DNA from: a virus | Lineage: Duplodnaviria > Heunggongvirae > Uroviricota > Caudoviricetes | IMG/VR virus record: IMGVR_UViG_3300035670_000138 | Coordinates: 64,001 to 76,727 of that record | Reading direction: 5' to 3' (one strand) | DNA: 12,727 nucleotides | Shown here: piece by piece, positions 1-12,727 of the stretch | How the letters are laid out: each line of letters opens with the position of its first letter | Position numbering within the stretch: the stretch's first letter is position 1 | Translations under genes and position numbers: made by a program | The notes under the pieces: model-generated | Seen by the model: only the letters and a program-made list of their open reading frames with translations | What the model was told of the DNA's origin: nothing | Databases searched by the model: none

Positions 1-750
1 CTGGTGAACTGTAGGAATTACATCTTCAGCTTTAACGTCATTCCATCCACCTTCCATTGCTAAATACATAGCATCAGCTATTTCGGAGATTAGTTCATCA
101 CTTGCTTCTAATTGTCCGTATTTTTCAATAGCCTTATCGATTTCGTTTTTCAATTCGCCTTCAGCCTTTTCTAAAAGAATTTTTTTACTTTCTTCTTCCA
201 TTTGTTTTTTAAGCTTACTATTTTCTTCTTCTAATTCTTTAAATCTTTTTTGTCTAGCTTCAATCTCTCTTTCTTGTGGAGATTTTTCATTTTCCTTAAC
301 ATATGACTCTAGTTTAGCAGCAGCTAATTGTATAGGATCATATCCCAATTCTTCTAAATATGAAAATGGATCTGACTTTAATCTTTCCAATTCGCTATTA
401 AATACTTTTTTAAGCTCCGCATTTTCTTGCATTGCTTGTCTACCTGCCATAGCTAACTGTAATTCTTTTTTAAGGGTGTCTTCGTCAGATAAATCAATAC
501 GTCTTTGATACTCTTTACCGTTTACTTTTAAGGTAAACTCTCTAATCATGTTCTTAACGTCTTCATCAGAAGCACCTTTATCGATTGCTTCTTGAATCTC
601 TTGTTCTAGTTCTTCTTGATTTTCTGCTTGAACTGAAGGTTCTGCTGATGCACTAGCCTCTTGTTTAGGACTAGCTGTAGTTGTTGTTTGCTCTGAATTA
701 GCTTCAGGGGCTGCGGCTTCTGCCGGCTGCGAAGTTGCTTCGTTACTCAT
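1..750 (-). CDS. Probable capsid scaffolding / head assembly protein (3'-truncated by window edge; not in ORF track)
   Basis: ATG at 750 with GGAG SD at 759-762. Open for 250 codons to base 1: MSNEATSQPAEAAAPEANSEQTTTTASPKQEASASAEPSVQAENQEELEQEIQEAIDKG...FTLKVNGKEYQRRIDLSD... Acidic disordered N-terminus, a 'xTxKVxGxE' strand typical of phage scaffolds, then long coiled coil. Lies downstream of portal. Confidence 0.75.
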   Translation of the reverse strand, partial: MSNEATSQPAEAAAPEANSEQTTTTASPKQEASASAEPSVQAENQEELEQEIQEAIDKGASDEDVKNMIREFTLKVNGKEYQRRIDLSDEDTLKKELQLAMAGRQAMQENAELKKVFNSELERLKSDPFSYLEELGYDPIQLAAAKLESYVKENEKSPQEREIEARQKRFKELEEENSKLKKQMEEESKKILLEKAEGELKNEIDKAIEKYGQLEASDELISEIADAMYLAMEGGWNDVKAEDVIPTVHQ

Positions 751-787
751 TTTTTTTTCTCCAATTGTTAGTTTGTATATAACAAAA

Positions 788-1135
788 TTAGCCGTCTTGT
801 GATAGGCTATCTTTTTTCTGTGCTTCCCATTTTTTCTGAGTCATTCCTTTAGGTACTCTACCAAAAGTTCTGTCTCTAGATTCTCTTTCCATCTCAACCC
901 CTAAAGATTCCAATTCTTTTCTAGCGGTTCTCTTTAGTACATTAAGATTGTTAATATTCTCTCCGCCTTTTAAAACGAACTCTTTAGTTCTTTCATTTCT
1001 AATCATAAATAAAAAGTTGGCTAAATCAAGGATAATTCTATACCTAGCTCCGCTTTTCTTAGAAACAAATTCTCTAATAGATATTACTTGATTTTCTCTA
1101 TGTTTATGTTCTATATATCTTATTCTTTCGCTCAT
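788..1135 (-). CDS. Hypothetical basic protein, 115 aa, between portal and scaffold
   Basis: ATG overlaps the portal TGA (ATGA, 1132-1135) and has a GGAGGT SD inside the portal 3' end, indicating translational coupling. Confidence 0.8.
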   Translation of the reverse strand: MSERIRYIEHKHRENQVISIREFVSKKSGARYRIILDLANFLFMIRNERTKEFVLKGGENINNLNVLKRTARKELESLGVEMERESRDRTFGRVPKGMTQKKWEAQKKDSLSQDG

Positions 1136-3207
1136 ACATTACCTCCGATTATATCATTCGGACTTGTTGGCTGTGGAGGAAGGATACCTTCATCTACACC
1201 TGCAGGAGTTGGCATTCCCGGCATATTAGCAGGAGCTGCTTGCATATTCGGGTCCATTACTTCAGAGTTTACCGGAGCATTAGTTGGAACTTGCGGATTC
1301 TGCATATTAGCAGGAGTACCGCCCGGAGGAGATAATGGCTGCTGATTAGTAATTGTTAATATATTAGGATCAGTTGTCTGTAATAAATTAATATGTTCTT
1401 GAATGTGATCTAATACTGCTTGAACTAACTCGGGATCTCTTCTTAACATATAATCGTTTAGTAATGTCCTATGTTCTTTTATGTGAAGTGCATGCATGTC
1501 CGAGAATAACCCAATAACTTCTTCTCCGTTAAGCATAGCTTCATTTTCACTCTTAATTAAAACCATTTCGTCAGTTTTACTATCAGTCATGAAATCTAAG
1601 TTACCTGTGCTTAATACTGAAAGATATGTCTCAGGAGTTTCAATTAACCCCATTTGTAATAAGTTTTCAGCAATCTGTGCTCTACCTGCAGTTGACTGCA
1701 TAAGTGCGTTACCTACATCTACCACTACTCTGTTAATCGAATTAATATCATCCGATTTAAACTCTTTCATTTCGGTTCTATTGTTTATGCCGGAAATTGC
1801 TGCAATTCTTGGAACATTAGCAAAATCTTTTAGTAAATTAATTAAACCAGTTCCTACGTCTTCCAATAACTGAATGTAAGATTGTTGAAGTCCACTTACA
1901 TATTGTAATGCTTGCGATTGTACTAACGCTAAAGCTGTCCCCGATCTTAACGATTGTTCTGGATTACCTCTAGCAACAGAGTTTACTCCAGATAATGTTT
2001 CCATTGTCTTTTCAATCAACGATATCATTTGATATACTTCAGGTGAAGTTTGAACTAATTGTAAAGCTTCAGGTTTACCCATTTGAGCATTATACTCGAT
2101 AAAGTTCATACCTTCAGCAACTTGCTCTAAACTAACGTCATTACCTCTAGGATTTAAAATGTTCTGAACACCAAATGCATTGATGTTAGTAGTTGCAGTT
2201 GAGTACAAACTATTTAACATTTCTTGAAGAGGCATAAGGTCGAACATGTCCGTATATCCATACGGAGTGCCTAAAATATTAGAAGGAGAAATCCTATAAA
2301 TAGGTAAACTTCTATAAGGCATCATTGTATCTTCTAAAACAATATCTTGATTTAGATATAGAACATATCTTCCGTTTGGAAGCGATTCTGTTCTTTTATG
2401 GAAAAATTCATATACAGGAATATCGTCTGTTTCGCTTTCATCGTTTTGAACAACTCTACTAGTTCTTCTTTCTAGTTTACTTTTAGATCTGATCTCAGTA
2501 ATTTGTTCATATAATTCTGGATATTTAGCTGCAATATCAAACTTGTTTACAAATGTTCTACATAATACCCAAATGTTATCATCATATCTTTCTTTTGTAG
2601 AATCGAAAACAACATCATACGGCGACAATAGTGAAAACTCTGCATCACCTTCATAAATCGGCAAAGGTTCAATTACTTTTCCGTCTTTATCTAGAGGAAC
2701 ACCATCATCATCTGTTTCAAATATGGAACTAGGATCAGGCTCGATATAATCGAAGATTTCGCCCTTTGTACTGTTCCATTCTAATTTTAAATAACCTGAT
2801 CCAAGGACGATTGCGTATTCTACTGCATCTTTTAAAACTCTTTCTAGGCGTTTTTCACGCATATAATAATCTAATAACCCATCACCTAATTTAGCTTGGA
2901 TCATTGACTTCTTATCGGTATTAATTGCTCTACATTTAAACGAAGGTCTTGTAGATGTAACCATTACTAAAATATGTTTAGCTAAGTTTCTATAGTGGTT
3001 TACTGCCATATTGACAATTTCACCTTGCTCTCCACCTAAACTAACTGTATGACCATTATCATAGTAATAACCATGATAGGCTCTCCATGATCTTTCAATC
3101 TTTTCGATATAGTTAGTACGGTTTACACCCTCGAACCAAGTATCGGACTTTCTAATAAGAGTTTTGACTACTTCTTCAGGAGCATCCGCCGCAAAATATT
3201 TGTTCAT
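1132..3207 (-). CDS. Phage portal protein, 691 aa (P22/T7-like size class)
   Basis: Directly downstream of terL with GAGAGG SD. Mostly helical; contains the portal-like 'METLSGVNSVARG...SGTALAL' segment; ends in a Pro/Gln-rich tail. Confidence 0.88.
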   Translation of the reverse strand: MNKYFAADAPEEVVKTLIRKSDTWFEGVNRTNYIEKIERSWRAYHGYYYDNGHTVSLGGEQGEIVNMAVNHYRNLAKHILVMVTSTRPSFKCRAINTDKKSMIQAKLGDGLLDYYMREKRLERVLKDAVEYAIVLGSGYLKLEWNSTKGEIFDYIEPDPSSIFETDDDGVPLDKDGKVIEPLPIYEGDAEFSLLSPYDVVFDSTKERYDDNIWVLCRTFVNKFDIAAKYPELYEQITEIRSKSKLERRTSRVVQNDESETDDIPVYEFFHKRTESLPNGRYVLYLNQDIVLEDTMMPYRSLPIYRISPSNILGTPYGYTDMFDLMPLQEMLNSLYSTATTNINAFGVQNILNPRGNDVSLEQVAEGMNFIEYNAQMGKPEALQLVQTSPEVYQMISLIEKTMETLSGVNSVARGNPEQSLRSGTALALVQSQALQYVSGLQQSYIQLLEDVGTGLINLLKDFANVPRIAAISGINNRTEMKEFKSDDINSINRVVVDVGNALMQSTAGRAQIAENLLQMGLIETPETYLSVLSTGNLDFMTDSKTDEMVLIKSENEAMLNGEEVIGLFSDMHALHIKEHRTLLNDYMLRRDPELVQAVLDHIQEHINLLQTTDPNILTITNQQPLSPPGGTPANMQNPQVPTNAPVNSEVMDPNMQAAPANMPGMPTPAGVDEGILPPQPTSPNDIIGGNV

Positions 3208-3220
3208 TTAATACCTCTCG

Positions 3221-3235
3221 ATATATAGTTGTTAA
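3221..3235 (-). promoter_or_regulatory. Putative phage late promoter motif TTAACAACTATATAT (copy 1, before portal)
   Basis: Exact 15-bp match to 6499-6513, immediately upstream of the portal SD. Confidence 0.6.
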
Positions 3236-3250
3236 TTTTTTTAATACATT

Positions 3251-4777
3251 TTAATCTTTTTTTCGAATATTTAGCAATTTTCTCATAAAATCAAGGGTTT
3301 CGCTGCTATCATTTTTCCATTTTGGAGAGACAAATGTATCCTTTCCTATGTTAATTCCATAGTTTTTAGGGAAGGGGTTCTTTGTTGCTTGAACATTTCT
3401 TACTAAATATATCAAAGCATCAAGGGCATCGGCGTGGGATCTTAATAGTCCAAGCTCGTCCATTCCCTCCAAATGCTTAAACTTATTTAAAAATGTACCA
3501 GACTTAGACGTTTGCCATTGTCCATACTTTACATGATATCTTAAATTCTTACATCTAGGATGAATTATTATCTTATCAGTATCCATCCACCTTCTTACAG
3601 TATCCACCGCCTGTTCCTTATTATGCTTTTCCGTAGGAACAAAGTTCATACCATAGAATCTAGACAGGTCGTTAATTAGCTTTAAGTCGTTATCCATTAT
3701 CCGCAAATAGGGTTCCACCAACTTTTTATGCTTAGTATTGAACCATAATTCTTCTCTATGTAATATTTCACGGTATAGTTTATCTGTAGTCATTTCTGGA
3801 CCATTTATAACATACTCATCCATTATAACTAATTTATTTATATTATAATCATAAAATCCAAAAAGAGCTACAGTTAAATCGTGGAAACCAACGTCGGCTG
3901 CAACATAGAAATCGCAATAATCTGGAATAGTATATTCCTGAACAATTTTAGCTTCATGCTGAGCAAACTCAGGTATGACGGTAGCTTCTGAAATATTAGG
4001 TATTTCGCAAAGATACTCGCATCTAAACTTAATATTGTTTAGTCCACCCGGATATCTCTTAATAATAGATTCTCTTGTTTTATCATTAATCATTGGTGAA
4101 GTATAAAAGTCGAACTTTAGTAACTTACCCACAGCTTCCATAGGGAATACAAATAATTTATGAAACGGATGGTTAGGATCTTTATCATTAGGAGTTGAGG
4201 CTAGAAATATCTTACCTCCGGTAGTATCTGTAGTAGGTGCTAATACTGAATAAACTACTGTCTCAAGTTCATCCATAAATCCTGCCTCATCGCAGATACA
4301 CATATGAGATGTTCCACCTCGAAGATTGTCATAGTTTCCGCCATCAGTTCCTGCTACTTGTATTTCAGATCCATTAGGGAAAGACCATACTTTTTCTTGA
4401 GTTTTCCATTCAGGTTTTAAGTCCAAAGGACAGTCTGCTATAATCTCGGAGATTCTAGGCTTTATAACTCTCTCAACCATTTTTTGTTGAGGACATGCAT
4501 ATTTAATAATTGACTTAGGATTTGCGATACAATACTCAACAGCAATAACACATAAAGTAAATGACTTACCGTATTGTCTTGAAATGAGACATGCTGATAT
4601 ATCCTCTGCACAATTTTTGAAATGATCGTAGATTAGTTTCTGATTACCTACTAGCTTCCAAGAAAGATTAGCTTTTCGCCAAAGTTGCTCAATAGCTTCT
4701 TCTTTACTTAGCTCTTTTTTTCTAGGAGAAGATTTAGGAGGTTTACCATAGGTATTATCCACCTTTTCCGCCTTCAA
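3251..4777 (-). CDS. terL: Terminase large subunit (ATPase plus RNase H-like nuclease)
   Basis: Walker A ISRQYGKS, Walker B ICDEAGF, coupling motif LASTP, nuclease acidic motifs ADVGFHD and HADALDA. Track start is TTG at 4777; GTG at 4762 (AAGGCGG 5 nt upstream, overlapping the previous gene's end) is an alternative. Confidence 0.95.
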   Translation of the reverse strand: MKAEKVDNTYGKPPKSSPRKKELSKEEAIEQLWRKANLSWKLVGNQKLIYDHFKNCAEDISACLISRQYGKSFTLCVIAVEYCIANPKSIIKYACPQQKMVERVIKPRISEIIADCPLDLKPEWKTQEKVWSFPNGSEIQVAGTDGGNYDNLRGGTSHMCICDEAGFMDELETVVYSVLAPTTDTTGGKIFLASTPNDKDPNHPFHKLFVFPMEAVGKLLKFDFYTSPMINDKTRESIIKRYPGGLNNIKFRCEYLCEIPNISEATVIPEFAQHEAKIVQEYTIPDYCDFYVAADVGFHDLTVALFGFYDYNINKLVIMDEYVINGPEMTTDKLYREILHREELWFNTKHKKLVEPYLRIMDNDLKLINDLSRFYGMNFVPTEKHNKEQAVDTVRRWMDTDKIIIHPRCKNLRYHVKYGQWQTSKSGTFLNKFKHLEGMDELGLLRSHADALDALIYLVRNVQATKNPFPKNYGINIGKDTFVSPKWKNDSSETLDFMRKLLNIRKKD

Positions 4778-5117
4778 CTATTTTTAGTAATTCATTTATA
4801 TCTGCAGGTTTAGATTTTTTAGTTTTATCCCCTGTAGACTGACCTCTAATCATTCTAAGGTTTTTATGAAGTATGTCGAAGTTTAAAGCATCATTCTTGT
4901 CAAATGTACCAGTTCTAAATACCTCAGCTAAATATCTAATACCATCTAAACAAATCTGTTCTTCTGGTGATATATTCTTAGTAATATTCAATTCGCTTTC
5001 TAAGTCGTTTTCAATTACAACTTTCTTAAGCTGTTCATTTTCTTTTTTAAGAAGATCAATTTCTCGCCTTAGTGCGTTTATTTCAAGCTGTAGTTCAGCT
5101 TCTAAGAAGTTATTCAT
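4755..5117 (-). CDS. Hypothetical 120 aa protein overlapping terL start; positional terminase small subunit candidate
   Basis: AGGAGG SD. N-terminal coiled coil, helical middle, basic C-terminus. Function inferred from position only. Confidence 0.8.
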   Translation of the reverse strand: MNNFLEAELQLEINALRREIDLLKKENEQLKKVVIENDLESELNITKNISPEEQICLDGIRYLAEVFRTGTFDKNDALNFDILHKNLRMIRGQSTGDKTKKSKPADINELLKIVEGGKGG

Positions 5118-5125
5118 AATCCTCC

Positions 5126-5434
5126 TTAAAATTGGAATTTTTTAACATTACTAGTATTGCCTAATTTTTCAGCATTACTTTTTACTACTTCAGTTCTTAT
5201 TTCAGTAGTTTTCTTATCAACATTTTTTATTTGCTGTTCTAGATATACTAAAGCATCTTGGAATTTCTTCTCATAATCTGGCTTTCTATTTTCTAATAGA
5301 TAGACCTGAAAACAACAAAAAGCTACTAGTGAGCTAATAATTAGCGAATGAGCCAATGTCGGATTGTTAAAGAAAAAGAAGGGTAATAGGATTGATAGTA
5401 ATGCAAAAGGGAATAGATCGAGATAGTTTCTCAT
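5126..5434 (-). CDS. Membrane protein, two N-terminal hydrophobic segments plus C-terminal coiled coil (102 aa)
   Basis: Track start is 5446, but GGAGG lies 5 nt before ATG 5434 (MRNYLDLFPFALLSILLPFFFF...), so the start was moved. Confidence 0.75.
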   Translation of the reverse strand: MRNYLDLFPFALLSILLPFFFFNNPTLAHSLIISSLVAFCCFQVYLLENRKPDYEKKFQDALVYLEQQIKNVDKKTTEIRTEVVKSNAEKLGNTSNVKKFQF

Positions 5435-5483
5435 TTGTGCCTCCAATAACTCATTTTAAACGGTCTGTTACGATATGTTTAAT

Positions 5484-5636
5484 TTAAGTGTTGTTAGTTT
5501 TTTTAATTACTGTTTTTATTTTAGAGAGATTTCTTTTTCTCTCATCTTTATTATTAATCTTTAAAGTCTTTTTATTTTGTTCTTCACGAACTTTTTTGAG
5601 CATAGCTTTTATAGCATTAACATCTACGCCACTCAT
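5484..5636 (-). CDS. Small Lys-rich hypothetical protein, 50 aa (not in track)
   Basis: MSGVDVNAIKAMLKKVREEQNKKTLKINNKDERKRNLSKIKTVIKKTNNT*. ATG overlaps the upstream TAA (TAATG at 5634-5638). Confidence 0.65.
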   Translation of the reverse strand: MSGVDVNAIKAMLKKVREEQNKKTLKINNKDERKRNLSKIKTVIKKTNNT

Positions 5637-5908
5637 TATTTAGTACCTATCTTTTTATACTTTCCCCATAAATTCTTACAAGCCCAGTATCTAGCAGTTA
5701 GCTTATCGTTAGCATCGTCACAATTATGCCTAGCTCTAAAAGATTCTTTTGCTTCTGAAGAATAGTTATGATCGTAACCATCTGCTCCGAAATGAATTAA
5801 TTTTTCCTGCCCATCATCACAAGCTTTAACTACTTTCTTCTTGCCTTGTTTAGGACTAGGTTTAGGAGAATTACAAGATAGTCTTTCTTTTAGGTCTTTA
5901 TATGACAT
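5636..5908 (-). CDS. Small basic viral protein with IHFGxxGY...SFxARH...ARYWA...LW motif (DUF5754-like, from memory)
   Basis: KLIHFGADGYDHNYSSEAKESFRARHNC...TARYWACKNLW resembles a small basic family I recall from phages and large DNA viruses. Tightly packed in the operon. Confidence 0.75.
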   Translation of the reverse strand: MSYKDLKERLSCNSPKPSPKQGKKKVVKACDDGQEKLIHFGADGYDHNYSSEAKESFRARHNCDDANDKLTARYWACKNLWGKYKKIGTK

Positions 5909-5910
5909 AG

Positions 5911-6090
5911 TTATTCAAATATTCCCATATTTCTTTTTTTTCTCATTTCTTCTAAAGCTTTCTTCTTCATTTCAAGATCTTCAGGATTTGATTTTTCAAC
6001 AATACTTTTAGTAAAAGCTTGTTCTTGAGATTTTTCTTTTTTTCTATCTTCTTCTGTTTCTTTTAATTTCTTTTTTAATAGATCAAGCAT
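5911..6090 (-). CDS. Small highly charged helical protein, 59 aa (not in track)
   Basis: MLDLLKKKLKETEEDRKKEKSQEQAFTKSIVEKSNPEDLEMKKKALEEMRKKRNMGIFE*. AGGA SD; fills the gap between its neighbours almost exactly. Confidence 0.7.
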   Translation of the reverse strand: MLDLLKKKLKETEEDRKKEKSQEQAFTKSIVEKSNPEDLEMKKKALEEMRKKRNMGIFE

Positions 6091-6102
6091 TTATATATTC
6101 CT

Positions 6103-6486
6103 TTATTTTTTATTTCTATCTTTTAACATTTTTAGAACTAACATTTTTCTAGCTAACTCATCATCAATACCTTCAGGAAGAGTTTTCATTGTTCTAGGAT
6201 TAATTTCTGATTCATCCTCTTCAGGTATATCTGCACCGAAATATGCTGCAAGTTTTCTACCTTCTTCTGACATACTAGTATCATGAAATCTACTGTCTTC
6301 ACTGTCACCATAATCTTTAGAAAATTTTGAAGGCTTATTAAATTTGTACTTCTCTACTCTTTCTAATCCTTCTTTATTGAAGTTTTCAAGAAAGTCAGCG
6401 TCACTCATTTCATCAAATGACTCTACTTCTCCGCCATCTTGATATTTCATCTTCTTTAAGGCATCTTTCTTAGAATTACAATTCAT
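6103..6486 (-). CDS. Hypothetical acidic protein, 127 aa, first gene of the late operon
   Basis: AGGAGA SD 6 nt upstream; preceded by the late-type motif at 6499-6513. Contains KKMKYQDGGEV. Confidence 0.8.
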   Translation of the reverse strand: MNCNSKKDALKKMKYQDGGEVESFDEMSDADFLENFNKEGLERVEKYKFNKPSKFSKDYGDSEDSRFHDTSMSEEGRKLAAYFGADIPEEDESEINPRTMKTLPEGIDDELARKMLVLKMLKDRNKK

Positions 6487-6498
6487 AGCATGTCTCCT

Positions 6499-6513
6499 AT
6501 ATATAGTTGTTAA
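6499..6513 (-). promoter_or_regulatory. Putative phage late promoter motif TTAACAACTATATAT (copy 2, head of late operon)
   Basis: Exact 15-bp match to 3221-3235, immediately upstream of the AGGAGA SD of 6103-6486. Confidence 0.6.
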
Positions 6514-6639
6514 ATTTTAGGAATATATTTACTAAAAAATTTGATTTTGGAATAATTTCAATAGGTTGAATGCAAAGTAATAAGCTACCCTTTCCTTATA
6601 TATAAAGGAAATAGTATTTATTACCAGAAATCTTATCGT

Positions 6640-6820
6640 AAGTTACCGATTTAAGGTGTAAGGTAGTTAGCCCCTATGTCACGCCTTAGCTATCCGCCTT
6701 ACGCTCGGCTCTTTTGGAGGTCAATACCGAGTAAGCGACTATATCCACGCTTCCCTAGAGCTTGTTGAAGGTTTCCCCTCGTTTCGCCCGACTTCTTTCA
6801 CGTTCGGATAACTTAGCTAT
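6640..6820 (-). ncRNA. Candidate structured ncRNA or structured 5' leader
   Basis: 6661-6820 is 80/160 GC in an AT-rich intergenic region. 9-bp closing stem AGUUAUCCG/CGGAUAGCU, hairpin GAGGG-GAAA-CCUUC, stem CUUACUCGG/CCGAG(CG)UAAG. G-U pairs work only on the minus strand. Starts at the predicted TSS of the leftward promoter. Confidence 0.55.
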
Positions 6821-6824
6821 AAAT

Positions 6825-6853
6825 AATTTATCACATAAAAATAAATATTGCAA
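6825..6853 (-). promoter_or_regulatory. Leftward sigma70-type promoter TTGCAA-17-TAAATT with extended TG
   Basis: -35 at 6848-6853, -10 at 6825-6830, 17-bp spacer, TGn. Predicted TSS about 6818-6820. Confidence 0.55.
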
Positions 6854-6876
6854 TAAATATTTTATTATGTTATAGT
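6848..6876 (+). promoter_or_regulatory. Rightward sigma70-type promoter TTGCAA-17-TATAGT with extended TG
   Basis: -35 at 6848-6853, -10 at 6871-6876, 17-bp spacer, TG at 6868-6869. Predicted TSS about 6883. Confidence 0.65.
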
Positions 6877-6882
6877 AATATA

Positions 6883-7035
6883 ATGATAGGTTCCGTACAA
6901 AAACCACTTATTCCTTTAATTATAACTTTCGACGAAAACAAAGTAGAATATATATGTACAGTATTAGGACAAAGTATAACTCAAGCATATGAAGTTATCC
7001 ATATGTTCGGAATGGTTGAAGAGGAGGAAGAATGA
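6883..7035 (+). CDS. Hypothetical 50 aa protein, probably leaderless (not in track)
   Basis: MIGSVQKPLIPLIITFDENKVEYICTVLGQSITQAYEVIHMFGMVEEEEE*. ATG is 7 nt after the -10 box; its GAGGAGG tail is the SD of the next gene; ATGA overlap at 7032-7035. Confidence 0.6.
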   Translation: MIGSVQKPLIPLIITFDENKVEYICTVLGQSITQAYEVIHMFGMVEEEEE

Positions 7036-7295
7036 TTGACTACTTAGGATTAGGTTTAGTGCTTATGGTTATATCTATAATGCAGTTTCTTGTTTTTAGA
7101 AAATACAAATCAATTAATATTATACAAAATTTATTTATATCAATATTCTCAAGTTTGGCAGTAATCGTGTCGGGGGTAGGAGGACTACTTTTAGTGGTGT
7201 CTGAACTGTACTATAAACTGATCCTTCTACTCGGGGGTATTGACATAGCAGATTTCCTTACTTTTCTAGGAAAGCAAAAGGAAGAAGATAAATGA
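7032..7295 (+). CDS. Small membrane protein, 87 aa, 2-3 hydrophobic segments
   Basis: GAGGAGG SD, ATGA overlaps at both ends, long hydrophobic runs. Confidence 0.8.
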   Translation: MIDYLGLGLVLMVISIMQFLVFRKYKSINIIQNLFISIFSSLAVIVSGVGGLLLVVSELYYKLILLLGGIDIADFLTFLGKQKEEDK

Positions 7296-7672
7296 AAAAA
7301 AACTACAAGGTGAAAGGGGTGACGAATGTAGTAAACATACCTCCTCATTCTCCGAAAGCTGAAAGAAGTAATAAAAATTATCAAAAAGGAACTAAGATTG
7401 ACTACATTCATCTAGCTTTACGTCAAAAGTTATTAAAAGCAATTATAACCGGAGGAACAATTGATACGCTTAACCCTAAACTCTATAACTTTGCAATAGA
7501 TTTTCTAAAGTTGGGAAATGATCTTATATATTCATTATTTTGGGGTTGGAATTGCATTACTCCACAAAAATTTGTTAAAATATATCCTAACACCTCGATT
7601 TATAATAAAATATTTGCCGATGAAATAATATTAAGCGATGATAAGTACTTAATAATAAGGAAGAATGTGTGA
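7292..7672 (+). CDS. YPN-module protein 1 (module C-terminal), 126 aa
   Basis: KIYPNTSIYNKIFADEIILSDDKYLIIRK near the C-terminus (Tyr codon at 7583). ATGA overlap with the previous gene. Confidence 0.8.
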   Translation: MKKNYKVKGVTNVVNIPPHSPKAERSNKNYQKGTKIDYIHLALRQKLLKAIITGGTIDTLNPKLYNFAIDFLKLGNDLIYSLFWGWNCITPQKFVKIYPNTSIYNKIFADEIILSDDKYLIIRKNV

Positions 7673-7959
7673 GAATAGGAGATGAGGTATACTTTTCGTT
7701 CTATGCTCACGATAGTAGAATCTATAAAGGTAAAATTTATAGTATTCACAAACACCTAGTTCAAATTCACGATATTGAAAGAGGTCGATTGTTCGAAACT
7801 CCTGCATCTCTAGTATTTTATTGTCTAAAGTATCCTAATACTCTTCTTTTTAAAAAGTTATATGAACATAATATTATTAAAGAGTTGGACAATCATCTGT
7901 GTGTATTAAAGGGATGCTCTGCTGATTATTTTAGGAGGCATTATAGTGGCAAAATCTAA
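7669..7959 (+). CDS. YPN-module protein 2 (SH3/KOW-like N-terminus, module C-terminal), 96 aa
   Basis: GTG start overlapping TGA. 'MRIGDEVYF...KGKIYSI...VQIHD' is a small beta-barrel pattern; LKYPNTLLFKKLYEHN at 7831. Confidence 0.8.
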   Translation: MRIGDEVYFSFYAHDSRIYKGKIYSIHKHLVQIHDIERGRLFETPASLVFYCLKYPNTLLFKKLYEHNIIKELDNHLCVLKGCSADYFRRHYSGKI

Positions 7960-8041
7960 TAGATTTATGCCGTCCCTCAAATATCTGAGTATAGTATTAT
8001 CAGATTATCATTCATTTATTCTCCGAGGTTTGCATGAGTAA
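7946..8041 (+). CDS. Small 31 aa ORF bridging two YPN genes (not in track)
   Basis: GTG at 7946 with AGGAGG 7 nt upstream. MAKSNRFMPSLKYLSIVLSDYHSFILRGLHE*. Overlaps both neighbours. Confidence 0.5.
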   Translation: MAKSNRFMPSLKYLSIVLSDYHSFILRGLHE

Positions 8042-8285
8042 AACTAGAACTATCAAATGTAAAATAGAAAAGACTAATTTCGGACCATACGCTGTTCATG
8101 TATATGCTTCTGACGGAATAGGATCATCATATTACTATTTAGCTTCACATGCTGCTATATTAGTTAACAGTACTTACTATAATGTTGAAAAAAGAGTGCC
8201 AAATACTGAAATATTCCGCAAATTATACCCCGATGCTATAGAAAATGGACAATTTTTGATAATTAGGGAGCTTAAACTTGAGTAG
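8034..8285 (+). CDS. YPN-module protein 3 (module C-terminal), 83 aa
   Basis: KRVPNTEIFRKLYPDAIENGQFLIIRE at 8196; CGAGG SD. Confidence 0.85.
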   Translation: MSKTRTIKCKIEKTNFGPYAVHVYASDGIGSSYYYLASHAAILVNSTYYNVEKRVPNTEIFRKLYPDAIENGQFLIIRELKLE

Positions 8286-8511
8286 AACTGTTGCTTGTCA
8301 CGTAATATCAAAGCTAGAAGACAAATTGTGGATCCTTCAGTTAAATCAGGGTAAACTTAGTTCCTTATGTATAAAAAACGACGATAAAATCCATTATAAT
8401 AAAGTTAAACTATTTCCAAATACTCGAATTTTTAAAGATTTATATCCAGAAGGTATTGAAAATGAAAATTTTTGGGAAATACGATATTTAGATCTTGATA
8501 ATTTAAAATAA
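8278..8511 (+). CDS. YPN-module protein 4 (module C-terminal), 77 aa
   Basis: TTG start with AGGGAG SD 7 nt upstream. KLFPNTRIFKDLYPEGIENENFWEIRY at 8413. Confidence 0.85.
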   Translation: MSRTVACHVISKLEDKLWILQLNQGKLSSLCIKNDDKIHYNKVKLFPNTRIFKDLYPEGIENENFWEIRYLDLDNLK

Positions 8512-8523
8512 ATATGCTATATT
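8495..8523 (+). promoter_or_regulatory. Internal sigma70-type promoter TTGATA-17-TATATT with extended TG
   Basis: -35 at 8495-8500, -10 at 8518-8523, TG at 8515-8516. Sits in the only true intergenic gap of the YPN array. Confidence 0.55.
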
Positions 8524-8543
8524 ATATCTAGGAAGGATGGAAA

Positions 8544-8792
8544 ATGAACAGATTTGCTGACATTTTTGAAGTATTAGCCGAGTTTTATGGATCACATAAT
8601 CTAGGAGTTGCAGTAAAAGTCTCTGTTAACACCGATACATACAGAGAATTACTAGCTTATGATAACTTTATAAAGCAAGAACAAGGAAATTACTCAATAT
8701 ACTCAGCTTTTTACGGTAAAATTCCTGTAGTAATCAATAATAACCTTCCGTCACCATGCCTTTTATTCAAGGATCAGAATGATAACTGTTAA
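8544..8792 (+). CDS. Hypothetical 82 aa protein, possibly with a degenerate YPN module
   Basis: AGGAAGGA SD. VNTDTYRELL aligns to PNTxIF/YRELY but lacks the Pro residues. Confidence 0.75.
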   Translation: MNRFADIFEVLAEFYGSHNLGVAVKVSVNTDTYRELLAYDNFIKQEQGNYSIYSAFYGKIPVVINNNLPSPCLLFKDQNDNC

Positions 8793-9123
8793 ATTTTATC
8801 CAAATTCTTCAATTTTTAAAGAAACTCTTAAGAATTATGTTGAGGTTGGCAATAAACTTAGAGTTATGGAGCTTGATACTGCAAAACATACTGAAAAAAA
8901 TGGACAAGAAGCTACTGACGAAGCTCTGGTTGTGTTAAACGAAATTAATAAATTCACAGAGTTAGATTTAAAAGATGAAAGAGATGTAGTAAACTTGTTG
9001 GCATTGTTTGACGATTTTGCATGTCCTGACGATTATCCAGTAGACACGGCAGAACAATTTATATCTTTCCTTCAAAGACATAGAGATAACATAATAAAGG
9101 CTTACAATGGTTCAGATGTATAA
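8779..9123 (+). CDS. YPN-module protein 5 (module N-terminal), 114 aa
   Basis: MITVKFYPNSSIFKETLKNYVEVGNKLRVME; acidic helical C-terminal domain. Confidence 0.85.
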   Translation: MITVKFYPNSSIFKETLKNYVEVGNKLRVMELDTAKHTEKNGQEATDEALVVLNEINKFTELDLKDERDVVNLLALFDDFACPDDYPVDTAEQFISFLQRHRDNIIKAYNGSDV

Positions 9124-9298
9124 ATACTACCCAAATACTATTATATACAAAGAGATATATCCAAAAGGGAACGAATACAAAGGCTTCTGGAGAGTTCCGA
9201 CAATGAAGATGGAAGTCACCTTTGACGGAACTACATATTATGATATAACCAATCTTCAGGACTATCTAAACCAGTTAGAAGATAAAGGATTACTATGA
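9107..9298 (+). CDS. YPN-module protein 6 (module N-terminal), 63 aa
   Basis: YKYYPNTIIYKEIYPKGNEYKGFWRVP at 9128. Confidence 0.85.
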   Translation: MVQMYKYYPNTIIYKEIYPKGNEYKGFWRVPTMKMEVTFDGTTYYDITNLQDYLNQLEDKGLL

Positions 9299-9519
9299 TA
9301 TACTTCTGGAAAGAAGAGAAGATGTATCCTAACACTAAGATATTCCGAGAATTGTATCCTAATGGTAAGGAATTTCAAGGTAAATGGGCGGTAGAATATC
9401 ATAAAGAAGTACTTAATACAAAAGGATACGAGAGTTCATACAAGCTTCTTGCAGACTTAGCTCAGTTGAGAAGGTACTCGAAAATATTAGGTATAGAAAT
9501 ATTTCAAAAGGATGAGTAG
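9295..9519 (+). CDS. YPN-module protein 7 (module N-terminal), 74 aa
   Basis: EKMYPNTKIFRELYPNGKEFQGKWAVE at 9325; ATGA overlap. Confidence 0.85.
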   Translation: MIYFWKEEKMYPNTKIFRELYPNGKEFQGKWAVEYHKEVLNTKGYESSYKLLADLAQLRRYSKILGIEIFQKDE

Positions 9520-9782
9520 TGTATTATAAATACCACAAGCTAATTAAAAAATTGTACCCCAACTCTAGTATTATTAGAGAGTTATATCCAAATGGTCGAG
9601 AATATAACGGTATGTGGGAAGTTAGTTATACAGGAGAAGTATGGAAAGTATTAAATACCGAAACGAGTCTAAGCTATACCTTTGATTACTACAATAGATT
9701 AGTTAGTGAGGGAATTTTAATTAAATATCATATGACTCGTAGTGAATATTCTGAATGGTTTGATAATAAATATGGGAAATAA
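9519..9782 (+). CDS. YPN-module protein 8 (module N-terminal), 87 aa
   Basis: GTG start overlapping TAG. KKLYPNSSIIRELYPNGREYNGMWEVS at 9555. Confidence 0.85.
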   Translation: MYYKYHKLIKKLYPNSSIIRELYPNGREYNGMWEVSYTGEVWKVLNTETSLSYTFDYYNRLVSEGILIKYHMTRSEYSEWFDNKYGK

Positions 9783-9987
9783 AAGAAATTTAACTGAAAT
9801 TATGTACAGTTGTACAACCTATCCTAACACTGAGTTATATCGGAGATTATATCCATATGCAGAACAGTCAGGTAAGTTCTTGATAACTCGAAAGACTTTT
9901 ATTAGTCCAAAAGCTCCAAAAGTTGTCAGCAAATCAGTTATTGACTTCGAAAAGGTTAAAGTGTTTACGGTAACTCTTTCAGACTAG
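9772..9987 (+). CDS. YPN-module protein 9, about 71 aa
   Basis: CTTYPNTELYRRLYPYAEQSGKFLITR at 9820. ATG 9772 is preferred over track start 9742 because it gives a shorter overlap with the previous gene. Confidence 0.8.
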   Translation: MGNKRNLTEIMYSCTTYPNTELYRRLYPYAEQSGKFLITRKTFISPKAPKVVSKSVIDFEKVKVFTVTLSD

Positions 9988-10018
9988 AAAGTGTAATAAA
10001 TAAATTATAGGAGAATGT

Positions 10019-10195
10019 ATGAAAAAACAATATGTTTACTTAGGTGATGCCAGATTTGAGTATAAATGTCCGAATTGTGGAGAATCAAATTGGATTAGTT
10101 ACTATACCGTAATAGCTCAATTAGACAAGCAAGCTACTGTAAACACAACTTGTTTGGCTTGTAAAGATGATGTAGAGTTGGTTCCCTTACCATAA
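10019..10195 (+). CDS. Zinc-ribbon protein, 58 aa (not in track)
   Basis: MKKQYVYLGDARFEYKCPNCGESNWISYYTVIAQLDKQATVNTTCLACKDDVELVPLP*. CxxC...CxxC; AGGAG SD. Confidence 0.85.
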   Translation: MKKQYVYLGDARFEYKCPNCGESNWISYYTVIAQLDKQATVNTTCLACKDDVELVPLP

Positions 10196-10221
10196 GGTGT
10201 AATAAATTATAAGGAGGATAT

Positions 10222-10518
10222 ATGAAAATTTTATTGTTAGGGTTATTACTTTTAGCAGGTTGCGGAGAAACTGTCTTAAAGGTTCCAGTAGATGAGTACG
10301 GTCATATATCTAACATGAAGAAAGAATGTTCTACTCATAAAGATGCTATTTTTGAAGTGTACGGAAATCTAATAGAATATTACAATTCTGAACGACCGAA
10401 GGGTTATAGCTATGAATTTCAACTAGTTGTTGAATGTAAGTACCGAGATATCACTAAAGTAGTTAAGCAAACAATAGAATACGGGAATAATCCTAAATAT
10501 AAAACTAGATGGTGGTAA
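10222..10518 (+). CDS. Lipoprotein, 98 aa
   Basis: AAGGAGG SD. Signal peptide MKILLLGLLLL followed by lipobox LAG-C (Cys14). Confidence 0.85.
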   Translation: MKILLLGLLLLAGCGETVLKVPVDEYGHISNMKKECSTHKDAIFEVYGNLIEYYNSERPKGYSYEFQLVVECKYRDITKVVKQTIEYGNNPKYKTRWW

Positions 10519-10603
10519 GTGTAATAAATAAATTATAGGGTTATCTGTTTTCTGAGTGATAGCTACACATTCTAACACTCGTAGAACCACCTACCCCCCT
10601 CCC

Positions 10604-10745
10604 TGCAAATCTCATGCCAATAGAATATCCGCAGTACTAATATCGTACTATAGACTTGTCATAGTTCTTGCATTAGCAAATATCGTGCCAATAGAATATC
10701 CGCAGTATATAGGCGAGCATATTGCATGTGCAAGTCTTGTGCCAA
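10604..10745. promoter_or_regulatory. Cluster of sigma54-type -24/-12 boxes
   Basis: Minus strand: TTGGCATGAGATTTGCA (10604-10620), TTGGCACGATATTTGCT (10675-10691), TTGGCACAAGACTTGCA (10729-10745), all GG-N10-GC. Plus strand: TAGGCGAGCATATTGCA (10710-10726) and degenerate TTGTCATAGTTCTTGCA (10656-10672). Confidence 0.7.
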
Positions 10746-10934
10746 CAAACATGGTACTAATCTCATACTATACTGCCAACTATTTGTGGCTTACACAATT
10801 GACTTATAGACTGTTTTTTATGGTCAACCCATACATTGACTAGGATAATTTTATCGCTTGTTATAATCAATTCTAGAGCGTTTTAGAACTATAGACTATT
10901 TTTATTTATTGGCAATTTCCAGAATATCCGAAGC
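10615..10934 (+). repeat. GAATATCCG repeats, block 1
   Basis: 22-bp TGCCAATAGAATATCCGCAGTA at 10615-10636 and 10686-10707; AGAATATCCGAAGC at 10921-10934. Confidence 0.85.
10859..10867 (+). promoter_or_regulatory. Extended -10 promoter TGTTATAAT
   Basis: Perfect TGnTATAAT. TTGACT at 10836-10841 is 20 bp away, so it is probably not the paired -35. Confidence 0.45.
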
Positions 10935-10963
10935 TATCCAGTAATATTTCAGTATAACATTAC

Positions 10964-10993
10964 AGTATATCACATAGTTATATATCAAGTCAA
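10964..10993 (-). promoter_or_regulatory. Leftward sigma70-type promoter TTGACT-18-TATACT with extended TG
   Basis: -35 at 10988-10993, -10 at 10964-10969. Confidence 0.5.
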
Positions 10994-11177
10994 GCAATAT
11001 TTTAGGATAACTATTTATTTTTTTGTCAATATTTATTTTCAATATTCAGTAATTTTTTTATATATGTAATTTTTATAGGGGTAGATTTTCAGAATTATTT
11101 TATTTTGGTATCATATATGTATAAGTCATTCGACTTAACCTAGTTATAGATAAGTTGTCATTATCGCAAAACAAAAC

Positions 11178-11203
11178 GCCCCTAGTCAGGGGCTTCATTT
11201 ATT
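11178..11203 (+). terminator. Rho-independent terminator, possibly bidirectional
   Basis: GCCCCT-AGTC-AGGGGC stem followed by TTCATTTATT; A-rich run on the 5' side. Confidence 0.65.
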
Positions 11204-11227
11204 TAGTGTAATTATTTTATTTTTTTG

Positions 11228-11257
11228 TTGACAAGATATTTTGATGCATGGTATAAT
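11228..11257 (+). promoter_or_regulatory. Strong sigma70-type early promoter TTGACA-18-TATAAT with extended TG
   Basis: Consensus -35 (11228-11233) and -10 (11252-11257) with an upstream T-tract; drives the 11286-12320 operon. Confidence 0.8.
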
Positions 11258-11285
11258 TATATAAGAACATAACAAGGGAAACAAT

Positions 11286-11357
11286 ATGTCAAAACTTTAC
11301 ATGATCGGACTAAATTTTATTACAATGATTATTATCGGCAACATTTTGGGGGTATAA
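11286..11357 (+). CDS. 23 aa hydrophobic peptide (not in track)
   Basis: MSKLYMIGLNFITMIIIGNILGV*. AAGGGA SD; first ORF after the strong promoter; ends in the shared junction motif. Confidence 0.6.
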   Translation: MSKLYMIGLNFITMIIIGNILGV

Positions 11358-11358
11358 C

Positions 11359-11835
11359 ATGGAAAATAAAATTACAATGAACGATGTTTTAAAGGGATAT
11401 GAAACAATCAAAAAAATAATTGACGATAAAATAAATGACTATAACATATGGTTTATTCAATCAAATAATGCCCCTAGTACCTTTAAAGGGATAAAAAAAT
11501 ACTACAATGAAAATAGTATGTTATTAGTATATAACGGCGGGGATCATGGCTTACTAGGTCAAGAGTATAACGTCAAGTTTAGAGCATTGCATGACTATAT
11601 GCATATTAAATTTAACTTATCGTTCAGTTATGACGATGAGAAGAAATTATCAGATATAACTAGTACAATGTTTAGTCTATATGCATATGATTCTTTAAAT
11701 TGTACTCAATGGGAATCATACGTTATTAAAATGATTTTATCTGCTGAAATTAAGGGGCAAATTGAGTACTACGAGCAAAATAAGAGTTATGTTGTAGATC
11801 AAACAAAATTTATTTTAAACTATATGGGGGCATAA
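11359..11835 (+). CDS. Hypothetical 158 aa protein with FRALHDYMH motif (putative metal-binding HDxxH)
   Basis: NVKFRALHDYMH...FSYDDE...AEIKGQ. GGGGGT SD. Confidence 0.85.
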   Translation: MENKITMNDVLKGYETIKKIIDDKINDYNIWFIQSNNAPSTFKGIKKYYNENSMLLVYNGGDHGLLGQEYNVKFRALHDYMHIKFNLSFSYDDEKKLSDITSTMFSLYAYDSLNCTQWESYVIKMILSAEIKGQIEYYEQNKSYVVDQTKFILNYMGA

Positions 11836-11836
11836 G

Positions 11837-11992
11837 ATGACTAAACAAGATTTAATTAAGAAAATAGATGAGATTGATTTAAAGATATTTGTATACTCGC
11901 AATTTTGGGGTAACAATAGCGATGAGATAAAACAGCTAGTTGATCTTAAGAATGAACTAGATAAACAATATTTAGAATTAATGGGGGTATAA
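11837..11992 (+). CDS. Small helical-hairpin protein, 51 aa (not in track)
   Basis: MTKQDLIKKIDEIDLKIFVYSQFWGNNSDEIKQLVDLKNELDKQYLELMGV*. Exactly fills the gap, with 1-nt junctions on both sides. Confidence 0.8.
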   Translation: MTKQDLIKKIDEIDLKIFVYSQFWGNNSDEIKQLVDLKNELDKQYLELMGV

Positions 11993-11993
11993 G

Positions 11994-12320
11994 ATGAACA
12001 GACATGAATTATTAGATCAATTACAAATGATATTGGATAATAAAGATATTTACAAGATCGAGGATAAAATAACTAATTATGTTAAGGGAGAATTATTTGA
12101 GATATCCGATTTATACGGGATCAAGTTAACTAAGTACTCAAAATACTCTGATTTTAATTTAATCTTGAATGATCTTAAAATAAAGTTTTACTTAGATATA
12201 AAAAATGCTGAAAATAGTTTTGATGACATTATTGATCTAGTTGATACCTACAATAAAATTAGTTATGATATTGACAGGGTACAGAAACGAGTCAATCAAT
12301 TTATGAATATTTTAAAGTAA
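11994..12320 (+). CDS. Hypothetical helical protein, 108 aa
   Basis: GGGGGT SD; last gene before the terminator. Confidence 0.8.
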   Translation: MNRHELLDQLQMILDNKDIYKIEDKITNYVKGELFEISDLYGIKLTKYSKYSDFNLILNDLKIKFYLDIKNAENSFDDIIDLVDTYNKISYDIDRVQKRVNQFMNILK

Positions 12321-12321
12321 T

Positions 12322-12350
12322 GGGGGGGGGCTTGTATGGCCCCTTTTCTT
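12322..12350 (+). terminator. Rho-independent terminator
   Basis: GGGGC-TTGTATG-GCCCC followed by TTTTCTT, immediately after the 12320 stop. Confidence 0.8.
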
Positions 12351-12362
12351 ATTGCCAACTTC

Positions 12363-12527
12363 TGGAATATCCGTAGTTATTTCATAACGTACGAATGGAA
12401 TATCCGTAGTTATTTCATAGAATATCCGAAGCATATAATTTTTATAGGGTACTTGACAACACAGGAATTTTATGTTATACTGTAATTTGATTCAAAATTT
12501 GATTGCTTGTTAACGGAATATCCGTAG
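12363..12527 (+). repeat. GAATATCCG repeats, block 2
   Basis: 24-bp TGGAATATCCGTAGTTATTTCATA at 12363-12386 and 12396-12419; AGAATATCCGAAGC at 12419-12432; GGAATATCCGTAG at 12515-12527. Confidence 0.85.
12453..12481 (+). promoter_or_regulatory. Sigma70-type promoter TTGACA-17-TATACT with extended TG
   Basis: -35 at 12453-12458, -10 at 12476-12481. Confidence 0.7.
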
Positions 12528-12550
12528 CTATATGTGAAGGCTAAACTTTC

Positions 12551-12580
12551 AGTATATCATATCATACTAGTGTTTGTCAA
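12551..12580 (-). promoter_or_regulatory. Leftward sigma70-type promoter TTGACA-18-TATACT with extended TG
   Basis: -35 at 12575-12580, -10 at 12551-12556; converges on the 12453-12481 promoter. Confidence 0.6.
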
Positions 12581-12727
12581 GGGTAACTTAGATATATGAA
12601 TGTCAAGTTAAATTATCTAAATTGTAATATTTATATGGGGGTAATAGTACTAGATTAATACTATAGTTAGTCAGGGGTACTAAATAAAATAGTTATATAG
12701 GGCTAAAAGGGGCTAGAATTGATTAAG

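What the first reader, a model, noticed from the sequence alone, without database searches (positions are those of the whole stretch)
6640..6820. Candidate novel structured RNA upstream of the packaging operon
Seen: a 50%-GC island in an AT-rich intergenic region, starting at the predicted TSS of the leftward promoter. The minus-strand fold has a 9-bp closing stem (6813-6805 with 6696-6688) enclosing a GNRA hairpin GAGGG-GAAA-CCUUC (6780-6767) and a stem CUUACUCGG/CCGAG-CG-UAAG (6735-6727 with 6708-6698) with an inner CUC-CAAAA-GAG hairpin. G-U wobbles occur only in the minus orientation, which favours RNA over a DNA cruciform. An AUAGCUAAG direct repeat at both ends allows an alternative register, as in a switch. 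Inference: a trans-acting phage sRNA or a regulatory leader gating late/packaging gene expression.
Basis: partly seen in the sequence, partly recalled or inferred. Interest (0 to 1): 0.7.

Follow-up and report, generated by a model that had tools for sequence, protein, structure and literature searches.

The report
New structured RNA family in phages
The GC-rich island is the gene for a roughly 230-base folded noncoding RNA, one member of a previously uncatalogued RNA family found in dozens of uncultured phages, often in two copies per genome; what it does is unknown.

Summary
On the minus strand, 6822-6590, lies a noncoding RNA gene that starts 0-3 nt after a sigma-70-type promoter.

Energy alone gives no support (z = -0.69). 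Comparison does. Homologues occur in at least 30 viral or metagenomic contigs. In 33 distinct sequences, 91.5% of pair cells are paired (60% when shuffled), and 45 of 50 pairs show compensatory changes.

- **Fold:** a four-way junction (P1/P2, P3, P4, P5) followed by a 3' domain (P6-P8).
- **Tertiary contacts:** a GAAA tetraloop with an 11-nt-receptor-like loop, present together or absent together, and a covarying kissing interaction between the P4 and P5 loops.
the closing stem, the GNRA hairpin and the CUCGG/CCGAG stem are confirmed. The CUUA/UAAG pairing, the inner CUC/GAG hairpin and the "switch" are not.
- **Known families:** no Rfam family matches.

A diverged second copy ("type 2") sits 4.4-5.6 kb away in related phages. 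It follows the phage late-promoter motif and has no downstream gene. In all 11 loci examined, the same motif also lies between the type-1 RNA and the first packaging ORF. A stand-alone, trans-acting folded RNA is therefore more likely than a leader. Function is undetermined. The scan had not noted this RNA on other DNA.

The parts
6848..6853 (-). -35 hexamer TTGCAA of the leftward promoter. It is palindromic, so it also serves as the -35 of the rightward early promoter.
   Evidence: Read. The rightward partner TTGCAA-17-TATAGT was listed. Homologues have TTGACA at the same place.
6825..6833 (-). Extended -10 (TGa-TAAATT). The predicted start is about 6818.
   Evidence: Read. The spacing to the first paired base is conserved in type-1 homologues. 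No transcript data.
6590..6822 (-). Type-1 structured noncoding RNA (extent of the covariance-model match). The true 3' end may lie some 20-25 nt further, near 6565.
   Evidence: R1 scores 227 bits and R2 199 bits. All six frames contain stops in every member.
6683..6817 (-). 5' domain: a four-way junction closed by P1a, P1 and P2.
   Evidence: Coordinates. Pair counts.
6805..6813 (-). P1 5' strand AGUUAUCCG. It pairs with 6696-6688.
   Evidence: All 12 pairs of P1a plus P1 show compensatory changes.
6688..6696 (-). P1 3' strand CGGAUAGCU.
6811..6815 (-). 5' strand (UAAGU) of the 11-nt-receptor-like internal loop between P1a and P1.
   Evidence: this loop is present in 5 of 5 members that have a GAAA loop on P3 and absent in 7 of 7 that lack one.
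6685..6690 (-). 3' strand (GCUAAG) of the receptor-like loop.
   Evidence: The canonical CCUAAG/UAUGG motif is recalled from the literature.
6801..6803 (-). P2 5' strand ACG. It pairs with CGU at 6703-6701. The first pair covaries (A-U, G-C, C-G).
   Evidence: 100% paired.
6790..6800 (-). J2/3, UGAAAGAAGUC. The U(G/U)AAA core is near-invariant across the family.
   Evidence: Alignments.
6758..6789 (-). P3 arm with a GAAA tetraloop (6775-6772).
6753..6757 (-). J3/4, UAGGG, conserved.
6733..6752 (-). P4 hairpin (AAGCG / CGCUU) with loop L4.
   Evidence: 100% of cells paired; 3 of 5 pairs compensatory.
6704..6731 (-). P5 hairpin (outer CUCGG/CCGAG) with the conserved 11-nt loop L5 (6722-6712).
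6744..6746 (-). L4 bases GGA, which pair with L5 bases UCC (6718-6716) as a kissing-loop pseudoknot.
   Evidence: three pairs are 100% paired in 17 sequences with GC/AU/UA/CG swaps. This helix was not part of the model used to align.
6716..6718 (-). L5 partner of the kissing interaction.
6697..6700 (-). AAGG bulge between P2 and P1, opposite the single A at 6804. Near-invariant as AA(G/A/C)G.
6593..6673 (-). 3' domain: P6 (6673-6661), P7 (6657-6623, with a conserved 15-nt loop) and P8 (6609-6593).
   Evidence: The domain is variable or absent from the alignment in distant members.
6500..6514 (-). Late-promoter motif TTTAACAACTATATA, between the RNA and the first ORF.
   Evidence: 6 good copies on the late strand of this genome, each just upstream of a ribosome-binding site and ATG; present in all 11 type-1 loci examined and directly before every type-2 RNA.
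6103..6486 (-). First ORF (127 aa, no family) of the leftward operon that leads to terL (3251-4777) and portal (1132-3207).

Best explanation
Window 6822-6590 (minus strand) is the gene for a stand-alone structured noncoding RNA, which I call type 1. It belongs to a previously uncatalogued family carried by many uncultured tailed phages.

**Transcription.** Host RNA polymerase transcribes it from a sigma-70-type promoter that stands back-to-back with the early promoter.

**Fold.** The RNA forms a compact tertiary structure.
- P1a/P1/P2 close a four-way junction with purine-rich, near-invariant joining strands.
- The GAAA loop of P3 docks in an 11-nt-receptor-like loop in P1.
- The loops of P4 and P5 pair with each other.
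- A 3' domain (P6-P8) follows.

**How it most likely works.** I think it acts in trans as a folded RNA: the RNA part, or a decoy, of an RNA-protein complex, or possibly a ligand-binding or catalytic RNA. I do not think it is a leader that gates the packaging operon. Type 1 would be made early. The paralogous type 2 in related phages would be made from the phage late-type promoter.

**Shown:** the gene's conservation, its noncoding nature, its strand, its secondary structure and two tertiary contacts, its independence from a downstream ORF in type-2 and other members, and the absence of any Rfam match.

**Inferred:** the transcription start and timing, action in trans, and the nature of the partner.

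**My odds:** real structured RNA family 0.95; independent gene rather than cis leader 0.7; protein-binding or ribonucleoprotein mechanism specifically about 0.35.
For: **Homologues.**
- nhmmer and blastn find the element upstream of terL in related viral contigs.
- Pattern scans add more.
- Covariance models R1 and R2 score 12 type-1 copies at 171-244 bits, 5 type-2 copies at 49-160 bits and 17 distant members at 27-60 bits.

**Structure.**
- RNAalifold on a plain MAFFT alignment of 6 sequences gives 53 pairs, 25 of them with compensatory changes.
- On 17 sequences, 93.4% of cells are paired against 65.4% when shuffled, 41 of 50 pairs are compensatory, and slid controls give 33-45%.
- On 33 distinct sequences the figures are 91.5% against 60.0%, and 45 of 50 pairs.
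- The kissing loop was not part of the model, yet three of its pairs are 100% paired with swaps.
- The tetraloop and receptor co-occur: 5 of 5 members have both and 7 of 7 have neither.

**Noncoding.** Every member has stops in all six frames. Indels of 8 and about 25 nt occur between members.

**Selection.** The RNA is an island of 70-75% nucleotide identity, like terL and portal. The flanking small ORFs do not align except in the closest relative.

**Independence from downstream genes.**
- The late-promoter motif lies between the RNA and the first ORF in all 11 loci examined.
- Type 2 sits right after that motif and is followed by terminators and convergent genes.
- No conserved neighbouring ORF lies on its strand.
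- The distant group L082/L084/L085/L070 is likewise convergent with its neighbours.

**Not a known family.**
Against:
- Type 1 has no recognisable terminator before the packaging operon. Its transcript may therefore read into the operon and also serve as a leader.
- About half of the distant members stand co-directionally at the head of, or inside, operons. That placement also fits a cis-acting role.
- No partner protein or ligand is identified.
- The CM-derived alignments lean towards the modelled structure. The MAFFT-based results and the unmodelled kissing loop do not have this bias.
- Relatives L050 and L051 lack the RNA yet keep the late promoter. The RNA is therefore dispensable for this phage lineage.
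Confidence: 0.6

Rival explanations
1. Cis-acting leader that modifies the transcribing polymerase: a processive antiterminator in the manner of HK022 put or Bacillus EAR RNA. It would let transcription from the sigma-70 promoter run through the long leftward operon.
For: - The RNA begins at the promoter, and no terminator-like site lies between it and the roughly 40-kb leftward gene block.
- Several distant members sit at the head of early operons that carry recombination genes: L061 (exonuclease VIII) and L078 (Sak4). Others sit inside operons: L080 (Erf) and L087 (RecT).
Against: - Type-2 copies and the L082/L084/L070 group have only terminators and convergent genes downstream.
- The operon has its own conserved promoter motif downstream of the RNA.
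- The RNA is three times the size of put and has a different architecture.
Confidence: 0.17
2. Riboswitch-like sensor: the four-way junction binds a metabolite, and the 3' domain sets read-through or RNA fate.
For: The fold shows features typical of aptamers: conserved joining strands around a multi-helix junction, side-by-side helices locked by a loop-loop contact, and a tetraloop-receptor clamp.
Against: - There is no regulated ORF for type-2 and several other members.
- No alternative terminator or anti-terminator, and no sequestered ribosome-binding site, is present.
- The 3' domain is itself conserved in sequence.
- No Rfam riboswitch matches.
Confidence: 0.07
3. Ribozyme, either self-processing or acting in trans.
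For: The size (140-250 nt), the two tertiary contacts and the near-invariant junction nucleotides match the complexity of natural ribozymes.
Against: No known ribozyme model matches. No substrate or cleavage site can be named. Nothing was tested.
Confidence: 0.08
4. Packaging or assembly RNA that multimerises through intermolecular L4-L5 pairing, like phi29 pRNA or the ROOL and GOLLD cages.
For: - Type 1 always lies next to the packaging operon.
- A 3-4 nt loop-loop complementarity covaries. Covariation cannot tell pairing within one molecule from pairing between molecules.
Against: - The phage has an ordinary TerL terminase (Terminase_6N, phrog_2) and a P22-like portal.
- The Rfam pRNA model gives no match.
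- Type-2 and distant members lie far from packaging genes.
- The geometry (P4 plus the kissing helix about as long as P5) allows an intramolecular contact. This point is inference.
Confidence: 0.05
5. Not an RNA at all: a DNA-level element (origin, pac site, cruciform) or a small protein gene.
For: The element sits at a divergent-promoter junction where GC skew turns. One 50-aa ORF overlaps it (6755-6907).
Against: - Compensatory changes include many G-U pairs on one strand only.
- The tetraloop and receptor vary together as modules.
- No iterons are present.
- Every frame has stops in every member.
Confidence: 0.02

Closest known systems
GOLLD, ROOL and OLE-type large 'ornate' bacterial and phage noncoding RNAs (Rfam; cryo-EM study PMC12286853)
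   Same: These are stand-alone, phage- or prophage-associated RNAs with elaborate tertiary structure. They were found by comparative genomics and their biochemical function is unknown. Kissing loops are prominent in them.
   Different: There is no sequence or structure match. This RNA is much smaller (140-250 nt against roughly 500-800). Multimerisation is untested here. Two paralogous copies under different promoter types are not a described feature of those RNAs.
phi29 pRNA (Rfam RF00044)
   Same: A phage-encoded RNA of about 120-174 nt, made from an early promoter, with a helical junction and two loops whose 4-nt complementarity covaries.
   Different: The model does not match. The phage here uses a TerL-type terminase, not the gp16 ATPase. 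The second copy and the distant members are unlinked to packaging genes. Whether the loops pair within or between molecules is unknown.
HK022 put RNA and Bacillus EAR RNA (cis-acting processive antiterminators; from my own knowledge)
   Same: A structured RNA placed right after a promoter at the head of a long phage or bacterial operon.
   Different: put is about 70 nt with two hairpins. Members of this family also occur with no gene downstream.
Junction-type riboswitch aptamers (the purine class with its L2-L3 loop-loop contact; c-di-GMP-I with a tetraloop-receptor)
   Same: The same building principles: conserved junction strands, parallel helices tied by a loop-loop contact, and a GAAA tetraloop with an 11-nt receptor.
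   Different: No expression platform and no consistently regulated gene. The RNA is larger. No model matches.
Candidate structured RNAs mined from IMG/VR (PMC10690425, 8,495 'DNAVirus_N' motifs of 29-151 nt)
   Same: The same data source and the same kind of evidence. Fragments of this RNA may be among them.
   Different: That catalogue gives no function, and its motifs are shorter than this RNA. I could not check overlap because the supplementary files are not held.

Membership tests
Any Rfam 15 family (includes RNase P, tmRNA, 6S, SRP, pRNA, riboswitches, ribozymes, GOLLD/ROOL/HEARO/raiA, IMES, and the Weinberg 2010/2017 motifs) | A covariance-model match at or near the family's gathering score | tested here: not met
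   No hit at E<=1 on the whole window or at E<=10 on 6500-6900. Nothing at gathering score in the whole 76.7-kb genome. Nothing over the RNA in 12 homologous loci at E<=1-10.
tRNA / tmRNA | Cloverleaf or tRNA-like domain recognised by ARAGORN | tested here: not met
   No gene found in the window or in the whole genome.
phi29-type pRNA | Match to the pRNA model | tested here: not met
phi29-type pRNA | Works with a phi29-type gp16 packaging ATPase and connector | tested here: not met
   The packaging genes are TerL (Terminase_6N, phrog_2) and a P22-like portal.
phi29-type pRNA | Intermolecular loop-loop pairing that builds a ring | tested here: inconclusive
   A covarying L4-L5 complementarity exists. 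Covariation cannot separate pairing within one molecule from pairing between molecules.
Riboswitch / cis-regulatory leader | Lies in the 5' UTR of the regulated gene, with an expression platform (alternative terminator or RBS-sequestering helix) | tested here: not met
   No terminator-like site in 6400-7100. A separate promoter motif lies between the RNA and the ORF. Type-2 and other members have no downstream gene.
Riboswitch / cis-regulatory leader | Binds a specific ligand | not testable with these tools
   Needs in-line probing or ITC.
put / EAR-type processive antiterminator | Acts in cis on the polymerase that made it, with terminators downstream in the same operon | tested here: inconclusive
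   The position fits for type 1 and about half of the distant members, but not for type 2 or the L082 group. The activity itself cannot be tested here.
GAAA tetraloop with 11-nt receptor (a tertiary motif, not a family) | A GAAA loop together with an asymmetric internal loop CCUAAG / UAUGG (consensus recalled from the literature) | tested here: met
   One search shows L002 UCUAAG/UAUGG, L012 UCUAAG/UAUGA, L024 CCUAAU/GAUGG and the window GCUAAG/UAAGU, each with a GAAA loop on P3. Seven members have neither part. Docking itself is inferred.
Hfq-type base-pairing small RNA | A short seed complementary to conserved mRNA targets, with a terminator hairpin and U tail | not tested
   I ran no target search, because the host is unknown and seed matches in a 77-kb genome are expected by chance. 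Type 1 has no U-tailed terminator.

The most novel reading that the evidence does not exclude
This is a new functional class of phage RNA: either a ribozyme or the RNA core of a ribonucleoprotein or RNA-only assembly. Many unrelated tailed phages would use it to act on a conserved host process. The early (sigma-70-driven) and late (phage-promoter-driven) paralogues would do the job at different stages of infection.
Probability: 0.2. Interest if true: 0.9.

Novelty: new variant of a known kind. Interest (0 to 1): 0.7.

Why it matters
Large RNAs whose tertiary structure is backed by covariation are rare, and those studied so far have usually turned out to be ribozymes, riboswitches or the cores of RNA-protein machines.

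This one has three features that make it worth pursuing:
- It is widespread: at least 30 viral contigs, GC 31-51%, genomes of about 36-85 kb.
- It is often present twice per genome, under two different promoter types.
- It is small enough (a core of about 140 nt) for direct biochemistry and structure determination.

It also gives a conserved landmark for annotating an abundant family of roughly 80-kb uncultured aquatic phages whose late transcription apparatus is still unidentified.

Tried and rejected
**Searches that found nothing**
- DNA search of the island against 50,697 cultured phage records: no match. TerL by tblastn finds nothing closer than 33% identity, so there is no cultured relative and no host.
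- The first ORF (127 aa) has no relatives in viral contigs.
- A pattern scan of 185,579 prokaryote genomes gave only chance matches (19 bits or less, local). No cellular or prophage copy was found by that narrow test.
- The supplement of PMC10690425 is not held.
- Two literature searches found no description of this RNA.

**Resemblances I considered and dropped**
- *RNase P.* The window has stretches that look like CR-I (GUGAAAGAAGUC) and CR-V (ACAUAGGGGCU). The GAAGUC part is not conserved in short type-1 or type-2 members, the order of the blocks differs, and no RNase P model matches.
- *5S rRNA loop C.* ACUCAGAAG is shared with some members, but it is confined to a subset.
- *Cobalamin riboswitch.* The RNA has AGGGAA followed by a hairpin, but no B12 box and no model hit.
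- *Kink-turn at P2/P1.* The G·A at position 1 fits, but position 2 is a Watson-Crick pair.
- *tRNA-like anticodon loop for L6.* The purine-37 rule is not kept.

**Other tests**
- A second long-range contact, J2/3 with L7 (3 bp), has only weak support: 14 of 500 shuffles reach the observed pairing. I have not included it in the model.
- The small ORFs just upstream of type-2 copies are not homologous to one another, so they are not a conserved partner.
- Relatives L050 and L051 (TerL 62% and 56% identical) have other GC-richer noncoding DNA in the same slot. It does not match the model even without filters, and the two inserts are unrelated to each other.
- L6 contains UAACAAC, the core of the late-promoter motif, in 5 of 12 type-1 copies. 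The loop varies freely in the others, so I treat this as coincidence.

Full report
**Setting.** The window is the last 12.7 kb of a 76.7-kb IMG/VR virus contig (91% complete, GC 33.6%).
- Leftward genes from 6486 encode small proteins, TerL (3251-4777) and a P22-like portal (1132-3207). They continue as a roughly 40-kb late block.
- Rightward genes from 6883 are small early-type ORFs.
- Elsewhere the phage encodes a class II ribonucleotide reductase, a PD-(D/E)XK nuclease, DnaB, a B-family polymerase, ThyA and ClpP.
- The genome holds no tRNA and no Rfam family.
- No cultured relative exists in the phage collection.

**The observation.**
- The GC island is real: 0.49-0.52 against a mean of 0.336.
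- The sequence by itself does not fold better than shuffles (z = -0.69 minus strand, -0.54 plus strand).
- The 9-nt direct repeat is present.
- The leftward promoter is TTGCAA-17-TGaTAAATT. It is weak by consensus and was not listed by the scanner. It ends 7 nt before position 6818, and the first paired base is 6817.

**Homologues.**
- TerL relatives at 57-71% identity brought in eight viral loci. nhmmer found the noncoding element in five of them, at about 75% identity.
- Pattern scans of viral and metagenome collections added more.
- Against these relatives the RNA is an island of nucleotide conservation comparable to terL and portal, while the small ORFs around it mostly fail to align.
- All six reading frames carry stops in every member. 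Members differ by indels of 8 and about 25 nt.

**Secondary structure.**
- RNAalifold on a plain MAFFT alignment of six sequences predicted 53 pairs, 25 with compensatory changes.
- I wrote a consensus structure and built covariance models R1 and R2.
- On 17 sequences, 93.4% of pair cells are standard pairs against 65.4% in shuffles and 33-45% when partners are slid. Forty-one of 50 pairs change on both sides.
- On 33 distinct sequences the figures are 91.5% against 60.0%, and 45 of 50.
- These alignments are fitted to the model, so they lean towards it. The MAFFT results and the contact described under *Tertiary contacts* do not have this bias.
- G-U pairs are common on this strand, which fixes the functional strand as the window's minus strand.

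**The fold** (window coordinates).

| Element | Coordinates | Sequence or note |
|---|---|---|
| P1a | 6817-6815 / 6685-6683 | |
| Internal loop | | UAAGU / GCUAAG |
| P1 | 6813-6805 / 6696-6688 | |
| Unpaired A | 6804 | opposite an AAGG bulge at 6700-6697 |
| P2 | 6803-6801 / 6703-6701 | |
| J2/3 | 6800-6790 | UGAAAGAAGUC |
| P3 | 6789-6758 | GAAA loop |
| J3/4 | 6757-6753 | UAGGG |
| P4 | 6752-6733 | |
| P5 | 6731-6704 | 11-nt loop |
| P6, P7, P8 | down to 6593 | 3' domain |

The CUUA/UAAG pairing and the CUC/GAG inner hairpin are replaced by P4, P2 and the loop-loop contact.

**Tertiary contacts.**
- *Loop-loop pairing.* A blind search for stacked covarying pairs among unpaired columns found L4 pairing with L5. 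Three pairs are 100% paired in 17 sequences, with variants such as GGA/UCC, GAG/CUC, GGAG/CUCC, GAAG/CUUC, GUUU/AAAC, AGAG/CUCU and AACA/UGUU. This helix was not in the model.
- *Tetraloop and receptor.* The five "long" type-1 members all have a GAAA loop on P3. They also have, between P1a and P1, an internal loop that matches the classical 11-nt receptor (CCUAAG/UAUGG, recalled from the literature). The seven "short" members have a stub hairpin in place of P3 and a continuous P1. The two parts are gained or lost together, as expected of docking partners.
- *Possible third contact.* A three-pair J2/3-L7 interaction is only weakly supported.

**A second copy.**
- The models found a diverged paralogue, type 2, 4.4-5.6 kb upstream on the same strand in L012, L018, L058 and L016, and in the complete 84.7-kb genome (L057). 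L049 has type 2 only.
- Type 2 keeps P1-P8 and the kissing loop, with GNRA loops (GCAA, GCGA, GUGA) on P3.
- It starts directly after the motif TTTAACAACTAT and is followed by terminator hairpins and convergent genes. The small ORFs next to it are unrelated to one another.
- The same motif occurs six times on the late strand of this genome, each just before a ribosome-binding site and ATG. One copy is at 6514-6500, between the RNA and the first packaging ORF. It occupies that position in all 11 type-1 loci examined.
- An earlier follow-up in this scan had read the motif as the late promoter, with its reader unidentified (e1-1719143). My counts agree with the motif's placement.
- In this contig I found type 1 only. 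The early gene block is still open at the contig end, so type 2 may lie beyond it.

**A wider family.**
- A core pattern (GACCGTKAAA, then 64-94 nt, then AGCGGAANGC) hit 37 places in viral contigs.
- R2 scores 17 new members at 27-60 bits.
- Most pattern hits have complementary flanks of quite different sequence, 9-14 of 14 paired against 5.3 ± 1.8 for random flanks.
- Many distant matches cover only the four-way-junction domain of about 140 nt. Their 3' parts differ, although an ACAUA-plus-hairpin theme and a tail resembling CUAUGCCAAA recur.
- Host contigs span GC 31-51% and 36-85 kb. Some carry two copies (for example L074 and L086).
- Contexts vary:
  - heads of operons with recombination genes: exonuclease VIII in L061 and Sak4 in L078;
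  - positions inside operons: Erf in L080 and RecT in L087;
  - next to HNH nucleases: L061, L062 and L066;
  - between convergent structural genes: the L082 group.
- No Rfam family matches any of these members.

**Interpretation.** The data establish a conserved, strand-specific, noncoding RNA with a defined secondary structure and two tertiary contacts. Its placement argues for an independent gene whose product works as a folded RNA in trans:
- it has its own promoter;
- a separate promoter serves the neighbouring operon;
- it has paralogues and distant members with nothing downstream.

The sigma-70 promoter, back-to-back with the early promoter, suggests early synthesis of type 1. The late-type motif suggests late synthesis of type 2. 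Both timings are inferences.

What the RNA binds or does is open. I rank the possibilities in this order:
1. a protein-bound or decoy RNA;
2. a cis-acting antiterminator;
3. a ribozyme;
4. a ligand sensor;
5. a multimeric packaging RNA.

A DNA-level or coding explanation is excluded by the covariation and the stop codons.

**Limits.** There is no expression evidence, no host and no cultured phage. E-values from the quickly calibrated models are rough. Overlap with the published IMG/VR motif catalogue (PMC10690425) could not be checked.

Noticed in passing
window 6500-6514 (minus strand), and upstream of every type-2 RNA (e.g. L012:400-420): The phage late-promoter motif AAWTTAACAACTATATAT also directly drives the type-2 RNA gene. 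About 45-50 nt upstream of the packaging-operon copy, a second conserved block (TTGTAATTATT...) is kept even in relatives that lack the RNA (L050, L051). Type-2 copies have their own conserved upstream block, TGTTACGGAAAAnnTACG.
   Followed up: partly
L050:1930-2270 and L051:8330-8660: More distant relatives (TerL 62% and 56% identical) carry a different GC-richer noncoding insert of about 300-400 nt in the same slot between the early promoter and the late promoter. It does not match the RNA model, and the two inserts are unrelated to each other.
   Followed up: partly
L002:1075-1115, L035:3715-3750, L003:4135-4175: On the strand opposite the RNA, a sigma-70-like promoter (TTGACA or TTGAAT, 16-17 nt, TATAGT or TATATA) overlaps the P8 hairpin. 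It would make an antisense transcript across the RNA gene. The window itself lacks it.
   Followed up: no
loci L061, L078, L080, L087, L062, L066: Distant members of the RNA family sit within one or two genes of single-strand annealing or recombination genes from four different families (exonuclease VIII, Sak4, Erf, RecT). In three loci they sit next to HNH nucleases. This may only reflect a shared early-region position.
   Followed up: partly
about 10-25 nt downstream of P8 in type-1, type-2 and distant members (window approx. 6565-6580): A short tail resembling CUAUGCCAAA (in some members UUCCUGUGCCCAAA) recurs after the last hairpin. The RNA may therefore extend beyond the modelled 3' end.
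   Followed up: no
window 6664-6670 (loop L6): Loop L6 reads UAACAAC, the core of the late-promoter motif, in 5 of 12 type-1 copies. It varies in the others, including the window (CUAACUA). Probably coincidence.
   Followed up: partly
TerL homologues P0025, P0034, P0092, P0094, P0104, P0115: Several TerL relatives are 630-850 aa long and carry intein and LAGLIDADG domains (PF14890, PF14528). Inteins have therefore invaded the terminase of this phage group.
   Followed up: no
window 6824-6877: A 30-nt imperfect palindrome is centred on the shared TTGCAA -35 hexamer of the two divergent promoters. In relatives the two -35 hexamers are separate (TGTCAA ... TTGACA).
   Followed up: partly

Follow-up and report, generated by a model that had tools for sequence, protein, structure and literature searches.

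Gene content of the array region

The window analysed here is a stretch of 12,727 nucleotides from the 76.7-kb genome of an uncultured groundwater phage, a genome with no tRNA genes. The sequencing runs carrying DNA of this phage are subsurface and soil metagenomes from one study, with no RNA run among those listed. Within the window, the first plus-strand operon holds an array of small genes that share a mini-domain, hereafter the module, and Shine-Dalgarno sites precede nearly every gene (Table 1). A sigma70-like promoter located between ORF 6883 and the leftward packaging genes, in a divergent intergenic region, probably drives the operon containing the array, as judged from its sequence and position.

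A six-frame scan with the pattern [YFVLM]PN[TS]x[ILV][FYI][KRN] identified nine sites in the window, all of them on the plus strand and within real ORFs, against a mean of 0.01 matches expected by chance (200 shuffles). The sites start at codons 7583, 7831, 8196, 8413, 8797, 9128, 9325, 9555 and 9820, exactly where the first-pass annotation had placed them. The same annotation had described the second half of the motif, YPxGxExxGx[WFL]x[IV], as mostly present; the strict form occurs in four of the nine proteins and a loose form in six, with the YP pair gone from ORFs 7292, 7669 and 8779. Its tandem array of nine stands as regards the number of members but not as an uninterrupted series, since a module-less ORF (8544-8792) intervenes.

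Table 1. Features of the array region, in window coordinates
Feature	Position (strand)	Length	Module	Description	Profile score
Sigma70-like promoter	6848..6876 (+)			TTGCAA-17-TATAGT with TG	
Leader ORF 1	6883-7035 (+)	50 aa		Acidic EEEEE tail; 45% identical in relative G001	
Leader ORF 2	7032-7295 (+)	87 aa		Hydrophobic, membrane-like	
Member 1	7292..7672 (+)	126 aa	7562-7660, C-terminal, degenerate	Helical-looking N-domain	27 bits
Member 2	7669..7959 (+)	96 aa	7810-7908, degenerate	SH3/Tudor-looking N-domain; 15-aa tail	32 bits
Member 3	8034..8285 (+)	83 aa	8175-8273, C-terminal	Beta-rich N-domain, 'RTIKCxIEK' subfamily	52 bits
Member 4 (P0011)	8278..8511 (+)	77 aa	8392-8490, C-terminal	N-domain precedes module	
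Module-less ORF	8544..8792 (+)	82 aa		Within array; own promoter-like site 8495-8523	
Member 5	8779..9123 (+)	114 aa	8779-8874, N-terminal	Acidic helical 80-aa domain follows	41 bits
Member 6	9107..9298 (+)	63 aa	9107-9205, N-terminal	Strand-helix tail	53 bits
Member 7 (P0002)	9295..9519 (+)	74 aa	9304-9402, N-terminal	Helix and strand follow	
Member 8	9519..9782 (+)	87 aa	9534-9632, N-terminal	Alpha/beta tail	53 bits
Member 9	9742..9987 (+)	81 aa from GTG 9742	9799-9897	32-aa tail	

The N-domain of member 2 yields a weak Tudor_2 hint in Pfam (E 0.09 only), and that of member 3 groups with P0034, P0059, P0073 and P0088 upon module-masked clustering. A copy of member 5 with 99.9% identity is present in contig L024. 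Members 5-8 lack any N-domain, and we considered whether genes 8779-9782 could be domain-plus-module genes with displaced stops. This idea was rejected because each gene has its own Shine-Dalgarno site and start, because the module-first order recurs in at least 14 metagenomic proteins, and because the structural model of P0002 packs module and tail as one unit. For member 9, the ATG at 9772 (71 aa) is more likely to be the true start, as in the near-identical protein P0028.

Genome-wide, the module occurs in 19 copies, so that the nine in the window represent less than half. These copies amount to about 24% of the plus-strand ORFs in the genome and to roughly one in four of its early and middle genes, and 10 of the 19 lie among replication genes, outside the first operon. 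The host-takeover or anti-defence role advanced in the first-pass annotation finds no support in the analysis.

Conservation, portability and predicted fold of the module

The module is about 30 residues long and follows the consensus K-x-Y-P-N-T-x-L-F-R-x-L-Y-P-x-G-x-E-x-x-G-x-F/W-x-V. A search with a 33-position profile picked out 109 of 1.84 billion representatives at E<=1e-3, and roughly 85 of the 109 come from outside this genome, in metagenomes; all but one, a chance match, are 30-140 residues long. The members from other genomes were drawn from ENA and Logan contigs, mostly of 0.5-3 kb. In IMG/VR and JGI metagenomes, DNA or peptide pattern searches for the module returned a single chance match (L005) and nothing else, and among GenBank phages neither megablast of the window nor tblastn of the module produced a match; the best GenBank phage identity for TerL is 33%, to a Silvanigrella phage. 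That the module is not a named family was borne out by the lack of matches in Pfam, PHROGs, PDB, AFDB, BFVD and ESM Atlas. The ten array ORFs gave nothing below E 0.009 against Pfam-A and PHROGs, 81 family members gave scattered single matches to the same databases, none of them on the module, and the module profile gave chance matches alone against PDB sequences (E ~0.6). The nine ORFs are part of a multigene family, specific to this lineage, of small phage proteins defined by this mini-domain.

Over 16 core codons in 18 genomic copies, pS is 0.69 and pN 0.31, with synonymous sites near saturation, and nucleotide identity between genomic copies of the module averages 61%, reaching at most 77% (over 48 nt). 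Because pS greatly exceeds pN and nucleotide identity is this low, conservation operates at the protein level, as first proposed, and both a simple DNA repeat and a gene-conversion tract were rejected on these values. Constraint also concentrates on the module, which is better conserved than the remainder of the protein in 43 of 44 alignable pairs (54% vs 34%), so that it is indeed more constrained than its flanks. Exposed charges are kept, with K at position -3 in 86 of 108 sequences and R or K at +6 in 95 of 108, while the net charge of the module differs widely among copies (pI 4.7-10).

The remainder of each protein differs, in agreement with the initial description: masking the module leaves no match between any two of the nine window proteins (BLASTP, E<=1e-3), and the family does not consist of paralogues aligning end to end. 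Of 111 proteins, 82 carry the module C-terminally and 19 N-terminally, and the masked partner regions, which include beta-rich, helical and hexapeptide-repeat (P0096) types, are singletons in 71. The proposed 'payloads' are binding-type domains of 30-100 residues, not enzymes. Directly upstream of the primase-helicase gene, two genes carry the module both in the present phage and in a related 24-kb contig, with different N-domains. From position 9772, member 9 and P0028 are identical over their first 41 residues, after which the tails diverge and retain little similarity. The attached domains turn over fast, and the mini-domain is portable.

AlphaFold2 models the module as a strand, a short capped helix and a beta-hairpin at pLDDT 93-97, in agreement with the helix plus hairpin suggested earlier and with an additional preceding strand. 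In P0011, strand 42-47, helix 50-55 and hairpin 60-70 are modelled at pLDDT 93-97 even though the N-domain reaches only ~44, and the isolated 34-mer module is modelled at pLDDT 71-80. The module is therefore predicted to fold autonomously. The P0002 model (mean pLDDT 87) has the order b-a-b-b-a-b, with the module forming its first half. A homodimer prediction for the isolated module (two copies, 108-row alignment) scored 0.08 against a mark of 0.42 and weighs neither way on binding. Foldseek searches of the P0011 and P0002 models against PDB returned no usable neighbour (best E 1.4), nor did the AlphaFold2 models find one elsewhere, with a top Z of 3.9 in VIA wide, lowest E values of 0.27 in AFDB clusters and 0.18 in BFVD, and TM<=0.49 in ESM Atlas. 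The ESM Atlas model of P0010 is similar to the SH3 domains found in helicases of the RecD/TraI type, a weak likeness at TM ~0.6 over ~60-90 residues.

A copy within the DNA polymerase of a related phage

The related phage G001 (71% TerL identity) encodes at least 14 small proteins with a lineage-specific variant of the module, v-K-(N/D)-T-R-L-A-R-K-M/L-Y-P-x-A-E...G-x-L-x-I. A profile built solely from 14 of these small proteins matches residues 343-366 of the G001 family-A DNA polymerase at 41-45 bits. This copy lies within an insertion of ~115-130 residues that falls between positions 234 and 248 of the Klenow fragment and that we take to be in the thumb from the HMMER alignment boundaries and the subdomain limits of the Bacillus fragment. 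A polymerase gene of the G001 type spans L028:1583-3952. In the Klenow and Bacillus fragment structures, the thumb of family-A polymerases contacts duplex DNA. The occurrence of the module inside the thumb insertion of a relative's polymerase is new, and four related polymerases have kept the segment; the polymerase of the phage under study belongs to family B and carries no module. BLASTP revealed no internal duplication of a thumb motif around the polymerase copy. At syntenic sites of the two genomes (G000 and G001), orthology of the N-domains is weak (E 0.003 and 0.015), a pattern that fits concerted evolution and independent expansion alike and cannot separate them.

A structural element has been described in DNA polymerase I of Thermus phage G20c, a motif called S-beta-alpha-R, which comprises two long strands followed by two helices at residues 158-223, where the 3'-5' exonuclease domain ends (PMC9629493). 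The polymerase copy was rejected as an instance of this motif, as it lies ~130 residues past the exonuclease match and has a strand-helix-hairpin order; phmmer aligned no part of the copy to 7r0k.

Candidate roles and comparison with known systems

We tentatively favour, at somewhat less than even confidence, a reading in which the module is a portable interaction handle that ties varied small binding domains, and the polymerase thumb of the sister lineage, to one conserved partner. The existence of a shared partner, and its identity, we infer: it would most probably be a replisome component or a nucleic acid, and the array in the window would constitute an early-expressed, locally expanded adaptor set. 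The polymerase copy hints at such a common docking handle and lends indirect support to a common partner. The wide charge range of the module is awkward for a single electrostatic partner. In a more specific and improbable version, the mini-domain would bind, as a receptor, the acidic tails (…DDDDI/Y) at the C-termini of the primase-helicase, the ERF annealing protein and bacterial SSBs, with free members acting as adaptors or competitors at the replisome/SSB hub. Under that proposal, the sister-lineage module would couple the polymerase thumb to the helicase, like the T7 thioredoxin-binding domain, and the ~20 free members would bring small domains to the hub or displace host proteins from it. 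Primase-helicase and ERF proteins of this phage group do end in acidic tails (EEDDI, DDDDI, DDDDGY), including the products of genome ORFs 10353-12266 and 8380-8934.

Among the alternatives, it is unlikely, though quite conceivable, that the module is a minimal nucleic-acid-binding element that, together with SH3-like N-domains, makes up small DNA or RNA binders of the Sso7d or LSm type; as part of the same reading, the polymerase copy would grip the product duplex and raise processivity. The retained basic positions at -3 and +6, the strongly basic T-R-L-A-R-K helix of G001, the helicase-like SH3 resemblance of P0010 and the location of the polymerase copy in a duplex-contacting subdomain are all consistent with nucleic-acid binding, but several modules are acidic overall (pI 4.7, 5.0 and 4.9), no DNA- or RNA-binding family was matched in Pfam or PDB, and the P0010 resemblance is a weak one. 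We regard as doubtful the proposal that the module is only a stability cap or a nucleus for folding, perhaps an oligomerisation strand, in paralogues that undergo birth and death and have no common partner. Because the invariant P-N-T, Y-P-x-G and hydrophobic positions correspond to capping and core needs (N-T being typical of a helix N-cap and Y-P-x-G of a C-cap), conservation may reflect folding alone. In P0002, moreover, the module is half of a compact unit and forms no separate domain, and the two lineage-specific module types are consistent with separate expansions; they could reflect independent expansion in each lineage from one ancestor, with no co-evolution with a partner. A mere cap is nonetheless hard to reconcile with placement at either terminus and within a polymerase, with retention of the module on partners as unrelated-looking as beta-rich, helical and hexapeptide-repeat domains, and with a conserved exposed basic residue that folding does not need.

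It is very improbable that the family represents selfish or mobile mini-genes, or else proteolysis adaptors or degron-tagged proteins for the two ClpP-like proteases of the phage. Copies do occur in pairs and triplets among replication genes, like free-standing homing genes, and one sits in frame inside a polymerase gene, yet nuclease and intein motifs are absent and the low DNA identity between copies gives no sign of recent mobility. The ClpP-like genes map to genome positions 22802-23377 and 28397-29206, and in both phages the first has module genes just downstream, but this adjacency is expected by chance because module genes make up a quarter of the early genes, and a folded domain would be an unusual degron. 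Finally, the module mostly ends within a few codons of the next start, as would be seen if a DNA or RNA signal overlapping gene ends (a promoter, ribosome-binding site or junction element) imposed the conservation. The codon analysis effectively refutes this explanation, to which we assign almost no probability: third positions vary freely, synonymous sites being near saturation, amino-acid substitutions are conservative (I/L, F/Y, K/R), and the module is N-terminal in 19 proteins and mid-polymerase in one.

No pool of unexplained phage genes is larger than that of small early proteins, and here about a quarter of the early and middle genes of one phage are built around a single database-unrecognised 30-residue fold that is also embedded in the replicative polymerase of a sister lineage. 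The interaction handle favoured above could reveal how numerous small phage proteins are wired to a single hub, and may provide an interaction tag that is very small, portable and able to fold by itself. Should the module be only a stability cap, the family would still be a clean example of domain-level birth and death in phage accessory genes.

In phage T4, GoF together with MotB.1 and Frd.2 makes up a family of three LSm-like early proteins with a shared N-terminal barrel of ~85 residues and variable C-terminal domains (Kim et al. 2025, PMC12152347). The present family resembles it in comprising several small, non-essential-looking early proteins of unexplained function that escape routine sequence searches, with putative SH3/LSm-like barrels on other domains, and differs in that the shared element is a 30-residue strand-helix-hairpin and it is the putative barrels that vary, with 19 members against three; the two are set apart here by their descriptions, as no sequence or fold match was obtained. 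With respect to an LSm-like barrel, the N-domain of P0011 is modelled at pLDDT ~44, P0010 is SH3-like at TM ~0.6 and members 5-8 have no N-domain. The b-a-b-b-a-b order of P0002 is that of Ferredoxin-like/ACT folds, and it shows weak structural similarity to ACT domains, to designed ferredoxin folds and to the dimerisation domains of M20 peptidases, but these likenesses (best Z 3.9, TM<0.5) fall below the level of kinship and most family members carry just the first b-a-b-b half.

Bacterial sliding-clamp motifs (QL[SD]LF) and PIP boxes (QxxLxxFF) are short unstructured peptides with Q at position 1 and a set spacing of hydrophobic residues; the module was rejected as such a motif, having N at this position in 107 of 108 sequences and never Q, an L4-F5-L8-Y9 spacing and a predicted folded helix. 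In the T7 DNA polymerase gp5, the thioredoxin-binding domain is inserted into the thumb, where thioredoxin and the acidic C-terminal tails of both gp4 and gp2.5 dock. The G001 polymerase likewise has an insertion in the thumb of a phage family-A polymerase, and acidic tails are present on the primase-helicase and ERF proteins of this phage group, but the two inserts occupy different sites in the thumb and share no sequence similarity, and that of T7 is not known to recur in a family of small free-standing proteins; docking in the present case is conjecture. Poxvirus ankyrin proteins carry a C-terminal PRANC/F-box-like docking domain whose partner is the host SCF ligase. Although the hosts here are bacteria, the family parallels these proteins in architecture, with many variable binding domains each joined to a short, conserved module at one end and the set as a whole amplified in a single virus genome.

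The module array and its genomic setting

The record is a single contig of 76,727 bp (~31% G+C), of which the window constitutes the terminal 12.7 kb (64001-76727). A six-frame scan identified the motif nine times in the window, in all cases on the plus strand and within ORFs, versus an expectation of 0.01 hits in shuffled sequences, thereby confirming every motif codon reported in the first-pass annotation. The alignment of the nine segments spans ~33 residues, in which P and N never vary. Across 16 core codons that align without gaps in 18 genomic copies, synonymous differences are close to saturation (proportion 0.69), the proportion of non-synonymous differences is 0.31 and nucleotide identity averages 61% (maximum 77%), indicating that, as originally proposed, conservation acts on the protein and not on the DNA. 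The remainder of each protein was likewise found to differ: module-masked BLASTP among the nine window proteins returned no mutual match at E<=1e-3 and, as far as sequence can detect, they are not end-to-end paralogues.

Outside the window, the genome contains nine further occurrences of the motif, plus a tenth extra copy that reads YPKT instead of YPNT; the total is thereby 19, or roughly one in four of the ~78 plus-strand ORFs. All ten non-window copies map to the extreme C-terminus of ORFs 87-145 residues long, mostly arranged in adjacent pairs or one triplet among replication genes. The genome is organized into one minus-strand block, containing the structural genes, and one plus-strand block, which extends from window position ~6883, across the record ends, to ~30 kb of the genome and encodes a class II RNR, a PD-(D/E)XK nuclease, ERF, a primase-helicase, a family-B polymerase, thymidylate synthase, dUTPase and two ClpP-like proteins. 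The window array is located in the first plus-strand operon, directly past the divergent intergenic region, with Shine-Dalgarno sites ahead of almost every gene. Both ClpP-like protease genes (genome 22802-23377 and 28397-29206) belong to the early/middle plus-strand block rather than to the structural one, and the first of them also neighbors module genes in the related phage G001 as well as in a 3-kb relative contig. The ~20-nt repeats surrounding the 11359-12320 gene cluster resemble iterons or operator sites more than sigma54 boxes.

Features of the window and, with proposed roles, of the module consensus
Feature	Location	Remark
Sigma70-like promoter	window 6848-6876	ahead of the operon holding the array
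58-aa ORF	window 10019-10195	after the array; two CxxC pairs, zinc-ribbon-like
98-aa ORF	window 10222-10518	after the array; lipoprotein signal LLLAGC
~20-nt repeat, core GGAATATCCG(C/T/A)AG	window 10605-10711, 10901-10937, 12344-12437, 12495-12531	at least 7 copies, flanking gene cluster 11359-12320
Bidirectional terminator-like hairpin	window 11178-11193	followed by sigma70 promoter
Perfect sigma70 consensus promoter	window 11228-11257	TTGACA-18-TATAAT, upstream TG; ahead of ORF 11359
N-T	module	helix N-cap
L4, F5, L8, Y9	module	one helix face
Y-P-x-G	module	C-cap and turn
F/W-x-V	module	last strand

Relatives in metagenomes and in a sister phage

A 33-position profile built from 18 copies and searched against 1.84 billion representative proteins yielded 109 matches at E<=1e-3, comprising ~24 of the genome's own proteins and ~85 others, 30-140 residues long, from short ENA and Logan contigs; a 1144-residue repeat protein among the matches was discarded as a chance hit. 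Of the 111 proteins taken together, 82 carry the module at the C-terminus and 19 at the N-terminus with over 40 residues following; after masking, 71 partner regions are singletons. Within the 14 subfamilies with alignable partner regions, module identity (54%) exceeds that of the remainder (34%) and the module is the more conserved part in 43 of 44 pairs, which are not independent and provide the nearest available substitute for dN/dS; this agrees with the module being more constrained than its flanks. The analysis as a whole shows a portable, constrained mini-domain, predicted to fold autonomously, that accepts any neighbor and either terminus.

One 24-kb contig shares its gene order with the genome, and in both a pair of module genes immediately precedes the primase-helicase, with N-domains that differ between contig and genome. 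In a close relative, the ortholog of window ORF 9772-9987 (P0028) is identical over its first 41 residues, through the module, beyond which its tail has diverged to little similarity with no frameshift to account for the change; this abrupt divergence points to a recombination breakpoint immediately past the module, or to very rapid change there. Only metagenome runs from one study, of subsurface and soil, contain the array region (7292-9987) almost in full; freshwater runs contain small shares of it.

The search for terminase relatives identified G001, a complete 84.8-kb phage in IMG/VR (TerL identity 71%), in which no fewer than 14 small proteins carry a variant of the module, v-K-(N/D)-T-R-L-A-R-K-M/L-Y-P-x-A-E...G-x-L-x-I, at their end or, in two cases, at their start. 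Matches between the two module types score 10-23 bits, and the types differ consistently at two positions, each nearly invariant within type: in the G001 type, F5 is replaced by A and P0 by K, N or another residue. Orthology of N-domains between both phages is only weakly supported.

At the locus where the studied genome encodes its family-B polymerase, G001 encodes a 790-residue family-A polymerase. The two phages, whose terminases are 71% identical, carry non-orthologous replicative polymerases at one position (genome 12576-15065 and G001 41583-43955), the studied genome having an AAA protein there as well. A profile derived from the 14 G001 small proteins alone scores 41-45 bits on residues 343-366 of the G001 polymerase. 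When this polymerase is aligned by HMMER to solved ones, its residues up to 252 reach Klenow-fragment position 234, those from 381 resume at position 248, and residue 370 falls on Bacillus-fragment chain position 214. The module therefore closes a ~115-130-residue insertion where the thumb begins, with thumb limits taken as those of Bacillus fragment structures. The module segment is kept in four related polymerases. Judging from these alignments, the sister lineage has incorporated the module into its replicative polymerase, in the thumb.

Predicted fold and proposed role of the module

AlphaFold2 models with family alignments were obtained for two module proteins. In P0011 (window ORF 8278-8511), the module (pLDDT 93-97) forms a strand (42-47), a helix (50-55) and a hairpin (60-70), bearing out the helix plus beta-hairpin anticipated in the first-pass annotation, and the N-domain reaches a pLDDT of ~44. 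P0002 (window ORF 9295-9519; mean pLDDT 87) presents a b-a-b-b-a-b order, the first b-a-b-b being the module. The column statistics are consistent with a self-capping fold of very small size, and two exposed positions, K at -3 and R/K at +6, stay basic. No significant structural or sequence neighbor was found in any library searched, weak ones being generic ferredoxin-like or ACT domains, in line with the initial view of the module as an unrecognized family.

We tentatively favor the module as a common handle for interaction with nucleic acid or with a replisome-linked partner, giving this reading somewhat less than an even chance; the small module proteins would then serve as adaptors or competitors. 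The acidic C-terminal tails of the studied phage primase-helicase and ERF (EEDDI and DDDDI; genome 10353-12266 and 8380-8934) may be regarded, purely by analogy, as suggestive in this regard: they resemble the docking tails of SSB and T7 gp4/gp2.5; the T7 polymerase thumb insertion docks acidic tails of this type. The G001 helicase (38251-40173) also bears an acidic tail, DDDDGY. Against an interaction handle, module charge varies among copies (pI 4.7-10), the invariant residues are largely those that folding requires, and the lineage-specific module types may represent independent expansions rather than co-evolution.

Nucleic-acid binding as such appears unlikely, if worth retaining. That the module is a mere folding cap we regard as about equally unlikely, and a selfish or proteolysis-related family as very improbable. 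An overlapping DNA signal is scarcely credible, being essentially excluded by the synonymous proportion of 0.69 versus 0.31 for non-synonymous differences. For the anti-defence or host-takeover role initially advanced, nothing speaks except that the array occupies an early position.

Among described systems, the T4 GoF/MotB.1/Frd.2 family comes closest; in it a conserved barrel carries variable tails, the inverse of the architecture reported here (PMC12152347). The module itself is without a described match; the expansion of small early phage proteins around a single domain is, as a kind, already known. The polymerase-embedded module copy is the main addition made here, together with the N-terminal-module subfamily of the window and the measurements of constraint.

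Follow-up and report, generated by a model that had tools for sequence, protein, structure and literature searches.

Sigma-54 (RpoN) is the one bacterial sigma factor that parks RNA polymerase silently on DNA, and cells hold little of it. In Escherichia coli, inactive sigma-54 holoenzyme has been found at more than 135 sites, and a sigma-54 site that overlaps another promoter leads to repression (PMC4591121). The non-productive and intragenic sigma-54 sites of E. coli and Salmonella are bound in an inactive state, lie in either orientation and are often far from gene starts (PMC4591121; PMC3844500). These sites are single, scattered, mostly intragenic and often below consensus, whereas the phage sites that we describe here are consensus-grade, intergenic and arrayed in a conserved cluster. 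They also differ from bacterial sigma-54 promoters, in that the phage boxes come without an activator gene, an enhancer recognisable by eye or a driven gene, and are clustered on both strands in head-on or close-packed order. Arrays of sigma-54 sites in phage genomes did not come up in literature searches, and the effects of rpoN on Salmonella phages have been attributed to glutamine and RpoS (PMC8744999). The site type itself is known, but its arrayed, head-on, phage-restricted use appears to be undescribed in the literature searched.

Two phage systems are also comparable. At the early end of the lytic phage T7 lies a cluster of strong promoters for the host polymerase, A1-A3, which use sigma-70, all point into early genes and are more than 100 bp apart. 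Our locus is like A1-A3 in that dense host-polymerase-type sites occupy a gene-free block before early genes, with a SAM lyase nearby in relatives, as in T3; it is unlike A1-A3 in that a separate consensus sigma-70 promoter serves the early genes and the sigma-54 boxes point both ways. There is also a likeness to the PeSL-type promoter/stem-loop cassettes of T4-like phages, because in one relative (L032) the boxes belong to a repeated module of terminator hairpin and sigma-70 promoter at cassette junctions, whereas the boxes of our window are not part of hairpins. We know of no PeSL elements that carry sigma-54 motifs.

The window, by which we mean the whole stretch of 12,727 nt analysed here, forms the final 12.7 kb (64001-76727) of an IMG/VR phage record of 76.7 kb and 33.6% GC; the record is 91% complete as judged by CheckV. 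The phage encodes a family B DNA polymerase, a primase-helicase, a ribonucleotide reductase, a thymidylate synthase, a portal protein and a large terminase, while no RNA polymerase gene was recognised in its genome. The late and structural genes occupy the minus strand and are read from ~70.5 kb down to 30 kb, and the plus strand carries small early-type genes that extend from 70.9 kb past the record end to 30 kb. The box cluster sits in an 840-bp gene-free block (window 10519-11358), flanked by a lipoprotein gene (10222-10518) on the left and by the early genes on the right; the features of the block are collected in Table 1. No tRNA genes hinting at the host were found in the phage, the window DNA had no match among cultured phages, and scans of IMG/VR with exact repeats or with a single protein returned nothing.

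The preliminary description of this DNA had listed three near-consensus boxes on the minus strand, all with GG-N10-GC spacing. We recovered all three, and in comparison with TGGCAYG-N4-TTGCW boxes 1-3 carry 0, 0 and 1 mismatch, respectively, with GG-N10-GC in 3/3. Their positions were also exact, apart from the ends given earlier (10620, 10691 and 10745), which include an extra 5′ T of TTGGCA, so that the pattern itself ends at 10619, 10690 and 10744. As for the plus-strand partners, the head-on junctions of 2 nt are exactly as described, but the partners are much weaker than was implied, with the GG broken in one and 3 mismatches in the other. In relatives, a full box often takes the place of the plus-strand partner of box 2; this genome has only 3 good boxes, fewer than many relatives, and its plus-strand partners have decayed. 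The arrangement of box 1 with its G-run is also present in L010, L012, L029 and L035. Both degenerate copies of the box (10635-10650 and 10755-10770) are TAGTA-type versions of the box frame.

Table 1. Features of the gene-free block and its box cluster (window coordinates).
Feature	Position	Strand	Remarks
C-rich, G-poor tract ending in CCCCCCTCCC	10563-10603	+	Directly left of the cluster
Sigma-54-type box 1 (TGGCATGAGATTTGCA)	10604-10619	-	0 mismatches to TGGCAYG-N4-TTGCW; G-run GGGAGGGGGG directly after it on the minus strand
Repeat GAATATCCG	10623-10631	+	3 nt beyond box 1; more copies at 10694-10702 and 10922-10930
Degenerate box copy TAGTACGATATTAGTA	10635-10650	-	16-nt frame and spacer as box 2; GG to AG, GC to GT
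Degenerate partner of box 2 (TGTCATAGTTCTTGCA)	10657-10672	+	GG broken; head-on junction TTGCA-TT-AGCAA at 10668-10679
Sigma-54-type box 2 (TGGCACGATATTTGCT)	10675-10690	-	Perfect match to TGGCACG-N4-TTGCW
Weak partner of box 3 (AGGCGAGCATATTGCA)	10711-10726	+	GG-N10-GC kept, 3 mismatches; junction TTGCA-TG-TGCAA at 10722-10733
Sigma-54-type box 3 (TGGCACAAGACTTGCA)	10729-10744	-	GG-N10-GC kept
Degenerate box copy TAGTATGAGATTAGTA	10755-10770	-	Spacer as box 1; full box at the equivalent place in L012, L015, L027 and L035, adjoining the TGCCAAC...GTGGC dyad
Dyad TGCCAACTATTTGTGGC	10774-10790	+	Two -24-like halves back to back, without a -12 element
Intrinsic terminator, bidirectional	11178-11193		Inside the gene-free block
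Consensus sigma-70 promoter TTGACA-18-TATAAT	11228-11257	+	TG before the -10 hexamer; drives the early genes rightward

In a comparison with shuffled sequence, of the kind first proposed in the preliminary description, the window held 4 matches with no more than 2 mismatches against 0.48 expected, and 0/200 shuffles reached 4. Across the 76.7-kb genome, only boxes 1-3, all within 141 bp, match with at most 1 mismatch (~0.56 expected), and second-order Markov simulations of the whole genome (n=20) gave 0-2 such sites each. However, boxes 1 and 2 lie inside a 32-nt direct repeat of 94% identity, and box 3 lies inside a 79% repeat of box 2. The three boxes are therefore not independent events, the statistics within the genome overstate their independence, and the case rests on the comparison across genomes. 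The same repeats would fit the possibility that the boxes are functionless by-products of local duplication of one chance match. We regard this as very improbable, as it is already contradicted by cross-genome conservation: the syntenic position is taken by clusters with different spacers in relatives that share only 45-60% identity in the marker protein (see below).

The ChIP-defined -24/-12 promoters of Salmonella (glnA, pspA, hypA, yeaG; PMC3844500) have in common with the phage boxes the core TGGCAYG-N4-TTGCW and GG-N10-GC, and several phage boxes are one to a few bases away from the yeaG, proV or pspG sites. By a hand count against this core, the 29 ChIP-defined intergenic Salmonella sites (PMC3844500) comprise 6 with 0, 16 with 1 and 7 with 2 mismatches, while the phage boxes show 0-1 mismatch over the 12 specified consensus positions. 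In sequence, the phage boxes are thus equal or superior to the ChIP-defined Salmonella sites in their match to the core consensus.

Relatives were collected from assemblies, IMG/VR and JGI metagenomes, with the 158-aa early protein encoded to the right of the block (11359-11835) as the marker. The phage family has genomes of 77-85 kb, a family B DNA polymerase and ~34% GC; marker identity among the loci of the family analysis is 44-63%, and several of the contigs are 79-85 kb long. The genes neighbouring the cluster in relatives include SAM lyase, a typical early anti-restriction gene. The preliminary description had pointed to the non-coding regions of related phages as a place where similar clusters might be found, and most relatives do carry a cluster of 3-14 boxes in the gene-free region upstream of the marker. 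There are 6 boxes in L010 (5 minus, 1 plus), in L015 and in L035, 5 in L034, 14 in L032, and a head-on pair plus 4 tandem boxes in L027. In a 92%-complete relative (80.1 kb), 6/6 boxes fall within 440 bp and none elsewhere, with 0 in the reversed-pattern control. L008 and L018 have weak boxes only, and no good box was found within the 7 kb examined of L023. Given that L023 lacks a good box and L008 has only weak ones, the cluster is, in these loci, a dispensable or variable element.

The spacing and order of the two half-sites are strict. The 21 non-redundant family loci (128 kb) contain TGGCA-N6-TTGCA 60 times, against 0-2 times for each of the other spacings (0 to 12); at N6 in the same loci, the reversed order, TGGCA-TGGCA and TTGCA-TTGCA gave 0 occurrences. 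It had been argued earlier that relatives which kept TGCCAA but not the GG-N10-GC spacing would point to a different binding protein; the counts of 60 at N6 versus 0-2 go the other way. A tandem homodimer (PhoB-like) on TKGCA half-sites 11 bp apart was rejected, as ordered combinations number 60 and same-half or reversed ones 0. Positions that had not been selected for also follow a pattern, with T at -27 in 45/72 family boxes and a purine at -19 in 60/72, which fits the extended sigma-54 consensus reportedly given by Barrios et al. in 1999, and TT at -15/-14 is invariant in the family boxes although mismatches were allowed. By every sequence test available, the boxes are sigma-54-type sites, in one conserved cluster per genome.

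Spacers vary from one box to the next, and those of a head-on pair show no complementarity, which indicates selection on protein contact positions and not on a hairpin. RNA or DNA hairpins formed by the head-on pairs were thus rejected for the window, L010 and L015. A few of the L032 boxes do sit within terminator hairpins. Same-strand neighbouring boxes are 27-29 nt apart in the family and 26 nt apart in an unrelated contig, and head-on boxes are 18 nt apart from start to start; a tandem spacing of 26-29 nt roughly equals the footprint of a closed complex. The flanking genes all lie on the plus strand, and with respect to them the strict boxes of the family are divided almost evenly between the strands (~31 plus vs 28 minus). 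This count comes from the list of strict boxes, and an ORF-based split into coding and non-coding boxes was discarded because spurious ORFs cover the clusters.

We then scanned viruses and cells for the head-on pair in the form TGGCA-N6-TTGCA-NN-TGCAA-N6-TGCCA, with 20 specified bases. Among 2.9 million contigs of IMG/VR, the pair was found in 49 viral stretches of 33-60% GC, of which only ~8/49 share proteins with this phage. In contrast, 596 Gb from 185,579 bacterial and archaeal genomes held the pair twice, with ~0.5 expected by chance. One of these cellular matches, which is at chance level, lies inside a short-chain dehydrogenase gene among sugar-metabolism genes of a Butyrivibrio MAG, and the other belongs to a viral contig mis-binned into a Burkholderiaceae MAG (L067 = L106, equal in length and in match coordinates). 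The mirror-image pairing therefore recurs in many unrelated phages and is essentially absent from bacterial genomes. Given that the same asymmetric 16-bp unit is present in unrelated phages of very different base composition, a conserved host factor shared by them would explain the motif most simply, more so than a shared phage protein. Many of the 49 stretches carry additional pairs and arrays; L064 and L074, for example, have four consecutive pairs each, and L084 has three pairs together with tandem boxes 26 nt apart. L072 shows dispersed boxes, mostly intragenic, which were uninformative. Three other array-bearing contigs had no informative BLAST match among cultured phages.

Five of the pair matches are genomes of Pakpunavirus (~93 kb; PaP1, phiMK and relatives), phages lytic on Pseudomonas aeruginosa, a host that has RpoN; for these cultured phages, the RpoN-encoding host implied in the preliminary description is thus borne out. 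In phiMK, gp33 and gp34 are separated by 630 bp without genes, and this region holds the pair, followed by a sigma-70-like TTGACA-17-TAGAAT, with a third box ~135 nt away. Most of the 134 Pseudomonas phage records that match the pair region do so at 93-100% identity, and the pair is seen in a conserved intergenic region of PaP1, JG004, phiMK and more than 100 sequenced relatives. The more distant UAVern and XD2 have kept the pair with different spacers, and their third box stands at the same distance in the orientation opposite to that of phiMK. This flip in place at a kept distance suggests that the presence of the box matters and its direction does not. We found no mention of sigma-54-type sites in the literature on Pakpunavirus. 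As P. aeruginosa has well-developed RpoN genetics, the question is directly testable at the bench.

The boxes might instead be bound by another protein, of phage or host, that shares the sigma-54 consensus, or they might serve at the level of DNA as an origin, a packaging site or a place of cassette recombination. Several binders are suggested by the repeat-rich region and its further conserved motifs (GAATATCCG, the TGCCAAC...GTGGC dyad and the degenerate TAGTA copies). Many arrays are found within 1 kb of the end of a contig, a position that could mark genome termini, and the L032 boxes are placed at junctions of repeated terminator-promoter cassettes. However, it would then be a remarkable coincidence that 12 positions match with exact spacing and with the half-sites in strict order, and the absence of same-half combinations rejects the tandem homodimer. 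Unrelated phages of such different GC content would also need a shared binder, and none came to light in these genome comparisons. The GC skew has no extremum at the cluster, and a replication origin there was rejected on this ground. The neighbouring 158-aa protein was compared with sigma-54 as well, given that an early protein of phage Q19 encoded beside the SAM hydrolase was said to resemble sigma-54 (PMC7693777). It was rejected as sigma-54-like, having no Pfam match and no match to a solved sigma-54 structure; its confident model (pLDDT 96) gave no fold match, and its homologues occur in cultured T7-like phages without nearby boxes. Overall, we consider a different binder or a DNA-level role improbable.

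We further examined whether there is a gene or an RNA for the boxes to drive. The minus boxes point antisense into the lipoprotein gene, and the sole minus-strand ORF downstream of them (10590-10423, 55 aa, with an SD-like GGGAGG-N7-GTG) matches no PHROG family, and its protein is not conserved among relatives. This ORF and the plus-strand ORF that covers the cluster (10556-10843) were both rejected as genes, since neither has a PHROG family, and gene callers leave the homologous regions of relatives empty. An Rfam search of the region gave nothing credible, only one sub-threshold chance match. The earlier statement that the cluster has no gene to drive therefore holds in practice. Upstream of the minus boxes, where further boxes and GAATATCCG repeats lie, no dyad was recognisable at -80 to -150 by eye. 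The activator domain (PF00158) and the sigma-54 DNA-binding domain (PF04552) are absent from this phage genome, and the GAFTGA motif occurs in none of its six frames. Likewise, PF00158 was found in none of 35 other pair-bearing viral records, 14 of which are at least 90% complete, so that the negative result covers phage-encoded activators in 36 phage records in all.

These results bear on whether the boxes are activator-dependent sigma-54 promoters, fired by an infection-induced host enhancer-binding protein (responding to membrane, RNA-damage or nitrogen signals) or by an unrecognised phage activator, with a leftward antisense RNA that shuts or times the lipoprotein/small-protein operon. The motif is the full promoter consensus, and some boxes of relatives have the orientation and distance expected of a gene's promoter, namely those at 1550 in L032 (37 nt upstream of a start codon that has a ribosome-binding site), at 365 in L012 and at 1555 in L015; the last plus box of L012, L015 and L035 has conserved sequence downstream. 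Moreover, intragenic and antisense sigma-54 sites of Salmonella can fire when the activator is supplied (PMC3844500), and antisense RNAs have been reported as part of timing in the Pakpunavirus PAK_P4 (PMC5563952). As some single boxes of relatives are so well placed, the promoter reading remains a serious rival, and both uses may coexist. We nevertheless hold it to be rather unlikely, given that an activator was found in 0/36 phage records, that box orientation is neutral, and that bacteria, the real users of sigma-54 promoters, are essentially without the head-on pair. Polymerases on head-on pairs and on 26-29-nt tandem arrays would collide or exclude each other, the tandem spacing being far below what initiating polymerases need. 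In addition, the G-run of box 1 spans -10 to -1 and would be hard to melt, and neither an enhancer-like dyad (by eye) nor a conserved downstream ORF nor an Rfam RNA accompanies the boxes. If the sites do act as promoters, host activators would tie phage timing to stress or nutrient signals of the host, a link that is likewise sparsely documented.

Another feature of the locus lies directly to the left of the boxes. In the 80 nt left of the cluster, C exceeds G in 9/9 family loci checked (C 18-29, G 6-17), and the tract ends in a C-run; the L012 contig starts exactly at this C-run. A C-rich, G-poor tract resembles a Rho loading site, and the cluster might thus be a boundary element, in which the tract loads Rho on read-through RNA and box-bound polymerases stall the incoming polymerase, insulating the early promoter block. 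In accordance with this, the tract is found at the end of a transcription unit, no intrinsic terminator was found after the upstream gene that ends at 10518, and strong boxes face incoming transcription in this window and in L010. In L032, too, minus boxes are located at gene ends, within terminator hairpins and just before sigma-70 promoter modules, at repeated cassette junctions. However, the orientation of boxes with respect to the C-tract is not conserved, as L015 and L027 begin with plus boxes, and the Pakpunavirus pair is preceded by purine-rich and not by C-rich sequence. The finding of Bonocora et al. that E. coli genes overlapping single intragenic sigma-54 sites showed no drop in expression (PMC4591121) also speaks against a boundary, and equally against the roadblock considered in the preliminary description, although those were single sites and not arrays. 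We therefore give a boundary function little credence.

The explanation that we put forward, tentatively, is that the boxes are high-affinity capture sites for the host sigma-54 polymerase, their putative binder, and work by occupancy in silent complexes. The conserved array, at the left border of the early control region and after the C-rich, G-poor tract that ends the upstream operon, would offer high-affinity sites for host sigma-54 (RpoN) RNA polymerase, and these would work through being occupied and not through a useful transcript. On the boxes, sigma-54 holoenzyme would sit as stable, silent closed complexes; with no activator from the phage and with boxes facing each other or close-packed, little productive RNA would be made. 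The likely consequence would be capture of a scarce host factor, such that replication of the phage DNA would draw sigma-54 polymerase away from the stress and defence promoters of the host, and the bound complexes may also compete with sigma-70 polymerase at adjacent sites. We infer sigma-54 as the binder, the silence of the complexes and the benefit to the phage, and the benefit of draining sigma-54 is conjecture. As a counterpoint, the phage itself needs core polymerase, some of which a sink would withhold from it.

Several properties of the boxes are consistent with capture by occupancy. Neutral orientation, conserved head-on pairs and the lack of a phage activator in the 36 records fit a function through binding better than they fit ordinary promoters. 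Two hallmarks of a decoy or sink are present at the level of predicted sites, namely clustered sites of high-affinity type in non-coding DNA without a regulated target, and independence of orientation, seen both in the family count and in the flip in Pseudomonas phages. Taken together, the sites suggest that phages probably capture or exploit the host sigma-54 factor in an undescribed way. An array of consensus sites would be a cheap, protein-free means to capture or redirect sigma-54, and the occurrence of the pair in dozens of unrelated viral contigs, against its near-complete absence from cellular genomes, points to a general, apparently undescribed phage strategy. It is further possible, though doubtful, that head-on pairs and close-packed arrays form a phage-specific class of DNA element across unrelated lineages including Pakpunavirus, a sponge amplified by replication that would silence host sigma-54 programmes of stress, motility or defence. 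Such a sponge would mean host takeover by non-coding DNA rather than by protein.

Other elements of the block recur in relatives as well. The TGCCAAC...GTGGC dyad is also present in L012, L014, L015 and L027, and L032 has 4 copies of it just downstream of sigma-70 promoters. GAATATACG adjoins boxes in L010 and L012, and repeated TTGACA(A/C) elements were observed in relatives.

Many of the arrays, in which sigma-54-type boxes lie head-on or in tandem, are separated from a contig end by no more than a few hundred bases, both in IMG/VR viral stretches (L056, L063, L066, L084, L086, L092, L093, L096 and L098) and in related phage contigs of the family (L012, L024 and L040). The C-run with which the C-rich, G-poor tract immediately left of the box cluster ends is the exact start of contig L012. 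Either assemblies were broken by the arrays, or this placement reflects nearness to physical genome ends or to first-entering DNA. The GenBank record of the Pseudomonas phage PaP1 is 91.7 kb long and has the corresponding region at about 78-80 kb, which leaves 12-14 kb to the record end.

The Pseudomonas phages phiMK, XD2 and UAVern carry a third box in an intergenic region. Its distance to the head-on pair is the same, about 135-148 nt, while its strand in phiMK is opposite to that in XD2 and UAVern; the third box is thus an asymmetric site flipped in place. In the family locus L032, boxes lie within intrinsic-terminator hairpins (GAACCGT ... ACGGTTC followed by a T-run) at gene ends, with a sigma-70 promoter next, and this repeated cassette is reminiscent of PeSL elements. 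Within such terminator-promoter cassettes, just downstream of the sigma-70 -10 elements, there is a conserved TGCCAAC...TTGTGGCA dyad consisting of two -24-like halves placed back to back; an early regulator may use this dyad as its operator.

Coordinates of the features in the window, the whole record (genome) and related phages
Feature	Position	Strand
Sigma-54 boxes inside intrinsic-terminator hairpins	L032 2452-2490, 3690-3728	-
TGCCAAC...TTGTGGCA-type dyad	window 10774-10790; L032 about 1447-1470, 2120-2140, 2520-2545, 3765-3790	
Third sigma-54 box, intergenic region	L107 (phiMK) 2545-2560; L109 (XD2) 839-854; L108 (UAVern) 849-864	
55-aa ORF, overlapping lipoprotein gene end	window 10590-10423	-
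GAATATCCG repeats beside boxes	window 10623-10631, 10694-10702, 10922-10930	
158-aa early protein, PHROG 7806	window 11359-11835	+
TTAACAACTATAT	window 3223-3234, 6501-6512; genome 38319, 44051, 62085, 63682	-
Small early proteins with YPN...LYPNG-type module	window 7292-9987; genome 6193, 20667, 21026	

The G-run 3′ of the leftmost window box has the form of a strong ribosome-binding site (GGGAGG, 7 nt, GTG) ahead of a 55-aa minus-strand ORF. GTGGTT was found again in the family loci L010 and L014, but the peptides are unrelated, and therefore the ORF is probably not a gene. In relatives, GAATATACG adjoins the boxes (L010 about 3877, L012 about 36). Further copies of the GAATATCCG-type repeat were placed at window 12365-12516 in the preliminary description.

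The structure of the 158-aa early protein was modelled with very high confidence (pLDDT 96) as all-helical with two short strands, and D62-H63, H78-D79 and H82 are its invariant residues. This protein, which may be a metal-dependent enzyme, belongs to no Pfam family, and its fold has no match in the PDB. T7-like phages that infect Pseudomonas, Xanthomonas, Caulobacter and Salmonella carry homologues in their early regions. In relatives a SAM lyase gene adjoins the gene. The small early proteins form a large family with a common YPN...LYPNG-type module.

Elsewhere, TTAACAACTATAT immediately precedes the ribosome-binding site in six cases, each a late gene or operon, two of them in the window and four more in the genome, and is likely a late promoter or leader.
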